From the IMG/VR virus record IMGVR_UViG_3300031344_000002, positions 62,001 to 126,000 of that record: a stretch of DNA of 64,000 nt; one strand, written 5' to 3'. Positions 1-64,000 of the stretch are shown here, piece after piece. Numbering within the stretch: position 1 is the first letter of the stretch; the number at the start of each line of letters is the position of its first letter. The position numbers and the translations under genes were made by a program. The notes beneath the pieces are model-generated. The model made no database searches. It saw only the letters and a program-made list of their open reading frames with translations, and had not been told where the DNA came from.

Positions 1-2
1 GT

Positions 3-830
3 GTTGGTGGATTGAATTCAAGTACAGCAATTGCTGGTTGTCAATTATCTTGTATTATTCAAATGATAGTTGCACCAGTAATTAGTCCTTCTTTAATACC
101 ACCAAGTAGTTCACTATCTCTATCACCAGCAACAACAACTTTTGAAATAGGTTGTAATATTGCATTTATTGGTATAATAAATTTTAATAGTGGTGTTGTA
201 TCTCCAGTATATTGTGGAGGTCCTTCAGTAAGAACTGGTGCAGCAACTGGTTATACTTTTACGAATATTGGTGGTAACCAATATTCTGGTATAAATAATA
301 CATGTATAATGCCAAGTATATCAATAACATCGGGTAATAATACTGCATCTGGTGTTGCTACATATGCTTCAGGTCAAACTCCTATAAATAGTGATGGTAG
401 TTTATTAATAGGTTGTACATGTCCTGCTGGAAGTATATCATCTAGTGTGGTGGTTTGTGGTATTTATCCATATTTTTATGGAAATAGTGTAAGTGCTCCT
501 ACTGCTGGTTCGGCATTACTTACAACAGGAAATAAATGTGTAACTGATAGTAGTAATAACGTTATTGTAAATTATAATGTTACAAGTAAATATATTTGGC
601 TTGCAGTTCCTACAATATCAACAATAAAGACCAAATGGGAAGGTTCAAATGCTCCAACAACAAATACAGAATCAATACCCGGTGGATTATTTAATGTACC
701 AACATCAGTATTAGTAAATTCTCCAAGTTCTTGTTGGACAGGAGTAAATTATAATTTTTACATTAGTAATTATCCTACAAGTACAATAGCTGGTATTACT
801 CCTTATAATATAACATTTAAAAATAGTTAA
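3..830 (+). CDS. Tail fibre/virion structural protein, 5'-truncated; paralog of the C-terminal module of 834..3674
   Basis: The frame is open to the window edge (gtt ggt gga ttg...). It shares TFE(I/V)GCNI and GIYPYFYG...Y(I/L)W(L/F)A(V/Y)P with the next ORF and is S/T/G/N-rich. Confidence 0.6.
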   Translation, partial: VGGLNSSTAIAGCQLSCIIQMIVAPVISPSLIPPSSSLSLSPATTTFEIGCNIAFIGIINFNSGVVSPVYCGGPSVRTGAATGYTFTNIGGNQYSGINNTCIMPSISITSGNNTASGVATYASGQTPINSDGSLLIGCTCPAGSISSSVVVCGIYPYFYGNSVSAPTAGSALLTTGNKCVTDSSNNVIVNYNVTSKYIWLAVPTISTIKTKWEGSNAPTTNTESIPGGLFNVPTSVLVNSPSSCWTGVNYNFYISNYPTSTIAGITPYNITFKNS

Positions 831-833
831 AAA

Positions 834-3674
834 ATGGCAACACAATTAAATACAAATATAAAAGTTTCTGCACCATTACCAATTGATAAACGATATTTAA
901 GCGAAAGAACTATTGGTGGTAGTCCATTACCATATTCAGCAACAACTGAAGTATTTTCAATAATTCCTTCAAGTGAAAGATATATTGGGTTAACTGTTAA
1001 TATTAATAATGTTGATTATTGGTTTAAAAATAATACAACGAATTTAATATTAAAAACGATTACTGGTTCAACATCAAATATTAATAATGTTACTGGCGGA
1101 ACAAATATTGGATATTTTAGTGGAAAAACTGGTATACAAATGCTTAATTTAAGTGGTGCTGGTTTTGGTATATATGAGGGTGATTATTATTCAGAATATA
1201 ATAATTATTATCGAGATAGTTCAGGATTTGTAAGACTTGGTACACCAACATATCATGGAGCACTTAGACGTGCATATATAAATTCTACAAGAACAGTTTC
1301 TTGGTTATTTGACCAAGGTTTAAATGCATGGCAATTAAGTAATTTTGATATTACTTTATATATTGGAAGTTATGTTCCCATTATTGGATATACAGGTAGT
1401 GGATATACAAATACTACATGGAATGGAAGTAATTATAATGGTTCTGTTTTAGTTACTGCGTATGGTAGTTTAAATACTGGTAATACAATTACAATAGGAA
1501 GTCCAGTTTTTTCAGATAAACAATTTAGTGAACTTAGATTTAAAACATTAAAATCGAAGACACCGAATTTCGTTAATATAAGTAATGATGATAGTTTTAT
1601 ATATTTTTCTGGTTCATCATCATTAATAAAAGGTAAAAATGTTGGTACTGGTATTGGTGTTTATTCTGGTGTAACTGGAAATACTTTACAATTTAAAAGT
1701 ATTCTTGGAACAGGTAGTACTACAGTAATAAATAATGGTGGTACTATTCTCATATCTTCAAGTAATGCAATAACTGGTGCAACCAATGGTTTAACAAAAG
1801 ATAATCTAAATATTAAATTAGGTGGAACATTAACTGGTAATACAGTAATAACTGATAATCGTGTAACGCCTGTTGGTATTCAATATGGCGGAAATTATGC
1901 GCCATATTTTACTTCTCGTTCACTTGTTGATAGGGGTTATGTTGAATCGGTTGCAACTGGACTTATTCCTAAATTAGCAGTAAAAGTTGCAACAATTTCG
2001 GCAATAACATTAAATGGATTAACATTAATTGATGGAATTCCTGTTACTGATGGTGATAGAGTTCTAGTAAAGAATCAATATGATGAAACTAAAAATGGAA
2101 TATATAGTGCAAGTACAAGTACTTGGATTCGTGCAACTGATTTTAATTTTGTACCTACTGGAGAAGTAGCACAAGGTGCAATAATTCCAGTTGTTACTGG
2201 TAATACACAAAAAAATACTCTATGGGTATTGGTCACACCAAATCCAATTATTAGTGGTGTTACATCCTTAACATTTGGATTATTTAATAATCCAATATTA
2301 AATCAAGGTACTGGTATTTTAATTATAGGTAATACTATTTCTGTTGATGGTTCAAGTCTTGCTGGAAATTCAATTAATTGGACTGGTAATACATTTAATG
2401 TTAATATTAATAGTGGAACATTACAAACAGCTTTAAATTCTAAATTAAACACAACAACATTTAATAATTATTCAGGAATTACCGTTCCAACAAATTATTA
2501 TAATAAAACACAAATTAATAATTATACTGGTAAAACCAACACTGTTATAATTAATGCAATTACTGGTGCAACTAATGGTTTGACAAAGCAAGGTAATCAT
2601 GATGTGGTATTGGGTGGTACAATAACGGGCGCAACGACAATTGCTATTAATAGTGGTGGTACTTTAACAATTGTTGATAATCGTACATCAAAAATTGGTA
2701 TACAATATGCTGCAAATTATAATTCTGGATTTACTGATAATTCTCTTATAACTAAAAAATATGTTGATGATAATATAATTAATACAACTGGTGCTACTAT
2801 ATATAATTTAGGTTCACCTGCTGCAATAACTTTAGGTGGAATTGTTTCAGGAACAACATTAACTGGAAAAACTACTAATCAAATACTTGAAGAATTATTA
2901 GTTCCAACATTAAATCCAACATTAATAGCACCTTCAAGTACAATTGCTTTAAATCCATCTGGAACATTTGAGGTTGGTTGTAATATATCAACATTATGTG
3001 TCACAACCGCATTTAATCAAGGTTGTATTTGTCCACAATATTCTGCTATTTGTGATAAAAGAAGTGGTGATGCTAATCATTATTGCTTTACTGGCGCACA
3101 AGTTGCAAATGATTATGCATGTACTTCAACAAGTTTAATAGAATATGCAACAAATTATATTATTTCTGCTGGTACTGCAACTTGGGGTTCATGTGTATTT
3201 TATGATGCAGGTGTTCAACCAAAAAATAGTAAAGGCGGTAATTATTCAACACCACTTTCTTCAAATAATACTGGTGCACAAACAGCTACTTTAACTGGTA
3301 TATATCCATATTTTTATGGCAAATGTACTTGTCCGGGTTCTGCTGGAGCAAATCGTCCCACAGCAACAAGTTCAATGGTTTCTAGTGGTACAAAAATTGT
3401 TGCAAGTTCATCAAGTTCTATTAGTATCAATTTTAATAGTGGTAGTGATGATTATTTGTGGTTTGCATATCCAGCATCAAATACAGATAAAACATGTTGG
3501 TGTATAACTGCACTTAATAATGGTTCTATTGGTGGCGGTATTAGTCCTGCATGTAATTTATTTCCATCATCTAATATAATTAGTGTTACAACAACTTGTT
3601 GGTCAGGACAAAGTTATAAAGTTTATATTAGTAATAAACAAACATGTGTAACTTCATCAATGTTAATAAGTTAA
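834..3674 (+). CDS. Tail fibre-like structural protein (946 aa)
   Basis: T/G/N-rich, with repeated NGLTK.G...LGGT(L/I)TG and SL(V/I)(D/T)K.YV stalk motifs and a VLVKNQ...KNGIY...W.RATD module typical of phage fibres. Confidence 0.7.
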   Translation: MATQLNTNIKVSAPLPIDKRYLSERTIGGSPLPYSATTEVFSIIPSSERYIGLTVNINNVDYWFKNNTTNLILKTITGSTSNINNVTGGTNIGYFSGKTGIQMLNLSGAGFGIYEGDYYSEYNNYYRDSSGFVRLGTPTYHGALRRAYINSTRTVSWLFDQGLNAWQLSNFDITLYIGSYVPIIGYTGSGYTNTTWNGSNYNGSVLVTAYGSLNTGNTITIGSPVFSDKQFSELRFKTLKSKTPNFVNISNDDSFIYFSGSSSLIKGKNVGTGIGVYSGVTGNTLQFKSILGTGSTTVINNGGTILISSSNAITGATNGLTKDNLNIKLGGTLTGNTVITDNRVTPVGIQYGGNYAPYFTSRSLVDRGYVESVATGLIPKLAVKVATISAITLNGLTLIDGIPVTDGDRVLVKNQYDETKNGIYSASTSTWIRATDFNFVPTGEVAQGAIIPVVTGNTQKNTLWVLVTPNPIISGVTSLTFGLFNNPILNQGTGILIIGNTISVDGSSLAGNSINWTGNTFNVNINSGTLQTALNSKLNTTTFNNYSGITVPTNYYNKTQINNYTGKTNTVIINAITGATNGLTKQGNHDVVLGGTITGATTIAINSGGTLTIVDNRTSKIGIQYAANYNSGFTDNSLITKKYVDDNIINTTGATIYNLGSPAAITLGGIVSGTTLTGKTTNQILEELLVPTLNPTLIAPSSTIALNPSGTFEVGCNISTLCVTTAFNQGCICPQYSAICDKRSGDANHYCFTGAQVANDYACTSTSLIEYATNYIISAGTATWGSCVFYDAGVQPKNSKGGNYSTPLSSNNTGAQTATLTGIYPYFYGKCTCPGSAGANRPTATSSMVSSGTKIVASSSSSISINFNSGSDDYLWFAYPASNTDKTCWCITALNNGSIGGGISPACNLFPSSNIISVTTTCWSGQSYKVYISNKQTCVTSSMLIS

Positions 3675-3694
3675 TAAATAAAAAATATAAAAAA

Positions 3695-6091
3695 ATGGCA
3701 ATACAATTAAATGATAATTTAAAGATTAATGTTGGAAATCCAATTGATTCAAGATATTTAAATTCTTGTAATTATCCATATGTGAGTGTTGCAGCAGTTA
3801 ATGCTGGCATTCCTCAATCACAAAGATATAGTGGTTTAACAGTAAATATACTTAATACTGAATATTGGTATCAAACAGGTACTAATGATGGTAATTTGGT
3901 AATTAAAAATGTTGGTAGTACTGGTGGTACAACTGTATGCGCAAATAATGGTTTAACAAAAAATGGTAATATAGTATCGCTAGGTGGAACATTAACAGGT
4001 AATACAACAATATCATTACCCCTCAATTCTCAAAGAAGTTTTACTGTTGGTAATGGCAATACTGCTCATTTTTATGGCGGTTATTTTTCTGTAAAAATAG
4101 ATTGTGTTTTTGCATGTAATAATGGAATATTTTTGGGTGCAAGAAATAGTTCTGGAAGTGGTACTGAAAGTGTAATACAATTAATTCCTTCTGGAATTAC
4201 AATTTGTGGTGTAAATAATAACAATTTTAGCGGTATTAATTATTATTGTGATTATAGCGTAAATTATACTAATCGTTCATTAGTTGACAAAGGTTATGTT
4301 CTTAGTGTAATTTCTGGTAGTACTGGTGGAACCAATATATGTAGTACAGATAAACAAATAATATTTAATAGTTCTAATATTCTTTGCGGTAGTAATAATT
4401 TTACATATAATTGCACAGGTGATTCATTAGCAGTAAATCAATACAGTGGTGCATTAGGCTGTAATTCAGTAGCAATGGCTGGTGGTTATACATATAGTGG
4501 TTATTCAGTAGCAATGGCTGGTAGTCAAACATTTGGTTTTTATTCAGTAGCAATGGCTAGTGGTGCAGCATGTGGTTATAATTCAGTAGCAATGGCACAA
4601 GGTACTGCTTGTGGTGGTGGTTCAGTAGCAATGGCTGGTGGTACTGCATATGCTGATTGTTCAGTAGCAATGGCTTTTGCTGCAGCATGTGGTTATAATT
4701 CAGTAGCAATGGCTGGTGGTACTACATGTGGTTGTATGTCAGTAGCAATGGCTAATGGCAATACAACTACTGGTGGAACAAATTCTGTAGCAATGGCTGG
4801 TGGTTATACTTGTGCTGATTATTCAATAGCAATGGCTAATGGTACTGCTTGTGGTATTAATTCAATAGCAATGGCTAATGGAATTGCATTTAATTGTTAT
4901 TCGGTAGCAATGACTGGTGGTCATACATGTGGTGATAATTCAGTAGCAATTGGTAATGGAAGTATTACATGTGGTTATAATTCAGTAGCAATAATTGGTG
5001 GTATTGCATGTGGCGATAGTTCAGTAGCAATGAATGGTGGTATTACAAATACTGGTGCAACATGTTCAATAGCAATGATTGGTGGCGATACATTTGGTTA
5101 TAATTCAGTAGCAATAATTGGTGGTATTACAAATACTGGTGCAACATGTTCAATAGCAATGATTGGTGGTAATACTTATAGTTGTGGTTCAATAGCAATG
5201 GTTAATGGTTCTACATTTGGTAATAATTCAGTAGCAATGGCTGGCGGTTATACTTGTGGTTGTTATTCAGTAGCAATGGCAGGTAGCTGTGCATATGCTG
5301 ATTTTTCAGTAACAATGGCTGGTGGTGCTGCAAATGGTTGTTGTTCAGTAGCAATGGCAAATGGCACTGCATGGGGATATCTGTCAGTAGCTATAAGTCC
5401 ATTTACATACGCTTATGGCTGTAATTCAGTAGCAATGGCTGGTGGTTATACATATAGTGGTGGAACAAATTCAGTAGCAATGGCTAGTGGTCAAGCATGT
5501 GGTTGTATGTCAGTGGCAATGGTTGGTGGTATTGCATGTGGTCAAAATTCAGTAGCAATGGCTGGTGGTACTACTTGTAGTGGTGGAACAAATTCAGTAG
5601 CGATTGCTGATGGTACTACTTGTGGTTGTAATTCAGTAGCAATGGCTAATGGTGTTACTTGTGGTGATTATTCGATAGCTATGGCACAAGGTACTACTTA
5701 TGGTTGTAATTCAGTAGCAATGGGTGGTGGTCAAGCAGGTGGTGATAATTCAGTAGCAATGGGCGGTTCTGTTGCTGGTGGTAATTATTCAGTAGCAATG
5801 GGTAATGGTGCTGCTAGTGGTATTGGTTCAGTAGGAATGGCTGGTGGTAATGCTTGTGGTTGTTATTCAGTGGCAATGGCTGGTGGTTGTGCAATTATTG
5901 ATTGTTCAATTTCTATGGGTAATTTATTTTGTGGTAATACTACTGGCAATACCGTTACAATAAATAATATATTAAAATTAGCACCAACAACAACACCAGC
6001 AAATCCAACTTTAGGTACAATATTTACTTGTACTGACAATCATTTATATTTTTATAATGGAAGTGCTTGGAAACAATTAGATAATCTATAA
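3695..6091 (+). CDS. Tail fibre/adhesin with about 37 SVAM-type beta-roll repeats (YadA-head-like)
   Basis: Likely start is the ATG at 3695 (MAIQLND, paralogous to MATQLNT at 834). Repeats of x-S-V-A-M-A-x-G occur mostly every 13 aa. Confidence 0.7.
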   Translation: MAIQLNDNLKINVGNPIDSRYLNSCNYPYVSVAAVNAGIPQSQRYSGLTVNILNTEYWYQTGTNDGNLVIKNVGSTGGTTVCANNGLTKNGNIVSLGGTLTGNTTISLPLNSQRSFTVGNGNTAHFYGGYFSVKIDCVFACNNGIFLGARNSSGSGTESVIQLIPSGITICGVNNNNFSGINYYCDYSVNYTNRSLVDKGYVLSVISGSTGGTNICSTDKQIIFNSSNILCGSNNFTYNCTGDSLAVNQYSGALGCNSVAMAGGYTYSGYSVAMAGSQTFGFYSVAMASGAACGYNSVAMAQGTACGGGSVAMAGGTAYADCSVAMAFAAACGYNSVAMAGGTTCGCMSVAMANGNTTTGGTNSVAMAGGYTCADYSIAMANGTACGINSIAMANGIAFNCYSVAMTGGHTCGDNSVAIGNGSITCGYNSVAIIGGIACGDSSVAMNGGITNTGATCSIAMIGGDTFGYNSVAIIGGITNTGATCSIAMIGGNTYSCGSIAMVNGSTFGNNSVAMAGGYTCGCYSVAMAGSCAYADFSVTMAGGAANGCCSVAMANGTAWGYLSVAISPFTYAYGCNSVAMAGGYTYSGGTNSVAMASGQACGCMSVAMVGGIACGQNSVAMAGGTTCSGGTNSVAIADGTTCGCNSVAMANGVTCGDYSIAMAQGTTYGCNSVAMGGGQAGGDNSVAMGGSVAGGNYSVAMGNGAASGIGSVGMAGGNACGCYSVAMAGGCAIIDCSISMGNLFCGNTTGNTVTINNILKLAPTTTPANPTLGTIFTCTDNHLYFYNGSAWKQLDNL
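4457..5920 (+). repeat. Coding tandem repeat array (tcagtagcaatggct core, period 39-45 nt)
   Basis: About 37 in-frame units counted from the translation. An exact 45-nt copy sits at 4457-4501 and 5417-5461. Confidence 0.9.
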
Positions 6092-6102
6092 TAATTAAAT
6101 AA

Positions 6103-6144
6103 TAACAAAAAATAGTGAGAAGAAATTTTCATTATTTTTTGTTA
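6103..6144 (+). terminator. Intrinsic terminator-like hairpin after the fibre operon
   Basis: taacaaaaaatagtgaga / tttcattattttttgtta form an 18-bp stem with G-U pairs. Confidence 0.6.
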
Positions 6145-6195
6145 TATAAATATTTAAAATATTTTCTTAAAATTAATAACTTTTACATTTGTTTT

Positions 6196-6205
6196 AGTAT
6201 TTATA
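6196..6205 (+). promoter_or_regulatory. Putative phage late promoter motif AGTATTTATA
   Basis: 23 nt upstream of ATG 6229; one of about 22 oriented copies. Confidence 0.65.
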
Positions 6206-6228
6206 AAATATTATAAAAAATTATAAAT

Positions 6229-7134
6229 ATGATAATAGATAATAAAATAAAAGAAAATGATAGTTACGTTGTGCTTGAAATTTCTGGGGGGCATGGTAAG
6301 AATATTCAAGCAACAGCAGTAATTAGAGCAATAAAAAAACAATATCCTACTAGGAAAATTATTGTGGTGGGAAGCTGGGATGCCCCGTTTTTTAATAATC
6401 CCAATATATTTAGATTTTATTTACAGGGTCAAATGCAATATTTCAAGGATGACTATCTTAAAGATGATACGATTATAATGAAACATGACCCCTATAATGA
6501 AACTAATCATATTTTAAGAAAAGAACATTTAACTGAAACTTGGTGCAAAATGTTTGGTATTCCTTATGATGGTTATAAACCAGAACTTTATATAAATCCA
6601 AGAGAACTTGAAATAGCAAAAGATAAAATAAAACCAGATTCTCGTCCCATAATGCTTCTTCAAACGCATGGTGGCGGGGGTCAGACGTATTCAAAAAAGT
6701 CTTGGTATAGAGATATGCCAGTGGAGATAGCTCAAAAATTGGTAAATTATTTCAATAAATCATATAGAATTCTTCACATAAAAAATCCTGACCAACCAAA
6801 TTTACAAGGAGTAGAACCTCTTAATTTACCTTTAAGAGAATTATATGCTGTGTTTCCCTTAAGTACAAAAAGATTATTTATTGATAGTTTTGCAGCACAT
6901 GCTGCAGCAGCATTAGGTTTACAAAGTACTGTTTGTTGGATTGGTAACAGTCCTACTGTTTTCGGATATCCTGAAAATATTAATATATTACCAAATGCTA
7001 ATATTGTTAATCAATTTAATAAATATACGTACTTAATTGATGATATTAGTGGGTTTGTACAATCTTTTCCTTATGATACAGTTAATGTTTTTGATATAAA
7101 TCAAATAATTGAAGCAGTAAATAAACAAAAGTAA
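6229..7134 (+). CDS. Glycosyltransferase, GT9/heptosyltransferase-like
   Basis: GGHGKNIQATAVIRAIKKQYP N-terminus and FIDSFAAHAAAALG...VCW C-terminal motif. Confidence 0.65.
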   Translation: MIIDNKIKENDSYVVLEISGGHGKNIQATAVIRAIKKQYPTRKIIVVGSWDAPFFNNPNIFRFYLQGQMQYFKDDYLKDDTIIMKHDPYNETNHILRKEHLTETWCKMFGIPYDGYKPELYINPRELEIAKDKIKPDSRPIMLLQTHGGGGQTYSKKSWYRDMPVEIAQKLVNYFNKSYRILHIKNPDQPNLQGVEPLNLPLRELYAVFPLSTKRLFIDSFAAHAAAALGLQSTVCWIGNSPTVFGYPENINILPNANIVNQFNKYTYLIDDISGFVQSFPYDTVNVFDINQIIEAVNKQK

Positions 7135-7163
7135 AATATTATAATCTTTATTGTAACAATACA

Positions 7164-7172
7164 AGTATTTAT
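7164..7172 (+). promoter_or_regulatory. Putative late promoter motif AGTATTTAT
   Basis: 17 nt upstream of ATG 7190. Confidence 0.6.
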
Positions 7173-7189
7173 TATAAAAATAAAACATT

Positions 7190-7432
7190 ATGTTATCAGA
7201 AGATGTATATAATTTACTACAAATCAATCAATCAAAATTTATTGATGTAGTATCTCCAACAATGATTTTTATAGGTATTACAAATAATTTAAAAGATACT
7301 GCTGCTAAGAATTGGAGTATTCAAAAAATTTCACAAGTTGGTACAGTTTGGCGTTTTGAATATCCTTATGGTGACCAAAATTTTGCATATGTTTGGGATA
7401 ATAGAAACAATGGTACATATACTTATCAATAA
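7190..7432 (+). CDS. Small virion-associated hypothetical protein
   Basis: 80 aa with W.IQKI...YP.G...F...WDNR, a pattern seen in small phage structural proteins; follows a late motif. Confidence 0.5.
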   Translation: MLSEDVYNLLQINQSKFIDVVSPTMIFIGITNNLKDTAAKNWSIQKISQVGTVWRFEYPYGDQNFAYVWDNRNNGTYTYQ

Positions 7433-7464
7433 TATGTTAAATAAATTATAAAAAAGATTAATTA

Positions 7465-7827
7465 ATGGCAACATTTGCAATAGATTTATTATCAGGAACG
7501 GCATTATTACTTACAGGTAATTTTGGCAGTAGTGGAAGTACTTCTTCATCATGGGGTTCAATAATTGGTGTATTAAGTGGTCAAACTGATTTACAAAACA
7601 CATTAAATACTAAATTAAATATTTCTGCATTTAATAATTATACTGGTACTACAATTCCTAACACATTAAATACTAAATTAAATATTTCTGCATTTAATAA
7701 TTATACTGGTACTACAATTCCTAATACTTATCATAATAAAACAGAAATTGATAATTATACAGGTAGTTCGGTTGTTCTTTTAACACAAAGAATGGCAAAA
7801 TTATTTGCATATAATAATTTCGATTAA
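7465..7827 (+). CDS. Small fibre-related structural protein with an internal 21-aa duplication
   Basis: WGSIIGVLSGQTDLQ and two copies of NTLNTKLNISAFNNYTGTTIP. Confidence 0.55.
   Translation: MATFAIDLLSGTALLLTGNFGSSGSTSSSWGSIIGVLSGQTDLQNTLNTKLNISAFNNYTGTTIPNTLNTKLNISAFNNYTGTTIPNTYHNKTEIDNYTGSSVVLLTQRMAKLFAYNNFD
7597..7722 (+). repeat. Perfect 63-nt tandem duplication
   Basis: Units 7597-7659 and 7660-7722 are identical. Confidence 0.9.
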
Positions 7828-7893
7828 ATTTCGACACCTAATTGCTGTTAACTAATTTATTATCTGTTGAACCAAATAAGGTTTTTATTATAC

Positions 7894-8868
7894 TTATATT
7901 TGTATATTTGTAAAATCGTAAATTTCATTTGAAATTTGACATGTTATATTATATGTATTAGCACCATTAATATTATTTCCTAAGCCAGTCCAGTTTTTAC
8001 CGTCATAAGAATAAGCCAAATTATTAGTTCCAGTACCAGCAGCAACGAACATCTTACCATTATAAATAACACTTTGTCCACGTGTTGAAAATATTGTATT
8101 TCCTAAACCATGCCAAATAATTCCGTCTGTCGACCAAGCTATATAATTAGTACCTATTCCTACTGCTACAGATATGCCATTACCTCTAACGCCTCCAAAT
8201 CCCCTTGTTGTAAAAATGGTGTTATTAATACCAGTCCAATTAATACCATCATAGGAATAAGCTATTGAATATGTGCCAGCATCCCCAAAAGCAATAAATT
8301 TAGAACCGTCCCAAAAACCTCCCCTAGCAATCGTAAATATCGAATTACCACAGCCATTCCAAACTATACCGTCATCACTCCATGCAATAGAGTTAGTACC
8401 GCCACCAAATGCAACGAATCTATTACCATTATTACAAATATTTATGCCATAACTTGAAAAAATATTTGTACCTAATTGATGCCAATTAATTCCATTTTTT
8501 GAATACGCTAAAGTAGATAAAAGTTGACCCGTTGTATAACCGACTGCAACATATATGTTTTTTTTATATGATATGGCATAAATAATATTGTTAATGCTAC
8601 CATTTTGACTACCAAAGTTTAAGTTTATTTTATGCCATTTTTTTAAATCATAACTATATGACAAACAGGAATTTTGTACAGTACTAATAGTAGTATTACG
8701 ACCAGTTTGAAAAGCAATTTTATCAAATATATAAAAACCTAGTGAAATTTGTTCATATTTTAAAGGGTATTGATTATAATTAATACCATCATAACTAATA
8801 CTTGGGGGAATATTAGCAACGCTATTAGGAACAATTACAATATTTTTATTAATTGTTTTCACTTTCAA
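7894..8868 (-). CDS. Beta-propeller-like protein with Asp-box (S-x-D-G-x-x-W) repeats; start uncertain
   Basis: Repeats YSYDLKKW, YSKNGINW, WSDDGIVW, YSYDGINW, WSTDGIIW, YSYDGKNW. The annotated start is TTG, preceded in frame by ATG-TAA. Confidence 0.6.
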   Translation of the reverse strand: MKVKTINKNIVIVPNSVANIPPSISYDGINYNQYPLKYEQISLGFYIFDKIAFQTGRNTTISTVQNSCLSYSYDLKKWHKINLNFGSQNGSINNIIYAISYKKNIYVAVGYTTGQLLSTLAYSKNGINWHQLGTNIFSSYGINICNNGNRFVAFGGGTNSIAWSDDGIVWNGCGNSIFTIARGGFWDGSKFIAFGDAGTYSIAYSYDGINWTGINNTIFTTRGFGGVRGNGISVAVGIGTNYIAWSTDGIIWHGLGNTIFSTRGQSVIYNGKMFVAAGTGTNNLAYSYDGKNWTGLGNNINGANTYNITCQISNEIYDFTNIQI

Positions 8869-8898
8869 TAGTTACATTTTGTTGGTTATGTTTATTAT

Positions 8899-9315
8899 TT
8901 AATAGTTTGCACCTTCTACAATAACATCTTGTTGGTCTTGAACTCCAGCATAAACACTTTGAGCAACGCCTAATATTACACCACTTGGAAGAAATAAACC
9001 ACCAGTTATAATAATATTTTTAGCACCAATTGCTGTGGTACTACGAGTTGCCGTAGCTATAGCTATTTCATTATCTAATTTCCAAGTACTACCACCATCA
9101 CTAGATAAAAATATTTTACCTGTCATTGCAGAACTAGCTCCTGCACTTAATTGTGAATTTATATAAGTAATTTTATCTACTCTTGTACCATTTGTAGCAC
9201 CCGTTACAACTTTTGTAATAGAACCACTACCATTAGATGCAGTATTACCAGTTACTAAACGAGTCATACCTAAAATAAATGTGTTGGAAAAGATTGGGTT
9301 TAAATTTGCACTCAT
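8899..9315 (-). CDS. Small beta-rich tail fibre-associated protein
   Basis: 138 aa, G/T/S/A-rich, with an Asp-box LSSDGGSTW; has its own late motif on the minus strand. Confidence 0.5.
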   Translation of the reverse strand: MSANLNPIFSNTFILGMTRLVTGNTASNGSGSITKVVTGATNGTRVDKITYINSQLSAGASSAMTGKIFLSSDGGSTWKLDNEIAIATATRSTTAIGAKNIIITGGLFLPSGVILGVAQSVYAGVQDQQDVIVEGANY

Positions 9316-9350
9316 TTTTATTTTAATTTATTAATTAATATTATTTTATA

Positions 9351-9359
9351 ATAAATACT
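9351..9359 (-). promoter_or_regulatory. Putative late promoter motif AGTATTTAT on the minus strand
   Basis: ataaatact on +; points toward the only minus-strand genes. Confidence 0.6.
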
Positions 9360-9401
9360 TATAGTTTATCAAATAAATGATTTATTATTTTGATTCTTTT
9401 T

Positions 9402-9411
9402 AGTATTTATA
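9402..9411 (+). promoter_or_regulatory. Putative late promoter motif AGTATTTATA
   Basis: 17 nt upstream of ATG 9429; divergent from the 9351 copy. Confidence 0.65.
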
Positions 9412-9428
9412 ATAAAAATAACAATAAA

Positions 9429-9719
9429 ATGGTAAGTAAAATTTTAGAAATATTTTCACACAATGGTGAATTAAGTTCAAAACGAATAGGTGGATTTATG
9501 TTAATAATATCAGGAATAGTTTTATGTTTTACATATTATGAAAAAACATTATGTCTGGGTGTTATATCAATTGGTGCAGGACTTTTGGGATTTACAAGTG
9601 TTGAAAAAATATTTGAAGATAAGGATAATTCAAATAATGTTTGCGCTAAAGAAAATACAGATAATAATTCAAATAATATTACCACTAAAGAAGATACTGG
9701 TAATGACGTTGCCAAATAA
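9429..9719 (+). CDS. Small two-TM membrane protein, holin-like
   Basis: The start was moved to ATG 9429 because the TTG at 9390 lies upstream of the promoter motif. SSKR is followed by two hydrophobic segments and a charged tail. Confidence 0.45.
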   Translation: MVSKILEIFSHNGELSSKRIGGFMLIISGIVLCFTYYEKTLCLGVISIGAGLLGFTSVEKIFEDKDNSNNVCAKENTDNNSNNITTKEDTGNDVAK

Positions 9720-9724
9720 ATAAA

Positions 9725-10138
9725 ATGGATTACTCGACATTCAATATTAACAACTTTTTTATTAAAAAAGATAGCACATTTCCTGAATTAAAATATCCAT
9801 TGTTGCAACATACATTAGAACAATATGGTATAACTTCAGATATGCTCGAAAATGTTGCAGTTACAGTATCTATGATTGATGAAAATGGATTGTATCGTAT
9901 TGCAAATGTTCCAGCAAATCTTGTTATTAATGATAATAGACTAGATTTTCCTGCTGAAGAAAAATATACATTAACATATAAATTTAAGCTAAGAGATACA
10001 AGAAAAACAGGTAATTACAAATTGGAACTTACTGTAGATTTTTTAGGAAATGAATTTTGTGGAAAGATAAAATTTCCAGTTAATGGTTATATAAATGTTA
10101 TAATATCTGATTCAATTACTAAGACCACAGTTGTTTAA
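9725..10138 (+). CDS. Ig-like baseplate upper protein (BppU N-terminal-like)
   Basis: FFIKKDST.P.L...LTYKF...DT...G.Y..E..V.F...KFP..GYI.V.I pattern. Confidence 0.5.
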   Translation: MDYSTFNINNFFIKKDSTFPELKYPLLQHTLEQYGITSDMLENVAVTVSMIDENGLYRIANVPANLVINDNRLDFPAEEKYTLTYKFKLRDTRKTGNYKLELTVDFLGNEFCGKIKFPVNGYINVIISDSITKTTVV

Positions 10139-10201
10139 TATTAAATTTATTATAGTTATGATATGAACTTCCATTAATAAGAACTCTTTTTAAAAAAAAT
10201 A

Positions 10202-10232
10202 ATTGACATTTTTGTTTTTTTGATTATCTTTG
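10202..10232 (+). promoter_or_regulatory. Bacteroidota-type host sigma70 promoter
   Basis: aTTG at 10202-10205, 19-nt spacer, TATCTTTG (TAnnTTTG) at 10225-10232. Confidence 0.65.
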
Positions 10233-10253
10233 CATGTAAAGTCAAAAAGTTAT

Positions 10254-12050
10254 ATGCAATCATTACCTTTATTTATTATTTCTTGTGAAAGAATTTCTAA
10301 AAGACAAGCATATTATCTTAGGTTTCAATATAATGAAGGATTAATAAATAATCTTAAATCATTACCTGAAGATACTCGTAAATGGAATGCTGGAATGATG
10401 GTATGGGAAATAACCACATTATCATTATTCTCTTTAATTAAAAAATATAAGGGTTCTAATAAAATTCATTTTGATTTTGGTAATGATGATAGTCGGAATA
10501 TTTTTATTCAACAAATTAAAAAACTTGAAATTGCTGAAGTTGAGAAACGTAAATTTATTGCTGAATTAAATATTAAGAAAGAACATTGGGTTAAATATAA
10601 GCAGGAATTAGAAGAAACATATGAAAAATATATAGATGTTGTTCAAAAAAATTTAAAACCAAATATAACATTATTTAAACATCAAGTTGTAGGAATAATG
10701 TTTTTAAATGTAGTAAGAAATGCATTATTAGCTTTAGGGATGGGTTCAGGAAAAACTTTAATTTCAATAGGTTATGTAGAAATGAATGGTTTTAAAAAAG
10801 TAATTGTTATAACACCCAACTCATTGAAATACAATTACTTAAATGAAGTAAAAAAATTTTCAAACAATTCACAAGTTTTTATTGTTGGTAAAAAAAATAC
10901 GTGTAATATTGAAAATAGTAAATACATTATCTTCAATTATGATTATTTTAATTCATCTGATTTTAATAAGGTGAAAGATAAGTTTGATAAATTAAATATA
11001 GGTAAAATAGATTGTTTAATTGCAGATGAGTGTCATCGTATTTCTTCAACTTCAACAAATACGTATAAAGCGTTTAAAAGATTATTTAAAGACGATATTT
11101 TTAATGATGGAAAAATATCAAAAATTTTTATGTCCGGGACTCCAGCAAAATCGCACGCATATCAGTTATATAGCGTGTTACATCAAATTTCACCATTAGA
11201 ATTTCCAACAAAAGATAAATTTTATAAAATTTATTGTGGAATGTCGTATAATATCGATGGCTTTGGTTGGGAAACAGATATTAGTTTAACAAAATTCGAA
11301 GAATTATTTAATAAAATAAGCCCATTTACATACAGAAAAAAACTTGAAGAAATGCTTCTCGATTTGCCAGAGAAAACAGTACAAAAAATAGTTCTTGAAA
11401 TGACACCTAAAGAATATGAAATATATTATGAATTAGAAGATGGAACAATTAATGAGTTTAATGATAAAAAAATCATACATCCATTAGCAATATTAAGTAA
11501 GTTACGAGAATATACTAGTCATTTGAAAACAAATAGTGTGAGAGAATTAATAGATTCAATTTTAGAATGTGGCGATAAATTAGTAATTGTAGATTTTTTC
11601 AAAAAAAGTTTACATGAATTACATGATAAATATCCTGAAATATCAAAACTTCATATTGGAGATGTTTCTGATACTGAAAGAGCCGAAATTGTTAGAGATT
11701 TTCAAGATGAAAATGGAAAAACCAAATTATTATTGGGTTCTCAAAGTACAATTTCTGAAGGACTTACATTAACAGCAGCAAATAAGATTGGTATTATTAC
11801 TGTACCGTGGACACCTTCTGATATGGACCAGATAGTTTTTCGAATTTATCGCATAAATCAGCGCAATGCAGTTAATGCATATTTTTTTGTATATAAAGAT
11901 ACTATAGATGAATACGTTTTCGATTTATGTGAAAAGAAACATCAAGAACTTTCAATGGTAATTGATGGGAAAAAATCCGAATCAGACATTAATCAAAGTA
12001 TTATTAATGACTTAATTAATATAATAAAAAATAAGCATAAAAAAATCTAA
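10254..12050 (+). CDS. SNF2-family helicase with N-terminal HARP-like domain
   Basis: GMGSGKT, IADECH, MSGTP and SEGLTLTAA motifs; N-terminal F.YNE.LI..LKSLP...RKWN...WEI. The start was moved to ATG 10254 because the listed TTG lies inside the promoter. Confidence 0.85.
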   Translation: MQSLPLFIISCERISKRQAYYLRFQYNEGLINNLKSLPEDTRKWNAGMMVWEITTLSLFSLIKKYKGSNKIHFDFGNDDSRNIFIQQIKKLEIAEVEKRKFIAELNIKKEHWVKYKQELEETYEKYIDVVQKNLKPNITLFKHQVVGIMFLNVVRNALLALGMGSGKTLISIGYVEMNGFKKVIVITPNSLKYNYLNEVKKFSNNSQVFIVGKKNTCNIENSKYIIFNYDYFNSSDFNKVKDKFDKLNIGKIDCLIADECHRISSTSTNTYKAFKRLFKDDIFNDGKISKIFMSGTPAKSHAYQLYSVLHQISPLEFPTKDKFYKIYCGMSYNIDGFGWETDISLTKFEELFNKISPFTYRKKLEEMLLDLPEKTVQKIVLEMTPKEYEIYYELEDGTINEFNDKKIIHPLAILSKLREYTSHLKTNSVRELIDSILECGDKLVIVDFFKKSLHELHDKYPEISKLHIGDVSDTERAEIVRDFQDENGKTKLLLGSQSTISEGLTLTAANKIGIITVPWTPSDMDQIVFRIYRINQRNAVNAYFFVYKDTIDEYVFDLCEKKHQELSMVIDGKKSESDINQSIINDLINIIKNKHKKI

Positions 12051-12063
12051 TAATTGAGAAAAC

Positions 12064-12459
12064 ATGGCAACCGATTATACATGGAATACCAATCCAATTC
12101 GAGACATATTAATGAATATGTTATTATCTAATTTTAATATTACAAATGGTGGTGCAAAACAAGAACTTCATAATATTTTTACACAAGTTATTGAACCATA
12201 TTTAAATAATAGAGGTGATTTAATTTATTTAGATTTTAATGTAAAAAAGAATAAAAATTATTATAAAGTTATTGGAAATAACCTTATAACAAGTCTTTGG
12301 CTTTCTGGAATTTTACCTGAAAATCCAAATGAAGTGATGAGAAATAATCAATATAAATTTGGTGATATAACATATCATTATGATATTAAAACGCATAAAT
12401 TAGAATATAGTATTAAAAAACAAAAAATAACAAATAAAAACAATAGGAAAAATGGATAA
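12064..12459 (+). CDS. Hypothetical protein
   Basis: 131-aa ORF tightly packed between helicase and polymerase. Confidence 0.5.
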   Translation: MATDYTWNTNPIRDILMNMLLSNFNITNGGAKQELHNIFTQVIEPYLNNRGDLIYLDFNVKKNKNYYKVIGNNLITSLWLSGILPENPNEVMRNNQYKFGDITYHYDIKTHKLEYSIKKQKITNKNNRKNG

Positions 12460-15400
12460 ACAAAACGTATTAAAAGAAATTAAATATTTTCTTGAAGGTT
12501 ATAATAATGATTTAAAATACATTGTAAATGTTGAAACTGACCCAAGAACAAATATTGCTAATTGTATAATACATGAACCAAATAAAGAACCGAGAATAGA
12601 AAATATTACATATGTTCCATTTCTTTATATGAAAGATTTATCAAGATTAAAATTTAAATTATATGAAAATCAATCAGAACAATATATTGAAAGTAAAAAA
12701 GTAAAATATGGAATAACTATTACTCCATTAAAAACCGGTAATCAAAAAAGATTAGTAGAAGGTTATTGCTTTAAAATAACTAGTAGTAGGTCACATAATG
12801 ATATTATGAATTACTTAAAAGATGGTGGAATTGACCCATATGAAAAATTAACTGAAGATGATGGTAAGACGATAATTAAAGATAAAAAAGGTGAACCAAT
12901 TTATTTATATCGTGATTGTTTTTATTCGCCAAGAATTACAGAACAATTTTTTATTTCAACACAAACGAGATTATATAAAGGATATGAAGAATATAAAAAT
13001 GTTCATAAATTAACATTTGATATTGAAACTACTGGTTTACGTTATCAAATTGCCAGAGTATTTGCTATTGGAGTTAAAGATAATCGTGGTTTTGAAACAA
13101 TATTGGAAGCAGCAAAAATTAATGATGATGAATCTGAAATTCGATTAATTCAAGATTTTTTTAATTTAGTTCATCATATAAAACCTGCAATTATTTCAGG
13201 ATATTTTAGTGAAACATTTGATTTTGATTTTATTTTAGGTAGAGCAAAAATACTTAAAATGAATTTAACAGAATTGCCACAAGGACTTAAAGAAGGAATA
13301 CAATTAAAAAGAAGGGGTAATGTTTCTGTTAAGTATGGTAATACTGCTGATAAATATACTGCTACAGAAATGTGGGGACTTTCCATAATTGATATAATAC
13401 ACGCAACAAAACGAACTGCAGCAGTAAATTCTGATTTAAAAGAAACTGGATTAAAATATGTTGCAAAGTTTGAAAAAATTGCTAAACCAAACAGAACATA
13501 TATTAAAGGAGAAGATAATTCAATTGGTAAATATTATCATGAAAATAAAATATTTCTCATTGATGAAAAAAATAATTATATTCAAGTACCTGATGAATAT
13601 CAAGAAGTTGCCAAAAATCTTTACAAACTTCAAATCAATAAAACTAATTTTAGTGATGAACAATATAAAGAATTAAGAAAAACATATCTTGATGAAAATA
13701 AAGAATTTATTGAATGGTTTAGAAAGGAAGCATTTCCAAAAAATTTAATTACATTTATTGGTGGTAAAAAATTGATAAAACAATATCTTCTTGATGACTT
13801 ATGGGAAACAGAACAAGTAGATGAATTATATAATCAATCATCATTTATGTTGGCAAAAATAGTTCCCACTACATATCAACGTATTTGTACAATGGGTACT
13901 GCTGCGATTTGGAATTTACTTTTAACTGCATGGAGTTATGAAAATGATTTAGCAATACCTCAATCAGATAAATATGAAAAATTTAGTGGTGGTTTAGCTA
14001 GATGTTATAAAACAGGATATTCAGAACGTATAATTAAGATTGATTATGCTTCACTTTATCCTATGATTCAATTAACAGAAGGGGTATTTCCTATCTTTGA
14101 TATAACTGGTGTTATGGAAAAGTTATTACTTTATCTTACAACTACTCGTAATATTTATAAAAAATTGGCAAATATTACTAAATTAGATAAGGAAGAAGTT
14201 GAATTGTCGAGACAAATTGACCCAGAAATACATATAAAATATATTAATAATGAACTTACTGCAGCAGATGTTGCAATGTCTAAAGTTAAACAACTACCTA
14301 TTAAGATTTTAAATAATTCATTATTTGGTGCATTGGGTTCGAATATTTCATTTAATTGGTCAGATAATGTTTGTGCAGCAAGAATTACTTGTGTGGGTAG
14401 AATTCATTTAAGACATGCAATTAATTGGTTTAGTAAATATGGTTGTGTTGCATTACTTGCAGTTACCGATGGTATTAATTTTCAATATCCTGAAAGAACA
14501 ACAATTAAAATAACTGATGAAGAAATGTTTGAAAATCAGCTAGAAGGTACAATTGAAGAAATGTGGAAGTATGATGATAAAGTGGGCATTGCAGCACTTA
14601 TTGAAAAATATAATAAGGAAGAAATGAAACCACCTTATATGAGTATAGACGATGATGGCAAAAGTATTTCATGTTTAAATCTTTCACGTATTAATTATGG
14701 TACACTTTCAATGGCTAAAGATAAGAAGACTGGTGAAATGAAAGAAAAGGTTAAATTAACAGGTAATACAATAAAGTCTAAAGTAATGCCAGAATATATT
14801 GAAGAATTTATTGATAAAGGATTAAATATGATACTTCATGGTCAAGGAAAGGAATTTGTGAAGTATTATTATGATTATGTTGATGATATTCGTTATATGA
14901 GAATTCCTTTGAAAAAAATTGCAAGTAAAAGTAAAATCATAAAGACTTTGAGTGCATATAAGAAAAGAGGTAGTGATAAAAATGGTAGGGAAAAGGGTAT
15001 GCAAGCACATATGGAATTATTGATTGAAAAACGTGAAAAAATAGCTGCAGAACTTTTTGAAAAACATAAAGATAATCTTAATCTTGAAAAAATTAAAAAA
15101 GAACTTACAATTGATGATAAAATAAGATTAATAGCTAATTATATGCCACAAGAACCTGAATTGGATAGTGTAGTATATTATGTAAATAGTGGATATAAAA
15201 AATCTTATGGCGATTCTCGTAAAATTACAGACAAAATTACTAATGAGGAAAGGTACTGTGCTACATTGATTAATAATGAAGACCTTCAACAAAATCCAAA
15301 TATGACTGGAGTATATAATTATGCGAAATATCTTGATGCTTTTAATAAAAGAGTTGAAACACTTTTGGTTGGATTTGCACCTGATGTTCAGAAAAAAATA

Positions 15401-16111
15401 TTGGTTGAAATGGATAAAGAAGATAATTTAATAAAAGCAGATTTTAGTCCATTACTTGATGAATTAGCATTAAGAAATTTTGATTCTGACAATTTTGATG
15501 AATCAATGTATTTAGAAGACCTCGAAGTTGATTTTTGGAATAAGACTGGATATGACCCTAGAAAGATTTGGAATGGTTTTAAAATGCATAAAGAATATTG
15601 TGTTCATTATGAAATATATGATAGTGCGTTAAATTTTCTTAATGAAAAAATGATTGCAAGTAATAAATCAAAAATTAAATCAATAAATGATGAATATAAA
15701 GAAGGAGATTTAGTACTTGTAAAAGATGGTAGTAATTATCATGTCGGTTTATATAATGGTGTCTATATTCAAATAATTAAAAGTAATGTTGATATTCCTA
15801 AAAGTCAAATTGAACTTGACCTTGATAAAGAAAGAGAAGAACGTCAAAAGAAAATTCAAGAATTGGGAATTACTGAATTGGCAACTAAAACTGATAGAGA
15901 ATTATTTTTAGAAAAGGAAAGAAAATTTAGAATGACAGCGTTTGCAGAATTCAAACAAAAATATGGAATTCCATTAGATAAAACTATGGAATGGGTATTT
16001 GCAGAAATGGAACATTCTGATGAAGCATTTGAGGATTTTGTTATTGAAAAACATGAATGTATGGAAGGTGATGTCGATGAATATGTTGATGATAATGATA
16101 TAAAAACTTAG
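12452..16111 (+). CDS. Family B DNA polymerase with 3'-5' exonuclease
   Basis: FDIETTG (ExoI), FDFDFI (ExoII), YLLDDL (ExoIII), DYASLYP (motif A), KILNNSLFG (motif B), AVTDG (motif C variant). Confidence 0.92.
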   Translation: MDKQNVLKEIKYFLEGYNNDLKYIVNVETDPRTNIANCIIHEPNKEPRIENITYVPFLYMKDLSRLKFKLYENQSEQYIESKKVKYGITITPLKTGNQKRLVEGYCFKITSSRSHNDIMNYLKDGGIDPYEKLTEDDGKTIIKDKKGEPIYLYRDCFYSPRITEQFFISTQTRLYKGYEEYKNVHKLTFDIETTGLRYQIARVFAIGVKDNRGFETILEAAKINDDESEIRLIQDFFNLVHHIKPAIISGYFSETFDFDFILGRAKILKMNLTELPQGLKEGIQLKRRGNVSVKYGNTADKYTATEMWGLSIIDIIHATKRTAAVNSDLKETGLKYVAKFEKIAKPNRTYIKGEDNSIGKYYHENKIFLIDEKNNYIQVPDEYQEVAKNLYKLQINKTNFSDEQYKELRKTYLDENKEFIEWFRKEAFPKNLITFIGGKKLIKQYLLDDLWETEQVDELYNQSSFMLAKIVPTTYQRICTMGTAAIWNLLLTAWSYENDLAIPQSDKYEKFSGGLARCYKTGYSERIIKIDYASLYPMIQLTEGVFPIFDITGVMEKLLLYLTTTRNIYKKLANITKLDKEEVELSRQIDPEIHIKYINNELTAADVAMSKVKQLPIKILNNSLFGALGSNISFNWSDNVCAARITCVGRIHLRHAINWFSKYGCVALLAVTDGINFQYPERTTIKITDEEMFENQLEGTIEEMWKYDDKVGIAALIEKYNKEEMKPPYMSIDDDGKSISCLNLSRINYGTLSMAKDKKTGEMKEKVKLTGNTIKSKVMPEYIEEFIDKGLNMILHGQGKEFVKYYYDYVDDIRYMRIPLKKIASKSKIIKTLSAYKKRGSDKNGREKGMQAHMELLIEKREKIAAELFEKHKDNLNLEKIKKELTIDDKIRLIANYMPQEPELDSVVYYVNSGYKKSYGDSRKITDKITNEERYCATLINNEDLQQNPNMTGVYNYAKYLDAFNKRVETLLVGFAPDVQKKILVEMDKEDNLIKADFSPLLDELALRNFDSDNFDESMYLEDLEVDFWNKTGYDPRKIWNGFKMHKEYCVHYEIYDSALNFLNEKMIASNKSKIKSINDEYKEGDLVLVKDGSNYHVGLYNGVYIQIIKSNVDIPKSQIELDLDKEREERQKKIQELGITELATKTDRELFLEKERKFRMTAFAEFKQKYGIPLDKTMEWVFAEMEHSDEAFEDFVIEKHECMEGDVDEYVDDNDIKT

Positions 16112-16129
16112 CAATATTAACAATTGATT

Positions 16130-16139
16130 AGTATTTATA
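16130..16139 (+). promoter_or_regulatory. Putative late promoter motif AGTATTTATA
   Basis: 14 nt upstream of ATG 16154. Confidence 0.65.
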
Positions 16140-16153
16140 TTAAAATTAATTAA

Positions 16154-16792
16154 ATGATATTAAAAAAGATAGATTTACTCGAAATAATCGATTCGAATGG
16201 TGAGTTAATTGGTAAAAATGATACGCCTACAAATGGCAGTGATTTAGAAAGTCAAGCTAATAATACTACCGATTATAATGCCAAAATTGGCACACAACCC
16301 TTTAGATATGATATGTTGGGTCGTTTTGGATTTTCCAATTTAAGTTTTACTGAGGGAAAAGAAAATCAAGAACAGAAAGAATTATTAAAAGATTTGGCAG
16401 TACTTGTTCATGAAAAATATATGAAGGATTTACAATATTTTTATAAAAACCCCAATAAATTAAAAAGTGATTATAGAAAAGTTGTTGGTGATAAATTTCA
16501 TTCAGAGGAATGTCAAAAAGCAGATATGGAATGGGCAAAAAAAATAATTAAAATAATGGAACTATATTTCGAAAATGTATTTAAAGAACCAATTGACGAA
16601 ATTAATTCAATTACGGAAAGTAAGGTAGAGGAAGATAAACTCGTCAATAAAAAATCTGAAGATGAAATATCAAAAAAATCTGAAAACCAAGAAATTAAAA
16701 ACAAAAAACTCCAAAAAGTTGCTGGTTTAATCAATAAACTCGATAAAAAAGATATTGATAAACTAATAAATTTATTGGAAAGAAGTAGATAA
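16154..16792 (+). CDS. Hypothetical (putative virion-internal) protein
   Basis: 212-aa charged ORF behind a late motif; contains LLE and ITE motifs. Confidence 0.5.
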   Translation: MILKKIDLLEIIDSNGELIGKNDTPTNGSDLESQANNTTDYNAKIGTQPFRYDMLGRFGFSNLSFTEGKENQEQKELLKDLAVLVHEKYMKDLQYFYKNPNKLKSDYRKVVGDKFHSEECQKADMEWAKKIIKIMELYFENVFKEPIDEINSITESKVEEDKLVNKKSEDEISKKSENQEIKNKKLQKVAGLINKLDKKDIDKLINLLERSR

Positions 16793-17583
16793 TGAATAAT
16801 ATGGCGAATAAAGAATTATATGATAAAACCTATCCTGTGCCTCAAAACATACTTAAAAGTATTGAGGTGGCGAAAGCATCTACTTCAGATAGTAATGGTC
16901 TAAAAAGGGCAAATTTTATACTTAAAAACGGTGTTTTAACATATCAGGCATTAAAAAGATTAAAGAATTTTTTTGATTATTTTAATCCACAAACTCAAAA
17001 TAAAACACAATATGCACTTGCTGGTGGTGATTTAATGAAACGATTTATTGAAACATCGTTAGCGCAAGATAGGGCAGGTGTTGTACGTAGTAAGAAAATT
17101 AAACAGGATATAACCACCAATCCTAATTCGGAATTAAAACCTTATCAAAGACCAAGGTTAAACGAAGAAAGGAAAGAATTAAAAAAAAACGCTGTTGCAG
17201 TAATTGTCAATAATGATAATAAAATTTTATTACTTAAAAGAGCAGATGATAGTAAAATTTGGATGCCAAATAAATGGTCATTGGTTGGTGGTGAAATGAA
17301 AAAAGATGAAACACCACAACAAGCCATTGAGAGAGAAATACTTGAAGAAACTAAATTAGAAATTAAAAAATTTATAAAATCACTTAGTATTCAAAGAAAA
17401 ACTGATAGTATTGAACACGTATTTGCTTGTAGATATACTGGTGAAGAAACAGATGTTAAATTAAATGATGAAAATACAAAGTATGGCTGGTATGATGTTT
17501 CTGAAATGAAATATTTAGATACTGTACCACATTTAATAGAATATATTACACTTGTATTTAAATCATATGAAGATGAAAAATAA
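16792..17583 (+). CDS. Nudix hydrolase with N-terminal helical domain
   Basis: Nudix box GGEMKKDETPQQAIEREILEETKLE; an LNE motif sits at the domain junction. Confidence 0.85.
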   Translation: MNNMANKELYDKTYPVPQNILKSIEVAKASTSDSNGLKRANFILKNGVLTYQALKRLKNFFDYFNPQTQNKTQYALAGGDLMKRFIETSLAQDRAGVVRSKKIKQDITTNPNSELKPYQRPRLNEERKELKKNAVAVIVNNDNKILLLKRADDSKIWMPNKWSLVGGEMKKDETPQQAIEREILEETKLEIKKFIKSLSIQRKTDSIEHVFACRYTGEETDVKLNDENTKYGWYDVSEMKYLDTVPHLIEYITLVFKSYEDEK

Positions 17584-17594
17584 TTTGGTTTAGA

Positions 17595-17604
17595 ACTATT
17601 TATA
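17595..17604 (+). promoter_or_regulatory. Putative late promoter motif ACTATTTATA
   Basis: Upstream of ATG 17639. Confidence 0.55.
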
Positions 17605-17638
17605 ATAAATAATAGTAAAAAAATTAAAATATAAAAAA

Positions 17639-17926
17639 ATGGCAGAAATTATATGTGATAATAGTAGTAGATTATTAGTAAATAGTGCAAGTTTTAGAGA
17701 TGAAAATCTTGTTAGAAATAAAATTTGTCATGGCTATACCTTTAATAATGAATATTGTACAGGAAATGCTGATACAATTTCTGATGGTGATTGTCGAGGT
17801 AGAGACCCACAAACACCGGGTGCATCAATTGGTACTAATGAAGATATTGCAGATAGAACTTGTTCAATCGCAAAAAATAGTAATCGTTATACTCCCGGTC
17901 ATGAATATTGCGCAGCAACTGCATAA
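17639..17926 (+). CDS. Small Cys-containing hypothetical protein
   Basis: 95-aa ORF behind a late motif. Confidence 0.55.
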   Translation: MAEIICDNSSRLLVNSASFRDENLVRNKICHGYTFNNEYCTGNADTISDGDCRGRDPQTPGASIGTNEDIADRTCSIAKNSNRYTPGHEYCAATA

Positions 17927-18882
17927 TAGTGATGATGATAACAGAAATTAAAATATTTTTTAACAATATCAAAAATCTTCGCCATCTATTAAAAGAAGGT
18001 GTTGGTGAGAATGATATTGTCAATGCAATTCAAAAACATGAATATATTTATATTTATTATGCAGGAGATAATACAATTGAAAGAGGATATAGAACAATTC
18101 GACCTTTTGTATTAGGTACAAGCACTGCAGGTAATAAAGTTTTAAGAGCATGGCAAGATAAGGGTAAAAGTGATAGTCTTAGAGTAGATAGTCCAAGAAA
18201 ACGACCTAATCATGAATATCATAGAGATAATGATGGTAAAGAAAAAGCTGGTTGGAGATTATTTCTTGTAGATAAAATAAGTTCGGCATATCCAACAGGA
18301 AAACGTTTTGTTGATGAAGATGGTAATGTAATGATTCCACCTTTATATAATCAAAACGATAAGCAAATGACGAATATTATTGCTTCTGTTTCACCAAAAG
18401 AACCTAAATCAGTGCAAACAAAAGGTTTAGGTAAAGTTGCAGCACCTTCAGTTGTTGCATCAAAAGTAGATAAATCGCAATTTAATACTCAAACAAATAA
18501 ATTTAAAAAATTTTATAATGCTGGTAAGCAAAAAAGAGATGCAACTGCAAAAGATATTCAAAATTTATATGATGTTGCTAAAAGAGTTATGAAAAAATCA
18601 CCAGATAGATATTTAGTTGCTATTGATAAAAAGGGTGATTTTAATCTTGTTGATATTGCTCAAAAAGATAAACTTCCACCAGAAGCAATTGTTGGAAAAT
18701 TAACAAATCTTTACGATAAATTAGTTAGAACAACAAAAACAACAGTACCTGCAGAACAAAGTTTCATTAAACAACAAAAAGATTCTGTTATGAAAAAACA
18801 ATCAAATATAAATAAAACACCAACGATGGTTAAAGAAAATGAAAAAAATCTTATTCAAGGAAAAACTTTTTTCAAACAATAA
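17908..18882 (+). CDS. WYL-domain protein with basic C-terminal extension
   Basis: IYY...RTIRPFVLG...VLRAWQ...GWRLFLVDKIS matches the WYL-like fold pattern. The true start may be a few codons downstream. Confidence 0.65.
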   Translation: MRSNCIIVMMITEIKIFFNNIKNLRHLLKEGVGENDIVNAIQKHEYIYIYYAGDNTIERGYRTIRPFVLGTSTAGNKVLRAWQDKGKSDSLRVDSPRKRPNHEYHRDNDGKEKAGWRLFLVDKISSAYPTGKRFVDEDGNVMIPPLYNQNDKQMTNIIASVSPKEPKSVQTKGLGKVAAPSVVASKVDKSQFNTQTNKFKKFYNAGKQKRDATAKDIQNLYDVAKRVMKKSPDRYLVAIDKKGDFNLVDIAQKDKLPPEAIVGKLTNLYDKLVRTTKTTVPAEQSFIKQQKDSVMKKQSNINKTPTMVKENEKNLIQGKTFFKQ

Positions 18883-18892
18883 AGTATTTATA
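18883..18892 (+). promoter_or_regulatory. Putative late promoter motif AGTATTTATA
   Basis: 22 nt upstream of ATG 18915. Confidence 0.65.
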
Positions 18893-18914
18893 AAAAAATA
18901 TAAAATTTTATAAA

Positions 18915-19598
18915 ATGGCAACAAAACCTGATTTAAATAAACTTAAAACTGAAATAGCAAGTCGTAAGCGAGAAAAAAGTATTGCACCTGTTGGTATGGG
19001 AGCACAGAATCAATTAGGTGCATCACCAAGAGATACGTTTTTAAATGGATTGTTGGAATCTTTGAAAACTGGTAGAGATACAGCATCAAGTAATTTAGTT
19101 AAAATTGTTGATAATCAAGTGGCTGCAAAGCATAAAGAAACTGCAAGACTTCCAATTAATGAAACGGTAGCACCTGTTCAACGTTCAACTATTCAACAAT
19201 CATCTATACATGAAACGGTTGATATGTCACCAGAAAGAGATGAATTATTATATCGAGACCTTGATAAACAGAGAAAACAAACAATTGCCGATGCAATGGC
19301 TGCTGGAATAGCACCCAATAAAAGTATGAATACTGGAATGCCATCTTACAATCCAAATACTGGACAACCAATGCAAATTAATGAAGGATATTTGGTTGAG
19401 AATGTAAAGAAAATTGTTGATAATTATTTAATTGATAATTTTGGTCCTGTTGTAGAAGAAGCAATTAAAGGTACAATTATTGAAATGTATGCTGTTGAAA
19501 GAATTAAAGAAGTCTTACAAGAAAATCGTGAAATGATAAAAACACTTGTATACGAAACTATTCGAGAAATACAAGCAAAGAGTAAAGCAAAGGCATAA
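18915..19598 (+). CDS. Hypothetical virion-internal/scaffold-like protein
   Basis: Contains INE, IHE, INE and LVE motifs; follows a late motif. Confidence 0.5.
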   Translation: MATKPDLNKLKTEIASRKREKSIAPVGMGAQNQLGASPRDTFLNGLLESLKTGRDTASSNLVKIVDNQVAAKHKETARLPINETVAPVQRSTIQQSSIHETVDMSPERDELLYRDLDKQRKQTIADAMAAGIAPNKSMNTGMPSYNPNTGQPMQINEGYLVENVKKIVDNYLIDNFGPVVEEAIKGTIIEMYAVERIKEVLQENREMIKTLVYETIREIQAKSKAKA

Positions 19599-19627
19599 TA
19601 ATTATTATACTTTTTTATTATTGAGTT

Positions 19628-19637
19628 TGTATTTATA
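19628..19637 (+). promoter_or_regulatory. Putative late promoter motif TGTATTTATA
   Basis: 19 nt upstream of ATG 19657. Confidence 0.6.
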
Positions 19638-19656
19638 ATCATACTCATATTCAAAA

Positions 19657-22600
19657 ATGACATACGAAGAATTTAAACAAAATTTTTTAGCGGATTTTCT
19701 TAATATAAAATCATTTGCAGGTAGAATACAATATGCTAATGAACATCTATCAAGAATTGGTAGTGGTAGTGGTAGGATTGTGTATGATATTGATGGTCAA
19801 AAAGTATTAAAATTAGCAAAAAATGCTAAAGGTATTGCACAAAATAAAGCAGAAGCTGGTATTGGATATTATGGGGATACGCAACATATTGTTACAATTA
19901 TTTATGATAATGCAGATGATGATAGTTGGTTAATTGCAGAAAAAGCAAAAAAAGTAAACGAAAAAAGAATTAAAGAATTAACGAGTATTCCAAGTCTTAA
20001 TGATTTGTATTATTATTTAAGAAATAATGAATCTGAAAATAAAGGTGGAAGTGGAATTTTTGGACAAAACGAAAATATTAAAAATCAATTAGATAATAAT
20101 GAATTTATCATTGATTTAATAGATTTTGTTGCAAATTATTCAATAAGTGTTGGTGATTTGGGTAGACCAAGTTCTTATGGTGAAGTACTCCGTGATGGTC
20201 AACCAACAATTGTATTAACAGATTATGGATTAAATGATGAAGTATATGATACACATTATAATCCACAAAAAAAGCAAAAATATCGTATGTATGAATTATA
20301 CAATTTTGCTGATGGTAATGATGATATTCTTTCTGATATAGGTAATGTTGGACAAGACCAAAGACATGGAATGTGGGCATTAATGCCATATGGTGTAGGT
20401 GATGGCGATGGTGTAATAAATGAAGAATTTAAAGAATTTATTATAAGAAGAAGCATATATCCAAATAAACCAATAAAGAATATGCCAGAACTTGTAGATA
20501 ATTTTCATGAATGTGTAAATAATCTTAAAGAAACATTAAATCATGTAGATGATAAGAAAAAATTCTATAATAATTTATTGGAACTTCAAAAATATCTTAT
20601 TTCTCAAAATTATTATGATAGAGAACCACTTAGTAGTGAAGAATATGTTATAAATGAAGATATTGAACAACAATCGCCACAAGTTCAAAAATTTACATTA
20701 ACTGATGTAAATTATGCAACTGAAATTGCTAAGACTAGTGCTGAAAAATTAGGGTTTAAAATATTAAAAACAATTGGCGGTGGTTCAAATGGTTTTGCAT
20801 TTGATATTGGCGATACAAAAATTTTTAAACTTTCTGCTGATATTAGTGAAGCAGATGCAGCAACAAAATTAATAAGAGTAAAACCAACACATCTTGCAAT
20901 TGTTTATAATTTATATAAAATAGTGGATACTGAAAAAAATCAGGCATTCTTTGGAATAATCGAACGTCATATAACAGATAAACCACTTCAACAATTTAAT
21001 CGAAACATAGATATTATTAATAGTATTATGCCAAATAATATGTCGATAGTTGATTTTTATATAATGATGAAAAAGAATTTTGATTATAATAATTTAATTA
21101 ATTTAGCAAAAAATATACTTACAGAAAAACCTGAAGTAAATATTTCAAATATAGAAAGACAACAAGCATATGATTGGATGATAGGATTGTTCGAAATTAA
21201 AAAAGAATTATTGAGTTATAATATTAAATCAGATGATTATGGTAATCCAGAAAATCTTGGATATGAGGGGGGTATTTTAAAATTCTTTGATTTTGGTGGT
21301 TATCGAGGTGTTAATGAACCTGATTTGGGAGATGCAAATATTATATTTTTACCTGAAAACGAAGAAATATTAGATGAAAAATATAATAGAAATATTGCAG
21401 ATAATATAGCCAATCAAATTGCAAAAACAAAAGGATATAATGAACCAAAATATGTAGATGCTGGTGAATATGGTGTTGCTTATGATATTGGTGATGATAA
21501 AATTTTAAAAATAACTGCAGATAATAGTGAAGCAGCAGAAAATTTAAAACTTATAAATAAACCATTAAAATATATAGCACAACCATATAATGTATTTACA
21601 ATCGATTCAAAAAATACATATATTTCTAAAACATATGCAATTGTTTTGGAAAAATTAAAAACAGACCCACAAAAATTTAAAAGACTTAAAGAAAGAATTG
21701 ATTTTATTTTTGGAAAAATATTTAATCTCAGACTTTATGATATTATTGATTATTATATAAATGGATATGGGGACATAGATACAAAAAAAATTGATGGATA
21801 TATGTCAAAAAATCCAGAAGATGCTGAATTTTTTTATTCTATATTAAGAATTGCTGAAGAAGCAAAACAATATGGAGTTGAAAGTTTGGATTATTTTAAT
21901 TATACTAATTTAGGATATAAAAAAAATGGAGTAATTGCATTTTTTGATGTGGGATTTAGTAATGGTTACTTACAACCGAATGGTGCAGAAAATATAAAAA
22001 TAACTGAAGATGGAACTTCAAAATTCTCAACACCAAATAGTATTGGACAAGATAATTTTCCACCATATGAAAATAATGATACATCTCCAGTTACAGATAA
22101 TAACGTACCAACAACTCCAGAAAGTGTAAAAGAAGATTTAGAATATCATCATGTTGTAGGTGATGCAACACAAGATAAATTTGCTCTTGATGAAATTGGA
22201 AAAAAATCATTTATGAAGGGAGCACAAGCTGTTACAGTAAAAAAGAAATGTAGATTAGGTGGTTTGGGAAATACAAGTGTAGCTTGTAATCAAGGTGATA
22301 TTAATAATCTTGATATTAAAACAATTAATGAAAATAATAATATTGATTTATTAAAATTGCAATTAGCACAAGCAGCACAAAAAGTTTATAATGAATGGGA
22401 ACAAGATGAAAATGGTATGGATTGTACATTAGGTTCTGGTGGTATATGTCAAGATATTGCTGGTGCAATGTGTGATATATTAATAAATAATAATATTGAA
22501 TGTACAACAGTATCTCAGCAAATTGGTGACCAACATGTTTATGTTGTCGCTCAAACAGACGATGGTATATATGATATAGATATTTCACCATATTTATATG

Positions 22601-25600
22601 AAGAAGGTAGTGGTTATTGTTGGAAAAAAATACCTGATGTTGAATTTAATGAAAGATATATTAATATAAATAAAATAAGTTCAGACCCTAATGATTATGA
22701 AAAATATATAATTAATGAAAATTATAATAAAAAAATTAATGAACAATCAATTAATGAAACAAATTTACCGCATAATAAAACTTTTTGGGCATGGGTGTCA
22801 CCAGATAATAAATTCACTGAAGTATCTAAACTTCAACATGCAGGATTTATTGAAGGAAAATATCCTGAACTATCATATGATTTAGATGCGTTATTTTATC
22901 AAGCATTTAGAGAAGGTTGGGTACGAGTAATTTATGAATATAACTCAGACAGATTTATGGGTACTTTATCTATGAATGGATTTGATAAAGAAAGAGTTAA
23001 ATCAGTATTTAAGGACATGTTTTTTGATTTAATTAAATATGGAAATAATATAATTTATTTAGATTATGAAGTTGGTGGTAATGCTGATATAATAAGAACA
23101 GGTAATGCGGAAGGAAAAGCAAAATTGGTGAATTATGTAAATGAACAATCAATTAAAGATTTTGAAAAACAAATTGAAAAAGATAATAAAGATGATAAAT
23201 TAGATAAACTTCTTTTATTTGAAGAAGATGACTATAAAGTATATGCAGTTAATGGTAAATATGTAAGAAGTAAAAATCCGGGACTGAATTTTGATGAATG
23301 GGTTGATGGCGGTCATCATTATGTTGATTTAGACCTACCAAAAAAAGAACAAAAATACGCTAAACATATTCCAGAAGATGAAATTTGGGTTGATGATGTA
23401 TTCATTATAAAACCTGATGATTTAGGCGCAATATTATTACATGAAACACTTGAAAGACATTTAATGAAATACTATGGTTTGAAATATAGTAATGATGGCG
23501 AAGGTAAAGATGGTGCTCATGAAATTGCAAATAAAGCAGAAGTAGAATTTAGAGAAAGAGTAAAAAATGGTTTTGGTCGTGATGTTAGTGAAGAAATTTA
23601 TACTAAATTTGTAAAAAATTATACAAAGAAACATCCAAAAAAGAAATTAAAAATTAATGAAGAAAATTATGTTGGAAAAGCATATAGAGTGAATTCTAAT
23701 TTCATTCAATCTAAAGGAACTACTGCAGGTGATGTTGTTAGATTTGAAATGAAAGAATTAGGTAATGTTGATGATTTTAATATAACTCCTGAAAAATTAA
23801 AAGAACTTGATAAATATCCAGCTAAAGATATTGTCTGGATTACAAAAACATTTGAGGATGCAAAAAGATATTCTAATGAAGATGACTTTTCAGATATCGA
23901 TGAATTTGATATTAATAATGGCGAAATTATTGGTGAAGATGGTGATGGTGGATATCTTATTTTAATTAAAAAACATAATTTAAATGAATCAATAATGATT
24001 GAAGATGATTCTCAATCAAATAATAAAATTACTGGTTTTGTAAATAATTTAAAACAAAAACCATTTATTCAATCACTTATAAATGGTTTAAAATCAGATG
24101 TTTATGTTGTTGGAGGGGCTGTTCGTGACCTTATTCTTAATAAACCAAACAAAGATATTGATTTGGTTGTAGGAAAAGTACCTATAGATACATTAATTTC
24201 ACAATTACAAAAATTTGGTAAAGTTGATGTTGTTGGTAAATCATTTGGTGTTATTAAATTTATTGATAAAGATGGTACTGACTATGATATAGCATTACCA
24301 AGGGTTGATAGAAAAAATGACGAAGGTGGTTATCGTGGCTTTGATGTTCAAAGTGATGAAAATCTCCCAATTGAAGATGAACTTATTAGAAGAGATGCAC
24401 GTTTCAATGCTATGGCAATTAATATCAATACTGGTAAATTTATTGACCCTTTAGGTGGATTAGATGATATTAAAAAGAAACAAATATCTGCAGCAAATCC
24501 TGATGCGTTTTCAGACGACCCATTAAGAGCATTAAGATTTTGTTCGTTTGCTAGTCGTTTTGGTTTCACAATTGAACCACAAACGATGCAAATGATTAAA
24601 GATAATGCGAGTAGAATTAAAGAAATTCCGCCAGAAAGAATATTAATTGAATTTGATAAAATTTTAAAAAAAGGCGACAAACGTATTGGTATACAACTGC
24701 TTAAAGACACTGGTTTATTTCAACAAATTTTTAATTTTGATTTAAAACAATCAACAATTGATAGAAGTCCATTTGAAGAAGTTAAAACAATGGGTGAGTT
24801 TATTTATTTATTAACACGATTATTACCAAATCCTGCAGAATTTTATAAAAATAATTTAAAAGGTGATATTGATACTTATAAGGAAATTAAAGCACTTGAA
24901 ATGGCATTTGATAGTGGTGAAGCAACTAATTTAATTGAAGCACGAACAGTTGCGCATAATATGTATGTAACATCACCACAATCACTTCAAAGCCAAATAA
25001 TACCTAGTGTAATTGAAACCGCAGCACAAGAATTATTACAAGGCAAATATCCAAAAGCAGTTGGTGAACTAGCAATTAATGGCAATGATTTAATTCAATT
25101 TGGATTAAAAGGTAAAGAGATTGGTGATATGTTAAAATCATTATTGTTAAAGGTATATTCAAATAATGTTAGGAATAATCGAGATGATTTATTAAATTTG
25201 ACAAGTCAAAAAAATAAATCAATAAAACAAGAAGGTGTTGCAGATAAATATGCAGAAAAAACTTTTAATGTTCCTGACTCAAATACTGCAATGGATGTTA
25301 AAGCAATGGGTGGTATAGAAAAAAATAAAGAAAAACCATATGCAATTAGTGAAGAGGGTGATTTATTTTTTAAGAACCCAAAATCATTAACAAATTTTGA
25401 TAAAAATGTTAGGGCAATTGCTGATAGTGATGGAAACTTATTTGTTGCACAAGTAAATGGTAATTTTCTTCATGGAGATATTGCAAGAACATTAGGAATT
25501 GTTGGATGGATATATGAAAATAATGATTATGTGTTGTTACATAGAGCAGGAAACACAAATAATTTTGGATTGAGTGATAGTAATTATAATGATATTAGAA

Positions 25601-26610
25601 ATTTTAAAGATATACGTGAAAGTGCAATACAAATATTAAATAAAACAAAAAAAAGAAATCCACAATATAATTTTTACCTTAAATATTTTAACAATATAGA
25701 TGATGATAGTATGCCTATTGATAATATAGGTCTTAATGAAAATATTGATGGTCAACATAAAACAATTACTGAAGAATATCATGAAGTTGGTGATGGTAAA
25801 TATGTAGTAAATAATAAAATTGTTGATATTAATTTCTTTGTTAATGAATATAATAAATGGAATACTGAAAGTGGAAGAGGAAGAGCAGAATATTCAGACC
25901 CAAATGAAGCATCAGTATTAGAATTTTTACAAAATAATTATGAAGATTTTAGCCATAATGAAAAATTAAAACATAAATTATTATGGAAACTTACAGATAA
26001 TGACGTTTTAAATGAAACACCAATTGATTCAATAACTTCAGATAATATAATAACACCGCAATATATAAAAGATGTAGAACGTAGTGATAATTATGAAAGA
26101 TATATTGAATATTATAAATATGAAAATAATTTGGAGGATGAAGATAAGGAAGTTATTGAACAAAATGAAGATTTTAAAAAATGGTTTATATGGGAATTAA
26201 AAAATAAATATGATGATGTAATAGATAAAATAAAAGAGAAAATAAAACCAAATGATACTATTGATATTTGGAGAGAAATGACAGTTGATGATAATTGGAT
26301 TTATCATATTGGTACACAAGGAAAACATTTAGGTATTTATTGGTCTTGGGAAGAAAATGCTGCTGAAGCACATTGGGGAGATAGTAAAAAATATAATAAA
26401 GCAATAATAAAAACATCTGTGAAAGAAGACAATATTGATTGGACTAATACAATATATGCTAATATGGATTTGGCTCTTGGCGAAGATGAAAAAGAAATAA
26501 CATTATTTAAAAATACATCATTAAAAATTGAAGAATTATATATAAATGGTGAAGATATTATGGATTCTCCGCAAGCAATACCAATTAAAAATAAAATATT
26601 TTATGCTTAA
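19657..26610 (+). CDS. Giant polyvalent multi-enzyme protein: three kinase-like domains, Cys-His-Asp domain, zincin, two ART-like domains, CCA-adding/poly(A) polymerase-family nucleotidyltransferase
   Basis: Kinases: GSGSGRIVY/VLKL/DYG, GGGSNGFAF/IFKL/DFG, DAGEYGVAY/ILKI/DVG. Other motifs: GICQD...HVYV...DID; HETLERH; GGAVRD..DID..RRD..FNA..DDPLR; WR..YWS..EDEKE. Confidence 0.8.
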   Translation: MTYEEFKQNFLADFLNIKSFAGRIQYANEHLSRIGSGSGRIVYDIDGQKVLKLAKNAKGIAQNKAEAGIGYYGDTQHIVTIIYDNADDDSWLIAEKAKKVNEKRIKELTSIPSLNDLYYYLRNNESENKGGSGIFGQNENIKNQLDNNEFIIDLIDFVANYSISVGDLGRPSSYGEVLRDGQPTIVLTDYGLNDEVYDTHYNPQKKQKYRMYELYNFADGNDDILSDIGNVGQDQRHGMWALMPYGVGDGDGVINEEFKEFIIRRSIYPNKPIKNMPELVDNFHECVNNLKETLNHVDDKKKFYNNLLELQKYLISQNYYDREPLSSEEYVINEDIEQQSPQVQKFTLTDVNYATEIAKTSAEKLGFKILKTIGGGSNGFAFDIGDTKIFKLSADISEADAATKLIRVKPTHLAIVYNLYKIVDTEKNQAFFGIIERHITDKPLQQFNRNIDIINSIMPNNMSIVDFYIMMKKNFDYNNLINLAKNILTEKPEVNISNIERQQAYDWMIGLFEIKKELLSYNIKSDDYGNPENLGYEGGILKFFDFGGYRGVNEPDLGDANIIFLPENEEILDEKYNRNIADNIANQIAKTKGYNEPKYVDAGEYGVAYDIGDDKILKITADNSEAAENLKLINKPLKYIAQPYNVFTIDSKNTYISKTYAIVLEKLKTDPQKFKRLKERIDFIFGKIFNLRLYDIIDYYINGYGDIDTKKIDGYMSKNPEDAEFFYSILRIAEEAKQYGVESLDYFNYTNLGYKKNGVIAFFDVGFSNGYLQPNGAENIKITEDGTSKFSTPNSIGQDNFPPYENNDTSPVTDNNVPTTPESVKEDLEYHHVVGDATQDKFALDEIGKKSFMKGAQAVTVKKKCRLGGLGNTSVACNQGDINNLDIKTINENNNIDLLKLQLAQAAQKVYNEWEQDENGMDCTLGSGGICQDIAGAMCDILINNNIECTTVSQQIGDQHVYVVAQTDDGIYDIDISPYLYEEGSGYCWKKIPDVEFNERYININKISSDPNDYEKYIINENYNKKINEQSINETNLPHNKTFWAWVSPDNKFTEVSKLQHAGFIEGKYPELSYDLDALFYQAFREGWVRVIYEYNSDRFMGTLSMNGFDKERVKSVFKDMFFDLIKYGNNIIYLDYEVGGNADIIRTGNAEGKAKLVNYVNEQSIKDFEKQIEKDNKDDKLDKLLLFEEDDYKVYAVNGKYVRSKNPGLNFDEWVDGGHHYVDLDLPKKEQKYAKHIPEDEIWVDDVFIIKPDDLGAILLHETLERHLMKYYGLKYSNDGEGKDGAHEIANKAEVEFRERVKNGFGRDVSEEIYTKFVKNYTKKHPKKKLKINEENYVGKAYRVNSNFIQSKGTTAGDVVRFEMKELGNVDDFNITPEKLKELDKYPAKDIVWITKTFEDAKRYSNEDDFSDIDEFDINNGEIIGEDGDGGYLILIKKHNLNESIMIEDDSQSNNKITGFVNNLKQKPFIQSLINGLKSDVYVVGGAVRDLILNKPNKDIDLVVGKVPIDTLISQLQKFGKVDVVGKSFGVIKFIDKDGTDYDIALPRVDRKNDEGGYRGFDVQSDENLPIEDELIRRDARFNAMAININTGKFIDPLGGLDDIKKKQISAANPDAFSDDPLRALRFCSFASRFGFTIEPQTMQMIKDNASRIKEIPPERILIEFDKILKKGDKRIGIQLLKDTGLFQQIFNFDLKQSTIDRSPFEEVKTMGEFIYLLTRLLPNPAEFYKNNLKGDIDTYKEIKALEMAFDSGEATNLIEARTVAHNMYVTSPQSLQSQIIPSVIETAAQELLQGKYPKAVGELAINGNDLIQFGLKGKEIGDMLKSLLLKVYSNNVRNNRDDLLNLTSQKNKSIKQEGVADKYAEKTFNVPDSNTAMDVKAMGGIEKNKEKPYAISEEGDLFFKNPKSLTNFDKNVRAIADSDGNLFVAQVNGNFLHGDIARTLGIVGWIYENNDYVLLHRAGNTNNFGLSDSNYNDIRNFKDIRESAIQILNKTKKRNPQYNFYLKYFNNIDDDSMPIDNIGLNENIDGQHKTITEEYHEVGDGKYVVNNKIVDINFFVNEYNKWNTESGRGRAEYSDPNEASVLEFLQNNYEDFSHNEKLKHKLLWKLTDNDVLNETPIDSITSDNIITPQYIKDVERSDNYERYIEYYKYENNLEDEDKEVIEQNEDFKKWFIWELKNKYDDVIDKIKEKIKPNDTIDIWREMTVDDNWIYHIGTQGKHLGIYWSWEENAAEAHWGDSKKYNKAIIKTSVKEDNIDWTNTIYANMDLALGEDEKEITLFKNTSLKIEELYINGEDIMDSPQAIPIKNKIFYA

Positions 26611-26666
26611 AAATTACTAAATAAAACATACAATATCTAAAAAATGAAAATTCTTCTATATTTTAT

Positions 26667-26676
26667 AGTATTTATA
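26667..26676 (+). promoter_or_regulatory. Putative late promoter motif AGTATTTATA
   Basis: 12 nt upstream of GTG 26689. Confidence 0.55.
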
Positions 26677-26688
26677 GAAAAATGAATT

Positions 26689-27558
26689 GTGTTAGATATT
26701 AATGTAATTAAAAATAAAAGAATTTTTAAATTAACAAAAGATGAATTAAATTATTTGTATCGTGATTTAAATATGTCACAAACTGATATTGGAAAATTAC
26801 TTAATACTGATTCAAGTAATGTTTCAAGAAAATTTAAAAAAGAAAGCATAATTGCAGATAAAGGAAATGAATATATTTCAAAAAAACAATTACAAACACA
26901 AATTGAATTAACTAAAGAAATTTTAGTAATTGAATATCCAAACAATTCAATTACTAAAATAGCAAAAAAATTTGGTGTTAGCTATTCTTTTATTTATAAA
27001 AAATTAAATGAATTTGATATTCCAATACAAAAAAATGGTTATTTTCAAACAAAATATATTGATAATATAACATATGATACATTATTTGATTTATATTGGA
27101 ATAAAAAATTAAGTTTGTTTGAAATAGGTACAATATTTTGTGCTGATAAAAATTTAATTAAAAGAAGATTAAAAGAATTTAAAATAAAAATTAGAACAAA
27201 AAAAGAGGCATTTAATTTAGTTGAATATAAAAAGAAGAAAAGTGAAATTATAAAATCTATAATTGGAAATGAGTTCAAACCAGTTTATAATAAAGAATCA
27301 ATTCCAATAATTGAAGAATTTGGTAAAAAAATGGGATATAATTTTATTCATGCCGAAAATGGTGGTGAACATTTAATAGATGAATTATTTTATTGGGTGG
27401 ATGGATATGATTATGATAAAAATGTTGTTGTTGAATATTACGAAAAGGCACATAAATATAAAAAAGAATATGATAGAAATAGAATTTCAAGAATTAAACA
27501 ATTTTTAGAATGTAAAATTTTTATAATTTATGAAAATGGAATAATAGAAGAAAAATAA
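26689..27558 (+). CDS. Putative homing endonuclease (tandem HTH modules plus C-terminal PD-(D/E)xK/Vsr-like nuclease)
   Basis: Three HTH-like repeats (SQTDIGKLL, SITKIAKKFGVS, SLFEIGTIF) followed by NGGE...YWVDGYD...VVEYYE..H. Confidence 0.6.
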   Translation: MLDINVIKNKRIFKLTKDELNYLYRDLNMSQTDIGKLLNTDSSNVSRKFKKESIIADKGNEYISKKQLQTQIELTKEILVIEYPNNSITKIAKKFGVSYSFIYKKLNEFDIPIQKNGYFQTKYIDNITYDTLFDLYWNKKLSLFEIGTIFCADKNLIKRRLKEFKIKIRTKKEAFNLVEYKKKKSEIIKSIIGNEFKPVYNKESIPIIEEFGKKMGYNFIHAENGGEHLIDELFYWVDGYDYDKNVVVEYYEKAHKYKKEYDRNRISRIKQFLECKIFIIYENGIIEEK

Positions 27559-27569
27559 AATAATAAAAA

Positions 27570-27953
27570 ATGAATAATATATCTTATAGTGCAGTCGTTC
27601 TTGATGATAGGTCAAAACAAAGACTTATTGAACGATTTAAAACAATTATTCCAGAAGGATTCGAAATTGTTGCGCATCACATGACTATTAACATGGGTGA
27701 AATCGACCCAAAACTTGAAAAATATCTAGGATTGCCAGTACGATTAAGTGTTAATGAATTTGCTATAGATGATAAAGTAATGGCTGTGGGGGTTAGCGGT
27801 TTTGAAACACACAACGCTAAAGCACATATTACATTAGCTGTAAATCGAGCAAATGGTGGTAAACCAATGATGTCAAATAAATTAACTAATTGGCAACCAT
27901 TAAAAAGACCATTATATATAACAGGTAAAGTAATAGAAGTGGAATTTAAGTAA
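27570..27953 (+). CDS. 2H phosphoesterase (tRNA-ligase cyclic phosphodiesterase-like)
   Basis: Two HxT motifs, AHHMTI and AHITLA, plus YSAVVLD and GKPMMSN. Confidence 0.75.
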   Translation: MNNISYSAVVLDDRSKQRLIERFKTIIPEGFEIVAHHMTINMGEIDPKLEKYLGLPVRLSVNEFAIDDKVMAVGVSGFETHNAKAHITLAVNRANGGKPMMSNKLTNWQPLKRPLYITGKVIEVEFK

Positions 27954-27954
27954 C

Positions 27955-28458
27955 ATGGCTGATTGGAAAGAATCATCAAGAATGGGTTTTGAATTTGAAG
28001 ATTTTTGTTTAAAAGATTTAAATGAAAAATTATTTCCTCTTGCATATAAAAATATGAAAAAAGAAGAGTATAGTTATTATGATATTATACTTTTTAATGG
28101 TAAATTTGCAGAAAAACAAAAAACAATTGAATGTAAGTTTGATAAAATGGGTAGTGTTAGTGGTAACATTTGTATTGAAACTGGATGTTGGGGGAGGCAA
28201 TCAGGATTATTAATTACAAAAGCTGATTATTGGATTATTGGTGATGGTATTATAACATATATTGCTAAAACAAAAAGAATACATGATTGTATTGTTGAAA
28301 ATATAAATCAAATCGAGTATAAGAAAAAAACAAAAATTGAACAAAAGAAAGGTATTTTTAAAGAAATGGATATGTATATTATTCCAAAAAGATTCTTTGA
28401 ACCTTATTGTGAAGAAATTAATAATATTAATGAAATGAAATATAATTGTTTATTATGA
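27955..28458 (+). CDS. PD-(D/E)xK-family nuclease-like protein
   Basis: GFEFE...YDIIL...TIECKFD...GNICIE...SG...TKADYW. Confidence 0.6.
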   Translation: MADWKESSRMGFEFEDFCLKDLNEKLFPLAYKNMKKEEYSYYDIILFNGKFAEKQKTIECKFDKMGSVSGNICIETGCWGRQSGLLITKADYWIIGDGIITYIAKTKRIHDCIVENINQIEYKKKTKIEQKKGIFKEMDMYIIPKRFFEPYCEEINNINEMKYNCLL

Positions 28459-28462
28459 TTAA

Positions 28463-29050
28463 ATGTATTTAGAAATGGAAAATAATATTAAAAGATTAAT
28501 TATCAGTGACTTAGATGGAACTTTGATTAATTCACCAATGCCAGAAACAGGTAAAGTTCAATGGTCTGAGAAAATGAAAACGCCATATAAATATCAAGGT
28601 TGGTGGGGTCGTCCAGAAAGTTTGGATTTAAACGTTTTTGATATTAAACCATTTTCAAGTGTATTGAATCAATTAAAAGAAGAACAGGCAAAGCCAAATA
28701 CTTATGTAATAATACTTACATCAAGAATGGAAAAACTACGTCCACAAGTTCAAGCAATACTTGATGCAAATCATATTGTTGTTGATAAACTTGATATGAA
28801 ACGTGCAGAAGGAGATAAAGGAAAGAAAGTTTTGAGATATGTGGAGCAATTTCCAGAATTGGAAGAAATAAATGTTTACGATGATAGAGATACAGACATT
28901 CAATCTTATGTAGCAATTAAAAATCAAATTCCAAAAAGTATTAGATTTAATATATATTTAGCAAAAGAAGGTAAATTATCTTTATTAGAAAATAGATTTA
29001 CATTATTAAATATTATTCGTGAAGAAATTCAAAATATTTTAAAAAATTAA
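28463..29050 (+). CDS. HAD-family phosphatase, RNA-repair (Swiss Army Knife HAD/Pnkp-like) type
   Basis: DLDGTL (motif I), NSP..., GWW, LTSR (motif II), K, YDDR (motif IV). Confidence 0.75.
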   Translation: MYLEMENNIKRLIISDLDGTLINSPMPETGKVQWSEKMKTPYKYQGWWGRPESLDLNVFDIKPFSSVLNQLKEEQAKPNTYVIILTSRMEKLRPQVQAILDANHIVVDKLDMKRAEGDKGKKVLRYVEQFPELEEINVYDDRDTDIQSYVAIKNQIPKSIRFNIYLAKEGKLSLLENRFTLLNIIREEIQNILKN

Positions 29051-29056
29051 AACAAC

Positions 29057-29066
29057 TGTATTTATA
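29057..29066 (+). promoter_or_regulatory. Putative late promoter motif TGTATTTATA
   Basis: 19 nt upstream of ATG 29086. Confidence 0.6.
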
Positions 29067-29085
29067 ATAAAAATTAATAAACATT

Positions 29086-29940
29086 ATGTTAAAAAATGGA
29101 AGACCATATCATTTACCACAAATAAGTATGCCATATGACATTGTTTTAAATAAACTTGATGAAGAAGGAATTAAATATGAATTAGTTTCATTGAATCCAA
29201 GTGAAGACGATGGAATAAAAACATCTCAAAATGTGGTGTATTCAGATGAAATGGAAAAATGTAATGTTGATGATACAAATCCAATATGGCTTTCAAATGA
29301 TGGTGAAAATATTAATATTTGCGATGGGCATCACAGGTATGTTAAATCATTGATTGACAATAAGTTACTTAAAGCAGTTAAACTCGATTTAAATGAAAAA
29401 GATGCTAGTAGAGTGTTAAATAAAATTCAAGATATTTACGAATATGAACAAGCACGTAATATGGAAGAAGTGGAAGACCAAGATGCAATTAATTATTATG
29501 ATAATAATGCAGAAAGCGGTAAAGAAAATACTAATACAGAATTTTTAGATTCATTAGAAGAAGATAATTTAGCACTACAAGCAGAAGCACCAAGTAAAAA
29601 TGAAAAAACAATTGTTGCATATAGAAAAGAACCAATTAAAGAAAATTCAATTATTGGAAATTTTTTTATATTAAAACCAATTGATGGGTATGATAAATAT
29701 GAAATTAATTTCGAAAATTTATTAGACGTAAATGCATTAGGTATTGTTTATAAAGATGGACAAGAACCAGTTGATATATTAGCGAAAAACTGGTTTCCAC
29801 ATATAAATTTTGAAAAATTAAGCGAGCAATATAATGTTCCAGCATTAAATCTAAAAAATAAAGCAATTGCAGAAAAAGCAATGAAAAATGGTTATGATGG
29901 AATTAAATATAATGATACATTAATACAAGGATTAAAATAA
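29086..29940 (+). CDS. ParB/Srx-like domain plus possible ART-like C-terminal domain
   Basis: PIWLS...ICDGHHRY (ParB-like); C-terminal half has AYR...GNFF...GYDGIKY. Confidence 0.55.
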   Translation: MLKNGRPYHLPQISMPYDIVLNKLDEEGIKYELVSLNPSEDDGIKTSQNVVYSDEMEKCNVDDTNPIWLSNDGENINICDGHHRYVKSLIDNKLLKAVKLDLNEKDASRVLNKIQDIYEYEQARNMEEVEDQDAINYYDNNAESGKENTNTEFLDSLEEDNLALQAEAPSKNEKTIVAYRKEPIKENSIIGNFFILKPIDGYDKYEINFENLLDVNALGIVYKDGQEPVDILAKNWFPHINFEKLSEQYNVPALNLKNKAIAEKAMKNGYDGIKYNDTLIQGLK

Positions 29941-29948
29941 TTAAAAAC

Positions 29949-30320
29949 ATGAGTACATTTAAAATTATAAACATAACAAATCTCGCTTCAAAGCGAGATT
30001 TTAAATACAATTCAATACTTGATATTGATTATGTAGATAAAATGACAAAAAAAATTATTAGTATAAAACCCGGTGATACTGCTTATTTAACAATACCGTC
30101 ATTACCTTTGTCAGTACATAGGTTAAGAGTTAAAAATTTAATAACTGTAGATGAAATTGATAGTATAGAGTTTGCCAAATCAATGAAGAATATAAAAACT
30201 AAAACAGTTATTAAAGAAGTTGTTGATGAAGAAGAAAAAAAATCTATTCAGAAAAGTAAAAAAAAATATTCTAAAAAAGAAGAAGAAGCAGATACTGAAG
30301 TAGATATGAAGCACATATAA
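29949..30320 (+). CDS. Hypothetical protein
   Basis: 123-aa ORF with charged tail, followed by a terminator. Confidence 0.55.
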   Translation: MSTFKIINITNLASKRDFKYNSILDIDYVDKMTKKIISIKPGDTAYLTIPSLPLSVHRLRVKNLITVDEIDSIEFAKSMKNIKTKTVIKEVVDEEEKKSIQKSKKKYSKKEEEADTEVDMKHI

Positions 30321-30344
30321 ACATATTTATGCATCAAATAATAT

Positions 30345-30370
30345 AAAGCCAACATTTTGTTGGCTTTTAT
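30345..30370 (+). terminator. Intrinsic terminator
   Basis: aaagccaac-atttt-gttggcttt followed by a T-run. Confidence 0.75.
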
Positions 30371-30457
30371 TTTTAAATAACCTTTCATATTTGATAATTT
30401 TATATTATTTTTACGTATTTAATAATAAATTACATTATTTTATAATAAATTATAAAT

Positions 30458-31846
30458 ATGGACGGCAAAATAAGAGTTTTATTTTATAACCTTGATGGTG
30501 CAGGAGTAAATTTTTTTCGAACACTTTCCCCAGCAATGGAACTTGAAAGGAATCATTCAGAAGATTTTTATGTTGAAATTAATCCACAAATTGATTTTAA
30601 CGACCCAAAATTCGTTGATTATCTTAAAACATTTCATATCATACATTACCATCGTCAATTTCTTGGTGAAACACAAAAAATGATTCAATTAGCTAATGAA
30701 TTAAGAAAATCAGGAACAATTTTAATTGTTGATATCGATGACTATTGGAAATTACATAAACAACATCCTTTTTATATGATGAGTCAAGAAAAGAAATTGT
30801 ATGTTCCAATTATTGAAAATCTTAAAATTGCCGATTATGTTACAACTACAACTGATTTATTTGCTTCAGAAATTCGTACCATAACTGGTAAAGATAATGT
30901 TGAAGTATTCTATAATTCAGTTGACCCGATTTGGATGAAACAATTTCAAAATAATTGGAAACCTGACCCTGATGGTTTGGTAAGAATAACTTATGCTGGA
31001 GGTTCAAGTCATTTGGGTGATATAGAACAACTTGAAGGAGTTATGAATGTACTTTCCAACGACCCACAAGTTAAAGATAAATTTAAGATTATACTAGCGG
31101 GTTTTGATTGTGAAGGTAATACAACAGATATTACATTTAATCAAGAATTTGGTGATGAATTGCAAAAAAGAGGATTATGGAAACCAGAAATAGTAAAAGC
31201 AATTAATAATTCAAAAGGTAATGTCGATGCAATTCCTAAACTACCAATAGATTTAAAAGAAAAATATAGAGATAAAATATTTAATCAGAATCAAAGAGAT
31301 ATTACATCTAAAGAAAGTGTATATTTGAATTATGAAAATATTTTAACTGATAATCATCATATGATTAAAAATCTTGATTATTTACAATGGCTTATGAATT
31401 TAGAAAGAAACGTAAAGTATGAAAATGAAGGTAATTTTGGTAGACGTTGGACACAAAAAGCAAATACATATGCACAAGTACTTGATGAAACTGATATAGT
31501 AATTGCTCCACTTGCCAATAATCCATTTAATAAAATGAAGTCGAATCTTAAACAAGTTGAATGTTGGACAAGAAAACTTCCTATAGTATGTTCAGATATT
31601 CCACCATATAATGTACATGGTAAGCACATGGAAAATTGTGTATTAATTCCGATGGAATTACCAAAAAATGCAAGAAAATATTGGGTTAAGTATTTAAAGA
31701 GACTTATATTGGATGCAGATTTAAGAAAAAAACTTGGTGAACAATTATATGAAGACTTTAAGGTTGAATATTCATTAAAAAATGTAACCCAGAAACGTGC
31801 AGAATTTTATAAGGCAGTAGTTGCTAAAACATTAGTAGTAGTTTAA
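30458..31846 (+). CDS. Glycosyltransferase, GT-B fold (GT4-like)
   Basis: G..FFR...P, IVDIDDYW, DYVTTTT, DIVIAPL..N.FN.MKSNLK..E and PIVCSD.PPY motifs. Confidence 0.75.
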   Translation: MDGKIRVLFYNLDGAGVNFFRTLSPAMELERNHSEDFYVEINPQIDFNDPKFVDYLKTFHIIHYHRQFLGETQKMIQLANELRKSGTILIVDIDDYWKLHKQHPFYMMSQEKKLYVPIIENLKIADYVTTTTDLFASEIRTITGKDNVEVFYNSVDPIWMKQFQNNWKPDPDGLVRITYAGGSSHLGDIEQLEGVMNVLSNDPQVKDKFKIILAGFDCEGNTTDITFNQEFGDELQKRGLWKPEIVKAINNSKGNVDAIPKLPIDLKEKYRDKIFNQNQRDITSKESVYLNYENILTDNHHMIKNLDYLQWLMNLERNVKYENEGNFGRRWTQKANTYAQVLDETDIVIAPLANNPFNKMKSNLKQVECWTRKLPIVCSDIPPYNVHGKHMENCVLIPMELPKNARKYWVKYLKRLILDADLRKKLGEQLYEDFKVEYSLKNVTQKRAEFYKAVVAKTLVVV

Positions 31847-31857
31847 AAAACAAAAAC

Positions 31858-32451
31858 ATGAAAAAAAGTAAAATTAAAAAATTAATAAGAAAAGAAATTA
31901 ACAAAATACTTCCTTTCTTAATAGAAGAATTATTAAATGCAGTAAAATATCAGAACATTTATAACAAATCTGATGATATTGGCAAAGTAGAAAATGTTGA
32001 CAATAAATCAAATACTACATTCGATGAGGATGTGAGATTTGATAATATTAAGAAAGAATATCCAGAAATCGATGAAATTAAAAATAAAGTTCAACAAACT
32101 TTTTTTCCTTCTGGTGTTGAAACTAGGTTTGTTAACTATTTAGCAGAAGCTGTTTTATTAAATAAAAGAATTATTAAACGAGATGGAAATTGGAAAGGTG
32201 AATATTATAAGAATCTTTTTAATGAATTTAAAAAAATTGTTGACGACTATAATGATGTGTATTATAATAAGGCAAAAAAAGAATTATCATTAAATAATGA
32301 ATTAAATAATATTTCCACTACTTTGAATGATTTAAAAAAGGAATCAATTATTAATAATAATAATAAATTAGTAATTGATTTGGATGAATTGAAAAAAGAA
32401 AATTTTGAACAAAAAATTAATAATATGACTAATGAAGCAAATAATAGTTAA
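31858..32451 (+). CDS. Hypothetical protein
   Basis: 197-aa ORF in an operon. Confidence 0.5.
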   Translation: MKKSKIKKLIRKEINKILPFLIEELLNAVKYQNIYNKSDDIGKVENVDNKSNTTFDEDVRFDNIKKEYPEIDEIKNKVQQTFFPSGVETRFVNYLAEAVLLNKRIIKRDGNWKGEYYKNLFNEFKKIVDDYNDVYYNKAKKELSLNNELNNISTTLNDLKKESIINNNNKLVIDLDELKKENFEQKINNMTNEANNS

Positions 32452-32464
32452 TTAATAAATTTAG

Positions 32465-33376
32465 ATGAAACATTTATTTCAAAAAATAATTCTTTGGACA
32501 TATATAAAAATTCATACAATTATTATATATGTTTCTTTGGCATTATATAGGACTGAAGAAGACATATTAAAATCATCTGCTATTGATATTCAGGATAAAG
32601 ATAAAAAAACAACAAGAAAACTTCATAAAAATCCTTTGCTTGAAAAATTTTATGCTGGTCAACGTGATGAACGCTATGTTAAAGATTATTATGAACTTCT
32701 TAAGAAAGCAGATAAATTTATGTGCAAATCAACACCACATCAAATGGCTGTTGCTGCAGATAAACATGGCATGAGTTATGGAATGAAAGACCAATATGGT
32801 CGTAGATATGAACATTATGGATTTTTCGATGATAAGCATAAACATGCTGGTAAGACATTGGGTGAGGTTTTGACTTTAGAATTTGAAGAAAGGCGTACTA
32901 AAGATGACAATTATAAAATAATGTACATTTTTAATAATAAACCAATTGAAGTGGGTTTTGCAAAAGTATTGGATGTTGTAGAAAAAACCCAAAAAGAAAA
33001 TGCGGATTTTGAATATGAGGTACAAGATATGTTCAAGAAATCCAAATCTTTTGAATTTCCAATTAAAGCAACACATATTAATGAAAATATTATAAATAAA
33101 ATTGAGGAATTAACAGAATATTTACACATAAAAAGAATCGGTTTTGAATATAGGATATTAGAATTTTTCATACCATTGAAGTTTAAAACTTCAGAATTAG
33201 ATGATGATTCAAATGCGTTTAAGGAAATTCAAGATATTAAAGAAATTTATGTGAGAGATGAATATGGCGAATTGAAAGCATTTAGAATTATTAAATTCGT
33301 GAAAAGATTAATACATAATGACATATATGAAGTCCTGAAATTTGAAGGAATTGAAATGGAAACAATAAAATTATAA
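32465..33376 (+). CDS. Hypothetical protein with N-terminal hydrophobic segment
   Basis: 303-aa ORF in an operon. Confidence 0.5.
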   Translation: MKHLFQKIILWTYIKIHTIIIYVSLALYRTEEDILKSSAIDIQDKDKKTTRKLHKNPLLEKFYAGQRDERYVKDYYELLKKADKFMCKSTPHQMAVAADKHGMSYGMKDQYGRRYEHYGFFDDKHKHAGKTLGEVLTLEFEERRTKDDNYKIMYIFNNKPIEVGFAKVLDVVEKTQKENADFEYEVQDMFKKSKSFEFPIKATHINENIINKIEELTEYLHIKRIGFEYRILEFFIPLKFKTSELDDDSNAFKEIQDIKEIYVRDEYGELKAFRIIKFVKRLIHNDIYEVLKFEGIEMETIKL

Positions 33377-33396
33377 TAAAACTAAAACGAAATATT

Positions 33397-33906
33397 ATGG
33401 CAGATTCAAGTTTTTTAGAAAAACTCAAAAAAGCAGTTGATACTGGTGAGTTTAATTCAGAAGCAGCAAAAAAAATAATTGAAATTGATAAATTAGCAGA
33501 TGAAAAATTATCAACAATGACAAAACCTAATATATCTATTGAGGATAGTGATTTATCGAAATCAATTAATGACCGTGTAAAAAAAGCGGGTATTAAAACT
33601 GTAAGTGAAGAAGAAGTACTTATACTTAATTCAGAATATGAAAAAAAAATGCAAGAAATGAAAGAAAGTGATGAAGAAAATAAACGAATTGCTGGATTAA
33701 CAAATTTGGCTGATAAACAACTTGAAACACTTATCGAAATTGAAGATATGTTGAAAGCAAGCATTCAAGATTTGTTATCTTTTACCAAAGAACTTGAAGA
33801 AAAATTTGGTAAAGAATTTGAAGCAAAGAATCCAATATTTACAAACTTACTTGAAAAAATTAATCAAATAAATATGAAATATAAGAATTCTATTATTAAC
33901 AATTAA
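33397..33906 (+). CDS. Hypothetical coiled-coil protein
   Basis: 169 aa, E/K-rich. Confidence 0.5.
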   Translation: MADSSFLEKLKKAVDTGEFNSEAAKKIIEIDKLADEKLSTMTKPNISIEDSDLSKSINDRVKKAGIKTVSEEEVLILNSEYEKKMQEMKESDEENKRIAGLTNLADKQLETLIEIEDMLKASIQDLLSFTKELEEKFGKEFEAKNPIFTNLLEKINQINMKYKNSIINN

Positions 33907-33917
33907 AAATAATTATT

Positions 33918-34382
33918 ATGGCAAAAATTGAAAAAGCATCAGAAGAAATGATTAATCTTTTCGGTGAAATTAAAAGTAAAACAACAATCAAAAATTGGCT
34001 TGAATTTGAAGTTCTTTGTAACAATAAACAAAAGGAACTTTATAAAATCGTTAAAACAAATGACCTTGTAGAGGTATTAACAAATGGTATTAATTTTGCG
34101 GTCATTTTTAACGAAGAAATTTTCGACCAATTACCCCCAGACTTACAAGAAATTGCAATTGTTGAATGTCTTGCAGGTGTAAGTGTCAATGAAACAGACA
34201 CAGTTTCATTAGAGAAACCTAATTTCAATACACATACTGGTGTATTAGAAAAATATGGACATGCTCCAATTATTACATTACATGAATCAATTAAAAGCCT
34301 TTATGATGTAAAAAAACAAAAAGAGGATGAGGCAAAAGCATTAACAAAAGGTAAACGAGGTAGAAAACCAAAGCAAATGTAA
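33918..34382 (+). CDS. Hypothetical protein resembling phage metallopeptidase-like proteins but lacking HExxH
   Basis: FNEEIFDQLPPDLQEIAIVECL, where such families usually carry HEL.H. Confidence 0.35.
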   Translation: MAKIEKASEEMINLFGEIKSKTTIKNWLEFEVLCNNKQKELYKIVKTNDLVEVLTNGINFAVIFNEEIFDQLPPDLQEIAIVECLAGVSVNETDTVSLEKPNFNTHTGVLEKYGHAPIITLHESIKSLYDVKKQKEDEAKALTKGKRGRKPKQM

Positions 34383-34401
34383 ATAAATTATTAATAATAT
34401 T

Positions 34402-34430
34402 AAATCCCGGCAAGTTTGTCGGGATTTTTT
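34402..34430 (+). terminator. Intrinsic terminator
   Basis: aaatcccggca-agtt-tgtcgggattt followed by a T-run. Confidence 0.8.
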
Positions 34431-34438
34431 ATTTATTA

Positions 34439-34448
34439 AGTATTTATA
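34439..34448 (+). promoter_or_regulatory. Putative late promoter motif AGTATTTATA
   Basis: Directly after the terminator and 15 nt before the gp25-like ATG. Confidence 0.7.
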
Positions 34449-34463
34449 TAAAAAATAATTACA

Positions 34464-34862
34464 ATGAATTCATATAATATTACTTATCCATTTCGAGATG
34501 ACCAAGCGACCAATTCATTTCTTTTAATGAATCAAGTAAGTAAAGATTCATATAGTTCTAATTTGCTTTTACTTTTATTAACGCAAAAGAATGAAAGATA
34601 TTATGAACCAGATTATGGTACAAATTTATTAAAATATATATTTGAACCAAATGATAATTTAACTTCAAATCAAATAGAAGAAGAAATTAAAAATACTGTT
34701 TCATTATATATTCCAGAAATTAAAATAACTTCAGTAACATTTAATACAGTGGTTGATGATAATGGACAACCAATGTCCGATAATCAAATAAATGTTAATA
34801 TTAAATTTGTGTATACTGAAGGTGTACTTAATGAAGAAGGTAATATTGATTTAAATTTTTAA
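34464..34862 (+). CDS. Baseplate wedge protein, T4 gp25-like
   Basis: I.YPF...LLLLT.K.ERYY.PDYGT.L..YIFEP...I.EEI...V..YIPEI.I. Confidence 0.85.
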   Translation: MNSYNITYPFRDDQATNSFLLMNQVSKDSYSSNLLLLLLTQKNERYYEPDYGTNLLKYIFEPNDNLTSNQIEEEIKNTVSLYIPEIKITSVTFNTVVDDNGQPMSDNQINVNIKFVYTEGVLNEEGNIDLNF

Positions 34863-34864
34863 AT

Positions 34865-35611
34865 ATGACAATATCTTTGTGTATTACATGTATGAATAGA
34901 ATAGAGTTTTTAAATTTAACTATATTTAAAAATATTGAATTAATTAAAGAATTTAATGATTTTAATAATAATAAATTTGAAATATCATTATGTAATTATG
35001 ATTCTAAAGATGATTTAGATAAATTCGTTTCTAATAATCTTCAAGAATATATAAATTCTGGATTATTAAAATATATTAAAGTTAATAATAAGAAATATTT
35101 TAATATGCCACATTCAAAAAATATAGCACATAGATATTCAACTGGTGATGTATTAATTAATTTTGATTGTGATAATACATTAAATAAATATGTTGTAAAT
35201 TTCATTCATCAAACATTTACAATAAATGATATTAATAAAATATATTTAAGTGATTCAGAATGCTGTGGATTTTTGGGTTTAAGTAGATTTAATTTTTTTA
35301 AATTAGGTGGTTATAATGAAAATTTATTTTCATATGGTTTTGATGATATTGATTTAAAAAGAAGACTTGAAAAACATCTTAATTGTTCAAACATATCGTT
35401 ACCAAAATGTTTTCAATATAATACAAATTGCGTGATTCATCAAAATAGTGAATTTAAAATTCTTAATTTTAATAAAGAATTGGATGGTGTTATTTATAAT
35501 AATATAAGTCAAACAACAGAATATAATGCAAAGATTTCAAATTTTTATGATAAAAATAATGTTATGAACCCAAACGAATTCGAAGGAATTGATTTTGGAA
35601 ATTTAAAATAA
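34865..35611 (+). CDS. Glycosyltransferase, GT-A fold (GT2/GT7-like)
   Basis: ITCMNR, LINFDCD (DxD) and GGYNE....YGFDD.DL..RL. Confidence 0.75.
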   Translation: MTISLCITCMNRIEFLNLTIFKNIELIKEFNDFNNNKFEISLCNYDSKDDLDKFVSNNLQEYINSGLLKYIKVNNKKYFNMPHSKNIAHRYSTGDVLINFDCDNTLNKYVVNFIHQTFTINDINKIYLSDSECCGFLGLSRFNFFKLGGYNENLFSYGFDDIDLKRRLEKHLNCSNISLPKCFQYNTNCVIHQNSEFKILNFNKELDGVIYNNISQTTEYNAKISNFYDKNNVMNPNEFEGIDFGNLK

Positions 35612-35619
35612 AAAATAAA

Positions 35620-37470
35620 ATGGCAAATAATACAACAACAAACATAATTCAATATAATTCTCGAACATTTAGTGATATTCGTACCGACCTCATTAGTTAT
35701 ATTAGAAGCACATATCCTGAGATTTTTCAAGACTTTTCAGATAGTTCGATTGGAAGCCTACTTATTGATTTAAACGCAGGTGTTGCCAACAACTTGAGTA
35801 TTAACACTGATAGGACATTTCAAGAAACACAGTTGCAATTCGCACAACAAAGGTCATCAATTCTTAATATTGCAAAAAATATGGGATTTAATATTCCTGC
35901 GAGAAAACCAAGTGTTACTGTTATAGATTTTACTACAACGATTCCTGTTTTAGGTAATGCTCCAGACCCCTCATATTATCCTGTTTTAGATGCTGGAGCA
36001 CAAGTAATTGGTGGTGGTAAAATTTTTGAAACTCAAGCAACCATAGATTGGAATTCACCATATAGTAGTTTGGGTGACTCAAATCGTAGAATTATACCGA
36101 ATTTAGACTCAAATGGTATTACTGTAAGTTATTTAGTTACAAAAAGAGAAGTTGTTATAAATGGTGGAACAAACATATATAAAAGAATTATTAATACAGC
36201 AGATGTAATACCATTTTTTAGTATAGTATTACCTGACCCAGATGTAATTGAAATTGAAAATGTAATACTTTTAGAAGGGACAAATTATACCACAAATCCA
36301 GATATTAGTGAATTTTATAATCCAAATAATATGTATTATGAAGTAGATTATTTGGCACAACAACGAGTATTTGTTGTGGATAATACAAGTTCGAGTGCAA
36401 ATACAAATACTAATGGATTAAAATCAGCTACTTGGATTGATGTAACGAGAAAATTTATTAAAGAATATACCCCACAAGGTTATTGTAAATTAACATTTGG
36501 TTCTGGCGATGCAGATGTTAATGCATTTAAAGAAGGTTTTTTAAAAGAAGGTGTTAGCAATGTTTATTTTCTTGAAAATTTCTTAAATAACACTGCTTTG
36601 GGTGAAAAACTTAAATCAAATTATACATTATTCATACGATATAAAACAGGCGGTGGCGTTAGTTCAAATATTGGTGCTAATGTGCTCACACAACTTGGTT
36701 CATATAATCTTAGGCTTGTGGGTTCTCGTCAAGATTATAATCAAACAGTACAAAGGAGTTTAAAAGTAACAAATCCAATTCCAGCAATTGGTGGAAATGA
36801 TGGTTTGAGTATTGAACAAATCAGACAATTAATCAAATATAATTTTTCAAGTCAAGAAAGAAGTGTAACCTTAACTGATTATTTATTACAAATATATAAA
36901 ATGCCGGGTCAATTTGGTTCTCCATTTCGTGCCAATGCATATAAAGAAAATAATAAGGTAGTAATTCCAATACTTGGTATTGGTTCAGATGGTACATTAT
37001 CTAATACAAGCAATTCTTTATTGAAAGAAAATATTGCAAAATATTTATCACAATATCGAATGATTAATGATTATATTGAAATTAGAGATGGTCAAATATT
37101 TAATTTAGCATTTGATATTGATGTATATGTTGAAAATATATCTGATAATCAAGTTGCAAATAGTATTATAACATTAGTTATTGCTTTTCTTAATATTAAT
37201 AATCATGAAATGAATCAGGATATATTTCTTGGTCAACTTCAAACTGAAATTTTAAATGCAAATGGTGTTATAAATGTTATTGGAATAACTGTTTATAATA
37301 AAGTTGGTGGACAATATTCAAATAATGTAATTGCACAATCAATAATTGATACAACAACTGGTGAAATTGAAGTGGTTAATAATACAATACATTCAATGCA
37401 AAATTCAATGTTTGAAATAAAATTTCCTTCAAAAGATATTACTATCTTCCTGCGTAAAAGTATTAGTTAA
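35620..37470 (+). CDS. Baseplate wedge protein, T4 gp6/P2 J-like
   Basis: SRTFSDIR.DLI..., ETQLQFAQQRSSI..IAK..G, GGND..SIEQIRQ and Q.R.VT..DY. Confidence 0.85.
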   Translation: MANNTTTNIIQYNSRTFSDIRTDLISYIRSTYPEIFQDFSDSSIGSLLIDLNAGVANNLSINTDRTFQETQLQFAQQRSSILNIAKNMGFNIPARKPSVTVIDFTTTIPVLGNAPDPSYYPVLDAGAQVIGGGKIFETQATIDWNSPYSSLGDSNRRIIPNLDSNGITVSYLVTKREVVINGGTNIYKRIINTADVIPFFSIVLPDPDVIEIENVILLEGTNYTTNPDISEFYNPNNMYYEVDYLAQQRVFVVDNTSSSANTNTNGLKSATWIDVTRKFIKEYTPQGYCKLTFGSGDADVNAFKEGFLKEGVSNVYFLENFLNNTALGEKLKSNYTLFIRYKTGGGVSSNIGANVLTQLGSYNLRLVGSRQDYNQTVQRSLKVTNPIPAIGGNDGLSIEQIRQLIKYNFSSQERSVTLTDYLLQIYKMPGQFGSPFRANAYKENNKVVIPILGIGSDGTLSNTSNSLLKENIAKYLSQYRMINDYIEIRDGQIFNLAFDIDVYVENISDNQVANSIITLVIAFLNINNHEMNQDIFLGQLQTEILNANGVINVIGITVYNKVGGQYSNNVIAQSIIDTTTGEIEVVNNTIHSMQNSMFEIKFPSKDITIFLRKSIS

Positions 37471-37487
37471 AATTAATAAATTTATTA

Positions 37488-38159
37488 ATGGAAACAATAA
37501 AAAAAACAATACTTCAGGCATTAACTACAGGAACAACGTCTGGGTGTAAAGATAATTGTAGAATTATTATTCCAGATTTAGCTGCAGTTTATTATATTAA
37601 AATTAGTCTTACTCAAGAGGCACACGATTTTGGATTTTTTGATGCAGATATTATCGATAGTTTTCCTTATAGTAATCAAGAACCAATTGGACTTGGTAAT
37701 TTAACCAATAATATAATAATTACTGGTGTAACAGCAAATAGTAGATTAATAGAATTAAAAAAATATACTAAAGGTGTTCCATTTTCTCAACAATATTTTG
37801 GCAATGGGTCTATATCTGTTGATGGTGTTGATTATAATAATTCAACAGAAAACATGATTGTTATTTATTATATTGGTGGGATTAAATTTATTGATACTTA
37901 TACTGGAAGTGCAACAACTACAACATTTAGTTTTATTGGACAAGGATATAATAGTCTTGATTTTATTAATGTACCATATTATAAAGATTTTAATAAAGAA
38001 AATATTATTAGTAATCCAGAAATTAATAATGATATATTTATAATAAGACAGGAATTATCAGCATTTGATTCAAATTATAGATTAGAATATATAACAGATT
38101 TAATTGATTTGACAACATATGCTGGTGGTAGATTTTTTAATATAGTAAATGATGCGTAA
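37488..38159 (+). CDS. Baseplate-region structural hypothetical protein
   Basis: 223-aa ORF inside the baseplate operon. Confidence 0.5.
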   Translation: METIKKTILQALTTGTTSGCKDNCRIIIPDLAAVYYIKISLTQEAHDFGFFDADIIDSFPYSNQEPIGLGNLTNNIIITGVTANSRLIELKKYTKGVPFSQQYFGNGSISVDGVDYNNSTENMIVIYYIGGIKFIDTYTGSATTTTFSFIGQGYNSLDFINVPYYKDFNKENIISNPEINNDIFIIRQELSAFDSNYRLEYITDLIDLTTYAGGRFFNIVNDA

Positions 38160-38161
38160 AT

Positions 38162-39007
38162 ATGAAAATAATTCAATCTTTTGCACAATTTAAAGAAGGT
38201 AGTCCATATAAAATGAATAAAAATATTTATTTAAATTTTTATTCATTTTATTTAAGTTATTTAACATTAAATAAATATTATGGTAATGTAACAATGATTT
38301 GCAATGAAGAAGCATTTAATTCATTTATTAAATATATTCCATATGATGAAATAATTTTCATGAAAAATAATAATAGTTTTGATTTTTGGAGCGTATATAA
38401 AATAGATGCAATGAAATTAATTTCTGATGATTTAATTCATGTTGATTCCGATGTTTTTATTTTTGATGATTTATTTCGTGATTTTATTGATGGGGATTAT
38501 GATATATTGGCTCAAGATGTTCAAAAATGGAATAATAATGATACTATGAAAAATTATGTAAATAATAATGCGAAATTTTTATTAGATAATAATATTATTG
38601 ATGCAAAAATTTTTGATAATAAAATTGCAAGTGGTGGTGTACTTGGACTTAAAAATAATGTAAAGGAAAAATATTTTGATGCTGTTGATAAAACATATGA
38701 CGCAATGAAAAATAATAAAATTGCTGATACTAATTTAAAACCTGTAATTTTAGAAGAATTAACATTATATCTTGTTGCAATTTCTAATAAATATAAAATT
38801 TATATCATTTTACCAAACGATTTAATTTCTAAATATGGTCTTACTGATGCGGGTAATAAGAAAAAATATGTGCACATGTGGTTTGATAGTAGATTTGATG
38901 ATAGAAACATAACATTAATAAAAAATAAGATTAGATATGAATTTCCTCATAATTATTCTTTGGTTGATAAATATGAAATGAATGTATTAAAGGAAATTAA
39001 AATTTAA
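38162..39007 (+). CDS. Putative glycosyltransferase/nucleotide-diphospho-sugar-binding protein
   Basis: FWSVYK..A...IHVDSDVF (DxD) GT-A-like pattern. Confidence 0.5.
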   Translation: MKIIQSFAQFKEGSPYKMNKNIYLNFYSFYLSYLTLNKYYGNVTMICNEEAFNSFIKYIPYDEIIFMKNNNSFDFWSVYKIDAMKLISDDLIHVDSDVFIFDDLFRDFIDGDYDILAQDVQKWNNNDTMKNYVNNNAKFLLDNNIIDAKIFDNKIASGGVLGLKNNVKEKYFDAVDKTYDAMKNNKIADTNLKPVILEELTLYLVAISNKYKIYIILPNDLISKYGLTDAGNKKKYVHMWFDSRFDDRNITLIKNKIRYEFPHNYSLVDKYEMNVLKEIKI

Positions 39008-39013
39008 TTCGAA

Positions 39014-39023
39014 TGTATTTATA
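39014..39023 (+). promoter_or_regulatory. Putative late promoter motif TGTATTTATA
   Basis: Upstream of GTG 39066. Confidence 0.5.
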
Positions 39024-39065
39024 ATTAATAAAACATAATTAGTAACAAATTAAATATTTATAAGA

Positions 39066-39977
39066 GTGGGCGTAGGTACGTTTGGTATAACAAGAGCTTC
39101 TGATGTAAGTATCGATGATATTGATATTTATTATAATTATACACCTGATAGAGAAACATTAAATAATGACATATTTAAATTAAATGCATCAGAATTATTA
39201 ACATATAATTATTTACCGAGTGATGGTAGCGACCCGAATTATATCAATGGTGATGAAAATTTATTGGAAGGATTATATAATTTAAGATTACCTGCATCAG
39301 TATTTACTAGTTTAGGAATATATACATTATATATAAGACCAAAAAATGCAATAACAACAATTATCGATTGTAGTGTATTATCTTCATTACCAAGTGTAAG
39401 AGGAATTGTGCTTGATGGTAATCAATTACCTTCAAGTATGATAGCAAATAATGCATTACAAGGATATCGAATTGAATATATCGATGCAACAACCAATAAT
39501 AAAATAAGAAATGTTGTTCGTTATGTAGTAACTTCAAATAAAGTAGTTCCTGTTAGTGAAAATATTGGAAATACTAGTCAAAAAGCTATTAGATATCGTT
39601 TTGATGATAGCGGTACTTTATTATTTTTACAATTAACTCCAAGTAGTTCTTCAGATGTTAAACCAAATATTTCGCCATTTATTGGTAATCCAAATCAAAC
39701 AATTATTATTTCAAATACATTTTTTTCACCACTTGTAATTGAAGTTGATTTAGTCGCTAATACAATTGATACTCTTTCTGATATTGTTGCTGGTGAACAA
39801 ATTAAAGATGTTCAAAACGGAATATTAACATATTATGATTCAAATAGAGTAATTACAAAACAATTTGATGTTTACGAAATAAAAAATGATGTTGGTAATA
39901 CTCCTCTATTTGAAGTAAAAGAAAAACGTGTAAACCTAGACACATCCGAAGATTTCGATACAATTACAAATTTTTAA
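39066..39977 (+). CDS. Structural protein of the baseplate region
   Basis: G.FG..R.SDV..DDI.IYY...LEGLYNLRLP...F...GIYT.YIRP; located among structural genes. Confidence 0.55.
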   Translation: MGVGTFGITRASDVSIDDIDIYYNYTPDRETLNNDIFKLNASELLTYNYLPSDGSDPNYINGDENLLEGLYNLRLPASVFTSLGIYTLYIRPKNAITTIIDCSVLSSLPSVRGIVLDGNQLPSSMIANNALQGYRIEYIDATTNNKIRNVVRYVVTSNKVVPVSENIGNTSQKAIRYRFDDSGTLLFLQLTPSSSSDVKPNISPFIGNPNQTIIISNTFFSPLVIEVDLVANTIDTLSDIVAGEQIKDVQNGILTYYDSNRVITKQFDVYEIKNDVGNTPLFEVKEKRVNLDTSEDFDTITNF

Positions 39978-40037
39978 TTATTTTCGTGTATTTATTTCAA
40001 AAATCCCAATCTAAAATAAAAACTTATTTGGTTCGGA

Positions 40038-40047
40038 ACTATTTATA
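40038..40047 (+). promoter_or_regulatory. Putative late promoter motif ACTATTTATA
   Basis: 16 nt upstream of GTG 40064. Confidence 0.55.
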
Positions 40048-40063
40048 TTAAATTATAAAGTCT

Positions 40064-43000
40064 GTGGCAAAAATAAAAGTAATAAACACAAATCTCGACC
40101 AAAATTTAAATGGAACTTTTTTTAATGATGCTCCTTCAAAAACAATATTTACGTTTGGGAGTTTTAATGTTACATCTAATTTTGATGGTAAATTAACCAT
40201 AGACTATACCAATACTCTTAGTTCATTTGTTCGTCCTGTTACATTAGAAACAATGGGAATTTCAGATGTTCAGTCTCAAATATTACAAACAAATACAATA
40301 AATGCAGTATTAAATTTAGATAAGTCTGATTTAAATACATTTGTTAGATTTGGTTCTGCTTATGAATTTCTAAGAGTATCAATACAAAATATTATTCTTG
40401 CATATCCGGGAAGTCTTTTTGCGGATTCTCAAAAAGTTCGTGGTGGTAATATAACATTTTCGGGTTATTCATATAATGTAACAGCAAATACTGCAACATT
40501 TTATATACCAACAGCATTTACAACAAATATTTTTGGATTGATTTTTAATTCTGGAAATACAAATGTGTCAAATGATAATCAAATAACAAATTTAAATATT
40601 TCATACAATAATTATGTTGTATGGTTATCAATTGCTCCTGAATCCTTTTACCCAATAGTTGGGTTTACTGGAAATACTGTAGATAGTATTTATACTCTTT
40701 CAAAATATTATTTAAAAGTACAGGTCACTGGTGACCCATTTTCTTTATATACTGATGGTACTAGTCATACAGGTAATATTGATTTTCACGTAAAACCAAA
40801 TAATATAATTTTTGAAGAATATCGAGCATTACTTAGTGATTATGAAAAATATATTGTATCTGAAAGAAGTGGTACAAATGGATTTCAATTTGCATTAAAA
40901 GACCCAACATTACTTGATAATGGGTCTATTATATATTCGGATGCAATAATGCTTTGGACAACATCTGATAAATATAATATTGATATAAACACCTCCAATT
41001 ATCAAAAATTTTTAGAAATTGTATTAACAATTGGTGCAAAATATGATGCAATTAAAACTGATTTAATTGCAAGATTTTTAACACCTGCTTCATTAAAAAC
41101 ATATGACCAAACAGAAAATGGTAAAGTAACCAAACTATTAAGAATCTATGGTAGAGAATTTGACCAATTAAGGCAATTTATTGATTCTTTGGTTTATATT
41201 AATAAAGTTACTTATGATAAATTAAATAATATTCCAGACCAATTAGTAAGTAATATGGCAAGGACATTTGGATGGAATTATTTTTCATTGGTTAATGAAA
41301 GTGAATTAGTTCAAAGTATTTTAACTATTAATGATATAGAAAGAAATTTAAATGAAGATTTATTACCAGCAGAAATTGATATAGAATTGTGGAGAAGAAT
41401 ATTAAATAATACAAATTATTTTTGGAAATCAAAAGGAACTCGTGAAGCAATAAAATCAATATTTTTATTAATTGGTATACCTGAACCATTTATTAATATT
41501 ACAGAATATGTCTATACTGTCGATGGTAAAATTAATCCAAATAGCGTTCAAATAGCTCAACAAGATTTTCCTTCAAATTCATTACCTTATGATACAAATG
41601 GTTATCCAGTTGCACCATTAGAAACAAATGATTTTTATTTTCAAGTTTCAGGTGATACAGATGGTGGTCAGGCTTATCTTAATGTATTTCGAACAGCAGG
41701 ATTTAATCTTTCGGCAACGGTTGATAATAGAAAATCATGGATACAAACAGGTGCAACAACAAGAATTGATAATACAACGCCACAATATTATCAAGAAGAT
41801 AGTAAACTTGTGATTAATACAAAAGAAGTAGATATTGCGCTTGATACAGCACGTGGTATTGAATATGATGTTTATGATTATATTAAAAATGTAGATTTTC
41901 CGGCAAATAATAGTGGATATACATTACCATATTCATATGTTAACATATCGTTAGATTATACGGGAACTCAAAATACATTTCAACTTCCAACACCATATGA
42001 TAAAACTCAAGGTGATTTAGAAGTTCGTTTTAATGGTATTTTATTAAATGCGCCAAAAACTGGTAGTACTAGTAATATTGTAACTCGTGCGGATTATAGT
42101 GTTTCTGGAAATAGTTTTACTATTTTAAATGGTAATTATGCAACTAATTCAAATAATCGTAGAGATGTTATTGAGGCAACATTTATTTACAGTGGTGGAA
42201 CACGACCTGTTACTGGAATTACAATTCAATATATTGTAACACGTATTAGACCACAATTTCCATATACATATATTCCATTACCAAGTCTTCCACGTGGTGA
42301 TGTTCAAGTAACAATAAATGGTATTGCACTAACAAAAGGTACATCACAATTTACTGCAGATTATATCGTTGACCCAAACAATACAACAGGTCATAGTCAA
42401 ATTATTTTACAAAATACAGATGTAATATCATTTTTGGCAATTAATCCAGAAGTACAAGTAGCATATGTCGAAGTTTATGGTAGTAATGATATTAATGCAA
42501 GAAGTGAAGTTGTAAGAATTGATAGTTTTAATAATAGTAAAATATATTTTAATTCTAGTGCAAATAAATATGTTTATAAATTAAATTATAAGGCAAATAA
42601 AGCATCAGATATTAAATTTTTGGTTGATGGTATTGCATTAGAGCCATATAGAGATTATGATATTAATATAATGAATCCATATGAAATATTTTTACCAAAT
42701 GGTCTTAAATATGGAAATGTTCTTAGTGTTTATTATCTTGTTGGTGGAAACGCTGTATTTACACCAGTTGTTTCAGATAGTTTTGGAATTGGTGATATAA
42801 GTAAATTATCATTTTTGGAATTTATTGTATTAATTCAAAAAAAGATGATTAATGCAAGAAATAGAAAAACAATATCGGATTTTAATGGTGGCTGGTATCC
42901 TACATTATTAAGAATTTATGAAATGTATATGCAAAGAAGTACATTATCAACTGGCAATACTTTACATTCAAATGGATATACATTTGAAAATTTATATCCA

Positions 43001-43738
43001 TTTTTAAATAAATATAATGCATTTTTTCAAAGATTTGTAGACCAATTATTATCAGCCACAATTATATTAAAAAATGGTGGTTTATTAATTCGTAATACTG
43101 TATTCACAAAACAAAAATTTACATATAAGAGAGGTGTAAATGTCTCTCCATCTGGAACTACATATCATTATAGTCCAGAACCACCACATAATTATGGGGA
43201 AATTCCACCTATTGGTATTGGTAATTTAACAAGTAGAGGAACATTACAATATTTGGGTGATGATGGTGCAATGTTTGTTATAAAACAAACTCCAGAACCA
43301 TCAGCAAGTGATTTATATATAGAAACTAATGCAGGTACTGCTGGAATTGGTTCTATGGTAAATATTGGTGGTAAAAATATTAATGGATTAGATATTATAA
43401 CTGAATATGGTGTGTCGTATAAAAAATCAACAGTTCCAACATGGTCAAAATGTAATATATTAGGTACACCTTCAGATACATCATTTAGTATTACATTAAA
43501 TAATTTAGCTGAAGGTACTATATATAATTATAATGCGTATGTTCATTCACATAGTCTTGGAAATACTGGTAATACATTATCATTAAAAACATTAACGACA
43601 CCAGCACCAGTACCACCATCAGGTAGAACAAGACAAAATACATCAAGTTCTTCAACAGTAATTTGTGGTACTGGTGGATATGCTATTCAATGTTATCCTA
43701 ATATTCAATGGTATGGAATGCAATATAGACCGAAATAA
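40064..43738 (+). CDS. Large baseplate/tail protein (P2 gpI/T4 gp7-like wedge domain) with C-terminal FN3 domains
   Basis: WRRILNN..YFWKSKGTREAI..IF..IGIP (tail protein I-like). FN3 signature ITEYGVSY..W..L..GT.YNYNAY. Ends in the first half of another FN3. Confidence 0.7.
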   Translation: MAKIKVINTNLDQNLNGTFFNDAPSKTIFTFGSFNVTSNFDGKLTIDYTNTLSSFVRPVTLETMGISDVQSQILQTNTINAVLNLDKSDLNTFVRFGSAYEFLRVSIQNIILAYPGSLFADSQKVRGGNITFSGYSYNVTANTATFYIPTAFTTNIFGLIFNSGNTNVSNDNQITNLNISYNNYVVWLSIAPESFYPIVGFTGNTVDSIYTLSKYYLKVQVTGDPFSLYTDGTSHTGNIDFHVKPNNIIFEEYRALLSDYEKYIVSERSGTNGFQFALKDPTLLDNGSIIYSDAIMLWTTSDKYNIDINTSNYQKFLEIVLTIGAKYDAIKTDLIARFLTPASLKTYDQTENGKVTKLLRIYGREFDQLRQFIDSLVYINKVTYDKLNNIPDQLVSNMARTFGWNYFSLVNESELVQSILTINDIERNLNEDLLPAEIDIELWRRILNNTNYFWKSKGTREAIKSIFLLIGIPEPFINITEYVYTVDGKINPNSVQIAQQDFPSNSLPYDTNGYPVAPLETNDFYFQVSGDTDGGQAYLNVFRTAGFNLSATVDNRKSWIQTGATTRIDNTTPQYYQEDSKLVINTKEVDIALDTARGIEYDVYDYIKNVDFPANNSGYTLPYSYVNISLDYTGTQNTFQLPTPYDKTQGDLEVRFNGILLNAPKTGSTSNIVTRADYSVSGNSFTILNGNYATNSNNRRDVIEATFIYSGGTRPVTGITIQYIVTRIRPQFPYTYIPLPSLPRGDVQVTINGIALTKGTSQFTADYIVDPNNTTGHSQIILQNTDVISFLAINPEVQVAYVEVYGSNDINARSEVVRIDSFNNSKIYFNSSANKYVYKLNYKANKASDIKFLVDGIALEPYRDYDINIMNPYEIFLPNGLKYGNVLSVYYLVGGNAVFTPVVSDSFGIGDISKLSFLEFIVLIQKKMINARNRKTISDFNGGWYPTLLRIYEMYMQRSTLSTGNTLHSNGYTFENLYPFLNKYNAFFQRFVDQLLSATIILKNGGLLIRNTVFTKQKFTYKRGVNVSPSGTTYHYSPEPPHNYGEIPPIGIGNLTSRGTLQYLGDDGAMFVIKQTPEPSASDLYIETNAGTAGIGSMVNIGGKNINGLDIITEYGVSYKKSTVPTWSKCNILGTPSDTSFSITLNNLAEGTIYNYNAYVHSHSLGNTGNTLSLKTLTTPAPVPPSGRTRQNTSSSSTVICGTGGYAIQCYPNIQWYGMQYRPK

Positions 43739-43750
43739 ATTATGAAAATA

Positions 43751-43760
43751 AGTATTTATA
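43751..43760 (+). promoter_or_regulatory. Putative late promoter motif AGTATTTATA inside the 36-nt in-frame spacer
   Basis: 14 nt upstream of ATG 43775. Confidence 0.6.
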
Positions 43761-43774
43761 AAAAATAATATAAA

Positions 43775-44731
43775 ATGCCAACACCTACTTGGACAACAAC
43801 GACATTGACGGCAGGACCTCTTGCAAGTAATTCATATACAATGGCAATTCCAAATTTGTCTGCTAATACTAAATATGAATATAGGGCATATTTTATTGTT
43901 AATGGTATTGCATATTATGGAAATACACTTACTGGTAGTACATTACCAGTACCACCTGTTTCACCAACAGTATGTACTGGTGTTGTTGGCACAGTATTGT
44001 CAACAAAATTTCCAATAAACAATAATAAAGTATGTACCATAGGTAGTTCACCAATTAATGAATACGGAATATTATATACACAACTTAGTTCTTGGGGAAC
44101 GAATTGTAATTTAATTTATTCTAATTCCAGTTGTTCCGCACTTGTAAAAATAAATTCAACATGTTCTACAATTGGAGCAGGAAGTTGTTTTTGTAATTGT
44201 GCTTGTCATCTTTCTCCAAATACTATGACATATTATCGAGCATTTGTAAAAAATAGCGCAGGTCTTGGATATGGTGTTATTAAATGTCAACAAACAGCAC
44301 CGCCATCACAAATTAATTTATGTATGTTTGCTTCAAATGGTGGTGATGGTACAACAATTAGTTCTAAATGTGCTTGTTTTTATTCAACACCAGTAATGAC
44401 AGCAGGTGAATGTTATTGTGTTACATTAAATATTGATTTACATAATAGTTATACTTCTGCTGGTTCATATTCGTCAATTTCTGTCGTTAGATATCCAATT
44501 GGTACTTGTTTAAGTTGTTGTATATCAGGAGGACAAGATTGTTATACTGGTTCATTAAGTTTTCCATTTTGTGCTGGTGATTTATATTGTATAACAGCAA
44601 CTGCAGCAATTCCAACAACAGCATGTGCGAATATAAACACATCATCGATTTTTATTGGCGGAATTACTAATATAGTTGGTGGATATGCAAAAGGTACAAC
44701 ATGTACATGTATTTGTGCTGTAACTGGTTAA
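43775..44731 (+). CDS. FN3-containing, Cys-rich tail-associated protein (begins mid-FN3)
   Basis: PTW...L..NTKYEYRAY, then INEYGILY...L.PNT..YYRAF, then a Cys-rich C-terminal domain. Confidence 0.6.
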   Translation: MPTPTWTTTTLTAGPLASNSYTMAIPNLSANTKYEYRAYFIVNGIAYYGNTLTGSTLPVPPVSPTVCTGVVGTVLSTKFPINNNKVCTIGSSPINEYGILYTQLSSWGTNCNLIYSNSSCSALVKINSTCSTIGAGSCFCNCACHLSPNTMTYYRAFVKNSAGLGYGVIKCQQTAPPSQINLCMFASNGGDGTTISSKCACFYSTPVMTAGECYCVTLNIDLHNSYTSAGSYSSISVVRYPIGTCLSCCISGGQDCYTGSLSFPFCAGDLYCITATAAIPTTACANINTSSIFIGGITNIVGGYAKGTTCTCICAVTG

Positions 44732-44757
44732 TAAAAGAAATTAAAATAATTTATTAT

Positions 44758-44767
44758 AGTATTTATA
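44758..44767 (+). promoter_or_regulatory. Putative late promoter motif AGTATTTATA
   Basis: 19 nt upstream of ATG 44787. Confidence 0.65.
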
Positions 44768-44786
44768 AAATATATATTAAAATTAA

Positions 44787-46115
44787 ATGGCATTTATTGA
44801 AAAAAAAGACCCTGTTGTTATAAACATAAAATTAACATCAAAAGGTAGAGAATTATTATCTCAAGGTAATTTAAATTTTAAATATTATACAATTGGCGAT
44901 AGTGAAATAGATTATGCATATACAGATGCAGTTAATACTATTTCCACCAACTATACTGAATTTAATACGAATATATTAAAACCAGTAGATAAGAATCCAA
45001 ATCCATTAAGTTTTATTCCAAGAAATTTAAGCGGTGACCCATATAATGTAATATCAACCATACCTGTTACATCATATAGTGTTGAAAATCATATTGATTC
45101 TATAGGATTTTTTACAAATAGTGGCAATACTTTTATTGTTGATAGTAATCATGTGAAACAACCAGATGCAATGATTCAAGTAAATACTATTACTGGTGGT
45201 ACAAAACTTACATTATTAAAAGCACCAACATATGGTACAAGCGGAAATGAACCTCAATCTGGTGATTCATTATTTATAAGGTGGACACATAGTAATAGTA
45301 CCACAGGAAATAGTTATAATGTTAATAAAAATTATCCAACTCCTAATTTATGGTATAAAATTACCAATAAATTTTCAGGTTCTTTAGCAAGCGGTAATGT
45401 TTCAATTGGTGTTGATAGGGAATTACCAAATTTTAGTACATTAGGACTTTCTTCAACAGTTAAAGCAAGTGCAATGATTTATTATAATACTATTAATTAT
45501 AGTGGTAATACTATGGCAAATATGTCACCAACAGAATATCTTGATGAAAGTGTTTTATCTTTTTTACAGAATAGTCAATGTCCAACAATAATATTTCCTT
45601 TTTGGAATATGTCAATTATATTTACAGAAGAAATTGCGGGAGTACAAGCAGCAAACTTAAAATATACCCAATTTAAAAATAAAGCGTTTGGTAGTTTTGT
45701 ATCATATATTCAAAATCAATCACCCATTTATAAAAAATTGGGCGTTATTCATTATACAAATTCATCACCAGCAAATGTTTATGGGGAAGGATTTTTATTA
45801 AAATCAACTATATTAGAAATTCCCACAATAATGTGGCATAAATCAACAGGAACTAAAATGGGACTTACATTAATACCATATTCAATTGATGGTAGTCCAA
45901 TGTATCTGACAGGTTCATCAAATGTTAATTATGGATTAGGAACTCCATATTATTATCTTATTGATGTTAATGATACAACATTAACACCATATTCTGTTGG
46001 TAAAGTGTTTCCTGAATTAAAAATATTCGTTATAGAAGACCAAGAATTATTATTTGCAATGTCATATAAATCAAATAGGTCTTGGACTCTTCCTAATTAT
46101 ACAATTAATACTTAA
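44787..46115 (+). CDS. Tail/baseplate fibre-attachment-like protein
   Basis: KLTSKGRELL..G...F.Y..IGDSE N-terminus resembles tail-collar/fibre N-termini. Confidence 0.5.
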   Translation: MAFIEKKDPVVINIKLTSKGRELLSQGNLNFKYYTIGDSEIDYAYTDAVNTISTNYTEFNTNILKPVDKNPNPLSFIPRNLSGDPYNVISTIPVTSYSVENHIDSIGFFTNSGNTFIVDSNHVKQPDAMIQVNTITGGTKLTLLKAPTYGTSGNEPQSGDSLFIRWTHSNSTTGNSYNVNKNYPTPNLWYKITNKFSGSLASGNVSIGVDRELPNFSTLGLSSTVKASAMIYYNTINYSGNTMANMSPTEYLDESVLSFLQNSQCPTIIFPFWNMSIIFTEEIAGVQAANLKYTQFKNKAFGSFVSYIQNQSPIYKKLGVIHYTNSSPANVYGEGFLLKSTILEIPTIMWHKSTGTKMGLTLIPYSIDGSPMYLTGSSNVNYGLGTPYYYLIDVNDTTLTPYSVGKVFPELKIFVIEDQELLFAMSYKSNRSWTLPNYTINT

Positions 46116-46121
46116 AATAAT

Positions 46122-46847
46122 ATGGCATCAACTTATACAATTTACGCAACATATGCATTAGTTCCAACCGGAAATACATCAGCATATAAACAAGCAATTC
46201 ATTGTAATTATATTAATAATATACAACTTGTTACCACCAATATTAATATCGAAGAACTTCGTATTAATTTTGTAAATAGTGGTGATTTTAAATTCTTAAG
46301 TAGTGCAACAACAAGTGGAATTGGATATACCGTACATAGAATATATGTAATATTTCAAAGAATTTTAAATCAACCCGGACAACCAATACCTCAACCAGTA
46401 TCAACAAAATGGAAATATTTAGATGTCACAGACCAAATAATTGGACATCACATTCCATTAACAGCAAACGATTTAACAAGTATTGTTTTTAAAATACCTT
46501 TCATAAATTATACACTATATCCAACATATAATTTAAATTATCTTAATTATCCTTCAGTAAGTCAAACAAGTCAATTATGTTTTGGTGATGAAGAATATTT
46601 TTTTGGAAATGTAACTACTGACATTAAAGCAGATGTTTATACTACAGATATGTCAATTAATGTGGATTTAAATGAATTTAATTCAAGTACTAATTTATCT
46701 TGGGAAGGTGGTTTTTCAAAAGTTTATATTAGTGAAGTTGCGTTATATGATAGTAATAAAAATTTAGTTGCTATTGGTAAATTGAATAACCCTGTGCCAA
46801 AAGATGAAACAATTTCCAGAACACTTCTTTTTGCATATGATTTTTAA
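46122..46847 (+). CDS. Tail/baseplate fibre-attachment-like protein
   Basis: C-terminal ISEVALYD..KNLVAIGKL..P..K motif typical of tail-collar/fibre N-terminal modules. Confidence 0.55.
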   Translation: MASTYTIYATYALVPTGNTSAYKQAIHCNYINNIQLVTTNINIEELRINFVNSGDFKFLSSATTSGIGYTVHRIYVIFQRILNQPGQPIPQPVSTKWKYLDVTDQIIGHHIPLTANDLTSIVFKIPFINYTLYPTYNLNYLNYPSVSQTSQLCFGDEEYFFGNVTTDIKADVYTTDMSINVDLNEFNSSTNLSWEGGFSKVYISEVALYDSNKNLVAIGKLNNPVPKDETISRTLLFAYDF

Positions 46848-46884
46848 AATAATCATAAAATTTTATATTTTTTTATAGTTTCTT

Positions 46885-46893
46885 AGTATTTAT
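46885..46893 (+). promoter_or_regulatory. Putative late promoter motif AGTATTTAT
   Basis: 8 nt upstream of ATG 46902; an alternative ATG lies at 46926. Confidence 0.5.
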
Positions 46894-46901
46894 TATAAAT
46901 T

Positions 46902-47135
46902 ATGGATAAAATTTATAATAAAAACATGAAAGATTTACTTACACTTAATGATTCAAAACCAAAATCTATTATAATCGAAGGTGATTTACATAATAGATTT
47001 AAGTTATTATGTAAAGGAAAAAGTTTAAAAATTGGTGGTGTTATTGAAGACTTAATACAACTATATTTAGATAATCCTAAAGCAATTCAAAAAATGATTG
47101 ATGAATTTAAAGAAAAACAATTAAAATACGTATAA
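46902..47135 (+). CDS. Ribbon-helix-helix-like DNA-binding protein
   Basis: KSIIIEGDLHNRFKLLC...IGGVIEDLIQLYL strand-helix-helix pattern. Confidence 0.55.
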   Translation: MDKIYNKNMKDLLTLNDSKPKSIIIEGDLHNRFKLLCKGKSLKIGGVIEDLIQLYLDNPKAIQKMIDEFKEKQLKYV

Positions 47136-47152
47136 TATATAAAGACACTATT

Positions 47153-47764
47153 ATGGAAAAATACATTTGGTCGTTAGATATTTCTACAACTAACATAGGT
47201 AGTGCTCTTTGGAGTGATAAAGGAAAACTTATTGAGCTTAAACATCTTGAATTAAAAACCGATAAAAATATTCCTATTGAAATTAGAGATATTCATAAAG
47301 CAGAAATTTTTAGAAAATATGTAAATGAATATAAAGAACGTATATTACATGAACTTAATGGTGAAATAATACATATTATTGTAGAAGAACCACTTGGTGG
47401 AAGTAATAATGCAAATACTGTATCATTACTATATGGATTCAATGGCATTTGTAGATATATTTTATTTATTGTATTTGGTTTATATCCTAAAAAAATAAGT
47501 GTATATGATTCACGTAAAATATTTTGTTCAGAATTTGTACATACTAAGAAAAGAAAAGGCGAAATTGTTGAAGAACTTTCATTTCCACTTGAATATCGTG
47601 ATAAAAAAAAGTTGTATATCTGGGAAAAAGTTTCTAAATTAGAACCCCAAATTGAATGGTTTTACAAAAAAGATAGTAAAGAACCAAAAGATATGTGTTT
47701 TGACTTAAGTGATTCATATGCGGTAGGTTACGCTGGTTTAAAAAAATTGGGTATTATTAAATGA
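47153..47764 (+). CDS. RuvC-like Holliday junction resolvase
   Basis: SLDISTTNIG, IIVEEP and DLSDSYAVG acidic catalytic motifs. Confidence 0.75.
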   Translation: MEKYIWSLDISTTNIGSALWSDKGKLIELKHLELKTDKNIPIEIRDIHKAEIFRKYVNEYKERILHELNGEIIHIIVEEPLGGSNNANTVSLLYGFNGICRYILFIVFGLYPKKISVYDSRKIFCSEFVHTKKRKGEIVEELSFPLEYRDKKKLYIWEKVSKLEPQIEWFYKKDSKEPKDMCFDLSDSYAVGYAGLKKLGIIK

Positions 47765-48069
47765 AATATATATATTTAATACAATCATTAGAAAATAGTC
47801 ATTATAAAATTGGAGTATCTAAGCATCCTAATAAACGTCTAAAAGAATTGCAAACGGGAAACTCTTCTGAATTAAAATTAATTAATACATATAAATCAGA
47901 ATTTGCACATCAAATTGAAAGAACATTACAACGAAGATATTCACATTTAAAAAAAGAAGGTGAATGGTTCGATATGTCAATAATTAATGAAGTTATATTC
48001 AATAATGAATGTAGGAAAATTGAAGAAAATTTAATTTTTTTGAAAAAAAGTGGGAATGTATTTATATAA
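47761..48069 (+). CDS. GIY-YIG/T5orf172-like protein
   Basis: YIYLI...YKIGVS..P.KRL.ELQTGN...E..L...Y...K.EGEWF. Confidence 0.8.
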   Translation: MKYIYLIQSLENSHYKIGVSKHPNKRLKELQTGNSSELKLINTYKSEFAHQIERTLQRRYSHLKKEGEWFDMSIINEVIFNNECRKIEENLIFLKKSGNVFI

Positions 48070-48125
48070 AATTTAATACATAATATGCAAAAAAATTAAA
48101 AAATGAACTCGGATTATTATAAACT

Positions 48126-48157
48126 CTTGCATTATCTATAAATTTGTATTAAGTTTG
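48126..48157 (+). promoter_or_regulatory. Bacteroidota-type host sigma70 promoter
   Basis: cTTG at 48126-48129, 20-nt spacer, TAAGTTTG at 48150-48157. Confidence 0.6.
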
Positions 48158-48191
48158 ACGAAAATATAATTTTTATCTAAAATATTATAAT

Positions 48192-49628
48192 ATGAAAAGA
48201 GAAAGAATAGAAAAAGCAATTGAAGTTATAAATTATGCAATCAAAAATCAAATATCAGTTAAAGAAGCCTCAGTTAAATGCGGATATTCTGATACTTATA
48301 TAAAAAATATTAAAGCAATTGTATATGATGATTATGAAAATGGAATTCTTGAAGATGAATTATTCACATTATTTAATGATGCATATGAAGAATATAAACC
48401 TACAAATAAAGAATTTTCTGAAACCAATAATGAAAAACCAATCGACCTTCCATCCACACTTGACGGGGAAAAAATAAAATTTACTGCTAGTGGAAATGAA
48501 GCTGAAGCAGAATGGTTAAGTGGTTCAAATTATCCAGCAGACCATGTGAAAACACTTGAACAATTACTTGAAATATGTGAAGTAGATTTAAAACTTTGGA
48601 AAGTAAAAGATTTTTTGGTTAATAAATGGGATGTTTCAATGAAGGTTATGGATATTCCACAAACAATTCAAAATTTTCAAGTAAAAGCACGTCTTGAAAA
48701 AGATATTCAATATAGTGATTCAAAAGATATTCAAGAAATTTTTGCTGATATGGCACGTACTTATCAACCTCCTGTTCTTGATTGGACACCAATAAAACCT
48801 TCAAAAGGTAAAGAAAATAATTTGCTTGAAATATCAATATTTGATTTACATATAGGTAAACTTGCATGGGGTGGAGAAACTGGTGAAAATTATGATACAA
48901 AAATAGCACGTGAGAGATTTTTAATTTCAATTGAAAAACTTTTACATAGAGCAAGTGGATTTGAATTTTCACGTATTTTATTTCCAGTTGGAAATGATTT
49001 TTTTAATAGTGATACAATATTTAATACAACTACAAAAGGAACACAACAAGATGAAGACCTTAGATGGCAAAAAACATTTAATGTTGGTGTAAAATTACTT
49101 ATTGATGGAATCCATATGTTAAAACAAACAGGTGTTCCTGTAGATGTGATTGTAATTCCCGGTAATCATGATTTTGAACGTAGTTTTTATATGGGAAAAT
49201 ATTTAGAAGCATGGTTTAATAATGACCCACAAGTAAGTATAAATTGTGGTGCATCACCAAGAAAATATTATCATTTTGGTAATTTATTGCTTGGATTAAC
49301 TCATGGTAGTGAAGAAAAAGAAAGTTCGCTACCAATGCTTATGGCTACTGATATTGAATCAAAGCCAATGTGGAGTGAAACTAAATTTCATGAATGGCAT
49401 TTAGCACATATACATCGAAAAAGAAATGTAAAATATGAAATAAATAAAAGTAGAGAATTAAATGAAGACCTTGGTGTAACCATAAGATATCTTTCAAGTC
49501 TCACAGGTACAGAAGAATGGCATCATAAAAAAGGTTTTGTAGGTAGCATAAAAGCAGCAGATGCATTTATTTGGAATGATATATTTGGATTGGTTGCTAT
49601 ATTAAATACAAATATTATTTTAGAATAA
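48192..49628 (+). CDS. Calcineurin-like metallophosphoesterase with N-terminal HTH
   Basis: DLHIG, GNDFFN, PGNHD, THG and HIH motifs. Confidence 0.75.
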   Translation: MKRERIEKAIEVINYAIKNQISVKEASVKCGYSDTYIKNIKAIVYDDYENGILEDELFTLFNDAYEEYKPTNKEFSETNNEKPIDLPSTLDGEKIKFTASGNEAEAEWLSGSNYPADHVKTLEQLLEICEVDLKLWKVKDFLVNKWDVSMKVMDIPQTIQNFQVKARLEKDIQYSDSKDIQEIFADMARTYQPPVLDWTPIKPSKGKENNLLEISIFDLHIGKLAWGGETGENYDTKIARERFLISIEKLLHRASGFEFSRILFPVGNDFFNSDTIFNTTTKGTQQDEDLRWQKTFNVGVKLLIDGIHMLKQTGVPVDVIVIPGNHDFERSFYMGKYLEAWFNNDPQVSINCGASPRKYYHFGNLLLGLTHGSEEKESSLPMLMATDIESKPMWSETKFHEWHLAHIHRKRNVKYEINKSRELNEDLGVTIRYLSSLTGTEEWHHKKGFVGSIKAADAFIWNDIFGLVAILNTNIILE

Positions 49629-49645
49629 ATTAATAATTAAATGAT

Positions 49646-50173
49646 ATGGTTAAAAAAAGCAATAATTTAATAAAATTGGCAAAAGATAAAAAACCAAAAG
49701 ATAGTAAAATATCTACGCCAGAAAAAGATGAAAAAATAATAATCAGTCCTGAAGAGGAACGTGATTTAAAGGCAAAAGCGAAAGTTGAAGAACTATTACA
49801 AGATGTACAATTAACATCAGAAAAAAAAGAAGAAGAATTACTTGAAGTTGATGAAGAACCAAAAGGAATTGAATGGCTTGAAGAACAAATTCAATTACTT
49901 TCAGATGCGAATGAAAATCTTAAAGCAGAATTAATACTTACAAAAGAAGATTATTCGAAAATTTTTGAAGAAAATCAACGACTTAAAGATGGTGTTGGTG
50001 ACGGTGCAATAAAATTAAAAGTAATTGAATTATTTAATGAAATACAAAATAATCATCTTCAATTAGGTAGTGACCCAATAACAAATATTGGTAATTTTAG
50101 AATTTATTGTCCGGGCTTCTTAAATCGTTTAATATTATTCTTCCCATTTTTGGAAAGTGTTAGAAAATATTAA
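49646..50173 (+). CDS. Hypothetical coiled-coil protein
   Basis: 175 aa, E/K/L heptads. Confidence 0.5.
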   Translation: MVKKSNNLIKLAKDKKPKDSKISTPEKDEKIIISPEEERDLKAKAKVEELLQDVQLTSEKKEEELLEVDEEPKGIEWLEEQIQLLSDANENLKAELILTKEDYSKIFEENQRLKDGVGDGAIKLKVIELFNEIQNNHLQLGSDPITNIGNFRIYCPGFLNRLILFFPFLESVRKY

Positions 50174-50213
50174 ATAGTTAATATAAATAACCGAATTTTT
50201 AAATATAATAATT

Positions 50214-50627
50214 ATGAAAACATTTAACAATGATTTTATCGAAACAATCGATAATAAATACAATAAAGGAAAAAAGTCTAAAGAAAATCCATTAAAAAGA
50301 TGGAAAAGAATTGGTTTATTGAAAGATTTACCTGAAAATAGAATGGAAATGATGGCAAATTCATTTGAATATCTTTTAAATTTATTGGAAGAAATTGAAG
50401 AGAAGAAACCTTCTAATGGAGATGCGAATTCTATAGCATTCCCAATAATAAGACGAATTGGTGGTGTTATTGATATTACTAATAATGATATAGTAAATAT
50501 TGTTAAAGAAATTAACGAGCAATATAAAGATTATAATACTTTTGATGAAAAATTATATGGGGATGATAAAGAACTTGCATTTTGTACAGAATATTCCGAA
50601 AAGAAAATAAAGGAATTAAAAAATTAA
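50214..50627 (+). CDS. Hypothetical protein
   Basis: 137-aa ORF in an operon. Confidence 0.5.
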   Translation: MKTFNNDFIETIDNKYNKGKKSKENPLKRWKRIGLLKDLPENRMEMMANSFEYLLNLLEEIEEKKPSNGDANSIAFPIIRRIGGVIDITNNDIVNIVKEINEQYKDYNTFDEKLYGDDKELAFCTEYSEKKIKELKN

Positions 50628-50629
50628 TT

Positions 50630-50842
50630 ATGTATATTGATAAAGAAAAATGGAATTATTTAATTGAAAAACATTATATTTCTATTTGTGATAGAAAACA
50701 CCCACCATTTAAACACACAATAGTAGAAATGGTTGAATGGTGGTATAAAATAATAAGAATACAAGGTGAAAAGGAAGCAGAATTAACAATTAAATCTATA
50801 ACTAATTGTAATGATAAAGGAATTTTTTATCATCCTGTTTAA
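50630..50842 (+). CDS. Small hypothetical protein
   Basis: Likely start is ATG 50630, just after the previous stop. Confidence 0.4.
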   Translation: MYIDKEKWNYLIEKHYISICDRKHPPFKHTIVEMVEWWYKIIRIQGEKEAELTIKSITNCNDKGIFYHPV

Positions 50843-50907
50843 ATAAAAAATATAATAATATGAGTAAAATAATATTTTAAAAACAAAAATAATTTCTTTA
50901 GTTTCTC

Positions 50908-50947
50908 AATTTGCCATAAATCCTTTGAATTATGGCAAATTTTTTTT
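50908..50947 (+). terminator. Perfect 12-bp inverted repeat plus T-run, overlapping the primase promoter
   Basis: aatttgccataa (50908-50919) and ttatggcaaatt (50930-50941). Confidence 0.55.
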
Positions 50948-50954
50948 ATATTTG
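50924..50954 (+). promoter_or_regulatory. Bacteroidota-type host sigma70 promoter
   Basis: TTTG at 50924-50927, 19-nt spacer, TATATTTG at 50947-50954. Confidence 0.7.
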
Positions 50955-50959
50955 CATCT

Positions 50960-52024
50960 ATGAATAATTATCGTGGTCAAGAATTTTATAGTATAATTCA
51001 AAATATATTCGGTGACGTTCATGGAACTGGACCACAATTTCAGGTAGAATGTCCTATCTGTCAAGATAATAAATTTAATCTTGAAATAAATACGGCAAAA
51101 GGTAAGGGCATATTTAAATGTTGGTCGTGCCAGTCACCACCCTTCAGTGGTTCACTTTCTAAACTAATTTATTTATACGGGTCCAAATCAGACTATGCAC
51201 TCTATAAGTCATATGCAAGTATTTATAGTAATTATTCATATGAAAATAATAATGATGAACAAGAATATGTACAGGTTAAACTTCCAAGTGAAATGATATT
51301 ATTTTCTAAAATTGAAGAAGGAAATCCTGAACATTTTGAAGCATATAATTATCTTATTAATGAAAGAAAAATAAGTCGAGAACTTTTTTTAAAATATCGG
51401 TTTGGTTTTTGTACCACTGGAAAATATGCCAAGAGAATAATAGTCCCGTCTTATGATATGACTGGTGATGTGAATTATTTTATTTCACGTAGTTATGATT
51501 CAAAAGAAAAAAGAAAATATTTAAATCCTGTTGCAGATAAAAATAAAATCATTTTTAATGAAGGTTTTATTAATTGGGACTCAACCGTTTTTTTATGTGA
51601 AGGTGTTTTTGATGCATTTTCATTACCCAATGCAATTCCATTATTAGGAAAAACATTATCAATAACACTTTTTAATAAACTAAATGAATTAAAACCAAAT
51701 ATAATTGTTTTATTAGACCCTGACGCAATAAAAAATGCAATAAATTTATATCAAACATTACATACTATTTATGTTGGTTGTGAAGATAGAATTAGAATTG
51801 TCGAATTACCAATAAAAGAAGATATCGATAGACTTAGAAAAGATTATGGAATTGAAAAAGTAATTGAAACGCTGTATACTGCAAGAAAACTAAATAATAA
51901 TGATTGTTTTATAAATAAATTAACTAAACCTTATGATAATAGCAGTAGAGCAGGAAAAGGAAGATATGATTCTTATTCAAAATACTTTGAATGGAAATCC
52001 ACAAGCGCAAGAAAAACTATATAA
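50960..52024 (+). CDS. DNA primase (DnaG-type, Zn finger plus TOPRIM)
   Basis: CPIC...KCWSC, EGVFDA and LLDPDA. Confidence 0.88.
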   Translation: MNNYRGQEFYSIIQNIFGDVHGTGPQFQVECPICQDNKFNLEINTAKGKGIFKCWSCQSPPFSGSLSKLIYLYGSKSDYALYKSYASIYSNYSYENNNDEQEYVQVKLPSEMILFSKIEEGNPEHFEAYNYLINERKISRELFLKYRFGFCTTGKYAKRIIVPSYDMTGDVNYFISRSYDSKEKRKYLNPVADKNKIIFNEGFINWDSTVFLCEGVFDAFSLPNAIPLLGKTLSITLFNKLNELKPNIIVLLDPDAIKNAINLYQTLHTIYVGCEDRIRIVELPIKEDIDRLRKDYGIEKVIETLYTARKLNNNDCFINKLTKPYDNSSRAGKGRYDSYSKYFEWKSTSARKTI

Positions 52025-52544
52025 TAAATATAAAAAACTTATTATGAATTTCTTAAAAGCTAAATATTCACAAAGTGATATTGATGATGTATCAGAAATA
52101 ATGATTAAAATTTTTATAAATTTAAAATTGTTCGATAATACAAAATCAAAATTTAGCTCATGGGTATTTAGCATTGCTAAAAATTATATGATAGATAAAT
52201 GGCGTAGCAATGCCACATTTAGTGCTGAAAATATTAATTATATAACAACAAATGATTGTATATCTACATCAAATAATAGTAATTATATTACATCAACAAA
52301 TATAAATAATCTCGAATTTATTACAAATTATAACATGGAATTTGAGAATAATAACTCAATAAATTATATTTCAAAACAATTATCACCTGAAGAATTTACT
52401 TTACTTGATATGAAATATGTTCAGGGATATGATTATTGTGAAATTGGAAAAGAATTTAATGTTTCAAGTTCTACAATTAGCAATAGAGTCAATTATATTA
52501 AAACTAAACTCAAAAAAAACAATCCAGAGATAATTTATGATTAA
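51933..52544 (+). CDS. Phage RNA polymerase sigma factor (ECF/sigma70-like); start uncertain (51933 or 51966)
   Basis: LYNKYKKLI, FSSWVFSIAKNYMIDKWR (region 2) and region 4 HTH GYDYCEIGKEFNVSSSTISNRV. Confidence 0.8.
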   Translation: MIIAVEQEKEDMILIQNTLNGNPQAQEKLYNKYKKLIMNFLKAKYSQSDIDDVSEIMIKIFINLKLFDNTKSKFSSWVFSIAKNYMIDKWRSNATFSAENINYITTNDCISTSNNSNYITSTNINNLEFITNYNMEFENNNSINYISKQLSPEEFTLLDMKYVQGYDYCEIGKEFNVSSSTISNRVNYIKTKLKKNNPEIIYD

Positions 52545-52548
52545 ATCA

Positions 52549-52558
52549 AGTATTTATA
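52549..52558 (+). promoter_or_regulatory. Putative late promoter motif AGTATTTATA
   Basis: 16 nt upstream of ATG 52575. Confidence 0.65.
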
Positions 52559-52574
52559 AAAAATATTTGATATC

Positions 52575-53939
52575 ATGAAAAGAGGTATTTTTGAGTATGT
52601 TAATTTACAAAAGCAAAATCTTACCAGTAAAGAAGGTAAACCATATGTGAGATATATTGTAGTTTCTGATATAAATCTTGAAACAAAAAAAGTAAAAGAA
52701 AAATTAGCATCACTTGGTTTTCGATGGAATGGCAAAGAATGGTGGATATTTGGAAGTAATTTAACGCAAGAAATTCTTAATGCTTTAAAATCAATCAATG
52801 CTGAATTAGAAACACAAGGTGGTCAAACAGGTAATCTTCAGGATTTTCTTACACAATTAGAAAATCTAAAATCGGAAGTACAAAAATCAAATATGCCATC
52901 TAAAACAAAATCTGAACTCGAAACAAAAATTGAACAATATGTTGAAGATATTGCAAATGCAACTGATGAAAAAGCTGCTTCTGCTGAATTTCAAAAATTT
53001 TTAGACTTTTCACATAAATTTCATAATTATAGTTTTAGCAATATTATGTTAATCTATTTACAGGATTCAAAAGCATCTAAAGTTGCTGGTGAAGGTACTT
53101 GGAATAGAAAATTTAAAAGGCAAGTTATTGATAAAACAAAAGCAATTACTATTTGGTGTGGTAATAAATTTTATAAAAAATCTGATGGTAAATTAGCACA
53201 ATATACATTAGACCAACAAAAAAAAGATAGTGAATACATTAAAAAAGTTGAAGCTGGCGAAGCACCAACGAATAAAAATGAATTAGATGCAATTAAATCA
53301 AGAAAACAAATAGTTCATATAAAATACGACCCATGTATTGTTTATGATATTACAAATACATCTGGTGAACCAGTTCCAGAAGAACTAAATTGGAAAGGTG
53401 CTTATGATGACCGTGCAGATGCAAAAGCATTATTTATAATTTCTAAAAAAAGTCTTGAAAATATGGGAATTAAAGTAACTCAAAATCCTTCAAGTGGTGG
53501 TGAGGGTGGTTGGAGTAGTAAAGGTCATATAAATGTTAGTCAAGATGCAACAGGTAGTGGTGCAGCATCAACTATTTTTCATGAATGGGCACATGATTTA
53601 TTACATCATGAAGGTGGAAAATTTTATGATAAAGCAATGGATTATTTTCAAAAGAAAGGTGATTTAAATTATTCTGAAGTAAAACAAATAAGAGAAATTC
53701 AAGCAGAAACAATATCTGCAGTTCTTTGTAGATATTATGGATTACCTTCAGAGCATCATCCCACATATATGGCATTATGGCAAGCACAAGGTAAATTAAG
53801 CAGTAAACAATTAATAAAAGAAAATATTTCAACTGTTACTGATGTAAGCAATTTTATTATACATCAAGTTGATATTAATAGGGATGAATTTGATAAAGCA
53901 AGAGTGGAAATGCAACAACAAGTGCAACCAGAACAATAA
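52575..53939 (+). CDS. ArdC-like anti-restriction protein (ssDNA-binding N domain plus zincin-like metallopeptidase)
   Basis: FHNYSFSNIMLIYLQ...VAG..TW; HEWAH...H...E.QAE..SA.LC.YYGL. Confidence 0.75.
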   Translation: MKRGIFEYVNLQKQNLTSKEGKPYVRYIVVSDINLETKKVKEKLASLGFRWNGKEWWIFGSNLTQEILNALKSINAELETQGGQTGNLQDFLTQLENLKSEVQKSNMPSKTKSELETKIEQYVEDIANATDEKAASAEFQKFLDFSHKFHNYSFSNIMLIYLQDSKASKVAGEGTWNRKFKRQVIDKTKAITIWCGNKFYKKSDGKLAQYTLDQQKKDSEYIKKVEAGEAPTNKNELDAIKSRKQIVHIKYDPCIVYDITNTSGEPVPEELNWKGAYDDRADAKALFIISKKSLENMGIKVTQNPSSGGEGGWSSKGHINVSQDATGSGAASTIFHEWAHDLLHHEGGKFYDKAMDYFQKKGDLNYSEVKQIREIQAETISAVLCRYYGLPSEHHPTYMALWQAQGKLSSKQLIKENISTVTDVSNFIIHQVDINRDEFDKARVEMQQQVQPEQ

Positions 53940-53992
53940 TATATTCATTAGTTAAATACCATAATATAAAATTTTAACAGTTTTAAAAAATC

Positions 53993-54024
53993 CTTGCATT
54001 ATACATAGGGTTTCAATATATTTG
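53993..54024 (+). promoter_or_regulatory. Bacteroidota-type host sigma70 promoter
   Basis: cTTG at 53993-53996, 20-nt spacer, TATATTTG at 54017-54024. Confidence 0.65.
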
Positions 54025-54055
54025 TAAAAATAATTTTATGTAATTTAATTATGAA

Positions 54056-57000
54056 ATGATTCAAAAAATTGCTCATTTAAGCGACATTCATATCCGCAAA
54101 ACTCCTACAAGAAATGAAGAATATACAAAAGTCTTTGAAAATTTAATAAAATCACTAACTGAAAATAAACCTGATAGAATTGCCATTGTTGGTGACTTAG
54201 TGCATGATTATCTTGATTTACAAGGTGAACAACTAATTATGGCAAATAAATTTTTAAATGATTTGGCTGCAATAGCACCAGTAAGAATAACTAGAGGTAA
54301 TCACGATTGTCGTAAAAAGAATTTAAAACGTGTCGATAGTATCGAAGCCATAGTAAAAACATTAAATAATCCAAATGTTATTTATTATGATAAAACAGGT
54401 TTTTATGATGATGAAAATATAACGTGGGTAGTTTGGCATCATGGTGATAATAAAAATAATCCTTGGAAAATCAAGCAAGGTAAACAAATTGAAATTGATA
54501 GGAAAAGTAATAAGAGAATTTATATTGACCTTTTTCATGACCCAATAATTGGTTGTAAATCTACGACTGGTTTTGAAATGAAAAGTAAATCATATTATAA
54601 AATTACAGATTTTAAAGGCGATTTTTCGATGTTTGGTGATATTCATTGTATGCAATTTTTAGATAAAAATAAAACTAAAGTATATTCAGGAAGTCTTTTG
54701 GCACAAGATGTTACAGAGGGAGATTCTTCCTTTCATGGATATTTATTATGGGATGTTATAAATAAAACAGCACAAGAAATTTCAATACATAATGATTATT
54801 CGTTTAAAAATATAAAAATTACGCCATATACTGATTTTGATAATTTGGATTTCGAAATTGAAAATCCAACTAAATATATGAAAGTTAGATTTATTTGGGG
54901 TACTTTACCACAAACACGTACAAAAGAGAATGAAAGAAAGATAATTGAATATTTAAAATCTAAATATAAAAATATTATTATTTCACATAAAAATGAATTT
55001 CTTGAAAATGAAAAAATTGATGTAAATGAAAGCATTACTCTGCAGAATATAACGGATAAAGCAGTACAACAAGAAATATTTAAAGAATATTTAACAAAAA
55101 TTGGTGCTGATGAACAATTAATAACCGATGTGTTTGCACTAGATGAAGAAATCCTCAATGAAATAGAAATAAATATAGACCAAAGTATTGAATGGGATAT
55201 AATTAAATTTGGTGGTAAAAATTTTATGTCATATGAAACAATGGATATTGATTGGCGTAATATGGATGGTTTGTTTCAAATAACTGGAATAAATACCGCA
55301 GGTAAAACAACAATTATGAAAATTTTATCATATGTTTTATTTGGTAAAACTTTAGAAACAGAAACTCGCATGAAATATGGTGATATGCGTTTTGTTAATA
55401 ATAGGAATAATGCAAGTTTTTGTGAAGCCTATCTTGTAATTGAAGCTAATGGTGAATATTTTGGAATTAAAAAGAAAACGGAAATTATAAAAAATAAAAG
55501 TGGTGAAATTACTAGTACACCGACCACATTAAATTATTATATACTTGCAACTCCTGATGATGAAATGAATGATGAAACATCAATAGGAAAACTTGACGAA
55601 GACCGTAGAATAAAAACTCAAAAGAAATTTGAAGCAATTATTGGTACATATGATAATTTTATGCGTATTGTTATGACAACTAGTGATACACTTAATAGAA
55701 TATTATCAAATGATATGTCTACATTTATTGACAGTTTACTTTATGATAGCGGATTGGATATTTTTGACAAAAAACTTGAAGGTTTTAAAATATATCAAAA
55801 AAGAGTAAATGAAAAACCAAGAGTTACTTGTAATATTGAATTTACTAATGTGGAAAATGCAAGATTACAACAAGAAATTGTTGCACTTGAAGGAGAAATA
55901 ACTCAAATAGAAACAGTGAAACTTCCTGATATTCAAAATCGAATTGAAATTGGTAGAAAATATGTAGAAGACTTATCAAAGAAATTATATAAAATAGACT
56001 CAGAAATTTACAATCTGGACGTAGATAATGCACGTGAGGATATAAGTGCCAACAAAAAGAATATTGTTGAAATAAAGGCACAAGAAATGATTTTAAAACA
56101 AAGTATCATACCATTGAAAGAAACATATGATATTGAAAGACTAAAAATTCTTCTTGAAAAAAAAGAATTTCATAAAACTAATGAATATAATAAAAAATTA
56201 GACATTAAAAATCTTGAACGGCTAAAATCCGAAGAAGAACATAAAATTGAAATAATTAATGGCGATATTTTTAAATTAAAACAAGATGGTGTTAAATTAA
56301 AAAAAGAAATTACTGATTTAAAAAATAGTAAAATCTGTAGTCAATGTGGACAAGTTATTGAAAAACAAGAACATAAAGACCATATTGAAAAAACGGTTAA
56401 AGAAAAAGAAAAAGAAATGTATATTATTGCAGATAAAATTAATGTAAAACAAACTGTTGGTATACAAGAACATCAAATAATAATCAATGCAAAAGCTAAT
56501 GAAATTAAAAAAATAAATGAAAGTATTAGGCAATCTGCATTAGAAATGGAAGAAATTCTTAAAGAAATTGGAACACTTACTAATGAAAAAAATGATGTCG
56601 AAAAACGTAAGGAATTACAAATTGAATTAGACCAAATTCCAATAAAAATTCAAAATGAAGAACTAAAAATTAATATTCTTGAACAAAAGATAACAAGTCA
56701 TGAAAATAGTTTACTTCAAATTGAAGAAAATAAAAAGATTGAAAAAGGTATTGCTACAGCTAAATTAAAATTAGGTGAACTTGAAATTGAAAAAACCGAT
56801 GAGAATGAAAATGTATATATTAGAAAAACAAATATTGGTGAAAAACAACTAAAGACTAAAAATAATGAAATACTTATTACTGAATTCAAAACACAAGAAT
56901 ATCGTGATACTGTTATGAATCTTTATAAAAAATGTGTTCATCGTGATGGTATACCAAGGCAAATGTTAAGTAATTATATTATACCAAAAATTAATTTGGC

Positions 57001-57388
57001 TTTGGAAGAAGCATTATCTGTTGCACAATTCAAAGTATGGCTTGATACTGATGATTTAAGACCAAAATTGGTATATGATTGTAGACCAACAGCAATCATT
57101 GATTGTATTAGTGCAAGTGGTAAAGAAAGAACTTTTTCAAGTATTGTATTAAAATCTGCATTAAATCAAATTAATATAAAAGCTAAACCGACAATGTTTT
57201 TACTTGATGAAGTTATGGGTAAATTGGATGAAGAAGGTAGTGTTGAAGAATTTATTGAAATATTACAAATAATTAAAAAGAATATGAAAAAAATGTTAGT
57301 TATTGAACAAAGAATAGATATTAATCCAGATTATTTAATTAATGTACAATTAAATGAAGATGGAATTTCATCACTTACATTAGAATAA
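54056..57388 (+). CDS. Fused Mre11/SbcD nuclease and Rad50/SbcC ATPase (gp47-gp46-like)
   Basis: SDIH, GDLVH, GNHD, GDIH; Walker A GINTAGKTT; Zn hook CSQC; signature SASGKE; Walker B FLLDE. Confidence 0.88.
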   Translation: MIQKIAHLSDIHIRKTPTRNEEYTKVFENLIKSLTENKPDRIAIVGDLVHDYLDLQGEQLIMANKFLNDLAAIAPVRITRGNHDCRKKNLKRVDSIEAIVKTLNNPNVIYYDKTGFYDDENITWVVWHHGDNKNNPWKIKQGKQIEIDRKSNKRIYIDLFHDPIIGCKSTTGFEMKSKSYYKITDFKGDFSMFGDIHCMQFLDKNKTKVYSGSLLAQDVTEGDSSFHGYLLWDVINKTAQEISIHNDYSFKNIKITPYTDFDNLDFEIENPTKYMKVRFIWGTLPQTRTKENERKIIEYLKSKYKNIIISHKNEFLENEKIDVNESITLQNITDKAVQQEIFKEYLTKIGADEQLITDVFALDEEILNEIEINIDQSIEWDIIKFGGKNFMSYETMDIDWRNMDGLFQITGINTAGKTTIMKILSYVLFGKTLETETRMKYGDMRFVNNRNNASFCEAYLVIEANGEYFGIKKKTEIIKNKSGEITSTPTTLNYYILATPDDEMNDETSIGKLDEDRRIKTQKKFEAIIGTYDNFMRIVMTTSDTLNRILSNDMSTFIDSLLYDSGLDIFDKKLEGFKIYQKRVNEKPRVTCNIEFTNVENARLQQEIVALEGEITQIETVKLPDIQNRIEIGRKYVEDLSKKLYKIDSEIYNLDVDNAREDISANKKNIVEIKAQEMILKQSIIPLKETYDIERLKILLEKKEFHKTNEYNKKLDIKNLERLKSEEEHKIEIINGDIFKLKQDGVKLKKEITDLKNSKICSQCGQVIEKQEHKDHIEKTVKEKEKEMYIIADKINVKQTVGIQEHQIIINAKANEIKKINESIRQSALEMEEILKEIGTLTNEKNDVEKRKELQIELDQIPIKIQNEELKINILEQKITSHENSLLQIEENKKIEKGIATAKLKLGELEIEKTDENENVYIRKTNIGEKQLKTKNNEILITEFKTQEYRDTVMNLYKKCVHRDGIPRQMLSNYIIPKINLALEEALSVAQFKVWLDTDDLRPKLVYDCRPTAIIDCISASGKERTFSSIVLKSALNQINIKAKPTMFLLDEVMGKLDEEGSVEEFIEILQIIKKNMKKMLVIEQRIDINPDYLINVQLNEDGISSLTLE

Positions 57389-57402
57389 AAATATATTATA
57401 AA

Positions 57403-57411
57403 ACTATTTAT
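57403..57411 (+). promoter_or_regulatory. Putative late promoter motif ACTATTTAT
   Basis: 15 nt upstream of ATG 57427. Confidence 0.45.
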
Positions 57412-57426
57412 GGATAAACTGTAGAT

Positions 57427-58578
57427 ATGGATTTAAAAAAATACGATGAATTAAGAAAAAAGATTAACACTAAAGACTTTGAAGGTAATAATAAAGGTCT
57501 TGATAAATGGTTATATTTATTTTCTTTTATTGGAAATGCTGGTTCAATATTCTTTTCATACTTTCTTGTATATCCGGGATTATTAAAAGCAATTACAATT
57601 AATTTAATTGGTGGTATATGGGCAAGTATTTTTGCATTTACTTTTACAATAATATTTCTTGTTATTTTCGAAGTAATTAAACGATATTTAATTAAAAGTT
57701 TTTCAACAGATTTTGTTTCAAATAAAAAGAAAATTAAAGCAAGTATTGTTGGTTGGTTAATAATATCAGTCTCAATTATTTTATTAAGTTTTTATTTATC
57801 AATAATTGGTTCAAAAAATTTAGCATCAACAAGTACATATAAAGATAATGTTATTGAAAATAAAACAACAAATATAACTGATAGTTTATCAATATTATAT
57901 GAAAAGAAAAAGAAAACATATGAGGATGACAATACAATTTTAAGAATGATTAATAATGATTTACGTCAAAAATTAACAGAAACTCCTGTTACATATATAT
58001 CAATTAGAAATCAATATCAGGCAAATATTGATAAAAATGTAAAAATTATTGAAAATAATCAAAAAGAGGTGGATAAAATTGAAGATAAATTATCTCAAAA
58101 TGTTGTTGAATTAAAATCAAATCTTAGTGAAGTAAAAAATGTTAATAAGACAGAAGATGTACAAAATATTATTTTATTTGTGATTATTGCGTGTTTCTGC
58201 GAAATCATCATATTTTCAGGAGTATATTTTAGAGAATGGTTTGAGTACAACCTCTTTATTATCAATCAACAAAAATTTGAAAAAATATATACGAAAAAAG
58301 ATAGATATCGTTCATTATTGGCATTTATTTATAATGATGGTAAATCAACAACAGGTGATAAAGTAATAAGTGGTTTGGAATTAAAAGAATTGGTTGCTGA
58401 GAAAACTAGCATCCAAAATTCAAATAAATTTTTGGATGAATTTTTACATGATATGGATAGACTTGGAGTGTTCAATACTGTTGGCAAAAGAAGATTTATT
58501 GCTGTAACATATTATGAAGCAATGAATGTAATTGAAAGTTTTGATGATACATTGAGAATATTAGAAAATATGAAATAA
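57427..58578 (+). CDS. Multi-TM membrane protein with coiled-coil domain
   Basis: Three N-terminal hydrophobic segments, a coiled coil, then a further TM segment. Confidence 0.6.
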   Translation: MDLKKYDELRKKINTKDFEGNNKGLDKWLYLFSFIGNAGSIFFSYFLVYPGLLKAITINLIGGIWASIFAFTFTIIFLVIFEVIKRYLIKSFSTDFVSNKKKIKASIVGWLIISVSIILLSFYLSIIGSKNLASTSTYKDNVIENKTTNITDSLSILYEKKKKTYEDDNTILRMINNDLRQKLTETPVTYISIRNQYQANIDKNVKIIENNQKEVDKIEDKLSQNVVELKSNLSEVKNVNKTEDVQNIILFVIIACFCEIIIFSGVYFREWFEYNLFIINQQKFEKIYTKKDRYRSLLAFIYNDGKSTTGDKVISGLELKELVAEKTSIQNSNKFLDEFLHDMDRLGVFNTVGKRRFIAVTYYEAMNVIESFDDTLRILENMK

Positions 58579-58580
58579 TT

Positions 58581-58775
58581 ATGAAAGATATTGAAGCATA
58601 CGAAAAGGGTAAATTAATTAAGGAGGCATTAATGATTGTCAATAAACTTGCTGAATCAAATTTGGCAGATATTGATGGTGATTTTACAATTAAAGATTTT
58701 GATTATGAGGAATTACAAACTCTTATAATTCAGGCAAGAAAAATAAAGTCGAATCGTTGGTGGAAATTATTTTAA
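58581..58775 (+). CDS. Small hypothetical protein
   Basis: 64-aa ORF in an operon. Confidence 0.45.
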   Translation: MKDIEAYEKGKLIKEALMIVNKLAESNLADIDGDFTIKDFDYEELQTLIIQARKIKSNRWWKLF

Positions 58776-58778
58776 AAT

Positions 58779-58958
58779 ATGATTAGTCAAAGTGAAAATA
58801 TAATTGAACGTTTAAGAAAAGAAGGTAAATTGACTGAAATAATTATGACTTCAGAATTAATATCTGAATGGATGGAACAAATGGCAAAAATTAAAGAAGA
58901 ATTTAGAATAAAACAAAATAATTCTTGGCAAGCAGCTAAAGAAGTATGGTTAGATTAA
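58779..58958 (+). CDS. Small hypothetical protein (59 aa, not in the ORF track)
   Basis: MISQSENIIERLRKEGKL...KEVWLD fills the gap between neighbouring genes. Confidence 0.45.
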   Translation: MISQSENIIERLRKEGKLTEIIMTSELISEWMEQMAKIKEEFRIKQNNSWQAAKEVWLD

Positions 58959-58970
58959 TATAAATAAATT

Positions 58971-59423
58971 ATGAGTATAGATAAATGGGACTTAAGGTTT
59001 AATGAACTCTCCAAATTAGTTGGGTCTTGGTCTAAAGATGAGTCAACTAAAGTTGGTTCAGTAATCGTAAATTCTATAGATAAAAATCCAATATCTATGG
59101 GCTTTAACGGGTTTCCCACAAAAGTTGTAGAAAATTTACCCGAAAGGAACAAGCGTCCTGTAAAGTACTTATACACAGTGCATTCTGAGGCAAATGCATT
59201 AATTAATTGTGCAAAAAATAATCAAAAAAGTAAGGGTTGTACCATGTATGTTACATATTATCCGTGTTCAAATTGTGCTGGTTTAATTGTTAATGCAGGT
59301 ATTATTAGAATTGTTTGTGAAAACAAACCAGATTTTAATCATGAAAGATGGGGAGAAAGCTGGAAAATAGCACAAATAATATTTGATGAAGCAGGTGTTG
59401 AAGTTGAATATATAAACCAATAA
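58971..59423 (+). CDS. dCMP deaminase
   Basis: SKDESTKVG, GFNGFP, HSEANA and PCSNC zinc motifs. Confidence 0.88.
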   Translation: MSIDKWDLRFNELSKLVGSWSKDESTKVGSVIVNSIDKNPISMGFNGFPTKVVENLPERNKRPVKYLYTVHSEANALINCAKNNQKSKGCTMYVTYYPCSNCAGLIVNAGIIRIVCENKPDFNHERWGESWKIAQIIFDEAGVEVEYINQ

Positions 59424-59424
59424 A

Positions 59425-60036
59425 ATGAACATCGATAATGAAACATATAAAATAAAAGAAGAAAATCGTTATAAAACTCAAACAGTTAAAACACAAATTG
59501 TATTAGCAACTAGTTTGAGAAAAGATAGTTATCATATTACCAGACTATTACATAAAGATTTTGGTAAAACAAAAAAATGGAATACATATTCTATCAGTAG
59601 AGATGGAATTATATACCAACATTATGATAATAAATATCATTCAGATTTTCTTGGCATTAAAGAAGCAGATAAACAATCAGTTTCAATTATAATGGAAAAT
59701 ATGGGAAGTCTATTTCAAACAAATAGTGGAAAACATATTAATTGGATAAATGAGGTTTGCGATGAACAAAATGTAATTGAAAAACAATGGTATGGATATA
59801 ATTATTGGGAAAAATTTCCAGATATACAATTAGAAAATTTAGCATTACTTTGTGAAGAACTATGCGAACAATTTAATATTCCAAAAGTTTGTATTGAATT
59901 TCATAACTATCATAAAGATACTATTAGATTTAAAGGTATCGTATTTAGAAGTAACTATATTGAAGATAGTAGTGATATAAATCCATTATTCGATATCTCC
60001 AAATTTAATGAAATGTTACATAAAGAATTAGTATGA
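59425..60036 (+). CDS. Amidase_2/PGRP-like protein with apparently degenerate zinc ligands
   Basis: Y.ISRDG.IYQ, SVSI..EN.G and Q.E.L..LC.ELCE.FNIP match; IVLATS stands where IVLHHT is expected. Confidence 0.55.
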   Translation: MNIDNETYKIKEENRYKTQTVKTQIVLATSLRKDSYHITRLLHKDFGKTKKWNTYSISRDGIIYQHYDNKYHSDFLGIKEADKQSVSIIMENMGSLFQTNSGKHINWINEVCDEQNVIEKQWYGYNYWEKFPDIQLENLALLCEELCEQFNIPKVCIEFHNYHKDTIRFKGIVFRSNYIEDSSDINPLFDISKFNEMLHKELV

Positions 60037-60161
60037 AAAAAATTATAAGAAAAATCGAAGATTGGTTGTGGTTAAATGTTGGTTTTCATCATTACATGCA
60101 TAAATTAGAGAAATATGTTAAAAAGAATTCAATTGTTTTAATATATACTGATGTTGATTAA
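60033..60161 (+). CDS. Possible small ORF (42 aa, not in the track)
   Basis: ATGA overlap with the previous stop; MKKIIRKIEDWLWL... Confidence 0.3.
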   Translation: MKKIIRKIEDWLWLNVGFHHYMHKLEKYVKKNSIVLIYTDVD

Positions 60162-60170
60162 GTATTTATA
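60161..60170 (+). promoter_or_regulatory. Putative late promoter motif AGTATTTATA
   Basis: 11 nt upstream of ATG 60182. Confidence 0.65.
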
Positions 60171-60181
60171 ATAAAAATTAT

Positions 60182-60685
60182 ATGGATAATAAAAATATAA
60201 ACAACCAAAGCACACCAAATCAAATACGTATTTTTATGAAAAGAATACGTGAAGGAAAATATGAAGCAAGTGAATCATCAGAAGAAATGAAGAAGGATTT
60301 ATCAATTCAGGATATGCTTAAAATTACTCGTAAAATTAATGAAGATGTTAATACTGGAGAAGATAAAACAGCACAGAATAAAAAAACTGTTTACGACCAA
60401 AGTCGTGAAGAAGAAAAATTTACTGATTTTTTTAGAGATATGAATGTCAGCATTAAATTTATTGATTTAGAAATTTATGATAATCTAGTTTTTTGGGGTG
60501 GTACTGTCGATGGTGTAATTCAATTTGTTTACAAAGTAACTCCTGATGAAAAAACATCTGGTGTTGAATTTAATTATTTGGAAGATTTTTCGCCTGATAA
60601 TCCAGAAAATGATGAAATTGTGGGAAGAATAGAATCTTACTACGATAATTTTTATAAGTATTGGAGAAATAATATGTTACAATAA
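60182..60685 (+). CDS. Hypothetical (putative virion) protein
   Basis: 167 aa; an INE motif follows the N-terminal segment. Confidence 0.5.
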   Translation: MDNKNINNQSTPNQIRIFMKRIREGKYEASESSEEMKKDLSIQDMLKITRKINEDVNTGEDKTAQNKKTVYDQSREEEKFTDFFRDMNVSIKFIDLEIYDNLVFWGGTVDGVIQFVYKVTPDEKTSGVEFNYLEDFSPDNPENDEIVGRIESYYDNFYKYWRNNMLQ

Positions 60686-60734
60686 TAATTAAAATTATTT
60701 TGAGTTCATCCTTCCATTCAGAGGAAAGAAATTG

Positions 60735-60770
60735 AAAAACGCAAGCCAAGATGCTCTGCGTTTTTTGCTT
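60735..60770 (+). terminator. Intrinsic terminator-like hairpin
   Basis: aaaaacgca-agc...gct-c-tgcgttttt. Confidence 0.6.
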
Positions 60771-60778
60771 TTATAAAA

Positions 60779-60787
60779 AGTATTTAT
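60779..60787 (+). promoter_or_regulatory. Putative late promoter motif AGTATTTAT
   Basis: 17 nt upstream of ATG 60805. Confidence 0.6.
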
Positions 60788-60804
60788 TATAAAATATTAT
60801 AAAA

Positions 60805-61587
60805 ATGAAAAAAATTTTAGCTTTTTTAAAACAAAAGAATAATGCAATAATTACTGCGGTAATTATTATCATATTAATTCTTTCAGCAATTGTTTATTTT
60901 CAACATAAAAAAATTGCAAACCTTAATGATAAATATCAAAGTGAAGTTAAATTAAAAAATGCTTTAGTTGATACTGCCAAAGTTTATAAAAATAAAGAAA
61001 ATGAATGGGTTACAGAAAAACTAACATTACAAGGAAGTCTTAAACTTATTAATGATGTTAATAACCATCTCACTGCATCAGAACAAGAATTAACAAAAAG
61101 AGTTAAAGAATCGGAAAAAAATAATTCAGTTATTACTGCAGCACTTATTCAAACTAAAGTCGAATTGGATTCATTAAAAAGTGGAAAAGTTAGTATTAAT
61201 GATAAAGATAGTAGTATTGCATTTGCAGATTCAACAAAAAATATTAAATATAATATTGAAATTTTACATGTTAGACCAATAAGTTTAACAATATTACCAA
61301 TAATGAAATTCAATAAATTTGAATTACCCAATAAGCAATATATTCAATTTTTTTGGAGTGATAAGAAAAAAGATTATCCCATTTCATTTAGCGTAAGTAA
61401 TTCTAATGATTATTTTAAAACAGTAAATATTGATAGCTATGCTATTCCACAATTACAAAAAGATGTTATAAATCCAAGTGCTTGGCAAAAATTTACTACT
61501 TGGATAAAAAAAAGTGGTAGTTTTATAATAACTGTTGGAGTTTCTGGTGCTGCCGGAGCAGGATTATATGCTATTTTGCATAAATAA
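60805..61587 (+). CDS. Membrane-anchored coiled-coil protein, possible spanin-like lysis protein
   Basis: N-terminal TM segment, coiled coil, C-terminal hydrophobic segment; late motif. Confidence 0.45.
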   Translation: MKKILAFLKQKNNAIITAVIIIILILSAIVYFQHKKIANLNDKYQSEVKLKNALVDTAKVYKNKENEWVTEKLTLQGSLKLINDVNNHLTASEQELTKRVKESEKNNSVITAALIQTKVELDSLKSGKVSINDKDSSIAFADSTKNIKYNIEILHVRPISLTILPIMKFNKFELPNKQYIQFFWSDKKKDYPISFSVSNSNDYFKTVNIDSYAIPQLQKDVINPSAWQKFTTWIKKSGSFIITVGVSGAAGAGLYAILHK

Positions 61588-61607
61588 TATAATTTTTAAA
61601 TTAATGT

Positions 61608-61647
61608 AAAGAACGTGTGTTATTATAATATGCGTTCTTTTTATTTT
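61608..61647 (+). terminator. Intrinsic terminator
   Basis: aaagaacgtgtgtta / taatatgcgttcttt form a 15-bp stem with G-U pairs, followed by a T-run. Confidence 0.7.
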
Positions 61648-61659
61648 TAAAATAGATTA

Positions 61660-61669
61660 AGTATTTATA
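61660..61669 (+). promoter_or_regulatory. Putative late promoter motif AGTATTTATA
   Basis: 13 nt upstream of ATG 61683. Confidence 0.65.
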
Positions 61670-61682
61670 ATAAAATTATTAT

Positions 61683-61889
61683 ATGGACAATAATGATGTT
61701 AAGACAATCGTCAAGGATGAAATTAATAAATTCGTCAATGATGCTTTAGATAGGGAAGTTAAGAAAATACTTAAAAAATCTGGAAGTCAAACAAGAAATG
61801 AAATGATTAATACTATTGGAGATGCCATAGAAATGGTTTATAAAGTATTATGGCAAAAGCGTGATTTCTGGCGTACAGGGATTAAATAA
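61683..61889 (+). CDS. Small hypothetical virion-type protein
   Basis: 68 aa with VKTIVKDEI and LWQKRDFW. Confidence 0.5.
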   Translation: MDNNDVKTIVKDEINKFVNDALDREVKKILKKSGSQTRNEMINTIGDAIEMVYKVLWQKRDFWRTGIK

Positions 61890-61916
61890 TTGATTATAAA
61901 CAATTGATAATATCTA

Positions 61917-61926
61917 AGTATTTATA
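61917..61926 (+). promoter_or_regulatory. Putative late promoter motif AGTATTTATA
   Basis: 17 nt upstream of ATG 61944. Confidence 0.65.
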
Positions 61927-61943
61927 CTAAAAAAGAATAAATA

Positions 61944-64000
61944 ATGGCAACTTTAAAACCAACATTAGCGAAACCAATAAGTGTACAGTCAAAGAAATAT
62001 GAAAGTAATTTTAATAAGACCATGCATAATGTTGCACCTGATGTTAAATTAAGTGAAAGTATCGTAATGAATGAAATTGATTCATATTTAAATGAAGAAG
62101 ATTTTAAACTTAAGAAAAAAATATTTTCATTACCAAAAATGGAAGCATTAGTTTTTTCTGACCCAAAATTAAGTGCAGAATATAATAAAATGATGGGCGA
62201 TGGTAAAGATGATAATACTGGAACAAATCGTTATGGATACCACGCAAACGAAACCGTTCAAAATATATTGTTCAACGACTATGTATTAAACAGTCCAAAA
62301 TATTTACAAAAATATAAAATGGCAATACCTGTAAAAAAAGAACGCAGGGACCAAAGCGGAATCAATCAATTAAAACAAGCAGGAAAAGAAAAAATGAAAA
62401 AGACAGATAGTACGGGAACTAAAATAGTCAAACCAACTGTTGATGAAAATGATGTGACAAAAACAAAAGTATTATTTTTAGTTAATGAAAAAGACCCAAA
62501 AAATCCTGATTTATTTGCATATTTTCCTGAAGAAAATTATGATAATCGAGGAAATTTAAAAGTTGGATATTCTCATGTTGGTCAACATGGTGGGGTAGAC
62601 CCAAGATATGCAAAAGAAAGTAGATTAGCAACTCCTGAAGAATATCAAAATCTTAAAACCGAACTTGAAAGTATTGGTTATAATTTTGATGTATTAAATT
62701 CTACAAATGAAAGTACTGGTGCTGCAGGTGGTGCTGGTGCATTTAGTCCAGCATTAGGTTATGAAAAGAAAGTTAATGAAATGACTGGTACTGGTGGCGC
62801 AGGTGGTGCTGGTGATTCTGGAAGTAATTCAAGTGGTTCTGGTGCATATGTTGGACCATCAGTATGGGGTAGTGGTGATTTGATGAAAGTTAATGGTAAA
62901 TCAAAAGTAAAAACCAAACCAATGTTTCCCGGTGGTACAATAATTCAAGAAAATAAAAATTATCTTGTTGACCCAAGTGGTTTTGAAAATTTTGTTAAAG
63001 CATTAAATGAAGAAGACCTTTCATATCAAACAAAATTAGGTCAAGACTATAAACAATCACATACTGATAGTAATAAAGGATTGGGTGTTAGTGAAGTACC
63101 ACAATCAAAAGAACGTGAAAAGAGTAAAAAGGGAATTGATGATAACACATCATTATATATTGGTCAAGATGTTGATAAAATGCGAGATGATGATGTAAAA
63201 ATTCTCCATAATGATATGACACAGAAACATTCATATTTTCCACATCCAGATAATCCAAATTTAAAAAATGATGGAATTTCTGGAGTTAAAAATGAAAATA
63301 AAGAACATGAAGATAATGTAATAATTAATAAAACCAATGCTTTTAATAGTGATACTGTAAAAGATTGGGATAAAAATGATACCAATCTTGAAATGAAAAC
63401 ATTAAAAACAGGTAAAACCGATAATCCAAATCTAAATCAAATGGAAGAAAATAAAAAAATAGCAAAAGATGTTGAAGATTTTGCTTCAACAAAACATAAA
63501 AATTTGCCAGAAAAAGTAGATGAAGATTCTACAACAATGGCAAATGCATCAAAAATGCAACCTAAAGAAGATTCGATGTCTAATAAAATGGACAATACTA
63601 CAATGCCTATTGGTATACAACAACAAGGTGGTGGTATGAATGAAGAATTTAGTTTATTAGAAGAAATAAATAACGAATTGAATGCATATTCAATTCATCA
63701 TCAAAAATTAGTGAAAATGAGTGAAGATAGAAAACCATCTGCTTTGGTTCTTAGAGACCGTGTTGGCAGTGAAAATGAAAAAAACTTTAAGAAAGATTTA
63801 CAAAATAGTGATACCAAAGAAATTATTGACATCGAGAAGGAGTTGGAATGGAAAGACCAACAAAGTAATGTTGGCAAAGACCCACAAAAATTAGGGAAAG
63901 ATATCGAAGAAAAAGAAATTAAAACAACAGATGCTAAAGGTGATGAATCTTTAAAAGATGTTGGTGATAGTACAAACGATAATGGAGATGAAATTCCAAA
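61944..64000 (+). CDS. Large 3'-truncated putative head-internal/scaffold-like protein (>685 aa), missing from the ORF track
   Basis: Hand translation MATLKPTLAKP... stays open to the window end. It is charged and low-complexity, with many x-N-E motifs and G/A/S-rich linkers. Confidence 0.7.
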   Translation, partial: MATLKPTLAKPISVQSKKYESNFNKTMHNVAPDVKLSESIVMNEIDSYLNEEDFKLKKKIFSLPKMEALVFSDPKLSAEYNKMMGDGKDDNTGTNRYGYHANETVQNILFNDYVLNSPKYLQKYKMAIPVKKERRDQSGINQLKQAGKEKMKKTDSTGTKIVKPTVDENDVTKTKVLFLVNEKDPKNPDLFAYFPEENYDNRGNLKVGYSHVGQHGGVDPRYAKESRLATPEEYQNLKTELESIGYNFDVLNSTNESTGAAGGAGAFSPALGYEKKVNEMTGTGGAGGAGDSGSNSSGSGAYVGPSVWGSGDLMKVNGKSKVKTKPMFPGGTIIQENKNYLVDPSGFENFVKALNEEDLSYQTKLGQDYKQSHTDSNKGLGVSEVPQSKEREKSKKGIDDNTSLYIGQDVDKMRDDDVKILHNDMTQKHSYFPHPDNPNLKNDGISGVKNENKEHEDNVIINKTNAFNSDTVKDWDKNDTNLEMKTLKTGKTDNPNLNQMEENKKIAKDVEDFASTKHKNLPEKVDEDSTTMANASKMQPKEDSMSNKMDNTTMPIGIQQQGGGMNEEFSLLEEINNELNAYSIHHQKLVKMSEDRKPSALVLRDRVGSENEKNFKKDLQNSDTKEIIDIEKELEWKDQQSNVGKDPQKLGKDIEEKEIKTTDAKGDESLKDVGDSTNDNGDEIP

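What the first reader, a model, noticed from the sequence alone, without database searches (positions are those of the whole stretch)
23989..29050. Clustered tRNA 3'-end repair toolkit: CCA-adding NTase, 2H cyclic phosphodiesterase and RNA-repair HAD phosphatase, with no ligase
Seen: a class II NTase domain (GGAVRD, DID, RRD..FNA, DDPLR) inside the polyprotein, followed within about 4 kb by a 2H enzyme with two HxT motifs (27570) and a DLDGTL...GWW...YDDR HAD (28463). Established: 2H enzymes open 2',3'-cyclic phosphates, Pnkp-type HADs remove 3' phosphates, and CCA enzymes rebuild acceptor ends. Inference: the three steps in sequence would restore tRNAs whose acceptor ends were clipped by host defence nucleases or toxins. 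This differs from T4 Pnkp/Rnl1 anticodon repair because no RNA ligase is visible in the window.
Basis: partly seen in the sequence, partly recalled or inferred. Interest (0 to 1): 0.75.

Follow-up and report, generated by a model that had tools for sequence, protein, structure and literature searches.

The report
Phage tRNA tail repair trio
An uncultured jumbo phage encodes a CCA-adding enzyme inside a giant multi-enzyme protein, followed by a cyclic-phosphodiesterase gene and a phosphatase gene; related phages fuse all three into one protein, so together they most likely clean and rebuild damaged tRNA tails, a possible counter to bacterial immunity that clips those tails.

Summary
A class II, CCA-type nucleotidyltransferase occupies aa 1482-1847 of a 2317-aa ORF. 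A 127-aa 2H phosphoesterase follows; its fold is nearest the cyclic-phosphodiesterase (CPD) domain of eukaryotic tRNA ligase Trl1 and CNPase. Then comes a 195-aa HAD phosphatase of the 'Swiss Army Knife' RNA-repair type (HAD_SAK_1).

The functional link rests on gene fusions, not only proximity. Of 120 giant NTase homologues, 64 carry this 2H in the same polypeptide. About 700-aa proteins in other huge contigs are 2H-NTase-HAD fusions. Other relatives fuse the 2H to a polynucleotide-kinase-like domain beside Rnl1/Rnl2 RNA ligases.

Three points need correction:
- The 'polyprotein' is a polyvalent protein: kinase-like repeats here, with ART, GNAT, NUDIX and SAM-lyase domains in homologues.
- 'No ligase' holds only for the window. 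The same record has an Rnl2-type ligase about 62 kb downstream of the HAD, and all seven complete relatives checked encode an RNA ligase.
- The 2H should yield a 2'-phosphate.

Best reading: a tRNA 3'-end healing and CCA-rebuilding module, analogous to E. coli Cca (NTase+HD). A rival is maturation of the phage's own CCA-less tRNAs. This is a new variant of a known kind and has no biochemical test yet.

The parts
19657..26610 (+). 2317-aa polyvalent-type multidomain ORF (P0001)
   Evidence: Single open frame. At least 209 giant homologues (the 120 listed are 1280-2903 aa) share its NTase and N-terminal modules and carry variable ART-PolyVal, GNAT, NUDIX, ParB and 2H domains.
19657..22071 (+). 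Three tandem kinase-like modules (aa 1-335, 336-580, 581-805), each with a glycine-rich loop followed by a conserved Lys
   Evidence: Modules 2 and 3 are paralogous (31% identity over 217 aa, E 5e-18). Language-model neighbours of aa 1-330 are all kinase families, including Kinase-PolyVal PF18762 and Phage_T7_kinase (a lead only). Pfam hmmscan found nothing here.
24100..25197 (+). Class II tRNA nucleotidyltransferase (CCA-adding type): head, neck, body and tail, aa 1482-1847
   Evidence: Pfam and PHROG matches. Best PDB match is the B. stearothermophilus CCA enzyme 1miv, E 1.6e-25, with a second match in the tail domain. NCBIfam PRK13299 (CCA NTase) scores 153 bits over profile positions 22-394 of 396; pcnB scores 95 bits. 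Motifs A-E are conserved in 232 homologues.
26689..27558 (+). 289-aa HTH/HNH-homing-endonuclease-like gene, a variable insert between the polyvalent ORF and the 2H gene
   Evidence: PHROG 8446/7545 (HNH endonuclease) E about 3e-10, plus weak HTH Pfam hits. Found in only 1 of 49 related loci. The closest relative has a different 218-aa ORF at this position.
27570..27953 (+). 127-aa minimal 2H phosphoesterase of the Trl1-CPD/CNPase clade (predicted RNA 2',3'-cyclic phosphodiesterase)
   Evidence: Two HxT motifs are invariant or at least 90% conserved. AF2 pLDDT 95. Foldseek best matches are the mouse CNPase catalytic domain (TM 0.77) and the Trl1 CPD domains of S. pombe and Arabidopsis (E about 8e-7, TM 0.72-0.75); LigT/ThpR reach only TM 0.44-0.49. 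Fused to the NTase in many homologues.
27955..28458 (+). 167-aa optional ORF with a D...ExK pattern (possible PD-(D/E)xK nuclease), probably not part of the repair function
   Evidence: PHROG 13596, function unknown. Present in only 25 of 80 syntenic loci. Motif positions aa 43 and aa 59-61. The fold was not tested.
28463..29050 (+). 195-aa HAD phosphatase, HAD_SAK_1 family (predicted RNA 2'/3'-phosphomonoesterase)
   Evidence: Pfam 27.6 bits against a cut-off of 25.6; PHROG 415 'polynucleotide kinase'. D16, D18, T86, K119 and D141 are invariant. AF2 pLDDT 90.6. Best AFDB matches are the N-terminal HAD halves of YMR265C and S. pombe C4.02c. 36% identical to the C-terminal domain of the NTase-HAD fusion P0213, E 9e-32.
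29086..29940 (+). 284-aa conserved neighbour with a DGHHR motif (ParB/Srx-like lead)
   Evidence: Motif at aa 80-84. Present in 79 of 80 syntenic loci. No Pfam or PHROG hit. A homologous giant protein, P0035, carries ParBc PF02195.
29949..30320 (+). 123-aa conserved ORF of unknown function, last gene before the terminator-like site
   Evidence: Present in 78 of 80 syntenic loci. No family hit.
30345..30367 (+). Terminator-like hairpin followed by a T run. It is the first such site on the + strand after the polyvalent ORF, so 19657-30320 may be one transcription unit
   Evidence: 10-bp stem, 3-nt loop, T-rich tail. Only 3 such sites in 13.8 kb, against 2.0 expected by chance, so this is weak evidence.

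Best explanation
The NTase domain of the polyvalent protein, the 127-aa 2H enzyme and the SAK-type HAD phosphatase form one functional module. The module heals and rebuilds the 3' end of tRNA (or of a tRNA-like RNA).

Proposed order:
1. A tRNA loses part or all of its CCA tail. If a metal-independent RNase or spontaneous transesterification caused the loss, the end is a 2',3'-cyclic phosphate.
2. The Trl1-CPD/CNPase-like 2H opens the cyclic phosphate to a 2'-phosphate with a free 3'-OH.
3. The HAD removes the remaining phosphomonoester.
4. The class II NTase re-adds C, C and A.

What is shown: the identity and intactness of the three catalytic domains, their fusion into single polypeptides in relatives, and the conserved gene order. 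What is inferred: the substrates, the order of steps and the source of the damage.

Because the NTase sits in a polyvalent protein, a class proposed to enter the cell with the phage DNA, the module may act early as a counter-defence. Packaging of this protein has not been tested.

The 2H and HAD could also serve as end-healing enzymes for the phage's separately encoded RNA ligase.
For: Domain identities.

Catalytic residues are conserved across 232 NTase, 34 2H and 17 HAD homologues.

Fusions:
- 64 of 120 giant NTase homologues carry this 2H in the same chain, and 3 of those also carry the HAD in the order NTase>2H>HAD.
- Of 120 smaller homologues, 31 have the 2H, 14 have the HAD, and 8 have all three as 2H-NTase-HAD.
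- Among the top 150 representatives of the 2H family, 71 exceed 180 aa. Of these, 39 contain the NTase, 6 the HAD (4 of them together with the NTase) and 7 a P-loop kinase.
- The kinase-2H fusions lie beside Rnl1- and Rnl2-type ligases.

Synteny: in 80 loci found with the HAD, the 2H is present in 76 and the NTase in 69, with HAD identity down to 37%.

Precedent: E. coli Cca joins the same NTase to an HD domain that removes 2',3'-cyclic phosphate from tRNA ends (PMC6961547, citing Yakunin 2004). Jumbo phages are predicted to use the CCA enzyme, 2H and SAK-HAD in RNA repair (PMC7824862).
Against: - There is no biochemical or expression evidence.
- The NTase scores below NCBIfam's equivalog cut-off (153 against 290 bits). 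CCA versus A-, CC- or poly(A)-adding specificity cannot be read from sequence.
- The Pfam matches of the 2H and the HAD only just pass their cut-offs.
- The 2H-HAD adjacency lies in a larger syntenic block that also holds a ParB-like gene, an unknown ORF and a glycosyltransferase, so adjacency alone is weak.
- Polyvalent-protein 2H domains have been predicted to be RNases or degraders of signalling nucleotides (PMC5512222).
- A complete close relative has 33 CCA-less tRNA genes, so the NTase may simply mature phage tRNAs.
- Packaging or injection of the polyvalent protein is untested, and no MuF, portal or zincin-peptidase domain was detected in it.
Confidence: 0.6

Rival explanations
1. Housekeeping. 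The NTase matures the phage's own large set of tRNAs, whose genes lack CCA. The 2H and HAD are unrelated neighbours or serve another pathway.
For: The complete closest relative (348,923 bp) has 33 tRNA genes by ARAGORN, and 31 of them clearly lack an encoded CCA. The window's own record is only 66% complete and shows a single CCA-less tRNA. Class II NTases occur in 441 deposited phage records.
Against: Normal 3' processing leaves a 3'-OH, so this role does not explain the repeated fusion of the NTase to a cyclic phosphodiesterase and a phosphatase. No self-cleaving ribozyme that would leave cyclic phosphate on tRNA ends was found in the relative's tRNA array. A host with CCA-less tRNA genes already has a CCA enzyme. 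It also does not explain placement in a polyvalent protein.
Confidence: 0.15
2. End healing for ligase-dependent repair of anticodon-loop breaks. This is a T4-like pathway with Trl1-like healing enzymes. The 2H and HAD prepare 3' ends for the phage's Rnl2-type ligase encoded elsewhere, and the NTase is incidental.
For: The same record has an Rnl2-type ligase, and also HAD_SAK_2, an R2K ATP-grasp enzyme and a DNA ligase at 145-151 kb. All 7 complete relatives checked have Rnl2, Rnl1 or RtcB. Kinase-2H fusions sit next to Rnl1 and Rnl2 in L038. A solo 2H lies 3.6 kb from a PF09414 ligase in L030.
Against: In this phage family the ligase is never within 10 kb of the block. The dominant fusion partner of the 2H is the NTase (39 of 71 longer proteins), not a ligase (0 seen). 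The only P-loop polynucleotide-kinase-like gene found in the record carries an in-frame stop in its P-loop.
Confidence: 0.12
3. Anti-signalling. The 2H, and perhaps the HAD, destroy nucleotide second messengers of host immunity (2',3'-cyclic nucleotides, 2'-5' or cyclic oligonucleotides). This was predicted for 2H domains of polyvalent proteins.
For: PMC5512222 proposes this role for polyvalent 2H domains. Many homologous giant proteins carry a second, LigT/Acb1-like 2H (PF13563, PF23474). CNPase, the best solved structural match, hydrolyses 2',3'-cyclic nucleotides.
Against: The window's 2H matches the tRNA-ligase CPD domains better than LigT/ThpR. It is a different clade from the Acb1-like 2H that co-occurs with it in P0129. 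Its fusion partners are a tRNA NTase with body and tail domains, a polynucleotide-kinase-like P-loop and an RNA-repair HAD.
Confidence: 0.08
4. The NTase is a poly(A) polymerase or other tailing enzyme that marks host RNAs for decay as part of host takeover.
For: The Pfam family PolyA_pol covers both activities. pcnB models match at 95 and 63 bits. E. coli PAP structures match at E about 2e-17.
Against: Five CCA-enzyme equivalog models outrank pcnB. The best of them aligns end to end, including the tail domain, whereas pcnB aligns only to head and neck. The best PDB match is a CCA enzyme, with a second hit in its tail domain.
Confidence: 0.03

Closest known systems
E. coli multifunctional CCA addition/repair protein Cca (class II NTase + C-terminal HD phosphohydrolase)
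   Same: It has the same NTase family. It couples CCA addition to removal of a 2',3'-cyclic phosphate or phosphate from tRNA 3' ends (PMC6961547, citing Yakunin 2004). Many phages carry this type.
   Different: No HD domain is present here: the PRK10885 model aligns only over positions 2-207 of 409, and there is no HD Pfam hit. Healing is instead assigned to a 2H and a HAD enzyme, encoded separately here and fused in relatives. The NTase is embedded in a 2317-aa polyvalent protein.
CPD domain of fungal/plant tRNA ligase Trl1/RNL, and vertebrate CNPase (2H superfamily)
   Same: These are the best structural matches, and the Pfam family is tRNA_lig_CPD. The two HxT motifs are shared. Relatives have a kinase-CPD arrangement like Trl1 and CNPase.
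   Different: It has 127 aa against about 170-210 aa, so it is a minimal version (TM by target only about 0.48). Sequence identity is 10-17%. There is no ligase domain in cis. It is of phage origin.
'Swiss Army Knife' (SAK) RNA-repair proteins, e.g. S. cerevisiae YMR265C and S. pombe C4.02c (HAD_SAK_1 + 2H)
   Same: The window's HAD matches their N-terminal halves best, and the window's 2H matches their C-terminal halves. The HAD Pfam family is HAD_SAK_1. Jumbo phages are known to carry stand-alone SAK HADs (PMC7824862).
   Different: Here the two are separate genes and are linked to a CCA-type NTase. In relatives the order is 2H-NTase-HAD or NTase-2H-HAD. From my own knowledge, the SAK proteins themselves have not been characterised biochemically.
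Polyvalent proteins of phages and conjugative elements (Iyer et al. 2017, PMC5512222)
   Same: It is a giant multidomain protein with kinase-like modules. Homologues carry ART-PolyVal, GNAT, NUDIX, ParB, SAM-lyase and 2H domains. Smaller genes encoding the same kinds of domain lie next to it, as that paper describes.
   Different: That paper lists only minimal Pol-beta NTases, found in conjugative elements, and reports that polyvalent 2H domains never associate with RNA-repair genes. Here a full class II tRNA NTase is the constant core, and its 2H partner also fuses to a kinase next to RNA ligases. No zincin peptidase, MuF or portal domain was detected.
T4 Pnkp/Rnl1 (and bacterial Pnkp/Hen1) RNA repair
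   Same: It has the same logic of healing broken RNA ends, and a HAD phosphatase is used. PHROG 415 'polynucleotide kinase' matches the HAD weakly. Pnkp1 of the Pnkp1/Rnl/Hen1 complex is a low-ranked structural match.
   Different: There is no kinase or ligase in the block. The cyclic phosphate is opened by a 2H enzyme rather than by the HAD itself. The rebuilding step is nucleotide addition rather than ligation.

Membership tests
Class II tRNA nucleotidyltransferase (CCA-adding enzyme) | Motif A (GGxVRD ... DxD) with two catalytic aspartates | tested here: met
   GGAVRD at aa 1486-1491 and DID at aa 1500-1502. Invariant or at least 98% conserved in 232 homologues.
Class II tRNA nucleotidyltransferase (CCA-adding enzyme) | Motifs B (RRD), C (DxxGGxxD), D ((E/D)DxxR nucleotide template) and E | tested here: met
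   RRDARFNA at aa 1578, DPLGG at aa 1597, DDPLRALRF at aa 1620 and PPERILIEF at aa 1658. All are conserved.
Class II tRNA nucleotidyltransferase (CCA-adding enzyme) | Body and tail domains for tRNA binding, distinguishing it from poly(A) polymerase | tested here: met
   PRK13299 aligns over positions 22-394 of 396. pcnB aligns over positions 31-239 of 425 only. There is a second match to the 1miv tail domain and a weak PF13735 hit.
Class II tRNA nucleotidyltransferase (CCA-adding enzyme) | Score above a curated equivalog cut-off | tested here: not met
   The best score is 153.1 bits against a cut-off of 290 for PRK13299. It is a divergent phage clade.
Class II tRNA nucleotidyltransferase (CCA-adding enzyme) | Adds exactly C, C, A to tRNA 3' ends | not testable with these tools
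   This needs an enzyme assay.
2H phosphoesterase, Trl1-CPD/CNPase clade | Two H-x-T/S motifs | tested here: met
   H37-M-T39 and H86-I-T88. H37 and T39 are invariant; H86 and T88 are at least 90% conserved in 34 sequences.
2H phosphoesterase, Trl1-CPD/CNPase clade | 2H fold, closer to CPD/CNPase than to LigT/ThpR | tested here: met
   The model has pLDDT 95. CNPase gives TM 0.77. S. pombe and Arabidopsis tRNA ligase CPD domains give E about 8e-7 and TM 0.72-0.75. ThpR gives TM 0.44-0.49.
2H phosphoesterase, Trl1-CPD/CNPase clade | Pfam PF08302 above the gathering score | tested here: met
   23.5 bits against 23, which is marginal. The profile-versus-PDB sequence search found nothing real.
2H phosphoesterase, Trl1-CPD/CNPase clade | Hydrolyses RNA 2',3'-cyclic phosphate to 2'-phosphate | not testable with these tools
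   This needs an enzyme assay.
HAD_SAK_1 (HAD phosphatase of SAK RNA-repair proteins) | HAD motifs I (DxDxT), II (T/S), III (K) and IV (acidic) | tested here: met
   D16, D18, T86, K119 and D141 are invariant in 17 sequences.
HAD_SAK_1 (HAD phosphatase of SAK RNA-repair proteins) | Family-level match by sequence and by fold | tested here: met
   PF10307 scores 27.6 bits against 25.6. The best AFDB matches are YMR265C [41-251] and C4.02c [22-226], E about 2-3e-7.
HAD_SAK_1 (HAD phosphatase of SAK RNA-repair proteins) | Removes 2'- or 3'-phosphate from RNA ends | not testable with these tools
   This needs an enzyme assay. To my knowledge it has not been shown even for the family's founding members.
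Polyvalent protein (Iyer et al. 2017) | Many unrelated conflict-type domains in one polypeptide, in variable combinations among homologues | tested here: met
   P0001 has 3 kinase-like modules, the NTase and uncharacterised regions. Homologues add ART-PolyVal, GNAT, NUDIX, ParB, SAM lyase and two kinds of 2H.
Polyvalent protein (Iyer et al. 2017) | Processing peptidase (zincin-like MPTase) and/or MuF or portal anchor | tested here: inconclusive
   No Pfam hit. Only an HETLERH string at aa 1262, which is neither HExxH nor HExxxH.
Polyvalent protein (Iyer et al. 2017) | Packaged in the virion and delivered with the DNA | not testable with these tools
   This needs virion proteomics. The gene lies between replication genes and a baseplate module, which does not decide the question.
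E. coli-type multifunctional Cca | C-terminal HD phosphohydrolase domain | tested here: not met
   PRK10885 aligns only over positions 2-207 of 409, and there is no HD Pfam hit. The module works like Cca but is not a member.
T4-type Pnkp/Rnl repair cassette | 5' kinase and RNA ligase encoded with the phosphatase | tested here: not met
   Neither is in the block. The ligase lies about 62 kb downstream of the HAD gene in the same record. The AAA_33 kinase-like gene lies about 72 kb downstream of the HAD gene and is interrupted by a stop codon.

The most novel reading that the evidence does not exclude
A phage delivers, as part of a polyvalent protein present from the first moments of infection, a CCA-adding enzyme together with its own end-cleaning enzymes. 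These pre-empt host immunity that inactivates all tRNAs at their universal 3' tail. Candidate targets are acceptor-end RNases that leave cyclic phosphate, Cas12a3-type tail cleavage, or enzymes that block the 3' end with phosphate groups. This would be the first counter-defence that repairs the CCA tail. [quoted passage not shown]
Probability: 0.25. Interest if true: 0.85.

Novelty: new variant of a known kind. Interest (0 to 1): 0.6.

Why it matters
tRNA is a main target of bacterial antiviral immunity. The known phage answers are spare tRNAs and ligase-based repair of the anticodon loop. Cleavage of the universal CCA tail was recently shown to be an immune strategy that spare tRNAs cannot escape (PMC12851939).

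This module is widespread. The NTase search returned at least 209 giant proteins and 1643 proteins in the stand-alone size range (which include gene fragments), and the 2H family has 2334 cluster representatives. It joins a CCA-adding enzyme to a cyclic phosphodiesterase and a phosphatase, and it sits in a class of protein thought to be injected. That makes it a concrete, testable candidate for a tail-repair counter-defence.

It also gives a natural one-chain enzyme (2H-NTase-HAD, about 700 aa) for testing the unproven activities of the SAK HAD and the minimal CPD-type 2H. Finally, it revises the published view that 2H domains of polyvalent proteins are unconnected to RNA repair.

Tried and rejected
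- Sequence searches against PDB. The 2H profile gave only spurious Myb hits. The HAD gave nothing. Fold comparison was needed for both.
- Pfam, NCBIfam and PHROG scans of the rest of P0001, the ParB-like ORF, orf123 and the 167-aa ORF gave nothing usable.
- Rnl1 (PF09511) and RtcB (PF01139) are absent from the window's own, 66%-complete record.
- I considered that self-cleaving ribozymes process the phage tRNA array and so create cyclic-phosphate ends that would need this trio. No ribozyme family matched in the relative's tRNA array at gathering score or at E<=1. Very small HDV-like 'theta' ribozymes may not be covered by the library.
- The only cultured-phage match of the 2H is in Agrobacterium phage Atu_ph07 (30% identity). 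It sits among topoisomerase, ClpX and IF3 genes, which is uninformative.
- The promoter scan showed no enrichment over shuffles.
- Alternative genetic code: not indicated. Coding density is 92% under table 11, and TAA, TGA and TAG are all used as stops.
- The Burroughs & Aravind 2016 RNA-repair paper could not be opened. Its content is cited only through PMC7824862 and from memory.
- No complex prediction was run, because I do not claim that the three separate proteins bind each other.

Full report
WHERE THE WINDOW LIES. The window is bases 62001-126000 of a 218,381-bp IMG/VR virus record. The record is 26% G+C and CheckV estimates it as 66% complete. It reads normally under table 11, with 92% coding density and all three stop codons in use. 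Related contigs are 200-460 kb, so this is an uncultured jumbo phage. No cultured phage is close. The best deposited match to the NTase is an uncultured 636-kb phage at 42% identity. The 2H has one 30% match, in Agrobacterium phage Atu_ph07.

THE OBSERVATION. Window 19657-26610 is a single 2317-aa ORF.
- NTase. Residues 1482-1847 are a class II nucleotidyltransferase. Pfam finds PolyA_pol (E 1.3e-21), PolyA_pol_RNAbd (E 5.9e-18) and a weak tRNA_NucTran2_2 match; PHROG 2244 'tRNA nucleotidyltransferase' scores 2.1e-57.
- 2H. Window 27570-27953 encodes a 127-aa protein with HxT motifs at H37-M-T39 and H86-I-T88. H37 and T39 are invariant and H86 and T88 at least 90% conserved over 34 relatives, as is a GGKP motif. 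The Pfam match to tRNA_lig_CPD only just passes (23.5 against 23 bits).
- HAD. Window 28463-29050 encodes a 195-aa HAD. Motif I (D16, D18), T86, K119 and D141 are invariant over 17 relatives. HAD_SAK_1 scores 27.6 against 25.6 bits.

WHAT KIND OF NTase. The best solved relative is the Bacillus stearothermophilus CCA-adding enzyme (1miv, E 1.6e-25), with a second aligned stretch in its tail domain. E. coli poly(A) polymerase scores 2e-17. In NCBIfam, five CCA-enzyme equivalog models outrank PcnB. The best, PRK13299, aligns over positions 22-394 of 396 (153 bits), whereas pcnB (95 bits) aligns to head and neck only. All scores are below the equivalog cut-offs, so this is a divergent clade. No deletion is seen between motifs A and B in the alignment to 1miv, which argues against a CC-adding enzyme. 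I conclude it is a tRNA nucleotidyltransferase of the CCA type. The exact specificity needs an assay.

WHAT KIND OF 2H AND HAD. An AlphaFold model of the 2H (pLDDT 95) matches best the CNPase catalytic domain among solved structures (TM 0.77). Among Swiss-Prot models it matches best the CPD domains of S. pombe Trl1 and Arabidopsis tRNA ligase (E about 8e-7, TM 0.72-0.75). Bacterial and archaeal LigT/ThpR reach only TM 0.44-0.49. The HAD model (pLDDT 90.6) matches best the N-terminal halves of yeast YMR265C and S. pombe C4.02c. The C-terminal halves of those same two proteins were among the matches of the 2H model. These fungal proteins carry the 'Swiss Army Knife' RNA-repair architecture of HAD plus 2H, so the two phage genes together correspond to a split SAK core. 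By established enzymology of Trl1-CPD and CNPase (my own knowledge), the product of such a 2H is a 2'-phosphate with a free 3'-OH. The following phosphatase step is therefore probably a 2'-dephosphorylation, not the 3'-dephosphorylation of T4 Pnkp.

THE DECISIVE EVIDENCE: FUSIONS.
- A search with the NTase region in the size class of the whole protein returned at least 209 proteins; the 120 listed are 1280-2903 aa and share 46-85% identity in the NTase. They carry variable other domains: ART-PolyVal, GNAT, NUDIX, ParB and two kinds of 2H.
- A BLAST census found the window-type 2H inside 64 of the 120 listed giants, mostly at the C terminus. Three of these also hold the HAD, in the order NTase>2H>HAD, which is the gene order in the window.
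- A second search in the size class of a stand-alone enzyme gave 1643 hits. Of the 120 listed, 31 carry the 2H, 14 carry the HAD, and 8 carry all three as 2H-NTase-HAD proteins of about 700 aa.
- The N terminus of P0225 matches the 2H alignment with hhalign probability 100 and E 3e-45. The C terminus of P0213 is 36% identical to the window's HAD (E 9e-32). One such fusion lies on 290-340 kb contigs as an ordinary stand-alone gene.
- Starting from the 2H instead, the family has 2334 cluster representatives at E<=0.001. In the top 150, 79 are solo proteins and 71 are longer. Of the longer ones, 39 contain the NTase, 6 the HAD (4 of them together with the NTase) and 7 a P-loop kinase.
- The kinase-2H fusions (L038, L039) copy the kinase-CPD arrangement of Trl1 and CNPase. 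They lie beside Rnl1-type and Rnl2-type RNA ligases.
These independent fusions tie this 2H clade to RNA-end chemistry, and above all to the tRNA NTase.

SYNTENY. In 80 IMG/VR loci found with the HAD (identity down to 37%), the order is polyvalent/NTase > 2H > [optional 167-aa ORF] > HAD > ParB-like > orf123 > glycosyltransferase. The 2H is present in 76 loci, the NTase in 69, the ParB-like gene in 79 and the glycosyltransferase in 79; several of the loci lacking the 2H or the NTase stop at a contig end just upstream of the HAD, though not all. The genes therefore co-occur. Because unrelated genes share the block, synteny alone would be weak evidence.

In the window, a homing-endonuclease-like HTH/HNH gene (26689-27558) separates the polyvalent ORF from the 2H. 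It is seen in only one other locus, and the nearest relative has a different ORF there. This junction is variable, and in about half of the giant homologues (64 of 120) the 2H is simply the C-terminal domain.

THE 'POLYPROTEIN' IS A POLYVALENT PROTEIN. Its N-terminal third holds three kinase-like modules. Modules 2 and 3 are 31% identical (E 5e-18). The language-model neighbours are all kinases, including Kinase-PolyVal (a lead only). Homologues swap in ART-PolyVal, GNAT, NUDIX, SAM lyase and ParB. This fits the class described by Iyer et al. 2017 (PMC5512222), including the truncated kinases typical of Bacteroidetes and Verrucomicrobia phages and the small neighbouring genes that encode the same kinds of domain.

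That paper lists only minimal Pol-beta NTases, in conjugative elements. It also states that polyvalent 2H domains were never seen with RNA ligases, and so proposes RNase or anti-signalling roles. The present family differs on both points. No zincin peptidase, MuF or portal domain was detected, and packaging is untested. The gene lies between replication genes (helicase, DNA polymerase, Nudix) and a baseplate module. A terminator-like hairpin at 30345-30367 is the first such site on the + strand after the ORF.

LIGASES AND tRNAs. The window has no ligase and no tRNA. The record has an Rnl2-type ligase at 149676-150680, next to a DNA ligase, an R2K ATP-grasp enzyme and a second SAK HAD (HAD_SAK_2, 70 bits). 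It also has an AAA_33 kinase-like gene with an in-frame TAA in its P-loop.

Of ten large relatives that carry the block, seven have PF09414 ligases. The two complete ones without it have Rnl1 (G002) or RtcB (G006). So all seven complete genomes checked encode an RNA ligase, always far from the block.

The complete nearest relative (348,923 bp) has 33 tRNA genes and a tmRNA in an array at about 238-268 kb, with an Rnl1-type ligase inside the array. Thirty-one of the 33 clearly lack an encoded CCA. The window's record probably lacks this array only because it is incomplete.

INTERPRETATION. The best-supported reading is a 3'-end healing and rebuilding module. The 2H opens a 2',3'-cyclic phosphate, the HAD removes the monoester, and the NTase restores CCA. 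It works like E. coli Cca, whose HD domain removes the cyclic phosphate before CCA repair (PMC6961547), but it uses two different healing enzymes. It extends published predictions for jumbo phages, which list the CCA enzyme, 2H and SAK-HAD separately as RNA-repair parts (PMC7824862).

Whether the damage is inflicted by host immunity is inferred. Bacterial Cas12a3 has recently been shown to cut tRNA CCA tails, and its authors note that no viral escape is known (PMC12851939). Cas12a3 cleaves with a RuvC nuclease domain (PMC12851939); by general knowledge of RuvC nucleases (my own knowledge, not stated in the passages I read) such cleavage should leave a 3'-OH and so need only the NTase, while metal-independent RNases would need the whole trio.

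The main rival is plain maturation of the phage's CCA-less tRNAs. That role does not explain the healing-enzyme fusions, and no ribozyme that would leave cyclic-phosphate ends was found in the array. A shared role of the 2H and HAD with the distant ligase is plausible and not exclusive.

VERDICT. The trio is a real functional unit. The 'no ligase' contrast, the 'Pnkp-type' label and the '3'-phosphate' step need correction. Novelty: a new variant of a known kind. Interest 0.6.

Noticed in passing
window 26689-27558 (+): A 289-aa HTH/HNH-homing-endonuclease-like gene sits exactly where most homologues join the polyvalent protein to its C-terminal 2H domain. It is seen in only 1 of 49 related loci, and the closest relative has an unrelated 218-aa ORF there. 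A mobile insertion may have split the 2H off the giant ORF.
   Followed up: partly
window 27955-28458 (+): A 167-aa ORF lies between the 2H and the HAD and is present in only 25 of 80 syntenic loci. It has a D43 ... E59-x-K61 pattern suggesting a PD-(D/E)xK nuclease. PHROG 13596 has no assigned function.
   Followed up: partly
window 29086-29940 (+): A 284-aa ORF with a DGHHR motif (ParB/sulfiredoxin-like) is conserved in 79 of 80 loci directly after the HAD. It has no profile hit. ParB-type domains occur inside some homologous polyvalent proteins (P0035).
   Followed up: partly
window 23440-23460 (aa 1262-1268 of P0001): An HETLERH string with nearby GGHH and acidic residues could be a metal site. 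It fits neither HExxH nor the HExxxH of polyvalent-protein peptidases. No family hit.
   Followed up: no
outside the window: record 145495-150680 (locus L004 5495-10680): This is a second RNA-repair-like cluster: HAD_SAK_2 (70 bits), an R2K ATP-grasp enzyme, an ATP-dependent DNA ligase and an Rnl2-type RNA ligase.
   Followed up: partly
outside the window: record about 161963-162409 (locus L002 1441-1887): An AAA_33 polynucleotide-kinase-like gene next to a NADAR gene has an in-frame TAA inside its P-loop (…GLP*LGSGKS…). In the complete relative only its last 23 residues are recognisable, so the gene seems to be decaying.
   Followed up: partly
outside the window: record 61392-61480 (locus L005 17392-17480), about 520 nt before the window: This is the only tRNA in the record. 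It is 89 nt with a long variable arm, is called tRNA-Met (CAT) by ARAGORN, and has no encoded CCA. A type II shape with a CAT anticodon is unusual.
   Followed up: no
closest complete relative, loci L144-L147 (record about 238-283 kb): An array of about 33-36 tRNA genes without encoded CCA. It includes a tmRNA (L145 5210-5572), a CTA-anticodon (amber-reading) tRNA (L146 9686-9763) and an Rnl1-type ligase gene embedded in the array.
   Followed up: partly
locus L029 3125-10378 (IMG/VR 3300025018_000187): A 2417-aa polyvalent homologue combines SAM lyase, ART-PolyVal, a LigT/Acb1-like 2H, the NTase and the CPD-type 2H in one chain. It therefore holds two different 2H clades side by side.
   Followed up: partly
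window 16792-17583 (+): A Nudix hydrolase gene lies 2 kb upstream of the polyvalent ORF. Nudix domains also occur inside homologous polyvalent proteins (P0027, P0093).
   Followed up: no

What the first reader, a model, noticed from the sequence alone, without database searches (positions are those of the whole stretch)
43620..43960. FN3 domain split in frame across two ORFs by a 36-nt spacer carrying a late promoter: gene fission, strand complementation or ribosomal bypass
The intact FN3 upstream reads ITEYGVSYKKS-TVPTWSK...LNNLAEGTIYNYNAY. The next FN3 reads IQWYGMQYRPK-stop, then MPTPTWTT...IPNLSANTKYEYRAY in the next ORF, so the break falls mid-domain. The spacer 43739-43774 is exactly 12 codons, so both ORFs share one frame. 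It contains AGTATTTATA, and the codon before the stop (AAA) matches the codon just before the downstream ATG (AAA), echoing the matched take-off and landing codons of T4 gene 60 bypassing. AAA is common here, so that match is weak evidence. Fission with separate late expression of the Cys-rich distal part is the simpler reading.
Basis: partly seen in the sequence, partly recalled or inferred. Interest (0 to 1): 0.6.

Follow-up and report, generated by a model that had tools for sequence, protein, structure and literature searches.

The report
Split FN3 joint between fibre genes
Two adjacent tail-fibre genes of an uncultured jumbo phage each encode half of one fibronectin-type-III domain. This split is old and conserved among relatives, and it most likely acts as a plug-and-socket joint holding the two proteins together, not as a ribosomal bypass site.

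Summary
Gene A (40064-43738, 1224 aa) stops 3 codons after the motif WYGMQY. Gene B (43775-44731, 318 aa) starts in the same frame 36 nt later with the rest of an FN3 domain. Independent assemblies and contigs from other samples bridge the junction without a difference.

The split is not peculiar to this phage. In 20 distinct related loci, gene A has the first half only and a separate gene B begins with the second half. Their spacers are unrelated, 25-45 nt long and in all three frames. In 7 loci the two genes are naturally fused, the FN3 is complete, and there is no separate B.

A natural fusion folds as an FN3 tandem (pLDDT 90), and the break falls in the loop after strand C. The two halves of this window co-fold with FN3 strand pairing (ipSAE 0.74, best control 0.00).

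Bypass and readthrough are refuted: there is a second in-frame TAA, no stem-loop, and relatives have no matched codons.

The event specific to this window is loss of a roughly 775-nt alternative tip module from the 3' end of gene A. The nearest relatives (85% identical) still carry it.

GTATTTATA is a genuine recurrent promoter-like motif.

Best reading: a non-covalent fibre joint formed by FN3 fragment complementation. This is inferred, not shown.

The parts
35620..37470 (+). Baseplate wedge subunit gene. It gives the context that places A and B in the baseplate/fibre module.
   Evidence: PHROG phrog_219 'baseplate wedge subunit', E 4e-24
40064..43738 (+). Gene A, 1224 aa: a large conserved fibre or baseplate-peripheral protein that ends with FN3-1 plus the first half of FN3-2
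   Evidence: 648 relatives were found, most of them 1440-1600 aa.
43313..43603 (+). Intact FN3 repeat 1 of A (about residues 1084-1180)
   Evidence: Alignments A2 and A4. AF2 model of the homologous region has pLDDT above 90, and Foldseek matches FN3 tandems.
43616..43735 (+). First half of FN3-2 (strands A, B, C; A residues 1185-1224), ending in the invariant motif YGMQY: the 'socket'
   Evidence: Invariant G121, Y134, G135, Q137, Y138 in 48 relatives. In the complex model, the residues of A that touch B are 102-109 and 112-141 of the submitted chain, i.e. A 1185-1192 and 1195-1224.
43736..43738 (+). TAA stop of A, 3 codons after YGMQY. It lies in what would be the C-C' loop of the FN3.
   Evidence: The loop position comes from the model of the natural fusion.
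43739..43774 (+). 36-nt AT-rich spacer. It resembles other intergenic regions of the same genome.
   Evidence: 87% match to window 52527-52565 and 93% match to 18882-18906. No RNA structure, z = 0.02.
43752..43760 (+). GTATTTATA promoter-like motif, 14 nt upstream of B's ATG
   Evidence: 18 copies, all on the + strand, against 3.4 expected.
43766..43768 (+). Second in-frame TAA inside the spacer
43732..43756 (+). Junction left by absence of the roughly 775-800-nt alternative tip module that the nearest relative L010 carries
   Evidence: blastn of the window against L010: homology ends at 43731 (L010 7755) and resumes at 43757 (L010 8556)
43775..44731 (+). Gene B, 318 aa: the distal tip protein
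   Evidence: Orthologous separate ORFs are present in 19 other distinct loci.
43775..43954 (+). Second half of FN3-2 (strands C', E, F, G; B residues 1-60): the 'plug'
   Evidence: Alignment A3: W6, G14, Y21, Y34, Y36, R37, Y47, G49 are invariant or nearly so. B residues 3-60 touch A in the complex model.
43964..44299 (+). Intact FN3 repeat 3 within B (about residues 64-175)
   Evidence: The homologous stretch of the L005 protein scores above the Pfam cut-offs for fn3 and Pur_ac_phosph_N
44300..44728 (+). Variable Cys-rich C-terminal tip of B, the presumed receptor-binding part
   Evidence: DNA similarity to L010 stops at 44296 and resumes at the next gene. Relatives carry other tips, for example Fib_succ_major in L007.

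Best explanation
Genes A and B encode two subunits of one baseplate-attached fibre. The subunits are joined non-covalently by reconstituting a single FN3 domain.

Protein A ends with strands A-B-C of the domain (the socket, ...WYGMQY). Protein B begins with strands C'-E-F-G (the plug, ...TW...GPL..N.Y...YEYRAY...YYGN). B then carries one intact FN3 and a variable Cys-rich tip that presumably binds the host.

The 36-nt spacer is an ordinary intergenic region. It holds the genome's recurrent promoter-like motif, and B is translated from its own ATG. The shared frame is a coincidence.

In the phage family this joint exists in three states:
- (A) fused in one chain;
- (B) split, with protein A also carrying its own roughly 250-aa alternative tip module after the socket, which suggests a branched two-tip fibre;
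- (C) split, with A ending at the socket.

This window is state C, derived from state B by loss of the alternative module.

Shown: the anatomy, the conservation, the natural fusions, the FN3 fold of the fused form, and the strict one-to-one occurrence of the halves. Inferred: that the halves bind in the virion, that B is the receptor-binding tip, and that state B fibres are branched.
For: 1. Rosetta-stone fusions. Many orthologues (for example P0103, P0017, P0037, P0066) run from WYGMQY straight into ..W..G.L..N.Y...Y.YRAY.. in one chain. In those loci the next gene (MAFIEKKDP...) follows after 32-49 nt, with no separate B (7 distinct loci).

2. Conserved split. In 20 distinct loci where A lacks the second half, a separate ORF starting with exactly that half follows after 25-45 nt. 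One first half pairs with one second half in 27 of 27 loci.

3. Fold of the fused form. AF2 of the natural fusion P0103:1077-1285 gives pLDDT 90.2 and two beta-sandwiches. The break site maps to the loop after strand C. Foldseek matches FN3 tandems such as titin 3lpw and contactins at E about 1e-7, probability 1.00.

4. Co-fold of the window's own halves. A 1084-1224 with B 1-66 scores ipSAE 0.74 (runs 0.77, 0.69, 0.74) against a best control of 0.00. This mark was reached by 58 of 80 solved complexes and 2 of 110 mismatched pairs. The runs share at least 99% of their contacts, and the partner's pLDDT is at least 84. The contacts are WYGMQY (strand C) with YEYRAYFI (strand F), B with E, and C with C', which is the FN3 topology.

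5. State B is not completed in cis. In the AF2 model of P0005:1113-1509 the socket stretch has pLDDT 68-81, strand C is not formed, and residues 141-144 fall below 50. The alternative module that follows scores 90 or more.

6. Both halves stay conserved in split forms. The residue before YGMQY in A co-varies with the residue after YRAY in B. All 8 rows with F in B have W in A, and none of the 56 rows with Y or F at the A position has F in B. These two residues touch in the complex model (A chain residue 133 with B residue 40).

5 and 6 together argue that the socket is kept for a partner supplied in trans.

7. Physical feasibility. High-affinity fragment complementation of an engineered FN3 has been reported (Dutta et al. 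2005, Protein Sci 14:2838). I saw this only as reference 50 of PMC11666773 and did not read the paper.

8. Context. A baseplate wedge gene lies 2.6 kb upstream. B tips are hypervariable.
Against: There is no experimental evidence that the proteins bind or are in the virion.

The co-fold may pass simply because the model recognises an FN3. Any artificially cut FN3 might be reassembled in silico, so the score shows complementarity of the pieces, not affinity. My own alignments were used, so the calibration counts hold only roughly.

The covariation is not corrected for shared ancestry.

The branched-fibre idea for state B rests on one AF2 model with lowered confidence in the socket. No complex was modelled for it.

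Neither A nor B matches any PHROG family or any cultured-phage record, so 'fibre' is inferred from gene order and architecture.
Confidence: 0.68

Rival explanations
1. The half-domains are relics. A and B function and attach independently, with B binding the baseplate or another protein. The two FN3 halves are vestigial, disordered ends left by an old gene break or module insertion.
For: No PHROG family and no cultured-phage match was found for either protein, and Pfam gives only a weak, sub-threshold CBM_X2 hit for A. In state B the socket is followed by a full tip module, so A could work on its own. The co-fold could be fold recognition only (caveats).
Against: Both halves are conserved as strongly in split forms as in fused forms: YGMQY is invariant in 48 sequences, and W6, Y34, Y36, R37, Y47, G49 are conserved in 19 B proteins. 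The variable tips, by contrast, are unalignable. In three independent class B/class C pairs (the window vs L010, L007 vs L048, L006 vs L019) the alternative module is missing from a few codons after the socket, and the socket is kept. First and second halves occur strictly one-to-one in 27 loci.
Confidence: 0.2
2. Recoding. Ribosomes bypass the 39-nt gap (AAA take-off, AAA landing, as in T4 gene 60) or read through the stops, making a fused protein of about 1540 aa.
For: The spacer is 12 codons long. AAA precedes the stop and AAA precedes the ATG. A stop follows the take-off codon directly.
Against: There is a second in-frame TAA at 43766-43768. The junction has no RNA structure (z = 0.02).

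Relatives have spacers of 25, 26, 27, 28, 29, 30, 32, 33, 35, 36, 41, 44 and 45 nt, and 11 of 19 are out of frame. Their flanking codons do not match: AGG/AAT, TTT/AAT, CCT/AAT, GAA/AAT.

A peat strain has 3 nt inserted at 43731-43732. By my reading of the inserted letters this gives CCA TGA, moving the stop one codon earlier.

In state B phages, 243-262 residues and a stop separate the halves. TAA ends nearly all ORFs of the window, so it is not a sense codon.
Confidence: 0.02
3. Artefact or fresh pseudogene. A sequencing or assembly error, or a recent disabling insertion, broke one gene.
For: The split lies mid-domain and in frame, and most orthologues are about 1500 aa.
Against: The junction is identical in a second IMG/VR contig and in contigs of two other runs. 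The same architecture is seen in 19 other distinct loci down to about 40% identity. B has its own ATG and a promoter-like motif.
Confidence: 0.01

Closest known systems
Branched (anchor-branch) receptor-binding protein systems of Klebsiella podophages, e.g. KP32, K11, KP34 (Latka et al. 2019, PMC6872550; Latka et al. 2026, PMC13352976)
   Same: A first fibre or spike protein carries a docking site. A second, separately encoded RBP attaches through a short conserved N-terminal element. The distal parts are exchangeable modules. State B of this family may likewise carry two tips.
   Different: In those phages the docking site is a complete T4gp10-like branching domain that binds a conserved peptide. 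Here the docking element is half of an FN3 domain on each partner. No T4gp10-like domain was detected. The phages here are uncultured jumbo phages of about 350 kb with a contractile-tail-type baseplate gene.
Donor-strand complementation and exchange in chaperone-usher pili, and strand exchange in Bacteroidia type V pili (general knowledge)
   Same: An incomplete Ig-like beta-sandwich in one subunit is completed by strands supplied by the N-terminus of the next subunit, giving a very stable non-covalent joint.
   Different: Pili donate a single strand (G) into a groove. Here about four strands (C', E, F, G) come from the partner, so each protein holds roughly half the domain. No chaperone or protease step is evident.
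Engineered fragment complementation of the tenth FN3 of fibronectin (Dutta, Batori, Koide and Koide 2005, Protein Sci 14:2838; seen only as a reference in PMC11666773; paper not held)
   Same: An FN3 cut into two fragments reassembles with high affinity (from the title). This shows the chemistry is feasible.
   Different: That system is man-made and monomeric. I could not check where it was cut. The present case is natural, conserved, and used as an inter-subunit joint (inferred).
T4 gene 60 translational bypassing (general knowledge)
   Same: A stop follows directly after a codon that recurs just before the resumption site, and a short non-coding gap lies inside what looks like one coding unit.
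   Different: There is no stem-loop, there is a second stop, the downstream part has its own ATG and a promoter-like motif, and the gap is not conserved in length, frame or codons among relatives.

Membership tests
Fibronectin type III domain (PF00041-like fold) | Seven-strand beta-sandwich with sheets A-B-E and C'-C-F-G | tested here: met
   The AF2 model of the natural fusion has pLDDT 90.2, with strands at 99-102, 112-119, 130-137, 143-144, 157-162, 170-179 and 182-192. Foldseek top hits are FN3 tandems at E about 1e-7. The split halves pair C with F, B with E and C with C'.
Fibronectin type III domain (PF00041-like fold) | Match to the Pfam fn3 profile above its gathering score | tested here: inconclusive
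   P0001 and P0002 have no fn3 hit at E up to 0.1. Several orthologues carry precomputed PF00041 or PF16656. The intact FN3 of the L005 B protein passes (30.3 bits against a cut-off of 25). B residues 15-36 of L009 and L028 match only profile positions 56-78 of 93, consistent with B starting mid-domain.
T4 gene 60-type translational bypass | Matched take-off and landing codons, with a stop directly after take-off | tested here: inconclusive
   Met in the window (AAA TAA ... AAA ATG). Not met in the four split relatives examined for this.
T4 gene 60-type translational bypass | Stable stem-loop at the take-off site | tested here: not met
   The MFE of 43710-43800 is -6.3 kcal/mol against a shuffle mean of -6.34, z = 0.02
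T4 gene 60-type translational bypass | Gap free of obstacles, and a single fused product | tested here: not met
   A second in-frame TAA is present. Spacers in relatives are 25-45 nt in all three frames. State B relatives have about 750-800 nt of coding sequence plus a stop between the halves. The fused product itself is not testable with these tools.
Stop-codon reassignment or readthrough | The stop codon in question is used as sense elsewhere in the genome | tested here: not met
   TAA terminates nearly all of the 51 ORFs listed for the window. Orthologues of A in split relatives also end at TAA or TGA.
Anchor-branch RBP systems (T4gp10-like branching domain plus conserved peptide) | T4gp10-like branching domain in the first RBP | tested here: not met
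   No such Pfam or PHROG match in P0001. This is a resemblance in function only.
Anchor-branch RBP systems (T4gp10-like branching domain plus conserved peptide) | Conserved N-terminal docking element on a separately encoded second RBP with a variable distal part | tested here: met
   The first ~60-66 residues of B are conserved in 19 lineages (52% mean column identity), while the C-termini differ
Promoter of the phage (GTATTTATA motif) | Over-represented, strand-specific, and positioned just upstream of gene starts | tested here: met
   18 copies against 3.4 expected, all on the + strand, 14 of them 11-42 nt upstream of an ATG or GTG. The motif is also present in the A-B spacers of 8 other split loci. 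Promoter activity and timing ('late') were not tested.

The most novel reading that the evidence does not exclude
A natural, conserved two-gene FN3 plug-and-socket. Half of the beta-sandwich sits at the C-terminus of the fibre shaft protein, and the other half sits at the N-terminus of an exchangeable tip protein. In relatives whose shaft protein keeps its own tip after the socket, this gives branched fibres with two different receptor-binding tips. Phages would then switch between one-chain, branched and single-tip fibres by fusing the genes or deleting one cassette. This would be a new structural principle for attaching RBPs and a ready-made module for engineering.
Probability: 0.4. Interest if true: 0.75.

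Novelty: new variant of a known kind. Interest (0 to 1): 0.55.

Why it matters
Attachment of exchangeable receptor-binding proteins to phage tails determines host range and is the basis of RBP engineering. Known joints use complete domains that bind peptides, or trimeric N-terminal anchors.

A joint made by splitting a single FN3 between two polypeptides would be a different solution. It occurs here side by side with natural fused and module-bearing versions. It is analogous to donor-strand complementation in pili, but with half a domain supplied by each partner.

The family offers natural controls for direct testing: fused, split, and split plus extra tip. It also shows how cassette gain or loss at one loop of a domain remodels a fibre.

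For annotation, the case shows that a mid-domain, in-frame gene break in a phage structural gene need not be a pseudogene, an assembly error or a recoding site.

Tried and rejected
- Cultured relatives: megablast of 42500-45000 and tblastn of protein A against 50,697 phage records found nothing.
- Family scans: Pfam and PHROGs on A and B gave only a weak CBM_X2 hit (E 0.0013, below cut-off) and no PHROG. PHROGs on ten neighbouring genes named three: a glycosyltransferase-like protein, a baseplate wedge subunit and an exonuclease.
- Close-relative scan: the search for related loci with B alone returned only a near-identical contig.
- Class B model: Foldseek gave only generic strings of Ig/FN3 domains with low TM-scores and did not identify the tip.
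- Bypass: tested and rejected.
- Readthrough or another genetic code: rejected because of the second stop and because TAA is the normal terminator.
- Misassembly: rejected.
- Literature: full-text searches for a split FN3 or strand complementation in tail fibres or RBPs found no paper. That library lacks most subscription journals, so this is weak evidence of novelty. The Dutta et al. 2005 paper is not held.
- RNA evidence: the one RNA-library run (X24) has contigs on parts of A's 3' end and on B, but none across the junction, and DNA carry-over cannot be excluded. It says nothing about the promoter.
- Not used: the large representative-protein search and the remaining word searches, because relatives were already plentiful.
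Full report
**1. What is in the window**

The window is bases 62001-126000 of a 218-kb linear IMG/VR virus record. CheckV estimates it 66% complete, and GC is about 26%.

ORF A runs 40064-43738 (GTG start, 1224 aa, P0001) and ends ...NIQWYGMQYRPK with TAA at 43736-43738. ORF B runs 43775-44731 (318 aa, P0002) and begins MPTPTWTTTTLTAGPLASNSY...KYEYRAYFIVNG.

The spacer 43739-43774 is 36 nt, so the two ORFs share a frame. It contains AGTATTTATA (43751-43760).

**2. It is not an artefact**

- A 14.7-kb contig from another IMG/VR data set (L004) is 99.95% identical over 10,705 bp and has the same split.
- Logan contigs of two further rhizosphere runs bridge the junction with no difference: X2 covers 43535-44625 and X3 covers 43109-43843.
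- A peat-metagenome variant (X7) has 3 nt inserted at 43731-43732. By my reading of the inserted letters this gives CCA TGA, so the stop would lie one codon earlier. The gene is still split there.
- A 95%-identical protein cluster (P0004) ends at the same residue.

**3. The promoter-like motif is real**

GTATTTATA occurs 18 times in the window, always on the + strand, against 3.4 expected and at most 8 in 100 shuffles. Fourteen copies lie 11-42 nt upstream of an ORF start, including those of A's upstream neighbour, of B and of the gene after B.

The spacer resembles other intergenic regions of the same genome. Whether the motif marks 'late' genes is untested. In sense orientation it is not the T4 late consensus; only its reverse complement, TATAAATAC, resembles it.

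**4. Relatives: three states of one joint**

Protein A has 648 relatives in the word search, and most are 1440-1600 aa. After the invariant motif (W/Y)YGMQY they fall into three classes.

- **Class A, fused.** The chain continues with ..W..G.L..N.Y...Y.YRAY...YYG, the second half of the FN3. P0103 reads ...YYGMQYKTTASPSWTTTTLTAG..., very like the window's B.
- **Class B.** The chain continues with a different module of about 250 aa (..IGS..FNVTP..CNVTV.G..W...), ending in a Cys-rich tip homologous to B's tip.
- **Class C.** The protein stops 3-8 residues after the motif. This class includes the window, P0004, P0008, P0014, P0016, P0028, P0099 and L064.

I fetched 87 loci and examined the gene order.

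- In 7 distinct class A loci, the conserved next gene (MAFIEKKDP...) follows after 32-49 nt and there is no separate B.
- In all 20 distinct class B and class C loci with downstream sequence, a separate ORF follows that begins with the second half of the FN3.
- For the 19 of these loci whose spacers I listed, the spacers are 25-45 nt and unrelated in sequence: 8 in frame, 3 at +1 and 8 at +2. Nine hold GTATTTAT, counting the window.

So first and second halves occur one-to-one in 27 of 27 loci, either in cis or in trans.

**5. What happened in this lineage**

The closest relative with a long contig is L010 (349 kb; its protein A is 85% identical). Its gene A is class B (1509 aa). It still has a separate 317-aa orthologue of B, which begins MPTPTPTWTTTTLTAG..., after a 44-nt spacer holding GAGTATTTATA.

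At the DNA level, homology between the window and L010 runs to 43731 and resumes at 43757. L010 has about 800 nt in between.

Two other class C/class B pairs show the same clean absence: L007 lacks 750 nt relative to L048, and L006 lacks 736 nt relative to L019.

On a tree of the conserved body of A, the 7 class C rows need at least 6 changes. The resolved ones are nested beside class B sisters, and the window's clade is sister to P0005/P0006 with support of 95-100. The residues kept after WYGMQY differ among class C proteins and resemble those of their class B sisters.

The event in this window is therefore loss of A's own tip module, not a fission of an intact FN3. The split itself is old. 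Which state is ancestral overall cannot be decided without a root.

**6. Fold**

The natural fusion P0103:1077-1285, modelled with 16 class A homologues, gives mean pLDDT 90.2 and two beta-sandwiches. In the second one, strands A, B and C (99-102, 112-119, 130-137) precede the site equivalent to the window's stop. Strands C', E, F and G (143-144, 157-162, 170-179, 182-192) follow it, so the break lies in the C-C' loop.

Foldseek against the PDB returns FN3 tandems, including titin A77-A78 and contactin FN1-FN3, at E about 1e-7 and probability 1.00.

Pfam does not detect fn3 in P0001 or P0002. It does detect it in several orthologues and in the intact FN3 of the L005 B protein. The N-termini of two B proteins match only the distal part of a related profile, positions 56-78 of 93.

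**7. Do the halves fit?**

I co-folded A 1084-1224 with B 1-66, each with its own alignment.

- The score was ipSAE 0.74 (three runs: 0.77, 0.69, 0.74) against a best control of 0.00.
- That mark was reached by 58 of 80 solved complexes and by 2 of 110 mismatched pairs. These counts hold only roughly, because my own alignments were used.
- The runs agree in at least 99% of contacts, and the partner's pLDDT is at least 84.
- The interface is A 1185-1224 with B 3-60.
- The most confident contacts are WYGMQY with YEYRAYFI (C with F), strand B with strand E, and C with C'. This is the FN3 topology.

Caveat: a model that knows the FN3 fold may reassemble any cut FN3. The result shows that the pieces are complementary, not that they bind in the virion.

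**8. Class B leaves the socket open**

In the AF2 model of P0005:1113-1509 (32 homologues, mean pLDDT 88), FN3-1 and the alternative module score 90 or more. The socket stretch scores 68-81, strand C is not formed, and residues 141-144 fall below 50.

This agrees with a socket that waits for B in trans. Class B fibres would then be branched, with two tips.

**9. Covariation**

The residue before YGMQY in A (W or Y) and the residue after YRAY in B (F, M or other) are associated. All 8 rows with F have W, and none of the 56 rows with Y or F at the A position has F. This holds in cis and in trans.

These two positions touch in the complex model (A chain residue 133 with B residue 40). The association is suggestive only, because it is not corrected for ancestry.

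**10. Recoding is rejected**

- There is a second in-frame stop.
- The RNA around the junction has no structure (z = 0.02).
- Spacers in relatives are out of frame and unrelated.
- Flanking codons in relatives do not match: AGG/AAT, TTT/AAT, CCT/AAT, GAA/AAT.
- In class B, a whole module and a stop lie between the halves.
- TAA is the usual terminator in this genome.

**11. Context and function**

A baseplate wedge gene (phrog_219) lies at 35620-37470. A is a very large conserved protein that ends in FN3 repeats.

The first 175 or so residues of B are conserved, and its C-terminus is hypervariable. DNA similarity to L010 is lost at 44296, and L007 carries a Fib_succ_major domain there instead.

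This is the pattern of a fibre shaft plus an exchangeable receptor-binding tip. That assignment is inferred. Neither protein matches any PHROG or any cultured phage.

The runs holding near-identical sequence are rhizosphere and peat metagenomes. Pond, freshwater and viral metagenomes hold only small shares of the sampled words, and I did not examine them. The host is unknown.

**12. Comparison with what is known**

In function, the closest described systems are the branched anchor-branch RBPs of Klebsiella podophages. There, a conserved N-terminal peptide of RBP2 docks on a T4gp10-like branching domain of RBP1 (PMC6872550; PMC13352976). No such domain is present here, so this is a resemblance and not membership.

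In structure, the closest analogy is donor-strand complementation in pili, but with about four donated strands instead of one.

Engineered FN3 fragment complementation has been reported (Dutta et al. 2005). I know it only from a reference list, because the paper is not held.

Full-text searches found no description of a split FN3 joint in phage fibres. This is weak evidence, given the library's limits.

**13. Verdict**

- The bypass idea is refuted.
- 'Fission' is the wrong description of the local event.
- The promoter motif is real.
- The complementation reading is the best supported (confidence about 0.68).

This is a new variant of a known kind, namely non-covalent RBP docking. It is moderately interesting and directly testable.

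Noticed in passing
window 43742-43768: The A-B spacer holds a mini-ORF in the A/B frame, ATG AAA ATA AGT ATT TAT AAA AAA TAA (MKISIYKK). It is probably chance in AT-rich DNA. The 11-mer ATTATGAAAAT recurs in the 36-nt spacer of L006, but on the other side of the GTATTTATA motif.
   Followed up: partly
window 42055-42087 and 43199-43230; L010 6007-6105: Gene A of the nearest relative L010 has an extra stretch of about 66 nt that is missing in the window. That stretch repeats a ..PPIG.GNLT.. motif, which occurs once near the window's A residue 1045. So A shows an internal duplication or indel polymorphism upstream of the FN3 repeats.
   Followed up: no
window, whole (18 sites, e.g. 6197, 16131, 18884, 34440, 44759, 52550, 60162, 61918): GTATTTATA is a strictly + strand, gene-proximal motif with the extended consensus A-GTATTTATA-A(T/A)AAA. 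Its reverse complement, TATAAATAC, looks like the T4 late promoter, but the orientation relative to the genes is the opposite.
   Followed up: partly
window 43731-43732 (run X7, peat metagenome): A related strain (about 96% identical over 43541-44800) has 3 nt inserted here. By my reading this gives CCA TGA, so its protein A would end ...YRP with a TGA stop one codon earlier. This is microheterogeneity exactly at the deletion scar.
   Followed up: partly
window 42957-43578 and 44109-44577 (run X24): Contigs of a peat metatranscriptome library match parts of A's 3' end and of B at 83-99% identity. None bridges the junction. This hints that relatives are transcribed in situ, but DNA carry-over cannot be excluded.
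   Followed up: no
L007 479-1098 and 10227-10511; L051 580-940, 8049-8750, 10443-10900: Related loci contain a diverged repetitive coding sequence (about 70% identity between copies). It recurs in several genes around the fibre module, including the 419-aa ORF upstream and part of the B tip region of L051. I did not characterise it.
   Followed up: no
window 44787-46115 and homologues in all loci: The gene after B (MAFIEKKDPVV..., 442 aa here, 411-1080 aa in relatives) has a very conserved N-terminal part of about 150 residues and a variable C-terminus. This is the same pattern as a second fibre or RBP. No Pfam or PHROG match was found.
   Followed up: partly
P0019 (1211 aa) and P0058 (1390 aa), relatives of A: Some orthologues lack one or both FN3 repeats. 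P0019 joins a Cys-rich tip directly to the body. P0058 follows WYGMQY with a poly-Thr linker and then a tip. Further architectures therefore exist at this junction.
   Followed up: no
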